A stretch of 60,446 bases of DNA from an uncultured Clostridia bacterium (lineage in GTDB: Bacteria; Bacillota; Clostridia; Christensenellales; DTU072): positions 1 through 60,446 of the forward strand of contig CALVNL010000005.1 of NCBI GenBank assembly GCA_944349655.1, read 5' to 3'. Positions 1 to 60,446 of the stretch are shown here, piece by piece (the stretch's first letter is position 1; each line of letters starts with the position of its first letter). A program made the translations under genes and the position numbers. The notes beneath the pieces are model-generated. The model was not told the DNA's origin. It did no database searches and saw nothing but the letters and a program-made list of their open reading frames with translations.

Positions 1-57
1 CGCTCAAAAAAATTAACTCGGTTTATCTTCGTTTATTTTCTTTTCGTCTTTCCGTTC

Positions 58-132
58 CGTTGTTAAGGTTCGCTCGCGGTCGCTTTCGTGCGACAGCTTC
101 ATTATAATAATACATTGATTCCCTAAAGTCAA
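58..132 (-). promoter_or_regulatory. sigma-A promoter and leader of a probable rRNA operon lying beyond the left edge
   Basis: Minus strand reads TTGACT (132-127), 17 bp, TATTAT (109-104), with an A/T-rich UP-like tract upstream. It is followed by a GTCGC-acgaaa-GCGAC hairpin and a boxA-like GAACCTTAACAAC (71-59). No ORF follows, and the rRNA itself is not in the window. Confidence 0.55.
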
Positions 133-394
133 CTGATTTTTACAAAAAATTACAAAACTTTTTTTTGTTTTTTTTATCTTGTGGTCGCTTTCGTTTTTAC
201 CCCTATATATTGTAGTCGACGTTTCGTTTCCCCCTATTTTACAGGCAATCCGTCTTTTGAAAAATTTTTTATCCGATAAAATCGGGAATCGTCTTAACCT
301 GAATTCCCTTTTCTTTATCCTTATATATAATAATGCAAAACCGCACCGTTATCTCTAAAAAGGAAACTCCTTCCCGCTCCCCCTTCTCTCAATT

Positions 395-420
395 AAAAAA
401 CCGGCAACTGTCTGCCGGTT
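395..420 (-). terminator. intrinsic terminator after ftsY
   Basis: AACCGGCA-loop-TGCCGGTT hairpin with a T-run on the minus strand. Confidence 0.7.
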
Positions 421-456
421 CCTCTTTTTATCCTGCTTGTTTTCCTACTACGTCAA

Positions 457-1350
457 TTATAACACGGCATCCACGAACTCTTCGGCATTAAACGGAAGAA
501 GGTCGTCGATTTTTTCTCCCACGCCCACATACACTACGGGCATTTCGTACTCGGCGGAAATTGCCATAACCACGCCGCCCTTTGCCGTGCCGTCCAGTTT
601 GGTGAGAATTATTCCGTCTATATCCACCGCTTCGTCGAAAATTTCCACCTGCGTAACCGCGTTCTGTCCCGTGGTGGCGTCGAGTACGATAAGGTTACGC
701 CTGTCGGCGTCGGGCATTTCTCTTTCGATGACTCGGTTTATTTTCTTGAGTTCGTCCATAAGATTTTTCTTGTTATGGAGTCTGCCTGCGGTATCCACCA
801 GTAAAACGTCGGTTTTCTTGGCTTTCATACTGCTGATTGCGTCAAACACTACCGCCGCAGGATCGCTGCCTTCGGAATGTTTGACTATTCTTACGTCCGC
901 TCTTTCCGCCCAGACGGAAAGCTGCTCGCTCGCCGCCGCCCTGAATGTATCCGCAGCTGCGATTATTACGGACTTACCCATATTTTTGAAAAGGTTGGCA
1001 AGTTTCCCGACGGCGGTAGTTTTGCCCACGCCGTTGATACCGGCTATCATTATTATAAGCGGATATTCGTACTCGGGAATTTCATAATCGATGCTCTCTA
1101 CGAGAATTCTTTTCAGTTCGGCTTTCGCCTTTTCGGGCGAAGTTATTTTTTTGGCAAAAACGTCGTCTTTAAGCTGTTCGATAATGTTTTCGGTGGCGAC
1201 TACGCCCATATCGGACGCAATCAAAGCCGCCTCCAGCTCTTCGTAAAAATCTTCGTCGAGCTCTTTTGCCTTGAAAACCTCGAAAAGCTTTTTGGAAATG
1301 TTTTCTTTGGTCTTTTTTAGCCCTTGTTTTATTTTTTCGAAAAATCCCAT
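457..1350 (-). CDS. ftsY: signal recognition particle receptor FtsY (NG domain only)
   Basis: GINGVGKTT, AADTFRAAA, DTAGR and TKLDGTAKGG motifs; directly downstream of smc. Confidence 0.97.
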   Translation of the reverse strand: MGFFEKIKQGLKKTKENISKKLFEVFKAKELDEDFYEELEAALIASDMGVVATENIIEQLKDDVFAKKITSPEKAKAELKRILVESIDYEIPEYEYPLIIMIAGINGVGKTTAVGKLANLFKNMGKSVIIAAADTFRAAASEQLSVWAERADVRIVKHSEGSDPAAVVFDAISSMKAKKTDVLLVDTAGRLHNKKNLMDELKKINRVIEREMPDADRRNLIVLDATTGQNAVTQVEIFDEAVDIDGIILTKLDGTAKGGVVMAISAEYEMPVVYVGVGEKIDDLLPFNAEEFVDAVL

Positions 1351-1361
1351 AATATGTCTCC

Positions 1362-4300
1362 TTATACCGAGGTGGCAAATTTTTCGGCTTCCTTGAATTG
1401 AGTGCTGAAAAACTTGGAAACGCCTTTTTCCTGCATCGTAATACCGTATAAAGCGTCGGCAAGCTGCATAGTCGGTTTACGGTGCGACACGATAATGAAC
1501 TGCGTTCCTTTGGAAAATTTCCTCAGGTATTTTGCGTAAGTTGCGGCGTTGTTGTCGTCCAGCGGCGCGTCCACTTCGTCCAGAACGCAGAAAGGCATCG
1601 GATGCAGTTTTATAATAGCGAAAATCAACGCTATGGCGGTCATCGCTCTTTCTCCGCCGCTCAGAAGGTCGATATTCTGCAATCTTTTTCCCGGCGGTTC
1701 GGCGGCGATTATTATCCCCGCTTCGAGAATGCTCGTGTCCCTGTCCATATCGAGGTCCAACATCCCCTTTCCGCCCCCGAACAGTTCCTTGAAAACTTCG
1801 GCGAAATTGATTTTTATCTTTTCGAAACTCTCGGCAAAATTCCTTTCCATTTTTGCCGTGAGGTCTTTAATGGTGTCCTCGAGAGAGGCTTTCGCTTCGG
1901 TAATGTCGTCGAAATGCAATTTCAAATCGGCGTACTCGGCGTTCATCGTCGCAAGATCTTCCACGGCTTTTTCGTTTATGTCTCCGAGTTTTGCAAGCTC
2001 TCTTCTCAAAACCTTTGCTTCCTGCAAGCCTTTTTCGTCGTCATAGTCGAAGTCCTTTAATTCACACGCGGCTTCGTAATTCAGCCCGTACTCCTCCATA
2101 ACTCTTTCCCCGGCGGCTTTGATTTCGCTGTCTATGCGTTCCAACGCCGATTCGGCTTTTGCCTTTGCCGCGGAAAGCGTTGCCAGAGTTTCGCTGTTTT
2201 TCTGTTCCTTACGACGGAGTATTTCCAACCTTTCGGCAAAGGTTACCTTATCCTTGTCCATCAAATCGATTTTTTCCTGTACCGCCACCAGTTCGTCGTT
2301 TCCGCTGAGTTCGGCGGCAAGCTTTTCCAGTTCTGCAGTGATGACTTTTTCTTCGTTTTCCGCCATTCTGATCTGCACGTCGGCATCGGCTATTTCCCTA
2401 TGTAACCTCTCCACCGTTCTCGTGGAAATTACAATGGATTTTTCTATTTCGGACAGTTTACTTTCCAACTGCTTGGCAAGCAAAATGATTTCGGTGCGTT
2501 CGGAAGAAATTTTTTCCCTTTCGCGTTCCTTTTCCTTAAGCTGAACAGCCAGTTTTTCCAGAAGTTCGTTGGCGTCCACCCTTTCGCTGCTCGTGGAATC
2601 TATCTTTGCGTTTTCCGCGGCGAACAAAGCTTTCTTCGTTTCGATTTCCTTCCCGGTTGCAGAAATGGTTTCTTTCAATAACGCACTTTCCTTCTGTAAA
2701 CGGGACACCTCGCTTTCCACCGAATTTTTTTTCTGTTCGCAAACTCCGATATCCTTATCGAGTTTTGCGATAATACCGTCCAAAACTCTGGACGCGGTCT
2801 CCATCTCTTTGAGTTTTGCCCTGAGTTCGGTAAGTTCGGTCCCGAGAGCGGAAAGCATACGGTTCTGATTGTCCAGCATTTTTTTGGATTCGCTGAGATC
2901 CGCTTCCACTTTGAGCATACGGGTATCCGCACCTTCCTTTCTTCCTCCGCTGACGGCTCCGTTGACGGCGTAATGCGCCCCGTCTAAAGTAACTATACGG
3001 AACGCGTTGCGGTAAGTCCGAACCATTCTGACCGCGGTATCTTTGGTATCCACCACCACCACTCTTCCGAGAAGGGTCTCTATAGCCGGACGGAAACGAC
3101 GGTCGTATTTAACCAAATCCGCCGCAAGTCCGAAACAGCCCTCTTCGTCGAGAGCGTCCATATATGCGTCTTCAAGAGGTCTCGGCCTCATCGCTTCCAA
3201 CGGAAGAAAAGTTCCTCTGCCTCCCCTGTTGGCGTTCAGATAATCTATGAGATAACTGGTATCCCGCTGATCTGCGGTAATCATATTGTTGATGTTGCCG
3301 CCCAAAGCCACTTCTATCGCCGTGGCAAACTGCGACGGCGTGGAAATAACGCTTCCCACCACTCCGAGAACTTTACTCTTAACGGCGGGTTCGGCGTTCA
3401 TTAAAAATCTTACCGCTGCATCATAACTGGAATAACTGTTTTTACCCGCTTCGAGATATTCTATTTTACTGGTAAGTTTGGCTATCGTGCCTCTTATTTC
3501 GTTATACTGATCCTGCGCTTCGTCGCTTTCGGCAAGTTTTTCCGAATACTCTTTGTCTATGTCCTTACGGAAACTCCTCTTTTCTTCCCTGTCGGAGCTC
3601 TTCGACGCTATTTCCGCTTCCACGTCCGCAAGAATTTTGCCGGCTTCCTTAAGTTCAAGCGTTTTTTCTTCCAGTAAACGTTTGTTTTCTTCGCGGCTCT
3701 TTTCCAACAAAACAATTTCCGTCTTGAGCTGACTCAAACCGCCGTTAATCTGTCCCCAGGCGTCGGCTGAACTCAACAGCATAGAGTTGGTGACGTCTAT
3801 CTGCTCCCTCTGCCTGTCCACTTCCTCGTCGGCTTTTTTCAACCTTTCTTCCGCTTCCTGCTCCTCTTGCTTGGTGGAAACGATTTTGGCTATGACTTCC
3901 TGTTGCTCCTTTTTGTACGCTTCCGCGGCGGCGCTGTGATCGTTTATCGCCGAAGTCTTTTCTTTAACCTCTCCTTTAAGACGGGTTATCCCTTCCCTTA
4001 CCGTTTCCAGTTGCTGAAGTTTCAGATTGTTTTGCCCCGTTTTCTGACTTAATCGAATACTTATTTCCAGTTTTTCGTCGGTAAGACGGCGGTACTCTTC
4101 GTCCATAGTCCTTACTTTTTCCTGTACTTCGGCGTATTCGTTAGCCAATATATCCCTTTCCTTTTCGCTTTCGGTCAAACTCCTGTCCAAGGACGCGAGA
4201 CGATTGGTGACGGTTTTCTTTTCCTCGGCGTTGTGTTCGGTAAGGTAAATGTAATGATTGACTTCGCAATTTTTCAGTCTGCCTTTCAGCTCCCTCGCCT

Positions 4301-4940
4301 TTAACGCTTCTTCCGACTGCTTGATAAGCGGAGCCATACGACTTTCGTAAACGTCCAGTTTATCCTTGATACGCATAAGGTTGTCGTTGGTTTTGAGAAG
4401 CTTGTTCTGACTTATCTGACGTTTGGCTTTATATTTGCTAATTCCGGCGGCTTCTTCGAAAACCTGCCGCCTTTCTTCGGGTTTTGCGCTTAAAAGAGAG
4501 TCTATCTTGCCCTGCCCGACTACCGAATAGCCGTCCTTTCCTATACCCGTGTCTCGGAAAAGGTCGGTCACGTCGAGAAGACGGACCTGCTTGTTGTTTA
4601 TATAATACTCGCTGTCGCCGCTGCGGAAAAGTTTACGTTTGATGATGACTTCGTCGGCGTCGACGTCGTACGTCCTTTCCTCGTTATCGAAAATAAGGGT
4701 AACCTCGCAGTAGCCTAAAGCTCTGCGACTCTCTGTTCCGTTGAAAATGACTTCCTGCATATTTTTGCCGCGAAGTTTTTTCGGGCTTTGTTCTCCGAGC
4801 ACCCATCTTATGGCGTCGCTTATATTACTCTTGCCGCAACCGTTAGGTCCGACTATGCAGGTAACGCCTTCGTTGAAATTCAGCACCAGTTTGTCCGCAA
4901 AGGACTTGAACCCGTACGCTTCCAGTCTTTTTAACCGCAT
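1362..4940 (-). CDS. smc: chromosome segregation protein SMC
   Basis: MRLKRLEAYGFKSF start (ATG 4940, GGAGA RBS), Walker A GPNGCGKSN, coiled coils, hinge GRGTFLPL, LSGGE signature, Walker B VLDEVDAPLD. Confidence 0.97.
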   Translation of the reverse strand: MRLKRLEAYGFKSFADKLVLNFNEGVTCIVGPNGCGKSNISDAIRWVLGEQSPKKLRGKNMQEVIFNGTESRRALGYCEVTLIFDNEERTYDVDADEVIIKRKLFRSGDSEYYINNKQVRLLDVTDLFRDTGIGKDGYSVVGQGKIDSLLSAKPEERRQVFEEAAGISKYKAKRQISQNKLLKTNDNLMRIKDKLDVYESRMAPLIKQSEEALKARELKGRLKNCEVNHYIYLTEHNAEEKKTVTNRLASLDRSLTESEKERDILANEYAEVQEKVRTMDEEYRRLTDEKLEISIRLSQKTGQNNLKLQQLETVREGITRLKGEVKEKTSAINDHSAAAEAYKKEQQEVIAKIVSTKQEEQEAEERLKKADEEVDRQREQIDVTNSMLLSSADAWGQINGGLSQLKTEIVLLEKSREENKRLLEEKTLELKEAGKILADVEAEIASKSSDREEKRSFRKDIDKEYSEKLAESDEAQDQYNEIRGTIAKLTSKIEYLEAGKNSYSSYDAAVRFLMNAEPAVKSKVLGVVGSVISTPSQFATAIEVALGGNINNMITADQRDTSYLIDYLNANRGGRGTFLPLEAMRPRPLEDAYMDALDEEGCFGLAADLVKYDRRFRPAIETLLGRVVVVDTKDTAVRMVRTYRNAFRIVTLDGAHYAVNGAVSGGRKEGADTRMLKVEADLSESKKMLDNQNRMLSALGTELTELRAKLKEMETASRVLDGIIAKLDKDIGVCEQKKNSVESEVSRLQKESALLKETISATGKEIETKKALFAAENAKIDSTSSERVDANELLEKLAVQLKEKEREREKISSERTEIILLAKQLESKLSEIEKSIVISTRTVERLHREIADADVQIRMAENEEKVITAELEKLAAELSGNDELVAVQEKIDLMDKDKVTFAERLEILRRKEQKNSETLATLSAAKAKAESALERIDSEIKAAGERVMEEYGLNYEAACELKDFDYDDEKGLQEAKVLRRELAKLGDINEKAVEDLATMNAEYADLKLHFDDITEAKASLEDTIKDLTAKMERNFAESFEKIKINFAEVFKELFGGGKGMLDLDMDRDTSILEAGIIIAAEPPGKRLQNIDLLSGGERAMTAIALIFAIIKLHPMPFCVLDEVDAPLDDNNAATYAKYLRKFSKGTQFIIVSHRKPTMQLADALYGITMQEKGVSKFFSTQFKEAEKFATSV

Positions 4941-5048
4941 TGTTTCTCCAATATAAAAAGTATTAAAATTATTATAATGAAAAACAATACTTTTGTAAAG
5001 GATTTTTAAGACCGCTAAACCGTCGGAGGGCACCGAAAAAACCTGACG

Positions 5049-5753
5049 TCAATAACTGCCTTCCTCGGTAAGAATCTCGCTTACCGTTGCCGTCGAAAGC
5101 CCGTTCGCCGCGTAATAATCCAATATCGTCGGCAACGCCTTCAACGTGTGTGCGGTAGGATGCATAAGCACTAAATCGCCGCTTTGGATATCCGAAGTCG
5201 CTCTTTTATATACCAATTCGTAATCTTTATCTCGCCAGTCGATGGTGTCCTTACTCCACATTATTATCTTGTAACCGAGTTCTGCGCATACCTTGGTCAT
5301 AGCGTTTCCTATGCTGCCCGAAGGGGGTGCGAAAAGCGTAGGCGTTTTCCCCGTTACCTTTTCTATCAGCGTTCCGCACAAACCTATTTCTTCTCTGTTG
5401 GATTGCTCGGAGATGGCGGCGTGGTCTAAGTGAAGGTACCCGTGGTTGCCTATCTCGTATTTTTCGCTCATCGATTTAAGGAGGGTCATATTTTTTTCCG
5501 CCCAGCAACCTCCCACGAAAAAGGTACAGGTCGCGTCGTACTTTTCCATAACTTCCATTATTCCCTCTACGTATTCGGAGCCTTGATAAACGTTGAACAT
5601 AAGCGCGACTTTTCCCGAATTCCCGTCGCCTTTGTAAATAGGCGCATAAGCAGGAGTGTCGGGAGAAGGAACGCAGGCTAAATATAATCCGAACAACAAG
5701 GCCACGATAACGCAATTACTGACGATATGAACGAAAACGTTATATTTTTTCAT
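5049..5753 (-). CDS. NodB-type polysaccharide deacetylase, probably sporulation-related (YlxY/PdaB-like)
   Basis: N-terminal TM segment; ATCTFFVGG, EIGNHGYLH, FAPPSG, DTIDW and LVLMH motifs. Confidence 0.85.
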   Translation of the reverse strand: MKKYNVFVHIVSNCVIVALLFGLYLACVPSPDTPAYAPIYKGDGNSGKVALMFNVYQGSEYVEGIMEVMEKYDATCTFFVGGCWAEKNMTLLKSMSEKYEIGNHGYLHLDHAAISEQSNREEIGLCGTLIEKVTGKTPTLFAPPSGSIGNAMTKVCAELGYKIIMWSKDTIDWRDKDYELVYKRATSDIQSGDLVLMHPTAHTLKALPTILDYYAANGLSTATVSEILTEEGSY

Positions 5754-5872
5754 AATAAAAATGTATTCTTTATATAAACGGATTATGAACGGTTGACTTT
5801 GGTCGGGTTTTTTAATATCATTAACTGGAATTAAATTAAATACCTACCGTGCGTACGGAAACAGGAGTTGTT

Positions 5873-7258
5873 ATGGCAGAACTGACTATGGATAAACTTG
5901 TATCGTTATGTAAAAACCGCGGGTTTATTTTTCGCGGGAGCGAAATTTACGGCGGACTCGCCAATTCCTGGGACTACGGTCCTCTGGGAGTCGAGTTGAA
6001 AAACAACATCAAAAAAGCCTGGTGGAAAAAATTCGTTCAGGAAAGCGAATACAACGTCGGAGTGGATTGCGCGATACTGATGAATCCCCTCGTTTGGGAA
6101 GCGAGCGGTCACGTGGGAGGATTTTCCGATCCGCTTATGGACTGCAAGGAATGTAAATCTCGTCACAGAGCCGACCAGCTCATCGAAGATTACGCCGCGA
6201 AAAACAATATTTCCGTCAACGTAAACGGATGGACGAACGAAGAAATGGAAAAATACATCGCCGACAAAAAAATCAAATGCCCCGTCTGCGGCAACAGTAA
6301 TTTTACCGGCGTAAGACAATTCAATCTGATGTTCCGCACCTTCCAGGGCGTTACCGAGGACAGCGCCAACGCTATTTACCTTCGCCCGGAAACGGCACAG
6401 GGTATCTTCGTTAACTTCTTGAACGTTCAAAGAAGCATGAGAGCGAGAGTACCTTTCGGAATAGCTCAGATAGGTAAGAGTTTCCGTAACGAAATCACCC
6501 CCGGTAACTTCATTTTCCGTATAAGGGAATTCGAACAGATGGAACTGGAATTTTTCTGCAAACCGGGTACAGACCTCGAATGGTTCGCTTACTGGAAAGA
6601 GTTCTGCAAGAACTGGTTACTCGGACTCAATATCGATCCGGCAAAACTCCGTTTAAGAGACCACTCGCCCGAAGAACTTTGTTTTTACTCCCGCGCGACT
6701 ACCGACTTCGAGTATCTCTTCCCCTTCGGTTGGGGAGAACTTTGGGGAATAGCCGACAGAACGGACTACGACCTCAACGCCCATATCAAAAAGAGCGGAA
6801 AGCCTCTCGATTATACCGATCCCGTCACCAACGAAAAATACGTTCCTTACGTCATAGAACCGAGTCTCGGCGCGGACAGAGTAACGCTTGCCTTCCTTTG
6901 CGACGCTTACGAGGAACAGACTCTCGAAGGCGGCGACACCAGAGTGGTAATGCATTTCCACCCCGCACTCGCTCCCATAAAAGTAGCCGTCCTCCCCTTA
7001 CAGAAAAAACTTTCGGAAAAGGCTATGGAACTTTACCGCAAACTCAGCAAAACTTACGCTTGTTCCTACGACGAAACGGGTAGTATCGGTAAACGCTACC
7101 GCCGTCAGGACGAAGTCGGTACGCCCTATTGTCTTACAGTGGACTTCGACACCCTGGAAGACGGAGCTGTTACGGTACGCGACAGAGACACAATGGCGCA
7201 GGAAAGAATAAAAATCGATGACCTCGACGCTTATCTCGCTTCTAAATTCAATTATTAA
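5873..7258 (+). CDS. glyQS: glycine--tRNA ligase (homodimeric type)
   Basis: YDYGPLG-like motif, [34 protein letters not shown] and IEPSLG; ATG at 5873 after AGGAG. Confidence 0.97.
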
Positions 7259-7275
7259 AAACAATTAAATAAAGT

Positions 7276-7310
7276 AAAACCCCCGTCCGTTGCGGACGGG
7301 GGTTTTCTTT
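7276..7310. terminator. bidirectional intrinsic terminator between convergent glyQS and cysK
   Basis: AAAACCCCCGTCCG-ttg-CGGACGGGGGTTTT inverted repeat. Confidence 0.85.
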
Positions 7311-7320
7311 TGCCTGAAAC

Positions 7321-8244
7321 TCAAATTTTGAAAAGATCCGTAGAAAGATATCTCTCCCCGGTATCGGGCAGAATAACGACTATATTTTTGCCTGCGGCTT
7401 CCTCTCTCGAAGCTATCTTTGCCGCCGCAAACAACGCCGCCCCCGAACTTATTCCGCAGAGCAAACCTTCTTCTTTGGCTAAAGCCGAGGCGTAAGCGAA
7501 AGCGTCTTCGTCCGAGCAAACGACGATTTCGTCTGCAAGAGTTCTGTCCAAAACCTCGGGAATAAAATTCGCTCCTATCCCCTGAATTTTGTGAGAACCG
7601 CTCTTTCCTTCGGAAAGAAGAGGCGAACGGGCAGGTTCGACCGCGATTATTTTTACGTCGGGTAAAACTTCCTTCAGTCTCTTTCCCGTCCCCGTCAACG
7701 TTCCGCCGCTTCCGAACGCGCTGACGAAATAATCGACTTTCCCTTCGGTATCGGAGAGTATCTCCTCGGCGGTAGTGCGATAATGAGCGTGGGCGTTAGC
7801 GGGATTAGCGAACTGGTCGGGAATAAACCCTCCCTTTTCTTTGGCTATTTCCGCCGCTTTCCTTACCGCGCCGCCCATTCCTTCCGCCGCCGGGGTCAGC
7901 ACGACCTCGGCTCCGAAAAAACGGGCGAGTTTAATCCTCTCTTCGCTTGCCGTTTCGGGCATCGTCAAAATAAGTTTATACCCTCGTATCGCACTTATCC
8001 AGGCAAGTCCTATGCCGGTATTTCCGCTGGTAGGCTCCACCAAAACTCCGCCTTCTTTTATGAGTCCCTTTTCCTCGGCGTCCTTTATCATAAAGTATGC
8101 CGCCCTGTCTTTTACCGAAGACGCGGGATTGAAAAACTCGACTTTGGCAAGAATGTTCCCTTTGAGATTTCTGTTACGGCGGAACGCTCCCAGCCTAATC
8201 AGGGGCGTTCCGCCGATAAGTTCGGTCAGATTGTCGTAAATCAT
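7321..8244 (-). CDS. cysK: cysteine synthase A
   Basis: NPASSVKDR (PLP lysine), EPTSGNTG, GSGGT, HKIQGIG and PDTGERYLST. Confidence 0.95.
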   Translation of the reverse strand: MIYDNLTELIGGTPLIRLGAFRRNRNLKGNILAKVEFFNPASSVKDRAAYFMIKDAEEKGLIKEGGVLVEPTSGNTGIGLAWISAIRGYKLILTMPETASEERIKLARFFGAEVVLTPAAEGMGGAVRKAAEIAKEKGGFIPDQFANPANAHAHYRTTAEEILSDTEGKVDYFVSAFGSGGTLTGTGKRLKEVLPDVKIIAVEPARSPLLSEGKSGSHKIQGIGANFIPEVLDRTLADEIVVCSDEDAFAYASALAKEEGLLCGISSGAALFAAAKIASREEAAGKNIVVILPDTGERYLSTDLFKI

Positions 8245-8248
8245 ACAA

Positions 8249-10519
8249 TTAGATCCTCGTCTTCATAAACAAAACTTTCCAACCGTCTTTTCCGTTGTCC
8301 AGTAAAATAAATCCGTAGACTTTTCCGTCGTTTACCGAAAATGCTCCGCAAACTTTTCCGACGTTCTCCGTTGCGATGACTTTGTTGATAACTTTGTCGC
8401 CGTCCAACGTCTTATAGGTGTAAACTTCTATTCCGTTCTTGATTTCGGAGTAGCAATAGAAGTCGCCGATAAATTTTATACTATATTTATTCAGATCTTC
8501 TTTTACCTTATATCCTTTGGAAGTAAGCTGTATAACGCCGTAGGAGCCGGGCACGTCGGAAAGACTCACTATGGCGCGGTCTCCCGAAATGTCTTCGATA
8601 TAATATTTGGCGTCCACGAGCATTTTTCCGTTCACGGCATAGATTGCCTGCTTGTCGGAATAAGGCTTTCTCGCCCACATATACTCTTCCGTAATTTTCG
8701 TCACGTCGGAGAAAGCGTGCGAATACAGTTTTTCGTAAGAAACGACTTTTTCGTTATCCACGTAAGAGTAGCGTAAAGCATAAACGTCGGTCTTGTCGGA
8801 CAATTTACTCATAACCGCCGAATCGTAACTCTTGAAGAAGCTGCTTTCGGTGCTTACCGTCAGATAATTTTTGTTGTGGCTTATGATAACGGAATTGTAT
8901 CCGCGATAAATTTCCGTTAATCCGCTGCCGTAAGAATACAGGAATACCAGGTAAGATGTTTCCGTACGGGTTTCTCCGAAATAAGGTTCTCCTTCCACGA
9001 AAGAATTGAGATAATAAGTTTCGGTAACGGTGAACTTAAAGTAAGCGTAAATTTCTCCTACCTTGGCATTGTATAATAGAGTGGAAATTTCGTTGGCGTT
9101 AAATTCATAAGTGAAAACTTTACCTTCGCTCATTATTACGAAATCGGTACCGTCTATTCCGTAAGAAACGGGGAAGCTGTCGATATTGGAAAAACTCACG
9201 CTGTCCTTTTCGTTATAAAGTTCTTCTCCTTTAACCACGCTGAAATAAATATTTTTAGAGGTCTCGGAATCGACGAAAACGAAAATACCTCCTTTCAGCG
9301 AATCTTCGTAATCATACGTACTCTTGGAATAAACCTTTTTTTGCACTCCGTCGAAATAAACGTAGTAATCGGTATCGGTTTCTATCACCGCATAAATTTT
9401 CCCGTCCGTTTTGCCGTAGGCTTTGACGATATTGTTTCCTTCAACATAGGGACGGAGTTCGGCGTCGTAAATTTTACTCGCGTTATCGGTGTAATAATAA
9501 ATCCCGTAAGCGGAATTATACACTGCCGAGAGATTTTCGCTAATTACGGCTTTCTGAGTCAAAGTATCGTCGTAATAAACGTATTTTCCGTCGGAAGAGG
9601 TTACTACGAGATACTCGCCTTTAACGTTTGCTTCCACGCCCGCAAGGGTGACCGAGGAGTCGTCTTCTAAATTTATAACGTTGACTCCGGACGCGTCGAC
9701 GGTATAATAATATGCCTTTTCTTCACCGATAAAATCTTTGGCGTCGGTCACGTCGAGCAAGCTGCCGTCCTTTTTAACCAGACTGACGGTGTTTGCCACG
9801 GCGTCCTGAATGAAAAACCGTCCGTAAAAGGCAGTTACGGATGCGTCGGTCAAGGATTTTTCGTAATAGCAATTTTTGTTTCCGTCGAAAATTTTAACGG
9901 AGGTAGTGCTGTCTCCGTAAACGAGTATAGCCGAACCTTGGTAAACTTCGTTTGCTACGAGATTACTGCCGTCGACATAGGTTTTTTCGGTAACGGCGTC
10001 TATAATTTCGATTTTATCTACTTCGGTAAAATTCTGCATAAGAGCCGTATTTACCCCGTAATAGGCAACCAACGCGTCACCTTGGGCGTTGACGGCGTTA
10101 ACCGTTACGTAAGTAAAATAACTTCCGAAATACCCCGTCGTCCCGTCGGACAAATAAGTCGTTTCGTCAACGGAATTGACCGTGGCTCCCGTAATTATCG
10201 TTTCGACGGAAGAGGAAAGCAATACGTTTCCGCTCCAGTCGAGCAAAGTGTATCCGACGTCGGACGCGTTGCGAGCCAGAAGATAACCGTTTTCGAGGAA
10301 AGAAAGTTCGTCATAGCCTGTTTTGAACACTTTTTTCCCGTTCATTTTGAAAAGATAAAGTTTCCCCTCGTCGCTTGCGATAAACGTTCCGTTCACGTTG
10401 GCTTCCATCACGTTGTCGTAGCTTTTCTTGGAGACTTCGTAATTCTTCTCTCCGCAGCCTACCAGAATCAACACAAGCGCGGCTATGGCAAGAATTAAAA
10501 GCATTATTTTTTTCTTCAT
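8249..10519 (-). CDS. large beta-rich lipoprotein of unknown function (possibly WG-repeat or beta-propeller-like)
   Basis: Signal peptide with lipobox LVGC; Tyr/Asp/Gly-rich short beta-strand repeats; AGGAGG RBS. Confidence 0.7.
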   Translation of the reverse strand: MKKKIMLLILAIAALVLILVGCGEKNYEVSKKSYDNVMEANVNGTFIASDEGKLYLFKMNGKKVFKTGYDELSFLENGYLLARNASDVGYTLLDWSGNVLLSSSVETIITGATVNSVDETTYLSDGTTGYFGSYFTYVTVNAVNAQGDALVAYYGVNTALMQNFTEVDKIEIIDAVTEKTYVDGSNLVANEVYQGSAILVYGDSTTSVKIFDGNKNCYYEKSLTDASVTAFYGRFFIQDAVANTVSLVKKDGSLLDVTDAKDFIGEEKAYYYTVDASGVNVINLEDDSSVTLAGVEANVKGEYLVVTSSDGKYVYYDDTLTQKAVISENLSAVYNSAYGIYYYTDNASKIYDAELRPYVEGNNIVKAYGKTDGKIYAVIETDTDYYVYFDGVQKKVYSKSTYDYEDSLKGGIFVFVDSETSKNIYFSVVKGEELYNEKDSVSFSNIDSFPVSYGIDGTDFVIMSEGKVFTYEFNANEISTLLYNAKVGEIYAYFKFTVTETYYLNSFVEGEPYFGETRTETSYLVFLYSYGSGLTEIYRGYNSVIISHNKNYLTVSTESSFFKSYDSAVMSKLSDKTDVYALRYSYVDNEKVVSYEKLYSHAFSDVTKITEEYMWARKPYSDKQAIYAVNGKMLVDAKYYIEDISGDRAIVSLSDVPGSYGVIQLTSKGYKVKEDLNKYSIKFIGDFYCYSEIKNGIEVYTYKTLDGDKVINKVIATENVGKVCGAFSVNDGKVYGFILLDNGKDGWKVLFMKTRI

Positions 10520-10631
10520 AGTGTTCTACCTCCTTTTTTATAATATAAATCTTATATAATCGAAGTTCCTTATATGCCTCAGGGACTCCTTAACTCAAGC
10601 ATATCAAAACATTGGGCAACTGTCAATGTAT

Positions 10632-10656
10632 AAAAAAAGGCGGTTGTTACCGCCTT
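10632..10656 (-). terminator. intrinsic terminator after the Crp/Fnr gene
   Basis: AAGGCGGT-loop-ACCGCCTT followed by a T-run on the minus strand. Confidence 0.7.
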
Positions 10657-10662
10657 GAACGA

Positions 10663-11361
10663 TTATTCCGCCTCTTCGGCTATTTTTTTGAGTTTTTCCA
10701 GGCTTTTTATATTGATTATTTCCTTGCGGAAGTCGAATATCCCGTCGTTGTCTCTCATTCGCATCATTTCTCTGGACATACTGGGACGGCTGACGTTGAG
10801 ATAACGAGCCATTTCGTTGCGGTTCATTCCTAAATCGACGGTCAGACTTTCCTGAGCGAGATATTTGTCGTAAATGAGTTTAGCTATCTTTTTACGCATA
10901 CCCTTGATGGTGATGTAACCGTTGTTGTTTTCCAGTTCGGCTATTCTCACGCTCAACTCCCGCAATACGTTGCCTACCAGTTTGACGTGGTGCGGACATA
11001 CCTTGTTGCAAAGTGCGTTCACGCTGTCTGCGGCAATGTACAGCACCGAACTGTCCAACGCCGCCACCACCGAATAGCCCAGAATATTGGGCGGATTAAA
11101 GGCTTGCGACAACCCGAAATACTCTCCGTCCACCAGCGAACGTATAACTTCCCTCTTGCCGTTGTTGCGTGTGGCAAATTCCACCAGGTTCCCTTCCAGA
11201 AGTACGCATATTTCTTTGATTTCCGTATTGTCTTTGGCTACCAGCTGTCCCCGAGAATACTTCACGATGCGGGCTTTCAGACAGTCGAACATTTTATTGA
11301 CTTCGGCGTCGGAAAAGCCCTCGAACAGAGGACACTTCTTGATTTGTTTTATCAGTTTCAT
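10663..11361 (-). CDS. Crp/Fnr-family transcriptional regulator
   Basis: cNMP-binding-like domain (LLEGN...GEYFG) and C-terminal HTH (NRNEMARYLNVSRPSMSRE). Confidence 0.9.
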   Translation of the reverse strand: MKLIKQIKKCPLFEGFSDAEVNKMFDCLKARIVKYSRGQLVAKDNTEIKEICVLLEGNLVEFATRNNGKREVIRSLVDGEYFGLSQAFNPPNILGYSVVAALDSSVLYIAADSVNALCNKVCPHHVKLVGNVLRELSVRIAELENNNGYITIKGMRKKIAKLIYDKYLAQESLTVDLGMNRNEMARYLNVSRPSMSREMMRMRDNDGIFDFRKEIINIKSLEKLKKIAEEAE

Positions 11362-11507
11362 TCCGTTTCTTCCTTTTTGTAGCGACGGCTACGGAATTAT
11401 TTTAGCTTACAGTGGAACTTTTGTCAAGGGATACTGTTTGTAAAAGCAAAACGTTGTATTTTTCCCTCGAAAATGTTATAATCTCTTTATATACCGAGGA
11501 GGACTAT

Positions 11508-12191
11508 ATGAAAGCTACGGAACTTTTCATCAACGGAATAAAAAATCTCCTTTCCAGCAATTTTCTCACGGCGGGAAAAGATATTACCGAATTTCTGATG
11601 TTGCTGTCTTCCGACGAAGAACTGAAATCCGTCCTCCGCGCCGCCCACGAAAACTGCCGTTTCGAAACGGAATTCGAAAGAGTTTTCGTCAGGAAAAATC
11701 CTCTTCCGAAACAGAACGGAAAAGTAGTTTCTTTAATTACCAATCTTCTTTACCGCATAGACACGGGATTTGTCCCGCTGGCGGAACTATTGAATTACAT
11801 ATATCCTTCCCTCGATAAAGGCGACGCCTACAAATCTTTCCTTTCAGATTACGTGATGCCCTATGCGGAGTGTTTCGTCAATCTCCTTGTAGGGGAACCT
11901 ATCGAGGAAGTCAAGGAACCTAATACCTCGTTTTTCGACAAAATGAACGAGGACGTCAAGGCACTTTGCGAACGGTTCTGCAATGATTTGAAATCCACTT
12001 CCGTTCCTGCCGACAAAGTCGTGGAACTTACAGAGCGGACTAACGGAATGGTCTATTCCCTTTCTTTCAAGGACTCGCTTCTTGCCAAAAACGCCTTCTG
12101 CGGACTTTCCAATACTCTCCGTCTGTTCGGAATAAAGAGCGAGTTCGAAAAGGAACTACGCCAAGTGCTTACGCTTTACGGAGTGTTGTAA
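11508..12191 (+). CDS. hypothetical helical protein
   Basis: ATG at 11508 after GAGGAGG with TATAAT upstream; 3-bp gap to the next gene; no motif recognised. Confidence 0.7.
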   Translation: MKATELFINGIKNLLSSNFLTAGKDITEFLMLLSSDEELKSVLRAAHENCRFETEFERVFVRKNPLPKQNGKVVSLITNLLYRIDTGFVPLAELLNYIYPSLDKGDAYKSFLSDYVMPYAECFVNLLVGEPIEEVKEPNTSFFDKMNEDVKALCERFCNDLKSTSVPADKVVELTERTNGMVYSLSFKDSLLAKNAFCGLSNTLRLFGIKSEFEKELRQVLTLYGVL

Positions 12192-12194
12192 TCT

Positions 12195-13115
12195 ATGCAA
12201 TTTTCCACTACTTCGGTAAACGTTCTTATTTTACTCCTCTACGCCATACCGGGTTATATTCTCGTTAAATCCAAAGCAATAAAAAGCGAAAGCATCGCGT
12301 CTTTTGCCAAAGTGCTTTTATATATCTGTCAACCCTGTCTGTCGGTATATTCCTTTCAAAAAGTAGTTTACTCTGCCGAACTCATCAAAAATATGGGCAT
12401 ATTTGTGGGACTCAATCTCGGTCTTATGCTTTTTATTTTGCTGGTAGTTTACCTTGCTTTCCGCAAAAAATACGAAGACAACCGCTACAGAGTCTGCACC
12501 GTGGCGACCGCCCTCGGTAACGTAGGCTTCCTCGGCGTACCTCTTCTGGAAGCGTTGCTCCCAGAATATCCCGAGACCATAGCTTACAGCGCGGTATTTA
12601 TCGTTACCATGAATATTTTAAGCTGGACCGTGGCAAGTTTTATTCTGACGGGAGACCGTCGTCACGTAAGCGTTAAAAAAGTTTTTATCAATCCTCAGGT
12701 TTTGTCCTTGATAGTATCGTTACCGCTGTTCTTTACGAAAACCGCTTTACCGACGGTTTTATTCAACGCGGTGGAACTCCTCGGCAAGATGACCACTCCT
12801 TTGTGTATGCTTATAGCCGGTATGCGGTTTGCCACCGCCGACCCGAAAGCCCTGTTTACCGACTGGCGGATCTACTTTACCGCCGCAGTAAAACTCGTCT
12901 GTATGCCTCTTATAGGATTTCTTCTCACCAACTGGCTTCCCATAGATTATCCTATTAAGGCAGCAATGGTGATATTGTGTTGCTGTCCTACCGCAAGCGT
13001 GGTCCTCAATCTTTCGGAAATATACGGTAAAGGTCAGGAAATCGCCGCCAACATCGTACTTACAAGTACCCTTTTCTCTATGGCTACCATCCCTCTCGTA
13101 CTATTGATACTTTGA
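12195..13115 (+). CDS. AEC (auxin efflux carrier) family transporter
   Basis: About 10 hydrophobic segments; GNVGFLGVP, NPQVLS and CPTASVV motifs. Confidence 0.88.
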   Translation: MQFSTTSVNVLILLLYAIPGYILVKSKAIKSESIASFAKVLLYICQPCLSVYSFQKVVYSAELIKNMGIFVGLNLGLMLFILLVVYLAFRKKYEDNRYRVCTVATALGNVGFLGVPLLEALLPEYPETIAYSAVFIVTMNILSWTVASFILTGDRRHVSVKKVFINPQVLSLIVSLPLFFTKTALPTVLFNAVELLGKMTTPLCMLIAGMRFATADPKALFTDWRIYFTAAVKLVCMPLIGFLLTNWLPIDYPIKAAMVILCCCPTASVVLNLSEIYGKGQEIAANIVLTSTLFSMATIPLVLLIL

Positions 13116-13126
13116 TTTTTTTGCAT

Positions 13127-13158
13127 AAAAAAAGCGGTTAATAGATAACCGCTTTTTT
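13127..13158. terminator. bidirectional intrinsic terminator
   Basis: AAAAAAAGCGGTTA-atag-ATAACCGCTTTTTT between convergent genes. Confidence 0.85.
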
Positions 13159-13172
13159 CTTAATAATGATTT

Positions 13173-13382
13173 TTACTCGGCTTTTGCCGCTTCGTTCAAG
13201 GCGTTCAGCATTACGTCGGGATCGATACCGTGTACCGCCGCGGCTTCGGCTATAGTTTCGCCGTGGCTCAGCGCACACCCTAAACAATGCATTCCGAAAC
13301 TGCTCAAAACCTCTGCCATAGCTTCTATATTGACGCCTTCCGTCTGGAACGCTTCTATCAAAAGCATATCTTTATTGAACAT
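13173..13382 (-). CDS. DUF1858 / hybrid-cluster-associated redox disulfide domain protein
   Basis: FGMHCLGC...ETIAEAAAVHGID signature; GGAGG RBS; TTGAAA-17-TATACT promoter at 13441-13413. Confidence 0.88.
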   Translation of the reverse strand: MFNKDMLLIEAFQTEGVNIEAMAEVLSSFGMHCLGCALSHGETIAEAAAVHGIDPDVMLNALNEAAKAE

Positions 13383-13459
13383 ATATACTTACCTCCGTGT
13401 GGTTTTTTCTATAGTATATACCTTATAAAGGTTATTTTCAAGGCTTTGAGCGGATTTTT

Positions 13460-14191
13460 TTATTTATCTCCCAAAGTAAGGTAAGTGTAAGGATTTGCTA
13501 TTTTTCCGTCTTCGTAAAGACTGAAGTGTACGTGTGCTCCGTCCAGATATTCGTTAGCGGCGGTCACGCCCATAGTCCCCAGAACGTCCCCTTTAGCTAC
13601 GGTCTGTCCTACCGCCACGGTGGGTTCGTTGAGCGAAGAATAGCTCGTTACCAGACTGTCGTTATGCTGCACTTTCACGGTATAACCGTTCAGAATGTCG
13701 TATTTTACTTCGATAACGGTACCGTCGTAAACGCTCATCACGTTGTCGCCGTCGTTTCCTCCGAAATCGATACCGTTATGCACCGCGTAATGTTTCAGGG
13801 TCTGATTCCAGACGAGACTGTCCATACTGTAATCCTTGATTACGTTAACGTTGGCTACGGGAGCGGCGAATACCACGGGAACGACTATCGGTTCGTCGGG
13901 ATTATCCACGGGCGGAGTATTGTCGTCGCCGTCGCCTGGATTATCCACGGGCGGAGTATTGTCGTCGCCGTCACCGGGATTATCCACGGGCGGAGTGTCG
14001 TCGGGATCGTTGACGTTGTCGCCGGGACCGGCGTCGATACCGGGATCGAGATCGTTGTTGTTTTGCGAGGTCACTATCGCGACCGTTACCATTGCGGCGA
14101 TGGCAAGCAGACATATCGCCATAATGATGTAATAAATGTTCTTCTTAAGAAAAACTTTGAATTTGCCGTTTGTGGCACGTTTCTTTTCCAT
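13460..14191 (-). CDS. spoIIQ: SpoIIQ-like membrane-anchored M23 peptidase
   Basis: N-terminal TM (YYIIMAICLLAI), acidic linker, M23 motifs HNGID and HVHF; sigF/G-like promoter upstream. Confidence 0.75.
   Translation of the reverse strand: MEKKRATNGKFKVFLKKNIYYIIMAICLLAIAAMVTVAIVTSQNNNDLDPGIDAGPGDNVNDPDDTPPVDNPGDGDDNTPPVDNPGDGDDNTPPVDNPDEPIVVPVVFAAPVANVNVIKDYSMDSLVWNQTLKHYAVHNGIDFGGNDGDNVMSVYDGTVIEVKYDILNGYTVKVQHNDSLVTSYSSLNEPTVAVGQTVAKGDVLGTMGVTAANEYLDGAHVHFSLYEDGKIANPYTYLTLGDK
13898..14005. repeat. 39-bp coding tandem repeat (about 2.7 copies) encoding DDNTPPVDNPGDG
   Basis: GGATTATCCACGGGCGGAGT recurs three times at 39-bp spacing inside the spoIIQ-like linker. Confidence 0.9.
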
Positions 14192-14240
14192 TTTTTACCT
14201 CCAATGGACTTCTTTTTTTGCGTCCCTACGATTATGGACA

Positions 14241-14269
14241 GGAAAAAAAACTTTATACCTCACAAATAA
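14241..14269 (-). promoter_or_regulatory. putative sigma-F/sigma-G promoter of the spoIIQ-like gene
   Basis: Minus strand GGTATA-aagttttttttcct-GTCCATAAT resembles forespore sigma consensus. Confidence 0.45.
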
Positions 14270-14305
14270 AAATTTTTTGTTTGCTCCTCGGTCGTTTCAT
14301 ATTTT

Positions 14306-14334
14306 ACATATCCGACTTTATTTTTTCATATAAT
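14306..14334 (+). promoter_or_regulatory. putative sigma-E promoter of ylbJ
   Basis: ACATAT...CATATAAT fits the ATA-N16-18-CATAcanT pattern. Confidence 0.45.
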
Positions 14335-14339
14335 TTTCT

Positions 14340-15317
14340 GTGAAAAAAATTCGTTTGCGTATATCGGGCCGATATTTGCTCATCTTCGCCGTACTTTTGC
14401 TTACCGTCCCCGTGGTTATCTTTCCCGACAGGTACGTTTCCTCTGTCTGGAACGGGTTCAAACTCTTCGCTTTAAGCGTTTTACCGGCGCTTTTCCCTTT
14501 CTTTTTTTTCACAAAAATTCTTTCGGGACTGAATTTCGGTTACGACCTCGGTCTGGTTCTGAAAAAACCTCTCGGGAAAATTTTCCGCGCGCCTGCCTCG
14601 TCGGGTTATATCCTCGTAATGAGCATGCTTTGCGGTTATCCCGTGGGAGCTAAACTCGTAGCCGATTTCTGCGAAAAAGGTTATATCTCCGCCCGTGAAG
14701 GAAAAGCCGTTTCCGCTTTCACCTCCACGTCGGGTCCTCTTTTCATCGTCGGGACGGTAGGCGTGGGAATGTTGGGCAACAAAACCGCAGGTTTTATAAT
14801 ATTGATAAGCCATTATTTATCCGCTCTTCTGAACGGAATAATATTCCGTCCGAAGGAAACTTCCTCGGTAACTCTGCCCGCGCGTCCTCTTACCGATTAT
14901 AACTCTCTCCTTTCCGAAGGAATCTATTCGGCTCTTTCCTCGGTTGCGGTAGTGGGCGGATACGTCGCTATTTTCAATCTCGTTCTCGACCTTTTTGCCG
15001 ATATAGGAATAATATCTTTACTATCCGCGCCTTTACAGTGGTTGGGATTGGGGAAAACGGCGGCGCAAGGCACTGCGTCGAGTCTTGTGGAAATAACGAA
15101 AGGCTGCCTTTTGCTTAGCGAATCGGGGTATCCGCTCTCGATAACCGCACCTCTTTGCGCTTTCGGAATAACTTTCGGCGGACTGAGCGTAACGTTACAA
15201 AGTCTCACCTTTCTCGGAAAAAGTAAAATTTCGCCCTTATATTACCTCCTCACCAAATCGGTCCAGGGCGTTACCGCTTTCATCTTCTGCAAAGCGCTTT
15301 GCCTTTTGCTCCTGTAA
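14340..15317 (+). CDS. ylbJ: sporulation integral membrane protein YlbJ
   Basis: VLPALFPFFF, GYPVGAKL, SGPLFIVGTVG, EITKG and FGGLSV motifs; lies beside the rsmD/coaD locus as in other Bacillota. Confidence 0.85.
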   Translation: MKKIRLRISGRYLLIFAVLLLTVPVVIFPDRYVSSVWNGFKLFALSVLPALFPFFFFTKILSGLNFGYDLGLVLKKPLGKIFRAPASSGYILVMSMLCGYPVGAKLVADFCEKGYISAREGKAVSAFTSTSGPLFIVGTVGVGMLGNKTAGFIILISHYLSALLNGIIFRPKETSSVTLPARPLTDYNSLLSEGIYSALSSVAVVGGYVAIFNLVLDLFADIGIISLLSAPLQWLGLGKTAAQGTASSLVEITKGCLLLSESGYPLSITAPLCAFGITFGGLSVTLQSLTFLGKSKISPLYYLLTKSVQGVTAFIFCKALCLLLL

Positions 15318-15376
15318 ATAAAAAAACCGCCCCCTTAGGGAGCGGAAAACCGATTTGTTTATATAAATATATTATC

Positions 15377-15793
15377 TCAGGCGTCCAGTCTGTCCATCAG
15401 GCTTTTTATCGTGCCTTTCGCACCTTCCAAGGAAGCGTTTACGTCGGAAAGCATTTTCAGAAGATTGTTTTTAAGCTGTTCTTCTACCTCTTTTTTCCGC
15501 TGTAACGCCACGTCCACGGTATGCTCGGCTATGACTTTTGCTTCGGATATGATGATGTTTTCGTTCAAAATATTGGCTTTGCGCTGTTCGGCTTCGGCAA
15601 GTATCTGCTTAGCCTGCGCTTCGGCTTCGGCGAGTATTTTTTGTCCGTTGATTGCGGCAAGCTGTTGCCTTATCCTTTTTACCAGTAAAAGTATGGCTTC
15701 GCCGTTTACCACCACGCCGCCGCCCATAAAAGCCTTCTTGCCGCCTTCCACTTCGGTTTCGATATAGCTTAAAAGTAAACTTATGTCTTCCAT
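15377..15793 (-). CDS. conserved coiled-coil protein of the kind usually found downstream of coaD in Clostridia
   Basis: Repeated ILAEAE/AKQILAEAE coiled-coil pattern; overlaps the end of coaD; AGGAGG RBS. Confidence 0.7.
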   Translation of the reverse strand: MEDISLLLSYIETEVEGGKKAFMGGGVVVNGEAILLLVKRIRQQLAAINGQKILAEAEAQAKQILAEAEQRKANILNENIIISEAKVIAEHTVDVALQRKKEVEEQLKNNLLKMLSDVNASLEGAKGTIKSLMDRLDA

Positions 15794-16800
15794 TTTTCCT
15801 CCTTGGCAAGCATCGGAAGAAGTTCTTCGGCTACAAAATCGCCCACTTCTTCCCCCTTGAATAATTTTTCCTTCACGGCGGTACTGCTTATTTCGGGTCG
15901 GACTGCGGGAATAAACAACGTTTCCGTGCCGCCTCTGCGGAAATTGTAATCCGCCATTTCCCGTTCGTATGCAAGGTCTTTTTCGTTCCTTACACCTCTT
16001 ATTATATACTTAATTCCGTGTTCCTTGCAATAGTCGGCGGCATATCCGTCGTAAAAGACGATTTTTACCCGTTTTTTATACCTTTTAAGTACGGTTTGTA
16101 TCATCTTGAGGCGTTTTTCCACGGGAAAAGCGGTTGTTTTTGCCTCGTTGACGAGAACCAGAACATAAAGCGAACCGAATTGCTTTAACGCTTCCTCCGC
16201 AAGAAACAAATGTCCGTTGGTAAAGGGATCGAACGTTCCCGTAAGAGCGCATTTGGTACAATTTCGGAAAAAATCCAACGAAACGTTCCCGTAACGCTTG
16301 GTTTGTTCGGGAAAAAATACGTCCTCGGCAATTTCCCCGTCGTAAGAATGTCTTTCCACGGTAATAAGACCGCCCTCCGCCATAATTTCGCATTTTGCCG
16401 CAGCGGAAAGAATTTTACCGCCCTCTCTGTCGGCAAAAGGAGGATCGCAAAACATCAAATCGGCTTTTATTCCGCGAGAGGAAAGACGAAGGAGAATATC
16501 TGCGTAATCCCCTTTCAGAATTTCGTAACTTCCTTTTTCCACGAAAGTTAAATTGGATTGCAACAAAGCAATGCTCCTTGCGTCTTTATCGCAAAAGTAA
16601 ACTTTTTTTGCTCCGCGGCTCAATGCCTCTATCCCGAGTGCGCCCGTCCCGGCAAACAAATCTATAACTACGGCGTCGGAAACTTCGTTCTGCAAAACGT
16701 CGAAAAGAGCTTCCTTTATCTTGTCGCTCGTCGGTCTGACGGAATTGTCTTTGGGCGGATTGATTTTACGTCCGCGATATTTCCCTGCTATAACTCTCAT
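15781..16800 (-). CDS. rsmD-coaD: fusion of 16S rRNA m2G966 methyltransferase RsmD and phosphopantetheine adenylyltransferase CoaD
   Basis: N-half has MRVIAGKYRGR, RPTSDKIKEALF, DLFAGTGALGIEALSRGA and DPPF. C-half has GTFDPFTNGH, IRGVR...YE and ISSTAVKE. One continuous frame. Confidence 0.9.
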   Translation of the reverse strand: MRVIAGKYRGRKINPPKDNSVRPTSDKIKEALFDVLQNEVSDAVVIDLFAGTGALGIEALSRGAKKVYFCDKDARSIALLQSNLTFVEKGSYEILKGDYADILLRLSSRGIKADLMFCDPPFADREGGKILSAAAKCEIMAEGGLITVERHSYDGEIAEDVFFPEQTKRYGNVSLDFFRNCTKCALTGTFDPFTNGHLFLAEEALKQFGSLYVLVLVNEAKTTAFPVEKRLKMIQTVLKRYKKRVKIVFYDGYAADYCKEHGIKYIIRGVRNEKDLAYEREMADYNFRRGGTETLFIPAVRPEISSTAVKEKLFKGEEVGDFVAEELLPMLAKEEKWKT

Positions 16801-16809
16801 CGGCTTTTT

Positions 16810-19032
16810 CTATGCGTCGGCGCGATTGGCGTTGATAAGGCACCCTGCTTTAATTATTCTTTTTTCCTCCGCAGTCAAAGAGTCCATAGTTAAAACTATC
16901 GGATAAACTTCTTCTCCGCGGACGACTTCGGCTTCTATCCTGCCTTCGTCGAGGACTTTTGCAACGTCCTTTACCACAATGATATCTCCCGTCCGAAGCG
17001 GAAGGGAATTGTCGTAAAGGAAGGGCAGCATTCCCCAGTTTATGAGGTTACTGCGGTAACGCTTGGTAGCGTACTCCGCCGCAAGATTGGCTACGCCGCC
17101 CAGAACTCTCTGGCAGCTCGCCGCCTGTTCCCTCGCGCTCCCGTCGCCGGGTTTCACCGCATAAATAACGCTCCCTATCTCTATATCGCTGATTACTCCG
17201 CACTTTTCGCACGCCAAAGCGTAGTCGGCGGGCATTTCGCCCTTTGCGGTAAGGGAGGCTTCCTCGGCTATAGCCTTGGCTTTTGCCACATAGTCGGGTC
17301 TTTTCCTGCTTAAAGTGAATTCCGCAAGACGAAGGGGATTGCTTCTGTAAGAACTGGTCTCTCCGCTGGGGATAAGTTCGTCGGTAGTGGTGACGGGGTC
17401 GTCGATGACCGCCGCAACTTTCATTAAAAGATTGGTTTTGAGCGGACTCATTTCCGGCCAGTCGGCGATGTTGGGACCGTAACAAAGCGGCGCGTTCTCG
17501 TCGGCTTTCCCGAAGCAATCCAACACTCTGTTACGGTAAATCGTATCGTCGAAAGTGAAGGGTTTTTTGCGGAAAACGTAATCCGCGTCGGTAGCGGGAG
17601 TGAGGTATCCGCCGTTTGCCGCTGTGGCGGCTATGCTCCTTGCGTCCATCAACGCTACGCAGGCAAGCTGTCCTTCGCCGGGTTTGCTTCCCTCTCTGGA
17701 CTCGAAATTACGGGTGGTGTGCCTTATGCTCAGTCCGTTGTTGGAGGGTACGTCCCCTGCCCCGAAACACGGTCCGCAGAACGCCGTCTTAATGGTAACT
17801 CCGCTGTCGGCAAGAGTAGCTAAATATCCTTTCTTCATAAGGTCGATATATATAGGTTGACTTCCGGGATAAACGCTTACAGATAGTTCGTTCCCGACGC
17901 TTTTGCCTTTCAGTATCTCGGCAGCTTCCGCTATGTTGTCGTAGGTTCCGCCGGCGCACCCGGCTATAACCGCCTGATCCACTTTTATCTTGCCGTCCAC
18001 TATCTTGTCGGTAAGAGAAAAATGCCCTTTTTTGATAAGTTTATTCCCTTCCTTTTCGCATTCGGCAAGGATTTCGTAGGGATTTGCCAAAAGTTCCCTT
18101 ATGGTGTAGGCGTTGCTCGGGTGGAAAGGCAGCGCTATCATAGGCTCGATTTTCGAAAGGTCCACTTCCACCAGTCCGTCGTAGCAACACACGTCGTCCT
18201 GTTTAAGCTCCTTATAGACGTCGGGACGTTTATGCACGGTAAAGTATTCCTTAACTACGTCGTCGGTTACCCAAATAGACGATAAGCAAGTGGTTTCGGT
18301 AGTCATTACGTCGATGCCGTTACGGTATTCTATCGGCAGATTCTTAACGCCGGGACCGAAAAATTCCATCACCTTGTTTTTGACGAAACCGCATTTGAAG
18401 GTAGCTTTTATGAGAGCGAGAGCCACGTCCTGCGGTCCTACGCCTTTTTTGGGTTTGCCCTTAAGGAGTACGCCGATAACGTCGGGATATTTGATGTCGT
18501 AAGTACGGTTAAGGAGCTGTTTTACCAGTTCCCCTCCGCCTTCGCCTATAGCCATCGTGCCGAGAGCGCCGTATCGGGTATGGGAATCGCTGCCCAGTAT
18601 CATTTTGCCGCAACCGGACATTCTTTCGCGCATATAGCTGTGAATGACTCCCTGATGGGCGGGAACGTATATGCCGCCGTATTTCTTTACCGCAGAATAA
18701 CCGAATTTATGGTCGTCTTCGTTTATCGTCCCTCCCACCGCGCAAAGACTGTTGTGACAGTTGGTCAGAACGTACGGAATGGGAAATTTCTTCAGTCCGC
18801 TGGCTTTCGCCGTCTGAATTATTCCGACGTAAGTTATGTCGTGCGACGCCATACAATCGAATTTGATTTTAACCTGACCGCCCTTTTCGGTCACGCCGGT
18901 AGTGTTGTGGGCGGCGATGACAGAATAAGCTATGGTTCCTTTGTAAGCGTTCGATCTTTCGTTTTCGTCGATGGGACGGGTCCTCTTGCCGTTGCGGAAA
19001 TATACGGGTCCTGCGGTAAGTTTAATGGGCAT
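16810..19032 (-). CDS. aconitase-family hydratase (YbhJ-like)
   Basis: [26 protein letters not shown], cluster cysteines in GCAGG and CGPCFG, TTDELIP and GSAREQAA. Confidence 0.88.
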
Positions 19033-19066
19033 AAATTACTCCTTATAATATAAATTTTCTTATCGT

Positions 19067-21747
<2,681 letters not shown>

Positions 21748-21761
<14 letters not shown>

Positions 21762-23511
21762 CGTCCTTCTTTTCCTTAAAGAAATAGATATCGTAATTTA
21801 TTACGTCGGCGTCCAGCACCTTCCTTATTTCGTCGGTAAGAACGCCTTGTTTCCGTAGCGTTTTGAGATCGCTGTAATCGCTGTTGACGAAATACTGGTA
21901 AAACCCTTCCATATATTCCTTTATTCTCGCAATCGGAACGTTATCGATATGACCGTTGATAAGATAAAGATAAATTATCTGCTTATCCACGCTCATCGGC
22001 GCGCCCTCGGCTTGTTTCAGTATTTCGGTGATTTTACGCCCCGACTCAAGTATTTTTCCGGTGGACTCGTCCATATCGCCGCCGAACTGCGAAAAAACGG
22101 CAAGCTCACGGTAATGGGCAAGATCCAAACGAAGTTTGGAGGCGAGTTTTCTTATAGCGGGATACTGCGCGCTGCCGCCCACACGGCTGACCGAAAGTCC
22201 CACGTTTACGGCAGGTCTTACGCCGGAGTGGAAAAGTTCGCTTTCCAAATAAATCTGTCCGTCGGTTATGCTTATTACGTTGGTGGGGATATACTGCGAA
22301 ATATCCCCCGCCTGGGTTTCGATAAGCGGTAAAGCCGTCATACTGCCGCCGCCTAAATTGTCGGCAAGCTGAGCGCTCCTTTCCAGCAATCTGGAATGGA
22401 TATAGAACACGTCTCCCGGGTATGCTTCCCTCCCCGAAGGGCGTTTGAGAAGCAAACTTATGGTACGGTAAGCGTTGGCGTGTTTGGAAAGGTCGTCATA
22501 GACTATCAAAACGTCTTTTCCCTGCGACATAAACTCTTCGCCTATGGCACAGCCGGTGTAAGGCGCGATATATTGCAACGCGGCGTTGTCGTCGGCGGTA
22601 CTCGCCACTATGACGGTATTTTTCATAGCGTCGGCGTTTTTCAATCTTTCTATAATTTTTGCTATCGTACCCGCCCTTTGCCCTATGGCTACGTAAATAC
22701 AGATAACTCCGCTTTTACGCTGGTTGATTATGGCGTCCACGGCGATACTGGTTTTCCCTGTCTGACGGTCGCCTATTATAAGTTCTCTCTGCCCTCTGCC
22801 TATAGGGACCATACTGTCTATCGCCAGTATACCCGTCATAAGCGGACGGGAAACTTTGCTCCTTTCTATAATTCCCGGAGCCGGACTCTCTATCGGACGC
22901 CTTTTCTCGCAATGCAACACGCTGTTGCCGTCCAAAGGCTTGCCGAGAGGATTGACTACCCTGCCCAAAAGAGCGTCGCCTACCGGTACTTCGACGATTT
23001 TACCCGTACCTTTAACGATATCTCCGTATTCGATATTGCTGCCGTCGGAAATGAGCATGGCTTTCACGCAGTCCGTCAAAAGGTTCATGGCGATGGCGTA
23101 GCTGCCTTTATCTATCTCCAGAAGTTCGAAATACCGACATTCGGTCAGCCCTTCCACGGTGATTATTCCGTCTGCGCTTTCGGTTACTCTTCCGTATTCC
23201 ACCGAGCCGGCTTTCCCGTCGAGAGAATCGAGCAACTCCTCTTTCCAGTTTCCCGGAAGACTTTTTTTATCGGAAAGGATCTGGTTTATATACTCCTCGC
23301 CTTTACGCTTGAAATCGTATAATGCCGACGCCACGCTCGCATCGTAAATCCTTTCCCCGTCCTCGATAACGACTCCGCCTAAAAGATTTTTATCTTCCAG
23401 ATAACGGAAAAACAATTCCTCGTCCCCGTATTTTTTATAAAAAGCGTCCTCGATCTTTTTCCGCTGCTGAACGGTCAGCGAAAGAGAGGACTTTACAACG
23501 ATATTACGCAT
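21748..23511 (-). CDS. atpA: F-type ATP synthase subunit alpha with an N-terminally fused delta C-terminal domain
   Basis: GDRQTGKT, PSGREAYPGDVFY and YIPTNVISITDGQI; residues 1-68 resemble the delta/OSCP C-terminal domain (DKNLLGGVVIEDGERIYDASV). Confidence 0.92.
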
Positions 23512-24037
23512 TGTTTTCCTCTTTGTTTTTCTTGTCGAGAGACTGAACGAGATTTTCTATGAAAACGTCGTTGTCCGAACTTTTAAGCTCCCTTCCGAGA
23601 AGTTTTTCGGAAATATCCACCGCAAGCCCCGATAAAGAATAATAAAAATTCTCCCTTTCGTTCTGCTGAGCGTTTTTACTGTCTTCCACCGCTTTCTTAA
23701 TGATCTCTTCGGCTTCCTCGTGCGCTCCCGCAATAATTTCCTGCGTTTGCACCATCGCAAGGGCGTGGGCTTCTTCGGCGATTTTAACCGCCTCCTCACG
23801 GGCCTTGTCCAGCATTTCTTCGGCTTTACGGGAACTTTCTTCGGTGAACTTTAAGGAATTCCGGTACTTTTCTTCCGCCGCTTTATATTCCTCGCTGCGT
23901 TTCTTTATGAATTTTTTTACGGGTTTGTAAAGTAAAAGATAAAGACATACCACGAGTATAACGAAATTCAGAAGATGCAGTAAAAATTCCTGGACGGTAA
24001 GTCCGAGTATAATTTCCTTTGCAAAAAATTCCGCCAT
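23504..24037 (-). CDS. atpF: F-type ATP synthase subunit b
   Basis: N-terminal TM (LLNFVILVVCLYLLLYKPV) followed by a long charged helix. Confidence 0.92.
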   Translation of the reverse strand: MAEFFAKEIILGLTVQEFLLHLLNFVILVVCLYLLLYKPVKKFIKKRSEEYKAAEEKYRNSLKFTEESSRKAEEMLDKAREEAVKIAEEAHALAMVQTQEIIAGAHEEAEEIIKKAVEDSKNAQQNERENFYYSLSGLAVDISEKLLGRELKSSDNDVFIENLVQSLDKKNKEENNA

Positions 24038-24056
24038 TTTTACCTCTTAACTCAAA

Positions 24057-24305
24057 TTACACTTTAATAACCAACAATATAGCTATCAGCAAACCGTATA
24101 TGGCCGTGGTTTCGGCAAAAGCAAGTCCCAACATAAGCGTGGTACGTATTTTGCCTTCGGCTTCGGGTTGACGGGCGATGGCTTCGACGGCTTTGCCGGT
24201 AGCAATACCGATACCGATACCTGCGCCTACGCCGGTGAAAGCGGCCACTGCGGCGCCGATTGCGTAAAGAGCTTCGCTGGTTATCGCAGCTAACATGTAA
24301 AACAT
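24057..24305 (-). CDS. atpE: F-type ATP synthase subunit c
   Basis: GAGIGIG, ARQPE loop and AETTAIY; true ATG at 24305 after AAGGAGG. Confidence 0.95.
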
Positions 24306-24319
24306 AAAAATACCTCCTT

Positions 24320-25006
24320 TTACTCCGCCGCCTCGGCTATGAACAAAGTGGACAGAGTAGCGAAAATATACGCCTGGATAAAGGCGTGGAATAACGTGGT
24401 TATCACGCTTACCGCAACGGGTACGACGTAAGACGTAAACACGAAACTGTAACACAGTTCCATAATAAGCAATCCGCTTACGATACTTCCGAACAGACGG
24501 AAACTCATACTTACGGGAACTGCCAGATCGGTAATAAGGTTAATGGGATTCAGATAATGTTTGAAACGTTTTACGCCGTGTGACTTGAAACCGAAAAAGA
24601 AAATCAGTCCGAAGGTGGAAATACCCATCGCGAGACAAGCGTTGAGATCTGCCATTATGGGACGGAAACCGAGTAGTTCCACGAGCGTCCCGAGTCCGAC
24701 GTAAAGAGCGGCAACGAGGATATATCCTCCGACGAAGTTGCCGTATTTCCCCTCCGCCATATTGGAAAAACCGCCCACTATGGTTTCCAGAATACCCTGA
24801 ATTTTACCAGGGACGTTTTTCATGTGGCGAATGACTGTCAAACGAAGAATAACTGCTATTAAAATCAGAAAAACCGATACGGCAAAGGCGGTATAGAAAC
24901 TCGGATTGACCATAATATCCGTACCGAACAAACTGACCTTTTCGGGAGACAACGCTTCCGATAATCTGTCTCCCACCTCTTCGGCGAGGAGCAAAGAATT
25001 AAACAT
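24320..25006 (-). CDS. atpB: F-type ATP synthase subunit a
   Basis: [13 protein letters not shown] (essential Arg) and IQAYIF. Confidence 0.93.
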
Positions 25007-25174
25007 AAACGCCTCTCAGAAATTTAATATTCCATTATAATATCACAATTCAATTCATTTAGCAAGCGATATCGCCGTCGTATAACTATTTATAATAGTT
25101 AATCTTCGGCAAAAGCGGGTTTTCCGTCAATTTTACTTGACTTTAGACGGTATTTTGTATAACATAAATTCATT

Positions 25175-25909
25175 ATGAAAACATTTACTTACGAAGACCT
25201 CAACGTAGTTTACGAAGATAACCACGTCATCGTGGTAGTCAAACCTCCCCTTGTTCCTTCCTGCCCCGACGGCACGGGCGACAAGGATATGCTTACGATA
25301 GTCAAAGAGTATCTTATTCATAAATACGACAAACCCGGCGACGCTTTCGCAGGGTTGGTGCACCGTCTCGACAGACCTACGGGAGGCGTTATGGTCTTTG
25401 CCAAAACTTCCAAAGCCGCTTCCCGCCTTTCCGAAAGTATCCGTAACGACGAAACCGAAAAAAAATACCTCGCCGTCGTAGTCGGAACTCCGAGAGAAAA
25501 AAACATAACCGAACTCACCAATTATCTGTTGAAAGACCCCGCCAAAAATATGGTTTACGTCGTACCGATGGCGACGGAGGGCGCTAAAAAAGCCGTTCTC
25601 GATTATACCACCATAGCTACCGACGGGAAACTGTCTTTAATTTCCGTTAAACTCCACACGGGACGAGCTCATCAGATAAGAGTTCAGATGTCCACCCTCG
25701 GCAATCCGCTTTTCGGAGACCAGAAATACGGTCAAGGTAAATCCCCCGCCGGTTTTAACCTCGCTCTCTGGGCATACGAACTGGTTATTCCCCACCCCAC
25801 TACCAAGGAAAGAATGGTTTTCAGAGTTTATCCTCCCGTGGAGGAAATCCCCTGGAAGTATTTCGATATAAACAGATATCTCGCAATAAGTATAAAAAAT
25901 ATATATTAA
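25175..25909 (+). CDS. RluA-family pseudouridine synthase
   Basis: YEDNHVIVVVKP, HRLDRPTGG, TGRAHQIRVQ and GDQKYG. Confidence 0.93.
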   Translation: MKTFTYEDLNVVYEDNHVIVVVKPPLVPSCPDGTGDKDMLTIVKEYLIHKYDKPGDAFAGLVHRLDRPTGGVMVFAKTSKAASRLSESIRNDETEKKYLAVVVGTPREKNITELTNYLLKDPAKNMVYVVPMATEGAKKAVLDYTTIATDGKLSLISVKLHTGRAHQIRVQMSTLGNPLFGDQKYGQGKSPAGFNLALWAYELVIPHPTTKERMVFRVYPPVEEIPWKYFDINRYLAISIKNIY

Positions 25910-25956
25910 GGTTATATGACGGTCGTAAAGACCGTTATTTTTTTTTCATAAAACGC

Positions 25957-25985
25957 TTGACAGACATATATATGTATTGTATGAT
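25957..25985 (+). promoter_or_regulatory. sigma-A promoter of the condensation-domain gene, with a palindrome in the spacer
   Basis: TTGACA-17-TATGAT; perfect 12-bp palindrome ACATATATATGT at 25964-25975. Confidence 0.6.
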
Positions 25986-26039
25986 ATACCTAATCAGATT
26001 AAATAGTAAAATCAATACAATATCTACGGAGGTTTAGGA

Positions 26040-27338
26040 ATGTTGACGAGAAAAGCGGAAATGTGGGACAAAATGCAATACCTTTTTCGGAATTACTACG
26101 ACAGAATGGTCCATATCGTAAGCAAAGTCCACGGAAAAATAGACCGTGACGCACTTACTAAGGCTATAGACGTATTGGTTTACAAAGTGGATATACTGCG
26201 ATGTTCTTTCAAAGCCCACCCCCTTTTCCCGCACTGGAGACTTCATAATCGCTACGACGTAAAGGAAATTATCGAATATATAACGGTCGAAGACATAGAA
26301 AAAGGCATAGACGAACATTTATGTATGTATATCCCTGCGGATTCTTCGTTTCAGCTTAGGGTAAAGGTCTTGGAATGCGGAGAGGAAAGCGCCTTTTTAC
26401 TGGTTATAAACCATATGTGTGCCGACGGGGGGGACAGCAAATATCTGATTAGTAAATTAACAGCCCTTTACGCCGATATACTGAAAGGCGGAGACGGAAG
26501 TTCGGTTGCGATAAAGCAAGGACGCAGGGACGCCAATCAGATCTACGACAGAATGTCCCCCGAAGAAATGAAAAAGGCAAAAAGCCTTTACAAGAATATT
26601 TCTCAAAGCAAAATAAACGTGGAGTTTCCTTTTGCCGCGGCTACGTCAAGCGAACCCGAGAAGGTAAGACTTTTCCGTACCCGTTACGAATGCGACTTCG
26701 TAAAAGCCCTTAACGAAGCGAGAAAAAAACAAAACGCCACGATGAACGATTTGCTGCTCGCCGCCTTTTTCCGCAACCTCTACAACTACCTGAAAGGCAA
26801 GGAAAAACATCTCAATATCGTTTCCATGATGGACTTACGCCGTTACTGCGGAGGAGAAACGTTGGGCGTTACCAATATGACGGGCTTTGCTCCCTGCGAT
26901 ATAGAAATAGAGGACGAACCCTTCCTCGTTACCCTCGACAAAGTCAAATCCCGTATGAACAAAAACAAACAAGACCCCTATATGGGACTTTACAGCCTGC
27001 CTTTATTGAAACTCGCCTTTACCGTTTTCCCGCACTTTATAAGCGAGATGGCTATTAAAATAGGTTACCAAAATCCTCTTATCGGTATGTCAAACATAGG
27101 AATAATGGAAAAAGAAAAATTCGCTTTCGCCGGGACGGTGCTGACCGATGCATTTATGACGGGAGCGGCAAAATACAAACCCTATATGCAGCTGACCACC
27201 ACTACCTTCGAAAACACAATGACTTTTTGCATAGCCGAAAGATGCACCGAAAGAGACGCGGATATCCTGACGGTTTTTTTAGCCGATTACAAAAAGCAGC
27301 TTCTCCGCTTCATAGAAGAAGTCAACGAAAAACAATAA
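26040..27338 (+). CDS. stand-alone condensation-domain / CoA-dependent acyltransferase (PapA5/ATF-like)
   Basis: HxxxD(G) motif NHMCADG, TMNDLLLAA, MDLRRY and SNIG; GGAGG RBS. Confidence 0.75.
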   Translation: MLTRKAEMWDKMQYLFRNYYDRMVHIVSKVHGKIDRDALTKAIDVLVYKVDILRCSFKAHPLFPHWRLHNRYDVKEIIEYITVEDIEKGIDEHLCMYIPADSSFQLRVKVLECGEESAFLLVINHMCADGGDSKYLISKLTALYADILKGGDGSSVAIKQGRRDANQIYDRMSPEEMKKAKSLYKNISQSKINVEFPFAAATSSEPEKVRLFRTRYECDFVKALNEARKKQNATMNDLLLAAFFRNLYNYLKGKEKHLNIVSMMDLRRYCGGETLGVTNMTGFAPCDIEIEDEPFLVTLDKVKSRMNKNKQDPYMGLYSLPLLKLAFTVFPHFISEMAIKIGYQNPLIGMSNIGIMEKEKFAFAGTVLTDAFMTGAAKYKPYMQLTTTTFENTMTFCIAERCTERDADILTVFLADYKKQLLRFIEEVNEKQ

Positions 27339-27358
27339 CCTTCCAAATAAATTTTCAC

Positions 27359-27394
27359 AAAAAAGACGGACGAGTTTTTTCGTCCGTCTTTTTT
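27359..27394. terminator. bidirectional intrinsic terminator
   Basis: AAAAAAGACGGACGA-gtttt-TCGTCCGTCTTTTTT between convergent genes. Confidence 0.85.
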
Positions 27395-27419
27395 GCTATC
27401 CTTATTTTTTATTTACTCT

Positions 27420-28052
27420 TTAAGTGCGGTTTTCTATCATCGATTTTACTTTCATAAGACGAATGGTATTAGACCTTTCGTTTTCGTCCAGTTTCATCGT
27501 GATATACTTGATGGTTTCCTCCAGTTGAGGTATCATAACGTATTCCAACGCGTTTACCCTGCGGCGGTTTTTTTCTATTTCGTCGGCGAGCATATTGCAG
27601 GCTTTTTCCACCTCGGCAAGATGTACCAGCTTGACCAGTACTTCGCTGAGGTTGGCTATGCTTCCGTCCAATTCCGCCGAAACTCCGGCAAAGGAATAAG
27701 GATAAAGTTCCTTCTTGTCTCCTTCTTTGACGGAAATCTGCGGTACCATTACGCTCATTACGTTTTTTTCCGAAGTTTCCAGCTCCACGCTGTAGCCGGG
27801 CATAGCCACGGCTTCTTCCATAACGGGTGCCGTCGTCACCGCACCGGCAAGCAAAAAAGAACGCAAAGCCGCGCTGACTTCCCCTTCGGTCTCTTCCCGC
27901 AGGCGTTTGTTTTCTTTTATAAGCACCATAAACTGCCTTATGGTTTCGTCCGCCTTGTCCTTCAGAAGTTTATGTCCTCTGACGGCGGTCTTGAGACGGG
28001 TTTTCAACCGTCTCAATTCCATTCTGGTCGGATTTACGTTTAGTCTCGCCAT
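27420..28052 (-). CDS. ntpD: V/A-type ATPase subunit D
   Basis: NVNPTRMEL, RGHKLLKDK and RRRVNALEYVMIP. Confidence 0.96.
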   Translation of the reverse strand: MARLNVNPTRMELRRLKTRLKTAVRGHKLLKDKADETIRQFMVLIKENKRLREETEGEVSAALRSFLLAGAVTTAPVMEEAVAMPGYSVELETSEKNVMSVMVPQISVKEGDKKELYPYSFAGVSAELDGSIANLSEVLVKLVHLAEVEKACNMLADEIEKNRRRVNALEYVMIPQLEETIKYITMKLDENERSNTIRLMKVKSMIENRT

Positions 28053-28067
28053 ATCTTCTCCAAAATA

Positions 28068-29441
28068 TTATTTTTTATCGTAAAATTCTTCCAGATACTC
28101 GTCTCTTATACGTTTGAGTTCGTTCCTCGGCAACAATTTCAGAAGGCTCCAACCTAAATTGAGAGTTTCCTCGATACTGCGGTTTTTCTGGAACCCTTGC
28201 GAAACGTACTGATTTTCGAATTCTTCTGCAAAAAGAGCAAACTTTCTGTCCACTTCCGTCAAAGCCGCTTCGCCGAGAATAGCCGAAAGTTCCTTGGCTT
28301 CCTTGCCTCGGGCGTATGCGCTGAACAACTGGTTCATCGTGTCGGCGTGGTCTTTGCGGGTCTTGCCTTTGCCGATACCCTTGTCCTTCAGACGGGAAAG
28401 CGAAGGCAATACGTCGATGGGAGGGGTGACACCTTTTTTGTAAAGTTCACGGCTCAATATGATCTGCCCTTCGGTTATATATCCCGTAAGGTCGGGAATG
28501 GGGTGGGTCTTGTCGTCTTCGGGCATGGTAAGGATAGGTATCTGAGTTATGGACCCTTTCTTTCCTCTGATACGCCCCGCCCTTTCGTATATGGTGGCAA
28601 GGTCGGTGTAAAGGTAACCCGGATAACCTCTTCTTCCCGGCACTTCCTTTCTCGCCGCGCTGACTTCACGCAACGCTTCGCAATAATTAGTTATGTCGGT
28701 GATGATGACCAGAACGTGCATATCGCATTCGAAAGCGAGGTACTCCGCCGCAGTCAAAGCCATACGGGGGGTGGCTATACGCTCTATAGCCGGGTCGTTT
28801 GCAAGGTTCATAAACAGTACCGTCCTGTCTATAGCCCCGGTTTTGCGGAAGTCGGAAATGAAATAATCCGCTTCCTCGAAGGTTATGCCTACCGCCGCAA
28901 ACACGACGGCGAATTTACTGTCGCTGTTGAGAACTTTCGCTTGTCTTGCTATCTGGGCGGCAAGTTCGGCGTGCGGAAGTCCCGACGCGCTGAACACGGG
29001 AAGTTTCTGCCCTCTTACGAGAGTGTTGAGCCCGTCTATAGCAGATATACCCGTCTGAATGAATTCGTCGGGGTAGTCGCGCGCCACGGGATTTATAGGT
29101 TGTCCGTTGATGTTTATCCTCTTGTCGGGGATTATGGGAGACCCGTTGTCTCTCGGTCTGCCCATTCCGTCGAATACCCTGCCCAGCATATCTTCGCTGA
29201 CGGCAAGTTCTATGCTCTTTCCGAGGAAACGGGCCTTTGCCGTGGATATCTTCAGTCCCGACGAACCCTCGAAAAGCTGTACCAAGGCTTTGTCGCCGTT
29301 GATTTCCAGAACCTTTCCGTTACGGCGTTCGCCGTTGTCCTGTTCTATCTCCACGAGTTCGTCGTACTTGACTCCTTCCACGCCCTCCACGAGCATCAAA
29401 GGTCCGACTACTTCTCTGATCGTCTTGTACTCCTTAAGCAT
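28068..29441 (-). CDS. ntpB: V/A-type ATPase subunit B
   Basis: [25 protein letters not shown] and [15 protein letters not shown]. Confidence 0.97.
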
Positions 29442-29450
29442 TGCGCCCTC

Positions 29451-31211
29451 CTATCCTATCAAATCGGAAATTTCTTTCTTCAGTTCTTTGTCTATCTCGT
29501 CGAAACGGGCAATATCCTTTTCTTCGATATACTTGGCTCTGCCGATTTTTTCACGCACGTCGAGAGTAATGACATCCTCGATATCCACTCCCTTTATCAA
29601 TGCGTCCTGACCCAGTTCATAGAAAGAAATTATAAGTTTCAGCATCCTTAACTGTTTATTTAAGGACGCGTAAGTGTCGATTTCGTGGAAAGCGTTCTGG
29701 TGCAGATAGTCTTCTCTGACGGTCTTTGCCGTTTCCATCGTAAGGCGGTCCTTGGCGCCCAACGCGTCCATACCCACCAACCTGACTATTTCGTCCAGCG
29801 TGGCTTCTTCCTGTAGGATACTCATGGCTTTACGTCTTAAGGCGTTCCACTCTTTCCCCAGCTTGTCGTCGTACCAGTCGGCAAGACGGTCGGCGTAAAG
29901 GGAATAACTCTGCAACCAGTCGATAGCCGGGAAGTGACGTTTATAGGCAAGGGAGGCGCTCAGTCCCCAGAAAACCTTTACTATACGCAAAGTCGCCTGG
30001 CTGACGGGTTCGCTGAGGTCGCCCCCGGGAGGGCTGACCGCACCTATTGCGGTGACGCTTCCGGTTTTGCCCGAACTTCCCAGTACCTTTACTATACCCG
30101 CTCTTTCGTAGAATTCGGCAAGACGGCTGGATAGATATGCCGGATACCCTTCTTCGCCGGGCATTTCTTCCAGACGGCCGCTCATTTCTCTCAGCGCTTC
30201 CGCCCAACGAGAAGTGGAGTCCGCCATTATGGCTACGTTGTAACCCATATCTCTGAAATATTCGGCTATGGTGATACCCGTATAGATACTCGCTTCACGG
30301 GCGGCAACGGGCATATCCGAGGTATTTGCGATAAGCACGGTACGCTTCATGAGCGGTTCGCCTGTTTTCGGGTCGGTAAGTTCGGGGAACTCGTTCAGAA
30401 CGTCGGTCATCTCGTTGCCGCGTTCGCCGCACCCTACGTAAACTATAATATCGGCGTCCGCCCATTTTGCAAGCTGGTGCTGCACTACGGTTTTTCCGCT
30501 TCCGAACGGTCCGGGTACCGCCGCCACGCCGCCTTTGGTTATGGGGAAGAAGGTATCGATAACTCTCTGTCCCGTCACCATAGGCATATCGGGCGCAAGT
30601 TTTTCGTGATAAGGTCTGCCTTTACGGACCGAACACTTCTGTACCATGGTAAGCGGAATTTCCTTCCCGTCGTCGGTTTTTATTTTCGCAACGACTTCGT
30701 CTATGGTGTATTCTCCGTCGGCTATCGCGGTAAGTTTGCCGCTGACTCCCACGGGGACCATTATGGAATGACGAATGAGGTTGTTTTCCTGCACGAAACC
30801 CACTTCGTCCCCCGGGATAAGCACGTCGCCTACCTTGGCGGTAGGATTGAATTTCCATTTTTTCTCGTGGTCGAGCGCTCTTACTTCCACACCTCTTCCG
30901 ATACGGTCGCCGCTTTTTTCTCTCAAAGCGTTCAGAGGTCTTTGTATTCCGTCAAAAATACTTTCTATAAGCCCCGGTCCCAGTTCCACGCTCAACGGCA
31001 TACCCGTGGAAATAACTTCTTCTCCCGGTCCTATGCCTCCCGTCTCCTCGTAAACCTGTATGGACGCTTTATCTCCTCTCAGCTCTATTATTTCTCCTAT
31101 AAGGTGCGACTTCGACACTCTGACGACGTCGAACATCTTACATTCGCCCATACCTCCGGCCACTATCAAAGGTCCGCTGACCTTAATTACCTTTCCGCTT
31201 ACATTGCTCAT
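29451..31211 (-). CDS. ntpA: V/A-type ATPase subunit A
   Basis: [17 protein letters not shown] and [13 protein letters not shown]. Confidence 0.97.
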
Positions 31212-31246
31212 TTATCGATCTCCTTAATCTGAGAAGTTGCTTTCTT

Positions 31247-31567
31247 TTAATTTCCGTTCAGAATATCCGTACCTATGGCTTTTTCCACGTTACGGGATAT
31301 TCCGTTCATTCCGAACCCGTTGCTGCCCTGTGCTCCCGGTATGGGTATCACCGCCGGATACGGACGGGTCTTGTAACGGGCGATGATTTCCGACACGTTT
31401 TCGGCTATCTCTTCGGTAATGAATATAACCGCATAGCTTCGGGCGAGTTTCTTGAGAGTTTCCGCCGCGTCGAAATAATTTCTGACGTGGAAAACGTCCG
31501 CTCCTACGGCTTTGAATGCCAAAATACTGTCCTTATCGCCGATTACGGCAATTTTATTGTTACGCAT
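31247..31567 (-). CDS. ntpG: V/A-type ATPase subunit F
   Basis: KIAVIGDKDSILAFKAVG ... VEKAIGTDIL. Confidence 0.93.
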   Translation of the reverse strand: MRNNKIAVIGDKDSILAFKAVGADVFHVRNYFDAAETLKKLARSYAVIFITEEIAENVSEIIARYKTRPYPAVIPIPGAQGSNGFGMNGISRNVEKAIGTDILNGN

Positions 31568-32537
31568 AAAGTTCCCTCACTCGTTTCCGCATCTGATCGC
31601 GCGGAACTTTGTTCTTAATACACACAAGCACCACCCTTATAACTTTTATTTCGTTGAGTTTTGCAAGGTAATACCCGAGTATGGGCGCCACGGAAAACAT
31701 ATCCGTCTTGTTCACGGCGAAGATTCCAAGGAGGAAATTGTCTTGCGCCGTCTCGTAAGACGCCATATCCCCGTCGTTTACGGTTGCGAGAAAATCTTTG
31801 CAAGGGTTGTTTGAAAGTTCTTTCGTAAGTTTTGCGATATCCCCGTTACAATCGGTAAAGGTTTTCAAAGGAATACTTCCGCCTTCCAAAAATCCCTCTT
31901 CGAAAAATTTGTTTCCCGCGCCTATCTTCAGAGTTCGCAGGTAACTCGAAATATTGGTGGCGTCGATAAATACGGTAAAATATTCCTTAATGTATTTATC
32001 TGCGTCTTTGGAAAGCAGGGAATCGATTTCCTTATATAAAGCCTTGTCGAGGACTGTATCGATAAGACGGGGAGACCCCGCGCCCGTTTCGAACGCCCTG
32101 TCTATAATAGCGCACGCTTCTGCGACAAATGGGCTGAAATCGAGTTTTCCTTGCTCGAACCTTTCCTTAAGATAGGAAAAATCGTAATTCCCGTCGGGCA
32201 GGAGCATAGCTTCGTATTCTTTTATGCCTGCGTATTTTGCCTTGAACAGCACCTTTATATTGTGGTAATCGTTCCTGAGGAAAAAACACTCGAACCCCGC
32301 CCCTTCGGGGACGGTCTCCCTGACGAAAGAAGTGGCTATTCTTTCCTCCTCGCCGAGCAGAGTATAAAAATCCTCTCCGTCGGGGACCAACCCTCCGCCG
32401 TAGTTTATTTCCAGAAGGATACGCATTGCGTCGGAAAGCGTCTTACACTCCGTCATACGCATAAGTCTTTCGGTAGTTAAAAGATTTCCTTCCTTCGCCT
32501 TTGCTCTGGCGTTAGCGAATATCAACCCTTCTTTCAT
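31560..32537 (-). CDS. ntpC: V/A-type ATPase subunit C
   Basis: DYHNIKVLFK, YYLAKLNEIKVIR and RVRELYA. Confidence 0.9.
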   Translation of the reverse strand: MKEGLIFANARAKAKEGNLLTTERLMRMTECKTLSDAMRILLEINYGGGLVPDGEDFYTLLGEEERIATSFVRETVPEGAGFECFFLRNDYHNIKVLFKAKYAGIKEYEAMLLPDGNYDFSYLKERFEQGKLDFSPFVAEACAIIDRAFETGAGSPRLIDTVLDKALYKEIDSLLSKDADKYIKEYFTVFIDATNISSYLRTLKIGAGNKFFEEGFLEGGSIPLKTFTDCNGDIAKLTKELSNNPCKDFLATVNDGDMASYETAQDNFLLGIFAVNKTDMFSVAPILGYYLAKLNEIKVIRVVLVCIKNKVPRDQMRKRVRELYA

Positions 32538-33113
32538 TTATTCTCCAAACAACAATTCCGCAATAACCGGTTCGTACCGTTCTTTTACGGCTTTCATTTC
32601 CACTTCGAGAGTGAGGTTTTTGTCGCTCCCCTCGCCTTTTATTATCATTCCGCCGCGGAAAGGCGCATATCCGCCGAAACGGAATTTCTTACCCTTGTCC
32701 GCCGCTTTGCCCGAAAGCCATTTTGCGTTGACGAGTTTTTTGTCGTCTTCGGACAAAACCACTTCGTCGCCGTCGGACGCATACGAAAGCATACCGTCCA
32801 GTAACGCAAGATAAGCCGACGTATCCTCTTTAATAGCTTCTATGGCTTTTTCAAACGCCTCCGCCATAAGCTTCTGGCGGGTCTGAAGTATCATCTTCTT
32901 GACTTCGAGGTTGGCGACGGTGATTTTTCGCCGTATGTTTTCCTCTCTCTCGGCTATGGACTCAGCCATATTCTTTTCCCTGTAGATACGGGCGTCGTTT
33001 TCCGCAACGAGCAATATCTCCTTACCTCTGTTAGAGGCCTCTTCCAGGGTGGAATTCGCTATAATACGGGCGTCGGATATGATTTTGGCTACAATAGCTT
33101 CTTTACCTGTCAT
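32538..33113 (-). CDS. ntpE: V/A-type ATPase subunit E
   Basis: N-terminal coiled coil, GGMII and ending AELLF; operon position. Confidence 0.88.
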   Translation of the reverse strand: MTGKEAIVAKIISDARIIANSTLEEASNRGKEILLVAENDARIYREKNMAESIAEREENIRRKITVANLEVKKMILQTRQKLMAEAFEKAIEAIKEDTSAYLALLDGMLSYASDGDEVVLSEDDKKLVNAKWLSGKAADKGKKFRFGGYAPFRGGMIIKGEGSDKNLTLEVEMKAVKERYEPVIAELLFGE

Positions 33114-33141
33114 TTACAGTCCTACCTCGTAAATTACTTTT

Positions 33142-33636
<495 letters not shown>

Positions 33637-33683
33637 TTATTACCTCCTTGAAACAATCGTCTTTTTTGATTTGTTTTTTAATA

Positions 33684-35687
33684 TCAATTATCGGGATAAG
33701 TGTATTTCGCTACGCTCCCCAAAGGTTTGAAAGCGTGTCCGCTTCCGTCGTAGAACCTGCCGAAAAATTCGATATACTGCAAACGGGAATTATGAACGTA
33801 AGCTCCCAGCAGGTTGATGGCGATATTGAAAGTGTGACCTATTATCAATATGGGTACGGCTATTATCCAGCTTGCCCAGAAACCGTGGAAAAAGGTATTG
33901 ACGATAATGTCGGCAAGCATATTTATGACGTAACCGATAACGCCCGTGGTAAGCCCCAACCCGAAAAGACGGGAGTAGCTCAAAAGGTCGCTGACCACGT
34001 TTATCGCGCCGTAAGCGTTTCCCAAAGACCCGAATACCATTTTGACGGGATTTTTCTTGCCCAAAGCTCCACCGATAAGAAGCATGGCGGCACCAACGAG
34101 AGCGACGTACATTCCCACCGTTGCGCAAACGCCGAACCAGGCAGGCTCGGGGGATGTATTTATAGCGCCGAGGAAAAGCATAAGCTTTGGACTGATAAGA
34201 CAAAGTCCTATGAAAATAATTACCCAACTGAACTGATTGAAGATCCCTTGCAAAGGATGTCCTTCCTTGATGAGGGCGACGCCCTTTAAGGCAAAGCCCG
34301 TTCCTATCTGCAACACGCCCATACCGAGTGCCAGCATAAACATTTTGAGCGGTTCGTTAAGCGGATTGAACCAGGAAATTTTTTCGAGGAAGCTGCCTTC
34401 GGGCAACGTTATCCCGAACCAACCGCCGAACAGCGTTCCCCAGATGACGGTACTTATTCCGCAAAAACCGAACATAAGGAGCATTTTGCCGCTGTTTTTG
34501 ACGGGTTTAAGAATTTTGACCGCCGCAAAACAAGCTATTGCCATCAATATACCGTATCCCGCGTCGCTTATCATAATCCCGAAAAACAGGAAGTAGAACA
34601 ACGCCACGAAAAGGTTGGGGTCCTGTTCCCTGTACGAAGGCGGTCCGAACATATCCGTTATCCCTTCGAATGTGCTGACGGGTCCGATGTTTTTGGTGAG
34701 CGTGGGCGGAACTTCCTCGTCGGTCGGATCGCGGAATTCTATCTCCGTCCGTTTCGACTTGTCCTCCACTTCGGCTTTGACCTTTTCCGCTTTGTCGGCA
34801 GGCACCCACCCTTCCATAAGGAAAGCGCTCTTGGTGTGCGGACTGCGTTCGGTTATGGCGCACTTGTCTATCTCTATGGTGTAATAGTCGTAAAGCACTT
34901 TGAGAGTGCCGATAAGCGGAATATATTGCTTGACCTTTTTCAGCGTTTCTTCCCGCTCTTTATCCAACTGAAAGATTTTACGCTCGGCGTCCTCTTCTTC
35001 CTGCGCCGCCGTGGCGTCGAAAGTGAACGGACAACGGACAAAGTCCGACGAAGCGAGCAAAGAGTCCGTTTCGCTTTTCGCTTCCTTGTGTCCGCAGATA
35101 ACCACGGGACGAAGTTTGTCGCCGTCGTAAAATACCGCTTCGCAAAGTTCGGGCAAATTTTCCTGCAGAAAAGCGACTTTGGTTTCGGGGACGGTCCCTG
35201 CAACCATAAATGCACTTTCGCTGTCTTTAATGAGCGAAAAAGGAATTTCCACGTCGCGATAGACGTGTAACTGTTCTTTATAGGCTAAAACACGGGATTT
35301 TTCGCCTTTTATGTCCAAAAGACGGGCGTTTATCTTTTCCATCCCGGTAATTTCGGAAAAAATCTCCACCTCTTCTCTCGCCACGGTTTCGTATTCCTCG
35401 ACGGCAACGAGGCGGTTTTCCTTCTTGAAGTTCGCTTTGGGCGGATCTTTTTCCAGACGGGCTTCTTCTTTCAGGGTTTCCTTCAGAAAAGTCAACGCAA
35501 AAGACACCTTGAGCCTTTTCGACTCCAGCGTTTCTCTCTTCGCGACGTCGACAGGGTAATTCGTCAACTCGCAAAGCGGCGTTTCGGTAAGCTCCACGCA
35601 ACCGGATTTTAAGAAAATCCTCATCAGTTTGCTGCGTTCGCTCTTATGAGCCACGAGGCTCATCTTTTTCATTTTAACGATTGACAT
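33684..35687 (-). CDS. ntpI: V/A-type ATPase subunit I
   Basis: MSIVKMKK, FFGIMISDAGYG, DLLSYSRLFGLGL and HNSRLQYIEFFGRFY. Confidence 0.96.
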   Translation of the reverse strand: MSIVKMKKMSLVAHKSERSKLMRIFLKSGCVELTETPLCELTNYPVDVAKRETLESKRLKVSFALTFLKETLKEEARLEKDPPKANFKKENRLVAVEEYETVAREEVEIFSEITGMEKINARLLDIKGEKSRVLAYKEQLHVYRDVEIPFSLIKDSESAFMVAGTVPETKVAFLQENLPELCEAVFYDGDKLRPVVICGHKEAKSETDSLLASSDFVRCPFTFDATAAQEEEDAERKIFQLDKEREETLKKVKQYIPLIGTLKVLYDYYTIEIDKCAITERSPHTKSAFLMEGWVPADKAEKVKAEVEDKSKRTEIEFRDPTDEEVPPTLTKNIGPVSTFEGITDMFGPPSYREQDPNLFVALFYFLFFGIMISDAGYGILMAIACFAAVKILKPVKNSGKMLLMFGFCGISTVIWGTLFGGWFGITLPEGSFLEKISWFNPLNEPLKMFMLALGMGVLQIGTGFALKGVALIKEGHPLQGIFNQFSWVIIFIGLCLISPKLMLFLGAINTSPEPAWFGVCATVGMYVALVGAAMLLIGGALGKKNPVKMVFGSLGNAYGAINVVSDLLSYSRLFGLGLTTGVIGYVINMLADIIVNTFFHGFWASWIIAVPILIIGHTFNIAINLLGAYVHNSRLQYIEFFGRFYDGSGHAFKPLGSVAKYTYPDN

Positions 35688-35994
35688 ATTCGGACAAAAC
35701 CTTTTCCTTAATAAAGTCCACCGCCTTATTCAATGCGGTACCGTTTTCGATTTTATCGGATTGTTGTTTCCCTGCGAGAAGGATTTTTTCGTAGGAGTCA
35801 TTGCCCTCTTTTAGGGCACTTTCAATGACGTTTGCCCTCTCTTTCTTGACTTTCTCCACTGCGTCAAGGCGGATTTTTTCCGCTTCGGTTTCGGCTTGCG
35901 AAACTATAATTTTCGCTTCTTCCGATGCGGAAGAAGTAATTTCCTCTGCCTGCTTTTCGGCTTCGAGAATGGCGTTGACGGTGTCGGTAATCAT
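35674..35994 (-). CDS. ntpF: V/A-type ATPase peripheral-stalk subunit G(H)
   Basis: Short coiled coil (ILEAEKQAEEI) as first gene, overlapping ntpI. Confidence 0.8.
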   Translation of the reverse strand: MITDTVNAILEAEKQAEEITSSASEEAKIIVSQAETEAEKIRLDAVEKVKKERANVIESALKEGNDSYEKILLAGKQQSDKIENGTALNKAVDFIKEKVLSEYVNR

Positions 35995-36003
35995 TTTTTC
36001 TCC

Positions 36004-36633
<630 letters not shown>

Positions 36634-36695
36634 TTATCTCCTTGTATTTACTGTCTTTTTGTAAAATTTTTTTGTAAAAATCAGATTTTTTATAA

Positions 36696-37145
36696 TTAAA
36701 AATTTCCGTCTTCGATAGCCGTGATTTTGGCAACCCGCTTTTCGTGACGACCTCCCGCAAACGACGTCGCGAGAAAAACTTTGGTCATCTCGTAAACTTC
36801 TTCGGGGGTGGAAATCCTGCCGCCCATGGCTATCATATTGGCATTATTGTGTTCGGAAGCCATCTGCGCGCAAAAAACGTTCGTGACGTGAGCGCAACGG
36901 ATACCTTTGACTTTGTTGGCGGCGATGGAAATGCCTATCCCCGTGCCGCAAAGCACTATTCCCTTGTCGGCTTGACCGTTTTTTACAGCCAAAGCGGCTT
37001 TCAGTCCGTAGTCGGGATAATCCACCGATTCCGTCCCGTTGTACGTACCGAGGTCCAGAACTTCGTCTCCTCTCTCTTTCAACGCCTTTATACAGGCTTC
37101 CTTGACGGCGAACCCTCCGTGGTCGCACGCTACAGCAATAACCAT
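36696..37145 (-). CDS. rpiB: ribose-5-phosphate isomerase B
   Basis: DHGG, VDYPDY, CGTGIGISIAANKVKGIR, HNNAN and GGRH. Confidence 0.96.
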   Translation of the reverse strand: MVIAVACDHGGFAVKEACIKALKERGDEVLDLGTYNGTESVDYPDYGLKAALAVKNGQADKGIVLCGTGIGISIAANKVKGIRCAHVTNVFCAQMASEHNNANMIAMGGRISTPEEVYEMTKVFLATSFAGGRHEKRVAKITAIEDGNF

Positions 37146-37260
37146 TTTAACCTCCGTATTATATCTATGTTATCATATTAAACGCCCTTTTTCAAGCAAA
37201 AATTTTCAAAGGCGTTCCGTTTATTGCAAAAATAACTTTCAATGCGGTAAATAAGCCGAT

Positions 37261-38250
37261 TTACGACAGATATTTCCCGTCGCAGCTTTTTTCTATACGA
37301 TTCATGACGGCTCCTTCTTCGCCTGTTTCGGAAAGAGCTTCGATTAAGATTGCGTCGTTTTTCTTTTCGTAGTAACGCAGAAGATGGAAAATATTATGGG
37401 CGATCTCTTTCCCGTCACAACCCATATCCACGGTATTCCTGTCCCCGAACAGCGTTTTGTTTGCGCTACGGGCAAAAATTACGGGATGTTTGCCGTTTTT
37501 CACTTCTTCGTCGTAATAATTCATTGCGTCAACGGGATTTCGGTAAAGCATACACGGTACCGTGGGAGCGTAGTGACGGTATTTCATACCCGGAGCCTGC
37601 GCAACCTTGACTTCTCCGGTATGAGTCTTTACCCTGCCCAAAACTTCTGCAAGCTCTTCTGCGGTGATTATCCCCGGTCTTAAAATCGTCGGAACCTCTC
37701 CCGCTAAGGAAATAACTGTACTTTCTATCCCCACGTCGCACCTGCCGCCGTCCAGAATAAGCGGTATCCTGCCCTTCATGTCTTCGTAAACGTATTCCGC
37801 TTCGGTGGGACTTACTCTCTTGGAAACGTTGGCGCTGGGCGCCGCCACGGGACGGTCGCACAGAGCAAGGAATTCCCGACACAGCGGATGAGACGGTATC
37901 CTTATACCTACAGTTTCCAACCCCGCCGTGACGATATAAGGCACGCACTCTTTTTTCTTCAAAACCACCGTAAGCGGTCCCGGCGAGAATTTAGCGAAAA
38001 GCCTTGCCGCTTCGTCGGTCACGAAAGCCGCTTTTTCGGCGTTATCGAGATCTGTAACGTGCACGATAAAGGGATTGTCTTTAGGGCGGTTCTTGGCTAT
38101 ATAAATTTTTTCCACCGCCTTTTCATCGAGAGCGTTGGCGCCCAGTCCATATACCGTTTCGGTGGGAAAAGCTACGACTTCCCCTCTTCTGATAAGCTCG
38201 GCAGCTTCGGTTAAATATTCCTTCCCGCCGACTTTAGTATCCCAAACCAT
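37261..38250 (-). CDS. sua5: threonylcarbamoyl-AMP synthase (Sua5 type)
   Basis: VAFPTETVYGLGA, KNRPKDNP, AAPSAN and APGMKYRHYAP plus a C-terminal SUA5 domain. Confidence 0.95.
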   Translation of the reverse strand: MVWDTKVGGKEYLTEAAELIRRGEVVAFPTETVYGLGANALDEKAVEKIYIAKNRPKDNPFIVHVTDLDNAEKAAFVTDEAARLFAKFSPGPLTVVLKKKECVPYIVTAGLETVGIRIPSHPLCREFLALCDRPVAAPSANVSKRVSPTEAEYVYEDMKGRIPLILDGGRCDVGIESTVISLAGEVPTILRPGIITAEELAEVLGRVKTHTGEVKVAQAPGMKYRHYAPTVPCMLYRNPVDAMNYYDEEVKNGKHPVIFARSANKTLFGDRNTVDMGCDGKEIAHNIFHLLRYYEKKNDAILIEALSETGEEGAVMNRIEKSCDGKYLS

Positions 38251-38259
38251 TATTTTTCC

Positions 38260-40062
38260 TCAGTTTAATTTGTATATCGACGTTATTCCGTCTTTGGACG
38301 CGATAACGTAATCGGTCTGATAAACTCCGTTTTGCATAAACACTTCGAAAACTTCCAGGCTTTCGTATTCCGCCGCCATAATTATTTTCCCCTCGTAATT
38401 TTTCAAACCGAGTTTTTCGCTTTCGGAATAAACGTAAACGCCTTGGCGGACGTTCACCATATCGGTAATTAGTTTTTCTTTTCCGCTTTTATCGATAATG
38501 AAAGTCTTGTAAACGCCGTCCACCTTTCTTCTGCCTATGGCGTAACCGCCGTAAAACGGAGAGAGTTCCTCGTAAATAAACGGCAGTATCTGTTTCCCCG
38601 AAGTGTCCACCATTCCGTAAAGAATGCTGTTGGAGGTATAATTTATTTCGCTTGCGACGACGCAATAGTCGTGATAAATATAAGTGGCGTAGGTTTTGGT
38701 ACCGCCTTCGTAAGAAGCCAGGGTATATTTTTCCAGCGAATAGTCGTAACAGAACACGTCGCCGTAATATTTATCGTACATCGGGTCGCTGGTTTCCACT
38801 CCGTAACCGCCCACGAATACCGGCGGCATAAGCATATCGTTTATGGTTATTATTTCCGCCTTGTCGTTCATAAGGCAGAAGGTTATCTCGCTCTGATAAT
38901 TTCCGCTGTCGGCATACGGCAGATAGTAATAATACACTATGCTGTAGCCGTCTTTAACCAATGACGCGATATTCGCATACGGAAGCGAATACTCGTATCT
39001 TCCCGTAGTTTCGTCGAAGACGGCGAGATTATTGAGGTAAGACGCCATTTCGGTATAGTAATCGGCGGAATATTTATTCGCGACGGCGTCCACCACAAGC
39101 CACTCTTTCTGCGTGGAAGAACGGGTTTTTGCGTCGTAAAGGTCGCTTCTGACGTTAGCGTAAACAAGTTGAGTTTGTCCGGTACTTGCGTCGGTTTTTT
39201 CGTACTTCATCGTATAACCTTCGAATTCCTCGGTGCTCTCCAGCCTCGCCGTACGGGTAAACCAACCGTTTCCGAGATAATAAATATTGACCGTTATAGC
39301 TTCGGTATAATCTCCTCCCGTATCCTCGGGATACGCCATATATAATCCTCTTTCGTCGAAATTCAGATAACCGTCGGTCAAGACGGCGGAAGTTTCGTAA
39401 AAGAAAGCGTGGTCTTTCCCTATCGCCACGAGATAACCGTCGTTACACATAAATTCGTAGTCGCTCCCGCAACGAACGCGAAAAACTTCCAGTAAACTTC
39501 CCCTCGAATAATCGTAAAAAGTGGAAAAATTAAAATCGGAAAGGGCGTATTCTTTCGTTCCTACCGTAACTATATAATCCCCCACGAAAGCAAACTGCGT
39601 ATAGCTCGAGGCGTAAGGCGTGCGGAAATCGGTTTTTTCGCCCTTACCCTCCCCTCGGAATTTTATAACTCCGACGGTAGGTCTTAAAACGGGATTGCCG
39701 GAGGTATCCACTCCTTGAGCGGGTTTAGCCACTATCGCGTAATCGCCTTTGATCTGCAAAATCGACGTATAAGTCGGGGAAAGCAATATTTCGTCGGAAG
39801 TAGCCAGCCCGAAAAGATTGATGTACTCGCTGTCGTCGTAGGAATTGAGTACTTTCATAAAAATAACGAAAAGATCGTTTTCGGCGTCGTAACTGTAAAC
39901 CGAAACGTTTTCGGGCAAAGAAATACTCATTTCGGCAGCATTGAAGGACTGCCGAAATTCGAAATTATTGAAGTAATCGTTATTCTTTTCCTTGGAATTG
40001 CAACCGGCGAAAAGCGTAAGCAATATCGCAAGAAGCAAAACCGCAACAATAATTTTCTTCAT
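38260..40062 (-). CDS. WG-repeat-containing lipoprotein
   Basis: Lipobox FAGC; C-terminal WG-like repeats (YGMVDTSGKQILPFIYEELSPFYGGYA; LGLKNYEGKIIMAAEYE). Confidence 0.75.
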   Translation of the reverse strand: MKKIIVAVLLLAILLTLFAGCNSKEKNNDYFNNFEFRQSFNAAEMSISLPENVSVYSYDAENDLFVIFMKVLNSYDDSEYINLFGLATSDEILLSPTYTSILQIKGDYAIVAKPAQGVDTSGNPVLRPTVGVIKFRGEGKGEKTDFRTPYASSYTQFAFVGDYIVTVGTKEYALSDFNFSTFYDYSRGSLLEVFRVRCGSDYEFMCNDGYLVAIGKDHAFFYETSAVLTDGYLNFDERGLYMAYPEDTGGDYTEAITVNIYYLGNGWFTRTARLESTEEFEGYTMKYEKTDASTGQTQLVYANVRSDLYDAKTRSSTQKEWLVVDAVANKYSADYYTEMASYLNNLAVFDETTGRYEYSLPYANIASLVKDGYSIVYYYYLPYADSGNYQSEITFCLMNDKAEIITINDMLMPPVFVGGYGVETSDPMYDKYYGDVFCYDYSLEKYTLASYEGGTKTYATYIYHDYCVVASEINYTSNSILYGMVDTSGKQILPFIYEELSPFYGGYAIGRRKVDGVYKTFIIDKSGKEKLITDMVNVRQGVYVYSESEKLGLKNYEGKIIMAAEYESLEVFEVFMQNGVYQTDYVIASKDGITSIYKLN

Positions 40063-40093
40063 AAAAGTATTATAACACTTCTTGACGGATTTG

Positions 40094-43000
40094 TTAAACG
40101 TCCGTATCCTTTTGTTTTTCCGTATCTTCGCCGAAAGAAGCGGACTCTTTTATTTCGACTTCTTCCGATACGTTGACCGTTCTTTCCTCGGTCGCTTCTA
40201 CGGAAACGTCTTTTCCGTTTTCAGAACCGTCTTCACGGACGGTCGGCTCTTCTTTCGGGGTGACCGTTTTTCTCGTCTTTTTGTAGTTTTTAGGTTTTTT
40301 ATCTTGTTTTTCTTTGCGTTTTTCTTTATTTTCTTTACATAAAGCGGAGATTTTACGTGCGGCAATCGTAAGTATACCCGTCCTGTCTTCTCCCACGACC
40401 TTTTCTATGAACGCCACGTCCTTTTCGTCGGTAAGTTCGAACACGTCGAAAACGTCCACGTTCGTGACGTTGGCTTCCCGCATCATTTTCACCGCGTTGG
40501 AAACCTTAGCCTTTCTGTTGAAGATATCGAACATTATCGGCACGAGGAACAACGTTATCAGCGTCGCGTAAATAAGTCCTCCGAGCATCGTAATGGCAAG
40601 AGGGGCGAGCAGCTTTCCGTAGTCGGAATTGTCGAACGCCATAATAAACATTGCGCAGACGGTGGTAAGAGTGGTCATCAGTATGGGACGGAGACGGTCT
40701 ATACCCGTCCTTATCAAAGCCGTGCGCTTATCGGCTCCGCTGTCGATAAGCTGACCCGTGTACTCAACGAACACTATACCGTTGTTGACGGCGACGCCCA
40801 TAAGGACGATTATTCCCATCAACGCCACCGCAGAAAGTTCGATACCCGTTATCAGTATGGCAAGAAAACTACCCGTAAATGCAAGCGGTATCGCAAACAT
40901 AACTATAAAAGGTTTTTTCCAACTCTGGAATTGCGCCACCATTATCAGATAAATCAAAGCGATTCCGAAACCGAGTATGAGATACAGGTTGTTGAAAACC
41001 TCTTCCATCATTTCGTTCCCCTGCGCTATTTCCGCCGTGACGGAATTGTCCTCGCCGAAAAATTCGTCCAGAACTTTTTGTACCGAAGATTCAAGCTCTT
41101 TTGCGGAAACGGAGTCGGGGTCGTATCCCACCGACAAAGCTATTTGTTTACGCCCGTCTGCGTGTTTAACCGAAGTATATCCCGGTGTGCTTGCTATCGA
41201 AGCGGGTATTTTTTCGCCCGTTTCGGTGGTACGGTATATGACGTTACCGTTTTCGTCTTTCACGAAACTGTCGTCGTTCAACAATTTATACAGCGGAATA
41301 TTAACCGTCGCAGCCCCTGTCCCGAGCAGATCTTCGGACTGAATTTCCAGATTTACAAGATCGATTTCCTCTTTCTTGACCGAATAGAACTTGGCAAAGT
41401 CGTCCACCTTATAAGTTTTCTTTTCGTAACTGACGGTATGCGTACCGTCTTCTTCGGGCGTTATAACGGCGCAGTCGTAAACGAAAAAGCCGTTTTCTTT
41501 CCTGAGATAAATTTTTCCTCCGTCGTAAACGGCTTCCGCCTTGCCGTCGGGATTTTTGACGAACAAAGTAATTCCGCTTTCGTTGTAAACGTAATAGTCG
41601 GCTTTTCCTTCGCCGTCGTTTATATTATTCAGAAAATAGAGTTTTACTTCCTTGCCATCGGGAGAAATAGCGTTATACCAGCTTGTGTTAACGTAGTCGG
41701 AGGAATAAATATACACGTCAGAGGACGTTCTTTCCGAAGAATCGTTTTCGTTGTAAATTCTTAAAGTATGACTTGAGGATACCGAACTCAATTTTTGAGA
41801 TAACTGAAGATAGATTTGTCCTACGGTCAGTCCGTATTTGGAAGCCGTCGCCTTATCCACCGAAAGTTTGTAGACTTCGTCGGCCGTCTCCACGTCGGAA
41901 TTGACGTAAGTTACGCCGTCGAGCTTTTCGAGCAGTTTCCCGAGTTCCTGAGAACGGGCGTTCATCTCCGAATAATCGTTTCCGAACAGATTTACGTTCA
42001 GGTAATAGCCCGAATCCATAGTGGCGTAAGAAATTATAGAACTCATGGCTACAGTAGCGGAATACAGTTTTCCGCCTTTAATATTGAGTTCGCTTTCCAG
42101 TTCGTCGCAAAGTATTTGCGGGTCTATGGTTCTTTTATCGGAATCGACAAGGTTTACCGAAGCCGTCAACGCTCCTCCGCCTATGTTCATACCGCCTATA
42201 TTCATACCTGCCGAAAGATAAACCGCCGCCGAAGCTATGTCGGGATATTGCTTGAAAACGTCGGTTACCTGGTCTTTGATTTCGGCAAGGGCGTCGTCAT
42301 AGGTAAAATAAGCGTCGTCCATCACCGATAGTCCTGCGTTTCTTTCGTCTATGGCTTCTTCGCTTATTTCGAAATTAACCGTAATAAGTCCGAGGTAAGT
42401 GGACGGGAATATCTCTGTCTTTGCCGTGCTGAAAACCGCAAAAGCGCTTCCGGCAAGCAATACCACGGTAAGAATAATCGCTATCCATTTATTGTTCAGA
42501 GAAAAGTTAAGGGCTTTTGCGTAACCTCTTTTAATCGTTTTGAAAACCTTATTTTCCTTTGCGGGCGGTTTGGTAACGAAATAAGTCGTTGCACTCGGAA
42601 TAAGCGTTAACGCCACCAAAAGGGACGCCAGCAAGGAAAAGCATACGGTCAGCGCCATATCGGTAAATATTTTCTTTACCAATCCTTCTACGAACACCAT
42701 AGGCAGAAAAACCACCACAGTGGTAAGCGTGGACGCGATAATCGCCCCTCCCATCTGTTTTGCTCCCTGTACCGACGCGGCAAAATTACTCTTGCCCTGC
42801 AAACGAAGTCTTTGGATATTTTCCAGAACTATTATGGAGTTGTCCACCAACATCCCTACGCCCAGCACCAGTCCGCACATGGAAATCAAATTGAGCGTAA
42901 TGCCTGCAAAATACATCAGCACGAAAGTTACCACCACCGAAAACACTATGGACATGGATACGGTAAGGGTGGGTTTTATGCGAAGCAGGAAAATAAAAAG

Positions 43001-45913
43001 CACCGCAGCCGCAAGCAATGCGCCGTAAAGGAGGTTTTCCAAGACGGAATCCATCATAAAATCAATGGTGTCCCCGTCGCTTGCTATAACGCTGTAACTG
43101 AAAGAAGGATTGCTTTCTTTCTCGCTTTTCAGTTTAGCCATAACTTTGTCCACTACTTCCGTGGAAGGAGAATCCGGATCTTTTTCTATGCTGAGCACCA
43201 CCGAAGCTCCTTCGGTAAACCCGTTGCCGTTATTCTGAATAAGTGTGGCTATCTGTTTTGTTGCGTCGTTAAGGAACAATACGTCCGCAATGGACTCCAG
43301 TTCCATACTGACGTAAACTTCCTCGGTGTTTTCTTCCAGTGTTTTTTCCAACACGTTAAAATCTATGGCGTAAGTTTTTATACCGGTATCGGGATTTTCG
43401 GTGATTACCACCGCCCCTTCTCCGCCGTACTCTTCCAAAGTACGGATTAAATTCACTAACAGATTATAATTCTGTTCCGGCGTTCTTCCTCGGAAAAAGT
43501 CCATATACAGGTCGAAGGCTTCTTCTCCTATCTCCTGTCTTATCGAATCCATACGACTTTCGTAATTGGAATAAATGTTTAACCTCGTTTCCAGGGCTTC
43601 GGTAAAATAATTCTTGTAATTTCCCCACAACCTCACGGGGGTGACGGTTTCGCCTTCGGGGAACAGTCCCTTTGCAGCGGGATCGGCTTGCTGTGCGTCC
43701 TGTCGCGCTACTATATAGGATAATATCTTCCTCTGCCAGTTGTCTTCCTCGCTTAAAGCGTTGACTTCGGAATTAAACCCTTCGTCCGAAGCCATCTTCT
43801 CTTTCCAGGCGGAAATAAAACTTTCGGACAAATACCCCTCGGTACCGTAAACGTTGTTTGCGAGTTCGTCGACTGCCCATTCGGCATAAGCCTTAGCGTC
43901 GGCAGGACGGTTCGCGTTGAGTAAAGCTACCGAGCTTTCGAAGCATTTTTTGTAATAAGCGGTGTATGCAGCCGTCCATTCCGTTTCGGCCACGGGAAAG
44001 ATCTCTTCCCTCGCCACTACATTCAGAATAACCTTTCCGAGGTGTAAATTTTCGTCGGAGGCTATTCTCGCCAGAGCCGAAGCGAAATTTTCGTCGTTAC
44101 TTAGTAAAGTTCTCCAGGCGGTTAAGACGCTTTCACTGAGAGGATAACTCTGCGGAAAACCGAACCCGGCGTATTTTGCGGCTTCTTCCATAACGTAATT
44201 GACCGCATAATTTTTCAAAGCGGCGGCGTAAGAAGTTTCGTCGAGGACGGAGTTTTCGTCGAGATAATCGTTTTTGTCGGGTCTGCCGTCGGCAAAACCG
44301 TCTCTTCTTTCCGTAGCTCTTTCGTAATAGAAAGTGGAATAACTTTCATCCCAGACGACTACGTCGGCTATTACCGCTTCGTCGGCAGGATACAAAGCGT
44401 TGTTCTTGACCAGACCGAGGAGAAGAGTACGCCATTCCAAGGGTCTTTCGGTTTCCCATGCTTCTATGTAAGAAAGATATTCCGGGTCGCTTTCGATAAT
44501 CTGTTTCCAGGCGGTTTTTCCGTTTTCAGACATAAAATTGGGCATATAGCCGTACTGCGAAACGGTTTCGTCTATGACCCATTGAGCGTAGTCGTCCACT
44601 TCTTCGTTCGCCCAGCTGAGCATTTCCGAAAGATTATGTAAATCGGTATCCGTCAATGTATAAACTCCGTCTTCGGAAGCTAAGGCAAGTATGGTAAGGA
44701 CGGCTTTGATTCTGTTTACGTACTGTTCGGCAAGTTCCCCTACGTTCACGCTCACGGCGGGAGTTTTCATAAAGTCCTCCCTGTCGGCTATATTGTCTCC
44801 GAGCTGAACGATAATACTGGTTGCGCCTTTGGTTACGCTGCCTGCCGGCACGTCCAGGTCCTGAGCGTAGATAACCTGGGTCAGAACGTCGGCGTTAATT
44901 GCCGAGAGGGTGTCTTTAAGATACGCCGAAAAGAAATTAACTACCGTTCCGGCATACACTTCATCGACAATTCCGTCGAATATTTCACGATTTTCCTCCC
45001 CGTCTTCGAGAATGAAACGGTTATCGAGGAGCAAATCTATGCTTTCTATGGCTTCGGCGCGGAAATTACTGTCCTTACGGGAAAGTTCGGTAATAACGAG
45101 GTCGAGTATTGCGTTTTCCGCTCCGCTGCCTTCCCCCGTTTCGATTTGTTCGGAAAGTCTTTCCAGAAGTCTGTCCAAAACCTTTGCCGGGTCTATCTCT
45201 CCGTCGGTGGAAAGCGACGGGTCGTTCTCGGCTTCGTTAATAATGCTTATGAGTTCTTGTCGTATGTTTTCCTTTCTTTCCGCGCTTAAAGTAAGGGTCA
45301 TATCGTATTCGGCAAGTAGTTTATCGATGAACGACTGCGTGATTTTACGGGAGTTTACGTTCATATAAACCATATCGGAAACCAGTCCGTTGGCGTTGAC
45401 TCTCGCAACTCCGCTGACCGAGGCTATGGCTTCGGTAACTTTCGAAAGATAACTTGCGGCTTCTTCGTTGGTCTGTCCTTCGGACGATATGCTGACCGTC
45501 ATAGTACTTAAAAGAGAAGGATCGACTTCTATAATAATGGGTTGATTGAAGAACTCGTCGGAAGGAAGAGCGGTTAGTTCCAACTGGCTCTGAATATCCT
45601 GTTTGACTTTATCCACGGAAGCCGAATAATCCAATTGAAGGGTTATCATTGAATAATGCTCGGCGCTGGTGGAAAAGATTTTATCCACTCCGGAAACCTT
45701 CGCTATGGACGCTTCTATTGGGTCGGTAACCTCTTTTTCCACGGTATCGGGAGACTGCCCGGCGTAAACGGTGACTATTACCATATAAGGCAATTCCATT
45801 TCCGGCAACAAGTCCACGTTGGTATTCAAATAAGAAACCACCCCGAGAGCAATGACTATTATCAACATTACGACTACGATAAGCGGTTTTTTTACACTGA
45901 TGGCAGAAAGCAT
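40094..45913 (-). CDS. AcrB/SwrC-family RND transporter with very large extracytoplasmic insertions
   Basis: DLLPEMELP, VEKEVTDPIE, GMLVDNSIIVLENI, ASTLTTVVVFLP, GVAVNNGIV and RLRPILMTTLTT; 1939 aa. Confidence 0.92.
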   Translation of the reverse strand: MLSAISVKKPLIVVVMLIIVIALGVVSYLNTNVDLLPEMELPYMVIVTVYAGQSPDTVEKEVTDPIEASIAKVSGVDKIFSTSAEHYSMITLQLDYSASVDKVKQDIQSQLELTALPSDEFFNQPIIIEVDPSLLSTMTVSISSEGQTNEEAASYLSKVTEAIASVSGVARVNANGLVSDMVYMNVNSRKITQSFIDKLLAEYDMTLTLSAERKENIRQELISIINEAENDPSLSTDGEIDPAKVLDRLLERLSEQIETGEGSGAENAILDLVITELSRKDSNFRAEAIESIDLLLDNRFILEDGEENREIFDGIVDEVYAGTVVNFFSAYLKDTLSAINADVLTQVIYAQDLDVPAGSVTKGATSIIVQLGDNIADREDFMKTPAVSVNVGELAEQYVNRIKAVLTILALASEDGVYTLTDTDLHNLSEMLSWANEEVDDYAQWVIDETVSQYGYMPNFMSENGKTAWKQIIESDPEYLSYIEAWETERPLEWRTLLLGLVKNNALYPADEAVIADVVVWDESYSTFYYERATERRDGFADGRPDKNDYLDENSVLDETSYAAALKNYAVNYVMEEAAKYAGFGFPQSYPLSESVLTAWRTLLSNDENFASALARIASDENLHLGKVILNVVAREEIFPVAETEWTAAYTAYYKKCFESSVALLNANRPADAKAYAEWAVDELANNVYGTEGYLSESFISAWKEKMASDEGFNSEVNALSEEDNWQRKILSYIVARQDAQQADPAAKGLFPEGETVTPVRLWGNYKNYFTEALETRLNIYSNYESRMDSIRQEIGEEAFDLYMDFFRGRTPEQNYNLLVNLIRTLEEYGGEGAVVITENPDTGIKTYAIDFNVLEKTLEENTEEVYVSMELESIADVLFLNDATKQIATLIQNNGNGFTEGASVVLSIEKDPDSPSTEVVDKVMAKLKSEKESNPSFSYSVIASDGDTIDFMMDSVLENLLYGALLAAAVLFIFLLRIKPTLTVSMSIVFSVVVTFVLMYFAGITLNLISMCGLVLGVGMLVDNSIIVLENIQRLRLQGKSNFAASVQGAKQMGGAIIASTLTTVVVFLPMVFVEGLVKKIFTDMALTVCFSLLASLLVALTLIPSATTYFVTKPPAKENKVFKTIKRGYAKALNFSLNNKWIAIILTVVLLAGSAFAVFSTAKTEIFPSTYLGLITVNFEISEEAIDERNAGLSVMDDAYFTYDDALAEIKDQVTDVFKQYPDIASAAVYLSAGMNIGGMNIGGGALTASVNLVDSDKRTIDPQILCDELESELNIKGGKLYSATVAMSSIISYATMDSGYYLNVNLFGNDYSEMNARSQELGKLLEKLDGVTYVNSDVETADEVYKLSVDKATASKYGLTVGQIYLQLSQKLSSVSSSHTLRIYNENDSSERTSSDVYIYSSDYVNTSWYNAISPDGKEVKLYFLNNINDGEGKADYYVYNESGITLFVKNPDGKAEAVYDGGKIYLRKENGFFVYDCAVITPEEDGTHTVSYEKKTYKVDDFAKFYSVKKEEIDLVNLEIQSEDLLGTGAATVNIPLYKLLNDDSFVKDENGNVIYRTTETGEKIPASIASTPGYTSVKHADGRKQIALSVGYDPDSVSAKELESSVQKVLDEFFGEDNSVTAEIAQGNEMMEEVFNNLYLILGFGIALIYLIMVAQFQSWKKPFIVMFAIPLAFTGSFLAILITGIELSAVALMGIIVLMGVAVNNGIVFVEYTGQLIDSGADKRTALIRTGIDRLRPILMTTLTTVCAMFIMAFDNSDYGKLLAPLAITMLGGLIYATLITLFLVPIMFDIFNRKAKVSNAVKMMREANVTNVDVFDVFELTDEKDVAFIEKVVGEDRTGILTIAARKISALCKENKEKRKEKQDKKPKNYKKTRKTVTPKEEPTVREDGSENGKDVSVEATEERTVNVSEEVEIKESASFGEDTEKQKDTDV

Positions 45914-45951
45914 TTTTCCTCCCGGAATTTTTTATCTTAAACTTTTGAAAA

Positions 45952-47220
45952 TTATTCTTTTTTCCCGAAATCTCCTCCGTAAAGGTTCCATTCGTAATAA
46001 TCGTTTTCATTTACCTGTTCGTACTTCAACACCGTACGTTGCGGAACAACGGTATCTACGGAAGCGAATATGGGGTCGGACTCGTCCAGCGAAACGTCGT
46101 AAACGTAACTTTCGGACAGTTCGAACATCAATTTGAATTCGGTAAGCCCGTCGGCGCCGCCCGGAGCCCGTACGAATGCGTGAAACGCCGTCAACACCTC
46201 CTGTACTTCCTCTGCCGTAGCCAGTCCGAGTTTCACGAAAGCGTCTTTAATTACTTCGTCTCTCACGGAAAAATCCACGGAAAATACGGTGTCCGTACTT
46301 TTTAGCAGTCCGTTTCTGTCGGCGGAAGCGTTTACGGTAAGGTCTCCCACGGTAAAGAGACTCTTTATGGTTTCCAGATATTCGTTGTAAACGCGTACCG
46401 GCAGAGACTCTTGGTCAAAATTACCTTTCTCGAGATTTTCGGCAATAAAATCTCCCGCAAAATCCGTTATGCTCTGCACGAGTTTACCCGATTCGTAGGT
46501 AAAACGGTAGCGATATCCGTCGTCCTTTTCGGAATAAGCGTTAGAAAGGGCGTTTATTAAAGAAGCGGGGTCCTCGGGGATAAATAAAGGTTTGACGGCT
46601 TCCTCGATATAATCCATCGCACTCAGCTGGTCGGAATCTATGTCATCGATAAATTTATTTACGTCGGAAGTCGAAGCCCCGAAAAATACGTTCATGGGAA
46701 CCTGAGTTTTGTTGCCTTGCTCGTCGGTATCGTTAAAATCATAGACAAAATCCGCATTTTCGTCCTCTCCTACGACGTCGGCACGGGCATTTATTACGTC
46801 TTCCGTAAGTCCTGCCTGTAAAATCAGAGATTTTTTACCGTTAAAAAACTCCGCTATATCGGAATAACCGAATGCCGCCACAAATGTCATAACCGCTAAG
46901 TTGAGCGCCGATGACAATTTGAATTCGTTAGTGGAAATTTTCCCTTCCAGAAAAGTTCTTTCCCCGTCGGTAGCTCTGTAAAGAGAAAAGGTATTGCTTA
47001 TCCTCATCGGAGCGCCGGTATTGTCGTAAAACGCGAAAGTGGTTTTCAAAGCGGTATTTATTCCGATGACGTCTTTTTCCGAAGTGGATTTCAACGCCGA
47101 AGCAAAAGTTAACTCGTCTGCAGGCTTGTCTTCAGCGCACCCGACGAGTACGAAACAGGATAAACATACAGCCGCAACAAGTAAAGCCGTCAGAAACATA
47201 ATTTTTTTATTTCTCCGCAT
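45952..47220 (-). CDS. lipoprotein of unknown function, co-transcribed with the RND gene
   Basis: Lipobox LVGC; AGGAGG RBS; 38-bp gap to the RND start; TTGAAA-17-TATAAT promoter at 47311-47283. Confidence 0.75.
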   Translation of the reverse strand: MRRNKKIMFLTALLVAAVCLSCFVLVGCAEDKPADELTFASALKSTSEKDVIGINTALKTTFAFYDNTGAPMRISNTFSLYRATDGERTFLEGKISTNEFKLSSALNLAVMTFVAAFGYSDIAEFFNGKKSLILQAGLTEDVINARADVVGEDENADFVYDFNDTDEQGNKTQVPMNVFFGASTSDVNKFIDDIDSDQLSAMDYIEEAVKPLFIPEDPASLINALSNAYSEKDDGYRYRFTYESGKLVQSITDFAGDFIAENLEKGNFDQESLPVRVYNEYLETIKSLFTVGDLTVNASADRNGLLKSTDTVFSVDFSVRDEVIKDAFVKLGLATAEEVQEVLTAFHAFVRAPGGADGLTEFKLMFELSESYVYDVSLDESDPIFASVDTVVPQRTVLKYEQVNENDYYEWNLYGGDFGKKE

Positions 47221-47365
47221 AGCTCCTCCTTTCGGTTTTTCCGGATAATCGATATACCTTTTACTTCCTTCTTAATTAAATAATTATATCTTATATCTAC
47301 GTTTATTTCAATACGTATCGACAAGCGTATTCTTCAGAAAGCTTAAATTTTCATAAAAAAACATA

Positions 47366-47398
47366 AAAGGGCTGTTCTGAAATAGAACAACCCTTTTT
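47366..47398 (-). terminator. intrinsic terminator after the metallophosphoesterase gene
   Basis: AAAAGGGCTGTTCT-gaaat-AGAACAACCCTTTT. Confidence 0.7.
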
Positions 47399-47418
47399 AA
47401 GTTGTGAAAAGAAAGAAA

Positions 47419-50400
47419 TTATCTTTTTCTGTTCTTTACCGCTGCGGTGATTACCGCTATTACGGTAGCCACTGCCACCACTCCGACCAGACACAACGCA
47501 ATGATGAGGTTGAGGTCCATTTTCTTGTCGATATCCACGGTGCTGCCGCCACTGAAAGAACCGTCGGCAGAATATTCTCTGACGTACTGATACCCGTAAT
47601 AATAGAGTTTTTCGCCGTCGAAAACGAGTTTACCGAAAGTCGGATCGGCAAGTTTACCGTCGTCGGTATGCAACGATTCTCCCGTGTTGGTCGGGACGGA
47701 GGGGTTATCGACGTAATTGTAGAATTTTTCGCCTAACGTTCCCATGGTTACATAAAGCGTTCCCTTCGTCGAAATTTCGTTTTTCCCGTTGGCGTTGGTG
47801 GAAATTTTATTTCCGTTTCCGTCGAGATAGAAGGTTTCGTTATAAACGTGGTCGTGTCCGGCAAGCACGAGATTAACGCCTTTCTCGGCAAAAAGCGGAG
47901 TAAGCTGAGCTCTCATACCTACTACGTCTTTATCGTAGGAATGAGACCCTTCGCTGTAAAGGCTCTTGTGCATAATCACTACCTTGTACTTTTTCGAAGT
48001 GTCGGTAAGATCCTTGACCAGCCAGTCGTACTGAGTCTTGCCTAATCCGTAAGTATCGTTTCCGTCGGCATTTTCCGTTACTTCGATATCGTTGGTGTTC
48101 AGTACCACGAAATGCACGTCGGAATAGTCGAAAGAATAATAGAAACCGCTTTTTTGCGTTTGTGCAGAGGTCAGTTCGTAATTGAAGTGCGACCATAAAT
48201 AGTTATATTCGCCTGTGTAAGCGTTCGCACTCGCCCCTCCGTAATAATCCACGTTGGCGGTGTCGGCAAATTCAAAGTATTTTGCGTCGTGATTGCCTGC
48301 CGCCACTACCATCGGATAGGAAGCGTAAACGTCGTCGGAGGAGTTGATAAACCACGTAAACTGTGAAAGATTGCGGGCATTGTCCACCACGTCGCCGGGA
48401 TTGATGATAAAGTCGAGTCCGTCGGCAAACTGCTTGTTCAGAATATCTTTATAAATTTTATCGATTCTCTGATAAGCCGACTGCGTGCTGGACTGAAGGT
48501 CGGAAGCTATCAGAACTTCGAAAGTTCCGTCGTCGGTCCCGGTAGTGAAGGTGTACCAGTCGCTCCAGTAACCTTTGGAGGGGCTGCCTACTCTGTAAGC
48601 GTAAGTGGTTCCGGCTTCGAGTCCGGTAAGTTCCACCGTGTGACGGCTGTATTCGGTATATCCGGTCTGACACCAGATACCGAGGTCGATAAGCGGTTTG
48701 GTAGTACCGTAAATCTTCGTAACGGCACTCACCGTTTTTGCCCCGGTCTTGCCCTTTACGTCGGTAGTGTACTGAATGGCGCCGTCGGTAACTCTGCGAT
48801 CGGTAAAGTAGGTAAAGTTACGCGTAGTGGACGGGTCGGACCCGAAATTGTTGGTAAGCATACTCGGTTTTTTGCCGTTCTCTACCGTAATCACCTCGTC
48901 ACGTTTCTTATCGATAAAGGTGTACTCTTCCCCGTCGTAAACGGTAATAAGCGTACCCTTTCCGTTGTTATGGTCCAGTACGTCGATATGTCCGCCGTCA
49001 CTGCCGAAAGAAGCCATTATCTGAGCGGCGTATTCTCCTAAACTCTGTTTGAAGTTGTCGGTAAGGTATTTGAAAACTATTTCGTCGATAACTTCGGGTA
49101 TGGTATTGTTGACGAGGTCGATTTCCACGCCCAGTCCGGAAATAAGGTCTTTCACTAAATCGACCTGTACTGCGGATTTGACTATCTGGCCGAGATTGAA
49201 AGTAGCAAGACTGAAATCCTTAACGCCCAGTACCCCGGTAAGCAGCTTCAAAGTCGAAGCAAAATCCGTGGAAATACCTTTACTGAGATCGAGAGTGGTT
49301 TCGCTCAGTCCGACGATAATTCTCATAAGTCCCGTTTCCCTGTCGAGCAAGGTTTCGAACAGGAAATCCACGAATTCACCGCTCGTAAGCTGTTTCAGAA
49401 GAGCTGCGTGAGTTGCGGGCATATCGGAAACGGAAGCCCAGTCCTCGCCGGTACAGTGCCTTACATAGCAATCCATAAATACCGACAACATCGTAGCGTC
49501 TTCTCCCACCTGAGCGTGAGCGACTTTATAGACCATTTCTTCCAAAAATCCGAATATTTTCATATCCTCCGCCTTATATCTTTCGGTACTGCCCTTATAA
49601 GTATAATCGGCGAGAATTTTTGTATTGACTTCGGAAATGAGATTATTCGCAAGCTGAACTATATCCTTGGAAAACTTACCGAGATTTATGTCAAGACTTC
49701 CGAAACTGAAAGACAATCCCGCCACGAGATCTCCGAGTTTGTTCGTGATGGTGGGACGCAAGAATTCCGCAATATAGTTTTCCAGTACGTTATCGTAAAT
49801 CCTTCTGCGTGCGTAAGAGGAATAATCGGTAATGGTCTTGGTATTGTAATTGAGGAATTCCCCTACTTTGTTACGGGCGACGTAACCGTATTTGTCGCCT
49901 GCGAAAACTTTATCGAAAAGTTTTTCGCTGTGGAGAGTTTCGTTTGCGTATGCGCTGAGAAAAGCCTTCTCGGCATAATCGCCGTCCACGTTACCGGTTT
50001 TTATTTCGGTAATTTTAATATGGCTGCCCACGCTTACGTTGGCGGAGGATTCCATATCGATAATCTGATTGCCGTTGAAAGAAATTTTGCTTACCGTATC
50101 GTTGGCGTGCATATGACCGGTGTAAACGTATCTCATTCCGTAATCGGCAAGAAAATCGCTGACTTCCACCCAGTTATAGACTATAAATCCGGTGGTAATT
50201 TCTTCTTCCATTTCCCAGTGCGGAAGTATGGAGTGGTGAGCAGATCCCGTAACGAGAGTTTCCACTCCGTAAGGACGGGCAAAGGAGGAATTTTCGGTCA
50301 TCCATTCCTGAGTTTCGTTCTGAAGCTGACCGCCGAGAACGTGTCCTTCGTCGGCGTTGGAGAGTACCACGTCCATTCCCACGAAGGAGAACTGACCGTC

Positions 50401-51321
50401 AACTCTCTGCGCAATGAACGTCATCTGTCCGATATCGAGGTCGGTACCGTCGCCTTTGGTTTCGTAGGTATAGCACATATCCGTAGAGCGGAAGAAAGCC
50501 GTATTGTCGATGGTCTTGACTATGCCTTGATTCAACATTTTTGCCAAAGTAATTTCGTCGGCATTGTCTTGATCGGGATGATAAACTCTGTTCTGAGTTC
50601 CGTTTTTGGTAAGGAACTCCCAGGTGTAGTTAAAATCGGAACTTAAATCGCTTCTCACGAAAGTATATCCCGCGGGCAGGTCTGCGGAAAGTCCTTCATA
50701 GAAAAGAGAGGCTTCTTCTTCCGTCATATTGGGATAACCGAGTCCGGCATAAATCTGAACCGCTTCGATACGGGTGGTATATAAATGCGTTTCTCTGGTT
50801 CCGGTAGCGTTGTCGAAACGGAAGGTATCCTCGTTATAAAGGTCGTGGTTGCCTAATATCACGAAAATCTGAAACTTGTCGTTACCGGTTCTTGTCCTGA
50901 TAACATTCTGCAAAGCACGGAGTTTATTGGCTACGTCGATGTGACTTAAAATTTCCCCGTCCTGACCCACGTCACCGCTGAGTACGATATAATCGGGAGT
51001 GTTTACGAGGAAGTTTTCCAAAGCCTTGTCAAAAATAGCTTCCGCTTCCAACCACATTTTGGTGCTTTTGCTCATTATGTAGTTGTAGAAATAATATTCG
51101 TCCTCGGTGTCGATAGCCGCCCCGTCGGTATAACACAAACGGAAAGGATAATAGTGCGTATCGGTAATGTGCCCGATAGACACGCTTCCCTCTTCGGTGA
51201 AACTATCCGTCTGCGCCAGAGCCGATTCCGACACGGTCAATCCCGCCAGCACGACGCACAGTATCAGTATGACTGCCGCCACGGCTACGAATAATCCGTT
51301 ACGTTTCAGATACGATTTCAT
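47419..51321 (-). CDS. membrane-anchored extracellular protein with two calcineurin-like metallophosphoesterase domains (the second of purple-acid-phosphatase/FN3 type)
   Basis: Signal peptide. Domain 1: DTH, SGD, GNHD, HH, GHMH. FN3 segment HTVELTGLEAGTTYAYRVG. Domain 2: SDLQ, GDVVD, GNHD, HK, GHDH. C-terminal TM followed by KNRKR. Confidence 0.85.
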   Translation of the reverse strand: MKSYLKRNGLFVAVAAVILILCVVLAGLTVSESALAQTDSFTEEGSVSIGHITDTHYYPFRLCYTDGAAIDTEDEYYFYNYIMSKSTKMWLEAEAIFDKALENFLVNTPDYIVLSGDVGQDGEILSHIDVANKLRALQNVIRTRTGNDKFQIFVILGNHDLYNEDTFRFDNATGTRETHLYTTRIEAVQIYAGLGYPNMTEEEASLFYEGLSADLPAGYTFVRSDLSSDFNYTWEFLTKNGTQNRVYHPDQDNADEITLAKMLNQGIVKTIDNTAFFRSTDMCYTYETKGDGTDLDIGQMTFIAQRVDGQFSFVGMDVVLSNADEGHVLGGQLQNETQEWMTENSSFARPYGVETLVTGSAHHSILPHWEMEEEITTGFIVYNWVEVSDFLADYGMRYVYTGHMHANDTVSKISFNGNQIIDMESSANVSVGSHIKITEIKTGNVDGDYAEKAFLSAYANETLHSEKLFDKVFAGDKYGYVARNKVGEFLNYNTKTITDYSSYARRRIYDNVLENYIAEFLRPTITNKLGDLVAGLSFSFGSLDINLGKFSKDIVQLANNLISEVNTKILADYTYKGSTERYKAEDMKIFGFLEEMVYKVAHAQVGEDATMLSVFMDCYVRHCTGEDWASVSDMPATHAALLKQLTSGEFVDFLFETLLDRETGLMRIIVGLSETTLDLSKGISTDFASTLKLLTGVLGVKDFSLATFNLGQIVKSAVQVDLVKDLISGLGVEIDLVNNTIPEVIDEIVFKYLTDNFKQSLGEYAAQIMASFGSDGGHIDVLDHNNGKGTLITVYDGEEYTFIDKKRDEVITVENGKKPSMLTNNFGSDPSTTRNFTYFTDRRVTDGAIQYTTDVKGKTGAKTVSAVTKIYGTTKPLIDLGIWCQTGYTEYSRHTVELTGLEAGTTYAYRVGSPSKGYWSDWYTFTTGTDDGTFEVLIASDLQSSTQSAYQRIDKIYKDILNKQFADGLDFIINPGDVVDNARNLSQFTWFINSSDDVYASYPMVVAAGNHDAKYFEFADTANVDYYGGASANAYTGEYNYLWSHFNYELTSAQTQKSGFYYSFDYSDVHFVVLNTNDIEVTENADGNDTYGLGKTQYDWLVKDLTDTSKKYKVVIMHKSLYSEGSHSYDKDVVGMRAQLTPLFAEKGVNLVLAGHDHVYNETFYLDGNGNKISTNANGKNEISTKGTLYVTMGTLGEKFYNYVDNPSVPTNTGESLHTDDGKLADPTFGKLVFDGEKLYYYGYQYVREYSADGSFSGGSTVDIDKKMDLNLIIALCLVGVVAVATVIAVITAAVKNRKR

Positions 51322-51471
51322 AATGCCGCTCTCCTTTTTGAAATATTTACTTTTTAATTAAAAATATATTTATATTACGTAATTATAGCAAAGTAATTAT
51401 AACAAATCACCCTCCGAAAGTCAATACCGTTTCCTCGGGGAAAAAGGCGTGATAACGGAAAAGTTTACCTG

Positions 51472-51499
51472 TTGACAAATTACAGTTAAGTGGTATACT
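51472..51499 (+). promoter_or_regulatory. sigma-A promoter of the 6S RNA
   Basis: TTGACA-16-TATACT with an extended -10 TG. Confidence 0.75.
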
Positions 51500-51505
51500 G
51501 AAAGT

Positions 51506-51690
51506 GTACTGAGGTGTACGTAATTGCAAGTTCTTTTTTAACCGCAAACTATAGAAAAGGGATTTCGGAGTCCGGACTCGGATGTCACGCCCTCGCCGAA
51601 AGGTATGGTCAGGGGAAGGCAGAAGATATGGCAGTTAACCCACCTGCGAAAGCGGGTTTTAATCCCTTGCGATTACGGCACGCTTGGTTC
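51506..51690 (+). ncRNA. ssrS: 6S RNA
   Basis: About 185 nt between promoter and terminator. The 5' ACTGAGGTGTACGTAATTGCAAG pairs with the 3' CTTGCGATTACGGCACGCTTGGT. Contains ACCCACCTGCGAAAGCGGGTT, typical of Bacillota 6S 3' arms. Confidence 0.82.
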
Positions 51691-51697
51691 CTTGGTT

Positions 51698-51731
51698 AAA
51701 AAAAGACCGCCTTTCTGAAAAGGCGGTCTTT
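51698..51731. terminator. bidirectional intrinsic terminator (6S RNA / hisR)
   Basis: AAAGACCGCCTTT-ctga-AAAGGCGGTCTTT. Confidence 0.85.
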
Positions 51732-51756
51732 CCCTTGTTTTTTGCTAAATATAAAC

Positions 51757-52059
51757 TCAATCTTTTTTCTCCGCGTCGGAAAGACCTTTCAATACCGAAG
51801 CGTATCCGCCGCTTCCGCGATGAACGCAGTTGCTGACTCGGCTTAAGGTCGCGCTTGAGATATCGGTCTGCGCAATAATTTTCGCATAAGTCTGACCTTC
51901 GAGAAGCAATTTCGCCGCACGCAGTCTCTGTGCGAATTGTTCCAGTTCCGTTGCGGTAAAAATATCTTTGAAAAACGACTCGCAGGTCGCTTCGTCGGAA
52001 ATCGCCACCACGGCTTTTATCAGGTCATCCGTCATATCGCGGGTAATTTTTCCGTCCAT
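51757..52059 (-). CDS. YerC/YecD TrpR-related repressor (HisR-like)
   Basis: FFKDIFTATEL...QRLRAAKLL...TYAKI...SSATLSRVSNCV..GSGGY. Confidence 0.9.
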   Translation of the reverse strand: MDGKITRDMTDDLIKAVVAISDEATCESFFKDIFTATELEQFAQRLRAAKLLLEGQTYAKIIAQTDISSATLSRVSNCVHRGSGGYASVLKGLSDAEKKD

Positions 52060-52063
52060 TTTT

Positions 52064-52957
52064 TTATATCCTATCCTCTGCCTTCAACAAAAAGGCTTTT
52101 GTTTTTTCGCTTTTCGGGTTCCCGAACACCTCTTCGGGGGTACCCTCTTCTTCAATAACGCCGTCCGCCATAAATATAACCTTATCGGCTACGGAACGGG
52201 CGAAGTCCATTTCGTGCGTTACCACTATCATCGTCCTCGACGAGCTTTTCAGCCCTCTTATAACTTTCAGAACTTCCCCGGTAAGTTCGGGGTCGAGAGC
52301 GCTTGTGGGTTCGTCGAAACAAAGAACGTCCGGTTCGAGCGCCAATGCCCTGGCTATAGCCACTCTCTGGCTCTGCCCTCCGCTCAACTGACACGGGTAA
52401 GCCGTCGCTTTATCCGACAGACCGACGCCTGCCAGAAGTTCTTCGGCTTGTGAGGACAATTTTTCCGCAAAGTATTTTTCCTCGGAAAGTAACTTGTTTT
52501 TTTCCTCTTTCAGCAAGTTATAGAAGTTTTTCTTACTTCCGCGAAGAGGATAAAAAACTACGTTCAGTTTCTTTTTCCTCAAATCTTTTTTAGCCGCAGA
52601 CACGACTTTTTTCCGAAGGAGTTTCGGAGCGAGCATAATGTTCTGTTTTACGTTATACTGCGGAAAAAGATTAAAATTCTGAAAAACCAAGCCGAAATGC
52701 AATCTTTTTTTTCTTAACTCGGAATCGTTGGCTTTTACGTGGCGTACCGCGTCGTAAATCAATTCGCCGTCGAGGTAAAAACTCCCTTCGGAGGGAATTT
52801 CCAGCATATTCAGACACCTCAAAAGAGTGGTCTTACCGCTGCCGGAGGAGCCGATTATTGCCAGTACTTCGCCTTTCTGCAAAGAGAAATCTATCCCCTT
52901 CAGAACCTGCAAAGAACCGTAATTTTTCTTAATACCTTTAACTTCCAGAAAAGCCAT
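52064..52957 (-). CDS. polar amino-acid ABC transporter ATP-binding subunit
   Basis: [44 protein letters not shown] and VTHEM. Confidence 0.95.
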
Positions 52958-52960
52958 AAA

Positions 52961-53608
52961 TTAACCTTTGTAAAAATCCATTTTCTTTTCCACCCAACTC
53001 AGCAACACGCTTAAAAGTCCGTTGAAAACCAGATAGAAAGCCCCGGCATAGAACAACGGCCAGACGATACCGTACACGTTGACTATGTCCTGAGAAAGTC
53101 TTGTCAGTTCCTCCACCGCAATTATTCTTGCAAGAGAGGTATCCTTGACTAAGGTTATGATTTCGTTACTCATAGGCGGAATTATCCGCTTTATGACCTG
53201 AAACAAAACTATCTTGAAAAAGATCTGAGTTTTGGTAAGTCCTAAAACTTGTCCCGCTTCGTACTGCCCTTTGGAAATACTTTCTATCCCGCCGCGATAA
53301 ATTTCCGAAAAATAACAAGCGTAATTTATTACGAACGCTATCAATACCGCGAGCATTCTGGAACTCATCGGAAGGTCGAAAACCAGTCCCGGGACATAAA
53401 ACACGGCGATAACCTGCAACATAAGAGGAGTGCCTCTTATCACCCAGACGAAAGCCTTGGTGACGTACTTCAACGGCAGGAATCTGCTCATAGACCCGAA
53501 GGCGATGATAAGCCCCAAAGGCAGGGCGAGTACCAGCGTCAGAATGAACAGCTGGCACGTCACCGCAAATCCTTTTAACAGTTCAAGCGTTACTTCTGCA
53601 AAACTCAT
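52961..53608 (-). CDS. polar amino-acid ABC transporter permease
   Basis: RGTPLMLQ, SEIYRGGIESISKGQYEA and LVKDTSL. Confidence 0.95.
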   Translation of the reverse strand: MSFAEVTLELLKGFAVTCQLFILTLVLALPLGLIIAFGSMSRFLPLKYVTKAFVWVIRGTPLMLQVIAVFYVPGLVFDLPMSSRMLAVLIAFVINYACYFSEIYRGGIESISKGQYEAGQVLGLTKTQIFFKIVLFQVIKRIIPPMSNEIITLVKDTSLARIIAVEELTRLSQDIVNVYGIVWPLFYAGAFYLVFNGLLSVLLSWVEKKMDFYKG

Positions 53609-54447
53609 TATTTACTCTTGACTATGCAGCCTTCTCCTGCGGAACCGCTTTCGGCTACCAGCACCGCGTCGCTCCAGGTGGAGGTGTCGGAGGTGTATTT
53701 ATCGGCGTCTTCGCTTCTGATTATGGCAACCTGTTTGTTTTTCATATAAGGGATACTGATTTCCATAGCCGCAAGACGTTCGTCGGTAATGGTCATACCG
53801 TTCCAGATAAGGTCGATGGTCTTGGCTTCGAGTTCAACTTCTTTGGTTTCCCAGTCGATAAGCTGGAATTCCACTTCGAGTCCGAGGTCGGCAAAAACTT
53901 TCTTGGCGAGGTCGATGTCGAAACCGACGAGTTGTTCGTTGACTTTGTAAGCTATGGGCGCAAACAGAGTATATCCTACGATAACCTTACCCTTGTTGAT
54001 TATATATTGATAGTCGCTTTCGGTGGTGTCTACGGTAATTTCCTGCGTAACGTCCACGCAGATCTCGTTCTGCAATCCGTAAGCTGCCGCTATATCGTCC
54101 ATCATTCCGTTCTCGGTCAGAGCAATCAGTTGCTGATTGATGGCGTTTATTATCTGGCTTCCTTTTCTGCCTGCGATACCGTAATTTTCGTCGGCAAGCG
54201 TCAATCCTTCCACCAACGTAAGTTTATCGGCATATTCGCTGTTCTTGAGATAATACCCTGCCATAACCGAGTCCATAACGCCTATGTCGGCGGTTTTGGA
54301 ATTCAGTTCTGTAAGTATGTCTATCTGCGCCTTGGCAGGAACGTATTTTTTCCCGAAATTGAGTTCTTCTCCGCTGCAAGAAGCCAGCAAAACCACGCTT
54401 ACTACGCACAGCACTAAAGCGATAACGGTAACGATTGTCTTTTTCAT
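53608..54447 (-). CDS. amino-acid ABC substrate-binding lipoprotein (family 3, circularly permuted)
   Basis: Lipobox LASC; GFDIDLA, IDW, IWNGMTITDER and ENYGIAGRKG motifs, present in permuted order. Confidence 0.9.
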   Translation of the reverse strand: MKKTIVTVIALVLCVVSVVLLASCSGEELNFGKKYVPAKAQIDILTELNSKTADIGVMDSVMAGYYLKNSEYADKLTLVEGLTLADENYGIAGRKGSQIINAINQQLIALTENGMMDDIAAAYGLQNEICVDVTQEITVDTTESDYQYIINKGKVIVGYTLFAPIAYKVNEQLVGFDIDLAKKVFADLGLEVEFQLIDWETKEVELEAKTIDLIWNGMTITDERLAAMEISIPYMKNKQVAIIRSEDADKYTSDTSTWSDAVLVAESGSAGEGCIVKSK

Positions 54448-54499
54448 TTTTTACAAATCTCCCTGTTTGATTTTTTCCCAACGAGTAGGAAACGTTCTT

Positions 54500-54528
54500 A
54501 TTATACTTTAGCAAACTAAAGTTGTAAA
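54500..54528 (-). promoter_or_regulatory. sigma-A promoter with overlapping HisR/TrpR-type operator
   Basis: TTTACA (54528-54523), 17 bp, TATAAT (54505-54500); palindrome ACTTTAG-CAAA-CTAAAGT at 54505-54522. Confidence 0.75.
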
Positions 54529-54546
54529 GCGTTTTAACTCTGTTTG

Positions 54547-54580
54547 CAAAAAAAAGAACGGCAAATTGCCGTTCTTTTTT
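54547..54580 (-). terminator. intrinsic terminator after the LRR gene
   Basis: AAAAAAGAACGGCA-aat-TGCCGTTCTTTTTT. Confidence 0.8.
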
Positions 54581-54593
54581 CAAATGCTTTTTC

Positions 54594-57500
54594 TCAGCCG
54601 TGCGACGGAGCGTCGGTTATGAGTTTGTAGTTACCTTGCGGGAAGATTATCTTATGGGTATCGAGTTCGGTGTCGGGTACGTAGATAGTCATAAAGGGTA
54701 TGGCTTTTGCGTCGTACGCGGCGGTGGGCAGACTTCTGTAATAGAAGGTATAGTCGTCGGTCTGAGAAGTGGAATCGCTTATACCCACGCTCGGAATAAT
54801 AACGGTACGGAGAGAAGTGCATTGAGCAAACAGTCCGTTACTTATCTGTTTCAGTCCTGTGGGCAGTTTCACCCATTCCAGAGCGGTACAACCTTGGAAG
54901 GAACCGTCGTAAAGGACGTTACTTCTGTCGGTTTCGTCGCCGTCCTCTATTTCGTAAGCGTATTTATAGTAACGCAGGCGTTCTTCTCTGCCGTTTACCG
55001 GAGGATTGGTTATGGCGGCGTCCCCTAAGTCCACCCAACGCAGAGCTTTACACTGCATAAAGGCGTTCATACCGATGACTTTAAGACTGGTTCCCGCTTC
55101 GAAACTCGTTATTTTCGTTCCGAAGAAAGCAAAGTCGCCGACGTACGTTAAGGTGTTCTTGTCCTCGAACTTGATCGTTTCGAGGTTGACGCAACCGTTC
55201 AGAGCGTCGTGTTCGAGACGGGTTATGTTGGACGGTATCGTAAGTTCCACCACGCTTGTGGGCAGCGCGTACATGGCAAGTTCGGTTATCGGATACTGCA
55301 ACCCTTCTATGGAGGACGGGAGAGTTATGTTCTTACTGCGGTAAGACCAGTAAACTATACTGTATGCCACCGGCTTTTTGGTGGAAACGTCGTAAATTTC
55401 CTGCAAAGCTATCTGCACTTCTGCGTCTTCGTTCGGCAAGGCGGTGGGATTGACGTAAGTTTTGATAAGGTCTATGTTGTGGACGAATATAACGTTATTG
55501 TAGATATTCCGTCCGGTGGACTGTTCCTTTCCGTCCACCACGATATACATTTCCTTTCCGTTCAGCAACGATTCCTTGAACCTCTCCATAACGGTATTCT
55601 TGCAGAAGACGCGGGTGGGAAGCGAATAACTCGACTTGTTCCCGGTGTTGAGTTCGCCGTCGGAACCTGTTCCGCTGTCCGAACTTCCCGTTTCGAAAGT
55701 TCCGTACATCAAATCGGAATAATAATGCTGCGGCAATACTTCGTCCTTGTTTTCGTCTTTATGGAAGCCCATCGGAACGAGCGAAGGATCGTTTATGTTC
55801 GGGAATTCGATACTTTTGAGTCTGTCGCAACCCGAGAAAGGACCGTTGCCGTACTTTCTGAACACGTCGGAAACGATAATCGCTCTGTCTATACCCGACA
55901 TATTTCCGAAACATTCGCTGTGCAGCACTTCCAGTTTGCTTCCTTCCTTGAAGGTCAGCGAACTTATCGCGGTACAGTTGTAAAAAGCTTTCTTGCCTAT
56001 ATCGATAACCGAAGCGGGTATTTCCAGGAAAGGCAATTTAGTCTGATAATTGAAAGACTCTTTGCCTATATATTGTATTCCTTCGCTTAAAGTCAGTCTT
56101 TCCACTCCCGCCACGGTGTATTGTCCTGCGTCGAAAGCCTTGTCGGGAATAATATTGAGGGCGTCGCTCTCCCCGTCGTTGGACAAAAACCTCACTTCGG
56201 TAAGTTTTTTACAGTTCCCGAATATATTGGCTCCGATACGGTTGACTTCGGCGTTTATCTCCTTCCAGCCGGAGTTTTTCTCCATCTCCAGTCCTTCTTC
56301 GCTGGTTATCTGACTTTCGAAATTACACCCCGGTTCGAATACCACCGTGGAAAATCCCGTTTCGAAAAAGCACCCTACCCCTATGAAAGTATATTGCGGA
56401 TAAATGTGCAACACGCTTTCGTTGATACCGTTATTGTTGGTGTTCGACCAACCGCTGTAACGGAACGCCCAGTTGCCGAGATACTGCACTTGCGACGGCA
56501 AGGTAAAGGAACTGGTTATTCCCATCATCTTGGTATCCTGAAAAGCGAAATCCCCGATGTATTTCAGTACGCTTCCCGTGTTGAAAGTCACTTTTGTAAG
56601 TTTGTTACAGTTGTCGAAAGCTCCGTATTCGATGCGTTCCACATATTTACCTATGGTGAGTTCGGTAATGTTGTTGACGTCCATGAACGCTTGCTTTCCT
56701 ATCGCCACCACGGGGTATTCCGAAGCTGTGACCGAAACCCTTCCGCTCTCGCTTACGGTGACCTGCTCGTCCACTATGGTATCCCCTATGTTCATATAGG
56801 GATATTGCCCTCGGGAGTTGTCTTTGGTAATTATCACCCCGCTGGTAAACGTCTTGGTCCCCGATACGAGTTTAGGCACCCCGTTGGAATTGACGTAACC
56901 CGTGTAAGAGTGTTCTATCGGCGTTTCCAGCTCCACTATTTCATATTCAAACAGTCTGGTATAATAAGCATAAAGCGTAATATCGGTCCAGAAATAATAC
57001 TTGTCGGTAGCGGATACGGCTATTCCTTGTCCGTTAGGTTCGGTAAACCAACCTTCGAACACCCAGCCGCCTTCCTTGGTAGGAAGTCCCGTAGGATTGG
57101 CATAATCCTTATCGAATACGCTTACCGTACTCATTTCCGCGCCGAAATCCACCGTGGTAGGCTGGCTCACGTCGTCTATGGCTTTCTGACTGGTGCTTCT
57201 TCTGTCGGCGTTCTGATAATTGAGCGTAAGTTTGTATTCGGGAGCCACCACGATTTTATACTCTGTCTGCATTCCCTCGTCGAATACTATCTTTTTAGTC
57301 TCCGAACCCGTGTTGTAGAAAATGTTTTTCAAGGTATAAACCACCTCGGTTTCCTCATCAGCCTCGGGCGCGGTAAAAAGAATTTTCGTATTGGTTTTTC
57401 CCGAACCTTCCTCGAATTTCGAAGGCATTATTTTGTCTGCGTTTACGGTTACGTAACTGATGGCATAGTTTTTCGGGTTGTTGTAGGTTATGGAAATTAT

Positions 57501-57740
57501 GAAATCGCCTCCGCTTTCTATTCCCATATCGTACCCTTTCCCGGTGTTGTAAAGATATTCCTGACTTTCGGTATAATCGGCAATATCTTTGAGTAGCTCC
57601 ACGCTTTCCACCGTAACGGGAACGATGGTTTCGCTCTTACCTAAAATTTTATTGATAAAACTACACGAAACCGCCGTCGCCGCCATAAAGCAAACGAGTA
57701 AGACCGCCAAAATAAGCAATAAGATTTTTTTGTTTTTCAT
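54594..57740 (-). CDS. BspA-type leucine-rich-repeat (LRR_5) surface lipoprotein with an InlB-B/Flg_new-like domain
   Basis: Lipobox AVSC; many IGxxAFxxCxxL repeats; GWVFEGWFTE...DITLYAYY. Confidence 0.85.
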   Translation of the reverse strand: MKNKKILLLILAVLLVCFMAATAVSCSFINKILGKSETIVPVTVESVELLKDIADYTESQEYLYNTGKGYDMGIESGGDFIISITYNNPKNYAISYVTVNADKIMPSKFEEGSGKTNTKILFTAPEADEETEVVYTLKNIFYNTGSETKKIVFDEGMQTEYKIVVAPEYKLTLNYQNADRRSTSQKAIDDVSQPTTVDFGAEMSTVSVFDKDYANPTGLPTKEGGWVFEGWFTEPNGQGIAVSATDKYYFWTDITLYAYYTRLFEYEIVELETPIEHSYTGYVNSNGVPKLVSGTKTFTSGVIITKDNSRGQYPYMNIGDTIVDEQVTVSESGRVSVTASEYPVVAIGKQAFMDVNNITELTIGKYVERIEYGAFDNCNKLTKVTFNTGSVLKYIGDFAFQDTKMMGITSSFTLPSQVQYLGNWAFRYSGWSNTNNNGINESVLHIYPQYTFIGVGCFFETGFSTVVFEPGCNFESQITSEEGLEMEKNSGWKEINAEVNRIGANIFGNCKKLTEVRFLSNDGESDALNIIPDKAFDAGQYTVAGVERLTLSEGIQYIGKESFNYQTKLPFLEIPASVIDIGKKAFYNCTAISSLTFKEGSKLEVLHSECFGNMSGIDRAIIVSDVFRKYGNGPFSGCDRLKSIEFPNINDPSLVPMGFHKDENKDEVLPQHYYSDLMYGTFETGSSDSGTGSDGELNTGNKSSYSLPTRVFCKNTVMERFKESLLNGKEMYIVVDGKEQSTGRNIYNNVIFVHNIDLIKTYVNPTALPNEDAEVQIALQEIYDVSTKKPVAYSIVYWSYRSKNITLPSSIEGLQYPITELAMYALPTSVVELTIPSNITRLEHDALNGCVNLETIKFEDKNTLTYVGDFAFFGTKITSFEAGTSLKVIGMNAFMQCKALRWVDLGDAAITNPPVNGREERLRYYKYAYEIEDGDETDRSNVLYDGSFQGCTALEWVKLPTGLKQISNGLFAQCTSLRTVIIPSVGISDSTSQTDDYTFYYRSLPTAAYDAKAIPFMTIYVPDTELDTHKIIFPQGNYKLITDAPSHG

Positions 57741-57755
57741 TACCGACTCCTACCT

Positions 57756-60446
57756 TTAACCGTACTTCTTTTTCCAGACGATAACAATTACCGTCACTAT
57801 AGCCGCCACGCCCAGGACGCAGCCTCCCACAATATAATAAATTTTATAATCTTTCGGATCTTCAGTTATATTCTCCTGAACGCTGACTTTGAAAATCTGC
57901 GTATAAACCGTAACGCTTATGTTCTTGGTTTTGACGACTACGGTAATTTCCCCTTCGTTGCCGTTCAATATGAATTCGTCATAATATAATCCGTTCACGT
58001 AAAGGGAGTAATCGGAGGCGTATTCTTCTTTCAAAGACAACCGCCCTCCCTCCGGCGAAACCTTAATCGTATCGTTTTCTATTATAATATTATCGGGCTT
58101 GAAACTGTCAACCCCTATTATTATTTCCTGGGGATTTTCCAAATCGACGTATGTTATTTCGAACAAGCAACCGAATGCCTTTTGTCCCTCGAAATACACT
58201 TCGACGTTCACTTCGCCCGCCGAATTGAATTCCACGTACTCTACTTCGTATCCTTCTCTGCGGAGGGATAATCCCTTCAAAACGGGTTTAAGGCTCATTC
58301 TTACCGTGCCGGTAATTTCCGCTTTGCCCAACACATCGTTATCGGTAAAAGTGATTTTCGACGGATCGTCGAACACGAAAACCGACATATCCACTCTTGC
58401 CGAGGTCACGGTAAGAGTGCAGGCGGTTTCCTTGACGTTCAAGGTATCGTCGGGAATAAATATGCAGGCATATTCCTGCCGTCCTTCCCTGAGCGTTTCG
58501 GCGTTGACGAAAGCAAAACTTCCCGTAACGAGCATATCGCCCACTTTGGCTTCCCCCGTTATCATATCGTCGGTCATAGCGACGTTTTCAAGATAAATCA
58601 TTTCCTTCGGAAGAAGCGTGATGACAGGCGTAGCCGACACGATGGTAAGACGACAGGTGGAAGTAAGCTGTCTGCCCGTAGGATAAGTAACCGTCGCTCC
58701 GACGGTATAAGTCCCTGCGTCCCTGTGCCTGTTATTGGAGTAAACCACGGTAATTTCCGACGGAACCGACGGAATGGTAACTTCATAATAATTTCCGCTG
58801 TAAATTTGATAAACGTCGGTCAAAACGTAATCGGGATAGGTATTGGCTACGACGGTAAGGATCCCGTTGCGGATTACGGTCGCTTCGTAATCGTCAAAAG
58901 TCGCCTGCATCGAAATATCGAATTTCGCACCCGTAGGAGCGGTGGGAGTATAAGCGCAAATCGTCCTTACCGAAGCCCCGGACAAATCGCTCAGAGTTTT
59001 ACCGACGTCCTGTCCGACCAGTCCTTTTACCGTATAGGTAGCGGAATAAAAACTCTCCCCTCTCATTATATCCACGTCGGCTATACTTATCTGCAACCCG
59101 ACTTTAGTAACCCTTACCGTGAACTTTGCCGAAGAAGACAGAACGTAATTTGCGCTGTTTTTCAAGGAAAGAAGCAAAATATACTCTCCTGCGTGCAAAA
59201 TATCTCCGCTTCCGCTTACCGACACAGACAATTCGAGATTTTCGCTTTTTTCCTCGTATGCGGTATTCCCCACCACGTAAGTGAAACGGTAAGTCTGCGA
59301 ATAACCTTTATATTCGGTTTCGTAAGAATTGCTCATCCAGTCCTTGCCGTCCAATTTCCAGACCACGGTAAGAGTTCTCGGAGTTATTCTGACCTCGTTT
59401 GTGCCGCCTTCCTCGAAATAATAACGATAATTGGTTGGATGAACTAAATTTTCGTCGGTAAGAGTATAAACTCCTGCCGCATAATCCGGAATGTTCACCG
59501 TCAAAGAAAGTTGCAATTCCGTCCCTTCGGGGGTATATAAAGTACGGGTTATCGCCGTTTTCTGCACGTTATAAGTCACTCCGTCCACGGTGACGTAACC
59601 GCTCGTGCCGTATTCGAAAGACACGCTTCCCCAGACTACCGCCACAGGCAATTTGGTTATTTCGAAACTGAAATCGCTCTTTTCGAAAACGTAATCGGGA
59701 TTGAGGCTGGTTACGGTGAAATTATAACTTCCGACCACGGAAGGAGCGTCTACGACTCTGTCGCCTATGCGGAAAACGTAAGAATAATCGCTCGGAGCGA
59801 GTTCGTCGTTGAATACGCCCGAAACACTCGTCGGAACGGGCGACGCCGCATTCCCCGAATAAACGTAAGAAGCGGGATAAGTAAGTGTGACGACTGCAGG
59901 AGAAATTATCAGCTTAGCTTCAGCAAAACAGGCAAGTTCGTTTTCGGTCTCGGCGACGGAGATCCTTAAGGTGTATTCCCCCGCGTGTATGGCTTCGGAC
60001 TCCAGTCCGTTTTTCAGACAGCTGAAAACCACTTCCGTCCCTTCGTAAAGATTGCCCGTGTAAGCAAAATTATCGATATCGGCATAGTTATCCGAAATAT
60101 AACTTACCGTAAAAGTCTGTTGCGTAAAGGAAAGATTTCTCGTCCTTTTGTGGACCGTAACGGCGCAAATATACTCGGTAGGCAGGTAATTTTTGTAATA
60201 TTCTCCGTCTTCACTCGGCGTAACGATAGCCGTTATCGTAAAGTTCCCCGCCGAAGTTATCCCTTCGACCGCCGCCCCGTCTTTTTTGTAAACGTAAGTT
60301 ACGTCCACCCCCGAAGTAAAGTACGTTATCGTCCTTACTATATCGAGGTTTTGAACGTATTCCGTCGTAAGATCGGCAAAATCTTTATTTTCGCTGTTGT
60401 TGTTTTCGTAAAGAATTGTCAAATACGCTTTGTTTACGAGATAAAC
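57756..60446 (-). CDS. large surface protein with tandem MBG/Ig-like domains and a C-terminal membrane anchor (5' end outside the window)
   Basis: Frame is open to the window edge; repeated xAGxYxxxxx...NY...I(T/S)(K/P) units; C-terminal TM followed by KKKYG. Confidence 0.75.
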   Translation of the reverse strand, partial: VYLVNKAYLTILYENNNSENKDFADLTTEYVQNLDIVRTITYFTSGVDVTYVYKKDGAAVEGITSAGNFTITAIVTPSEDGEYYKNYLPTEYICAVTVHKRTRNLSFTQQTFTVSYISDNYADIDNFAYTGNLYEGTEVVFSCLKNGLESEAIHAGEYTLRISVAETENELACFAEAKLIISPAVVTLTYPASYVYSGNAASPVPTSVSGVFNDELAPSDYSYVFRIGDRVVDAPSVVGSYNFTVTSLNPDYVFEKSDFSFEITKLPVAVVWGSVSFEYGTSGYVTVDGVTYNVQKTAITRTLYTPEGTELQLSLTVNIPDYAAGVYTLTDENLVHPTNYRYYFEEGGTNEVRITPRTLTVVWKLDGKDWMSNSYETEYKGYSQTYRFTYVVGNTAYEEKSENLELSVSVSGSGDILHAGEYILLLSLKNSANYVLSSSAKFTVRVTKVGLQISIADVDIMRGESFYSATYTVKGLVGQDVGKTLSDLSGASVRTICAYTPTAPTGAKFDISMQATFDDYEATVIRNGILTVVANTYPDYVLTDVYQIYSGNYYEVTIPSVPSEITVVYSNNRHRDAGTYTVGATVTYPTGRQLTSTCRLTIVSATPVITLLPKEMIYLENVAMTDDMITGEAKVGDMLVTGSFAFVNAETLREGRQEYACIFIPDDTLNVKETACTLTVTSARVDMSVFVFDDPSKITFTDNDVLGKAEITGTVRMSLKPVLKGLSLRREGYEVEYVEFNSAGEVNVEVYFEGQKAFGCLFEITYVDLENPQEIIIGVDSFKPDNIIIENDTIKVSPEGGRLSLKEEYASDYSLYVNGLYYDEFILNGNEGEITVVVKTKNISVTVYTQIFKVSVQENITEDPKDYKIYYIVGGCVLGVAAIVTVIVIVWKKKYG

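Follow-up and report, generated by a model that had tools for sequence, protein, structure and literature searches.

A delta C-terminal domain fused to the F-ATPase alpha subunit in a Christensenellales bacterium: a candidate natural multi-stator enzyme

Results

An F-type operon with a delta domain on AtpA

The window analyzed here, a 60,446-nucleotide stretch of DNA from an uncultured Clostridia bacterium of the order Christensenellales, carries a complete F-type ATP synthase operon at 19067–25006 on the minus strand. Open reading frames and Pfam matches give the gene order atpB-E-F-A-G-D-C, just as it had been read in a first-pass annotation made from the letters alone, and all seven genes are intact, each with a match to its family. 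The Fo part consists of atpB (24320–25006; subunit a, 228 aa; PF00119 ATP-synt_A, E 4.1e-27), atpE (24057–24305; subunit c, 82 aa; PF00137 ATP-synt_C, E 1.8e-19) and atpF (23504–24037; subunit b, 177 aa; PF00430 ATP-synt_B at residues 18–147, E 1e-17), and atpA is followed by atpG (20898–21761; gamma, 287 aa; PF00231, E 1.4e-74), atpD (19486–20886; beta, 466 aa; PF00006, E 1.9e-73) and atpC (19067–19489; epsilon, 140 aa; PF02823, E 1.8e-17), all on the same strand. Epsilon retains its C-terminal helix domain, as indicated by a weak PF00401 match. Helix 2 of the translated c subunit bears the motif E-T-T-x-x-Y, which may reflect Na+ specificity.

The unusual gene is atpA (21748–23511, minus strand), whose 587-aa product matches both PF00213 and TIGR00962. 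[quoted passage not shown] The C-terminal, b-binding domain of delta is thus present; the N-terminal helical bundle is lacking, as the reading frame begins at the C-domain. Residues 70–101 (23209–23304) form a junction that, in an AlphaFold2 (AF2) model, comprises the last helix of delta to about residue 80 and the N-terminal segment of alpha. The remainder (21748–23208, including the stop codon) encodes F1 alpha proper with its beta-barrel, nucleotide-binding and C-terminal domains; the curated NCBIfam model TIGR00962 for atpA matches residues 96–568 with 690.5 bits (cut-off 484.45), the Pfam domains stand in the expected order (PF02874 at 105–170, PF00006 at 227–442 and PF00306 at 449–568, the first of these with 20.7 bits, marginally below its cut-off of 20.9) and the translation carries the P-loop GDRQTGKT. 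Subunit b is of normal length and its gene overlaps the start of atpA, as also noted in the first pass; the overlap between the atpF stop and the atpA ATG is 8 nt, and PF00430 is the sole Pfam match of AtpF, which holds no OSCP part.

The fused reading frame and its junction

Two ways in which the fusion might be only apparent had been raised at the outset, namely a stop codon hidden by a sequencing error and an internal start that would yield a normal alpha. As for the former, the identical 587-aa protein is found on four contigs from NCBI, Logan and ENA, and the cluster of AtpA at 90% has 28 members, the 15 listed all being 587 aa long. A search with residues 1–105, whose scope was close relatives and not other lineages, gave 12 matches among 254 candidates; 11 of these are 585–587 aa long and one is a 404-aa piece, and the 12 proteins are 66–99% identical and all contain PF00213 and PF00006. 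Because the same frame recurs in many independent assemblies, sequencing error is excluded. Metatranscriptome contigs from four libraries of four studies, with 92–99% likeness, span stretches of atpF and atpA, among them the junction region 23144–23311, and show no indels. The four RNA libraries contain shares of 0.05–0.12 of the words, the contigs being fragments from relatives in which DNA carry-over is possible and the uncovered parts uninformative; at the level of sequence, then, they tell us that the frame is preserved in related strains, and are no proof of transcription.

As for the start, the atpA ATG at 23511 is directly preceded by AAAGAGGAAAACA, and a Shine-Dalgarno-like GAGG (23518–23522, minus strand) lies about 7–10 nt 5' of it. 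From codon 2 to codon 140 the frame contains no ATG. A TTG in frame at codon 93 abuts GAGGAG without spacing and is not conserved in seven fused relatives; it may give rise to a small fraction of unfused alpha. Six of eight fused relatives carry an ATG in frame at codon 86 or 87, with nothing clearly resembling a Shine-Dalgarno sequence over the 14 nt before it; the window and genome G005 lack this ATG.

The first-pass annotation had described the region between the two domains as a linker devoid of methionine. The lack of an in-frame ATG agrees with this; the word linker, however, does not fit. Counted from the conserved S-V close to the end of the delta C-domain up to the G-R-[VI] that opens the beta-barrel, the fused proteins have 44 residues, against the 16 residues of delta tail and 27 of alpha N-terminus (43 together) found where the two are free, and the junction is therefore best seen as the delta tail plus alpha's own N-terminal segment and not as a new linker. 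In the LP..W motif of the junction, the W and the neighboring LP are kept in all eight fused relatives.

The only delta in the genome

The genome searched is a draft of 1.66 Mb in 72 contigs, 96.09% complete. The absence of atpH and atpI, claimed from the operon, holds for this assembly as a whole: nothing else in it exceeds the PF00213 cut-off, no PF00213 profile position below 88 is matched above the cut-off anywhere, which leaves no delta N-domain by this search, and PF03899 (ATP-synt_I) has zero matches at E<=1. A sub-threshold PF00213 match at C3:33754–33993 (E 0.006, 16.6 bits) was rejected as a delta, lying in a 946-aa frame and in the wrong context. The matches to PF00006 above cut-off are the F-type alpha and beta, the V-type A and B, and an unrelated one of 98.7 bits on contig C10, so that there is one F-type alpha gene and one F-type beta gene in the genome. 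The delta C-domain and alpha share one open frame, uninterrupted by a stop or a conserved internal start, and delta-C is thus not a separate polypeptide; with delta-C joined to the alpha N-terminus, no delta N-domain and no free delta, the protein has the make-up of a deltaDeltaN-alpha fusion. Since the sole F-type alpha gene also holds the sole delta-like sequence, every alpha of the F1 should bear one docking domain.

The genome further encodes an RnfD-like protein (PF03116, E 1.8e-84) and a decarboxylase-type OAD_beta subunit (PF03977, E 1.3e-151). A V/A-type ATPase operon with a complete-looking set of A, B and D genes lies 4 kb from the F-type operon, at 27420–31211 and beyond, and makes any physiological role assigned to the F-type enzyme tentative.

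Structural matches and predicted docking of subunit b

The AF2 model of AtpA, made with a 26-row alignment, has a mean pLDDT of 75, and its residues 1–100 (pLDDT 71–89) take the delta-C fold: the domain itself is modeled at pLDDT 81–89 with strands at 2–8, 33–39, 47–50 and 54–57 and a helix at 14–28, and the junction at 71–76 with helices at 60–80 and 89–96. In a Foldseek search of the PDB, the top three hits are 9jc1_I, 9jc1_K and 9jc1_J, with 572–579 aligned columns, 45–47% identity and E ~1e-54; ordinary alphas align over ~475–525 columns, the alpha part alone. At the sequence level, AtpA residues 5–70 align to residues 7–72 of 9jc1_I and 110–174 of PS3 delta. A profile built from 22 delta-C domains has its best match in 9itj_S (E 1.5e-19), followed by PS3 delta (1.1e-17), 9jc1_I (6.3e-17) and the mycobacterial b-delta protein 7jg5_d (E 2e-13); the 157-aa delta 9itj_S we take to belong to the Chloroflexus two-stalk enzyme.

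Modeling with a b dimer, an approach that the first-pass annotation had named, places the fused domain in contact with the C-terminal portions of a pair of b chains. For AtpA residues 1–175 with two copies of AtpF 105–177, the complex model scores 0.61 (0.63, 0.61, 0.61) against 0.10 for the best of three controls, this being a textbook pair with a similar complex already solved, so that the score may echo known structures; in calibration, 58 of 80 solved complexes attained the mark applied, as did 2 of 110 mismatched pairs. Partner pLDDT is at least 74 and contact agreement at least 95%, and the modeled contacts involve residues 8–27, 44–60 and 63–79 of delta-C, 83–103 of the junction and 128–171 of b. 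We read this predicted placement of the fused delta-C on the C-terminal part of AtpF as a likeness to solved delta-b complexes and not as proof of binding.

Free, fused and shortened deltas among Christensenellales and other Clostridia

The closest named matches come from an uncultured Christensenella sp. (99% identity, 110 aa) and a Christensenellales bacterium. In an evenly drawn sample of 301 Christensenellales genomes, OSCP is matched in 169, for a total of 183 matches. A hand count of the 150 listed among these finds 25 full-length deltas (profile ~1–172, frames of 174–200 aa), 60 matches to the C-domain only in frames of 71–136 aa, 63 such matches in frames of 559–796 aa, and 2 that are intermediate. 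All 20 of the large frames that were opened contain alpha, 19 as delta-C-alpha and one as b-delta-C-alpha. The three frames of 751–796 aa (G267, G173 and G053) were rejected as longer fusions, as they open upstream of ordinary delta-C-alpha ORFs of 588–627 aa. Judged by these profile matches, Christensenellales have as a rule lost the N-domain, and the breadth of this loss suggests a selected architecture, not drift.

Ten species of the same genus have, instead of the fusion, a free ORF between atpF and atpA that overlaps both and encodes the delta C-domain only; this mini-delta is 71–77 aa long in nine of the ten, and in L004 it is 131 aa with a duplicated C-domain. In a class-level sample of 250 genomes, full-length delta prevails outside Christensenellales, and C-domain-only matches within frames of at least 590 aa occur in 12 genomes from other orders; the two of these that were opened are a 596-aa delta-C-alpha (L047) and a 733-aa triple fusion (L048). 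A b-delta fusion is seen in L040. In other Clostridia orders, a near-full-length delta is fused to alpha in all three cases opened (L044, L045 and L046; OSCP profile from 10–35 to 172). Three N-domains cannot share one axial site, and with near-full-length delta also found on alpha, fusion alone need not mean several stalks.

An architecture search for OSCP together with alpha had been suggested in the first-pass annotation. The delta-C profile has 31,590 matches at E<=1e-3 among 1.84 billion representatives; the best 150 by score include 27 proteins of 121–166 aa with two matched stretches and 43 of 68–108 aa with one, and no protein of ~590 aa stands among these best 150, a ranking by score that yields no count of fused forms.

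A quick IQ-TREE of 33 alpha cores, with SH-aLRT support only and a midpoint root, so that direction of change is limited to sister relations, groups the window's alpha in a fused clade (9 rows, support 100) that is sister (support 96) to a clade of congeners with the free mini-delta (10 rows, support 99). Elsewhere in the tree stand another fused clade, with 5 rows and support 100, and G028 as a third fused lineage, and at least three fusion or fission events therefore occurred among the 33 rows.

Comparison with known enzymes

The nearest counterpart is an engineered one. The report on 9JC1 (Nat Commun 2025;16:5410, PMC12229609) describes a Bacillus PS3 enzyme in which delta residues 2–104 were deleted and 105–178 fused to alpha, yielding complexes with one, two or three stalks, with 2.2-fold a and 1.8-fold b subunits and an H+/ATP ratio of 5.8 versus 3.0, and its authors hold that the delta N-domain is what restricts the enzyme to one stalk. 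The window's protein shares with it the absence of delta-N and the placement of delta-C on the alpha N-terminus, and the natural start lies within ~2 residues of the engineers' cut. The two differ in that 9JC1 is engineered, whereas the window's protein is natural, 45–47% identical and has a stalk number and ion/ATP ratio at the stage of prediction; in that the linker of 9JC1 is short and designed, whereas the junction in the window is delta tail plus alpha N-terminal segment; and in that the window's epsilon, unlike that of the 9JC1 enzyme, keeps its C-terminal helix domain. The engineered enzyme averages two stalks in a reported mixture of one-, two- and three-stalk particles, a heterogeneity that counts against the strong form of the multi-stalk reading.

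Natural relatives have also been pointed out. The discussion of PMC12229609 names delta-alpha fused operons, those of Acidaminococcus fermentans and of the UniProt entries G4Q3K6 and A0A1I2C5T3; these are described as having the same layout, with only delta-C at the alpha N-terminus, are read there as possibly multi-stalk, and come from lineages other than the Christensenellales clade. A 2026 survey preprint (10.64898/2026.10.01.756066) reports, in its main text, delta-alpha and b-delta fusions with a shortened delta. The Chloroflexus aurantiacus F1Fo, as characterized in PNAS 2025 (PMC12002316), has two peripheral stalks, two a subunits and a reduced delta-N; its b docks on delta-C, as is predicted for the window's enzyme, and the reduction of delta-N goes along with a number of stalks and of a subunits above one. 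Its delta is free and dimerizes through a four-helix N-domain to give delta2 b4 a2, whereas in the window the N-domain is missing and delta-C is covalently attached to alpha. The article PMC5709465 proved not to be relevant, the words "gene fusion" appearing only in its reference list.

Closer to home, the free mini-delta of the sister species has a homologous C-domain (28–35% identity), the same position in the operon and no N-domain; being a separate polypeptide, it has to attach to F1 non-covalently and in a copy number that could vary. The mycobacterial b-delta protein (7jg5_d) and the N-ATPases likewise have rearranged stators. A mycobacterial-type b-delta fusion is rejected for the window, b being unfused (177 aa, PF00430 only), and so is an N-ATPase: the alpha scores 584.9 bits against the alt_F1F0 model TIGR03324, whose cut-off is 750.5, and lies above the atpA cut-off. 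The order B-E-F-A-G-D-C is that of an F-type operon and unlike the N-type order. The claim of a stator design distinct from both of these, put forward in the first-pass annotation, agrees with these differences; the design is not a new one, the same arrangement having been built by engineers and pointed out in natural operons in 2025, surveyed in the 2026 preprint and seen here to be common in Christensenellales.

Discussion

By its architecture, the atpA of the window encodes a natural deltaDeltaN-alpha fusion, and on balance we lean towards the view that the enzyme built from it can accommodate stators beyond the first and thereby reaches a higher ion/ATP ratio. The delta C-domain at residues 4–69 is joined to an otherwise ordinary alpha through the delta tail and the alpha N-terminal segment, and in the scheme we propose each such docking domain would be able to carry one b2 stalk along with the a subunit that belongs to it. 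With the three-fold axis free of a delta N-domain, assembly with more than one, and up to three, ion-conducting stators would become possible. The extra stators would bring a higher ion/ATP ratio and let ATP be made at low ion-motive force, and this would suit a fermenter with RnfD-like and OAD_beta subunits in its genome, which are of pumps that build small ion gradients. The fusion itself probably originated by loss of the stop codon in a free 71- to 77-aa mini-delta gene overlapping atpA, an origin favored by the sister relation of the fused and free clades and by the near-equal lengths of the fused junction (44 residues) and its free counterparts (16 and 27). The central elements, a covalent fusion, the loss of the N-domain and three potential b2 docking sites per F1, had been put forward in the first-pass annotation and gain support from the sequence, the structural match to 9JC1 and the complex model.

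The scheme has to be weighed against a more conservative one, in which the enzyme has a single stalk despite its three docking domains, the fusion being neutral or stabilizing and two of the delta-C domains staying empty, limited by the supply of a and b, by c-ring geometry or by the order of assembly. Fusion and fission of delta with its neighbors are frequent and seemingly easy, as the three or more fused clades among 33 alpha rows attest; the b-delta fusion of L040 and the full-length delta-alpha fusions, whose extra N-domains could hardly all be used, are further cases; and the engineered enzyme, too, had single-stalk particles (PMC12229609). In the same engineered system, however, removal of delta-N and fusion of delta-C to alpha were alone enough to give two stalks on average, and the prevalence of C-domain-only forms (125 of the 150 order matches listed), suggesting selection, and the tandem two-domain mini-deltas also argue against a neutral join. 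We consider a single stalk a doubtful but real possibility, and retain the multi-stator reading as our preferred one.

The remaining explanations question the fused polypeptide itself. An internal start, such as the TTG at codon 93, or cleavage at the junction might produce ordinary alpha along with a free or absent mini-delta in a 3:1-like arrangement. The position of that TTG right after GAGGAG, the ATG at codon 86 or 87 of six in eight fused relatives and the success of the sister species with free mini-deltas would all fit; the TTG is nevertheless unspaced from GAGGAG and unconserved in seven relatives, the ATG is missing from the window and G005 and has no clear Shine-Dalgarno in the 14 nt upstream, the main ATG has a well-spaced GAGG, and the fused frame is open in nine of nine species of the clade, all of which makes a mixed or processed alpha improbable. 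More improbable still, to the point that we give it hardly any weight, is an artefact of assembly or sequencing or a decaying operon made redundant by the V/A-type ATPase. The genome is a 72-contig draft and the V/A-type A, B and D genes at 27420–31211 look complete, but the same 587-aa protein is present on four contigs from three sources and in a cluster of 28, relatives at 66–68% identity have the same length and domains, metatranscriptome contigs cross the junction at 23144–23311 without indels, and all seven operon genes are intact with alpha well above the TIGR00962 cut-off.

Extended to the order, the multi-stator reading becomes more tentative, and we advance it as a conjecture that may well fail: this F-ATPase and the F-ATPases of most Christensenellales, a majority devoid of delta-N, would run two to three stators (b2-a) per c-ring and make ATP when Rnf- and decarboxylase-type pumps provide about one-half to one-third of the customary ion-motive force, and the free, tandem, alpha-fused, b-fused and b-delta-alpha-fused forms would be alternative holders of several delta-C domains.

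The ion/ATP ratio, a basic bioenergetic constant, is set by how many stators an enzyme carries. To our knowledge, all F-ATPases were held to have one stator before 2025. That view has been changed by the engineered deltaDeltaN-alpha enzyme and by one natural two-stalk enzyme, and both the architecture discussed here and its interpretation as multi-stalk have already been published, in PMC12229609 and 10.64898/2026.10.01.756066. Passages and word searches of the two contain no mention of Christensenellales, which the supplements of both may list, and the main text of the preprint has no mention of "Christensenell", "Clostridia" or "tandem". A literature search found no characterized natural deltaDeltaN-alpha enzyme, be it by stoichiometry, structure or activity. 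The window thus provides a well-supported natural case of the architecture in an abundant gut lineage, and what it adds is evidence that N-domain loss prevails in the order and the pairing of free and fused forms within one genus. In that genus, a free versus a fused mini-delta is the sole difference between sister species, and they offer a ready comparison of the fusion and the N-domain loss as the setter of stalk number.

Relatives of the fused alpha subunit

A free counterpart of the fused domain occurs within the window's own genus, where the delta C-terminal domain alone is encoded by a separate ORF of 71–77 aa (L005:1504-1719, L007:1504-1725, L009:1525-1740, L014:1516-1740 and L029:1835-2059), flanked by atpF and atpA and overlapping both. 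In the alpha tree (33 rows, midpoint root), the clade carrying the window's fusion is the sister of the clade with this free mini-delta. Small proteins with the delta C-domain in tandem were also seen, at loci L004 and L027, in proteins P0017–P0065 and in others from the profile search. The L004 protein (1345-1740, 131 aa) has the domain at residues 1-53 and 58-128. In that of L027 (1525-2073, 182 aa) the match at 113-179 is strong, that at 1-44 is weaker (iE 1e-6) and that at 73-100 is doubtful. Two matched stretches were found in 27 of the 150 best library matches to the delta-C profile, in proteins of 121–166 aa.

Other delta fusions also occur. At locus L040 (genome G201, of the window's order), the delta C-domain forms the C-terminal part of the b subunit (1102-1785, 227 aa; PF00430 at 9-137, PF00213 at 151-226), and the gene is followed by one for an ordinary alpha of 503 aa. 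Two triple fusions, one from the window's order (L038 in genome G282, 1094-3292, minus strand, 732 aa) and one from another Clostridia order (L048 in genome G375, 1011-3212, 733 aa), join a b-like part (membrane helix plus coiled coil), the delta C-domain and alpha in a single protein; the ATP-synt_B match scores 23.2 bits in L038, below the cut-off, and 35.5 bits in L048, above it. Both operons read a-c-b-(b-delta-alpha)-gamma-beta, and both genomes encode a full-length delta elsewhere. Such a design would give every alpha its own membrane anchor. In other Clostridia orders, fusion proteins of 666–679 aa (L044:1109-3148; L045:1116-3134; L046:1007-3007, minus strand) match the OSCP profile from position 10–35 to 172 and carry a nearly full-length delta, its N-domain included, fused to alpha.

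Possible internal start codons, a second rotary ATPase and candidate ion pumps

Within the window's atpA, an in-frame TTG at codon 93 (23233-23235, minus strand) lies immediately 3' of GAGGAG, and it is not kept in the seven fused relatives compared. In six of the eight sequences compared, codon 86 or 87 is instead an in-frame ATG, with no clear Shine–Dalgarno sequence in the 14 nt ahead of it.

The F-type operon is not the only set of rotary ATPase genes in the window: 2.4 kb upstream of it, also on the minus strand, lie the genes for subunits D (27420-28052), B (28068-29441) and A (29451-31211) of a V/A-type enzyme, and the organism therefore has two rotary ATPases. The V/A-type operon probably extends past 31211. 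The same genome also has genes for an RnfD/NqrB-family protein (G000:C8:1729-2667, E 1.8e-84) and for a decarboxylase beta subunit of the OAD_beta type (G000:C1:156833-158137, E 1.3e-151), both of them candidates for low-energy ion pumps on which the ATP synthase could draw.
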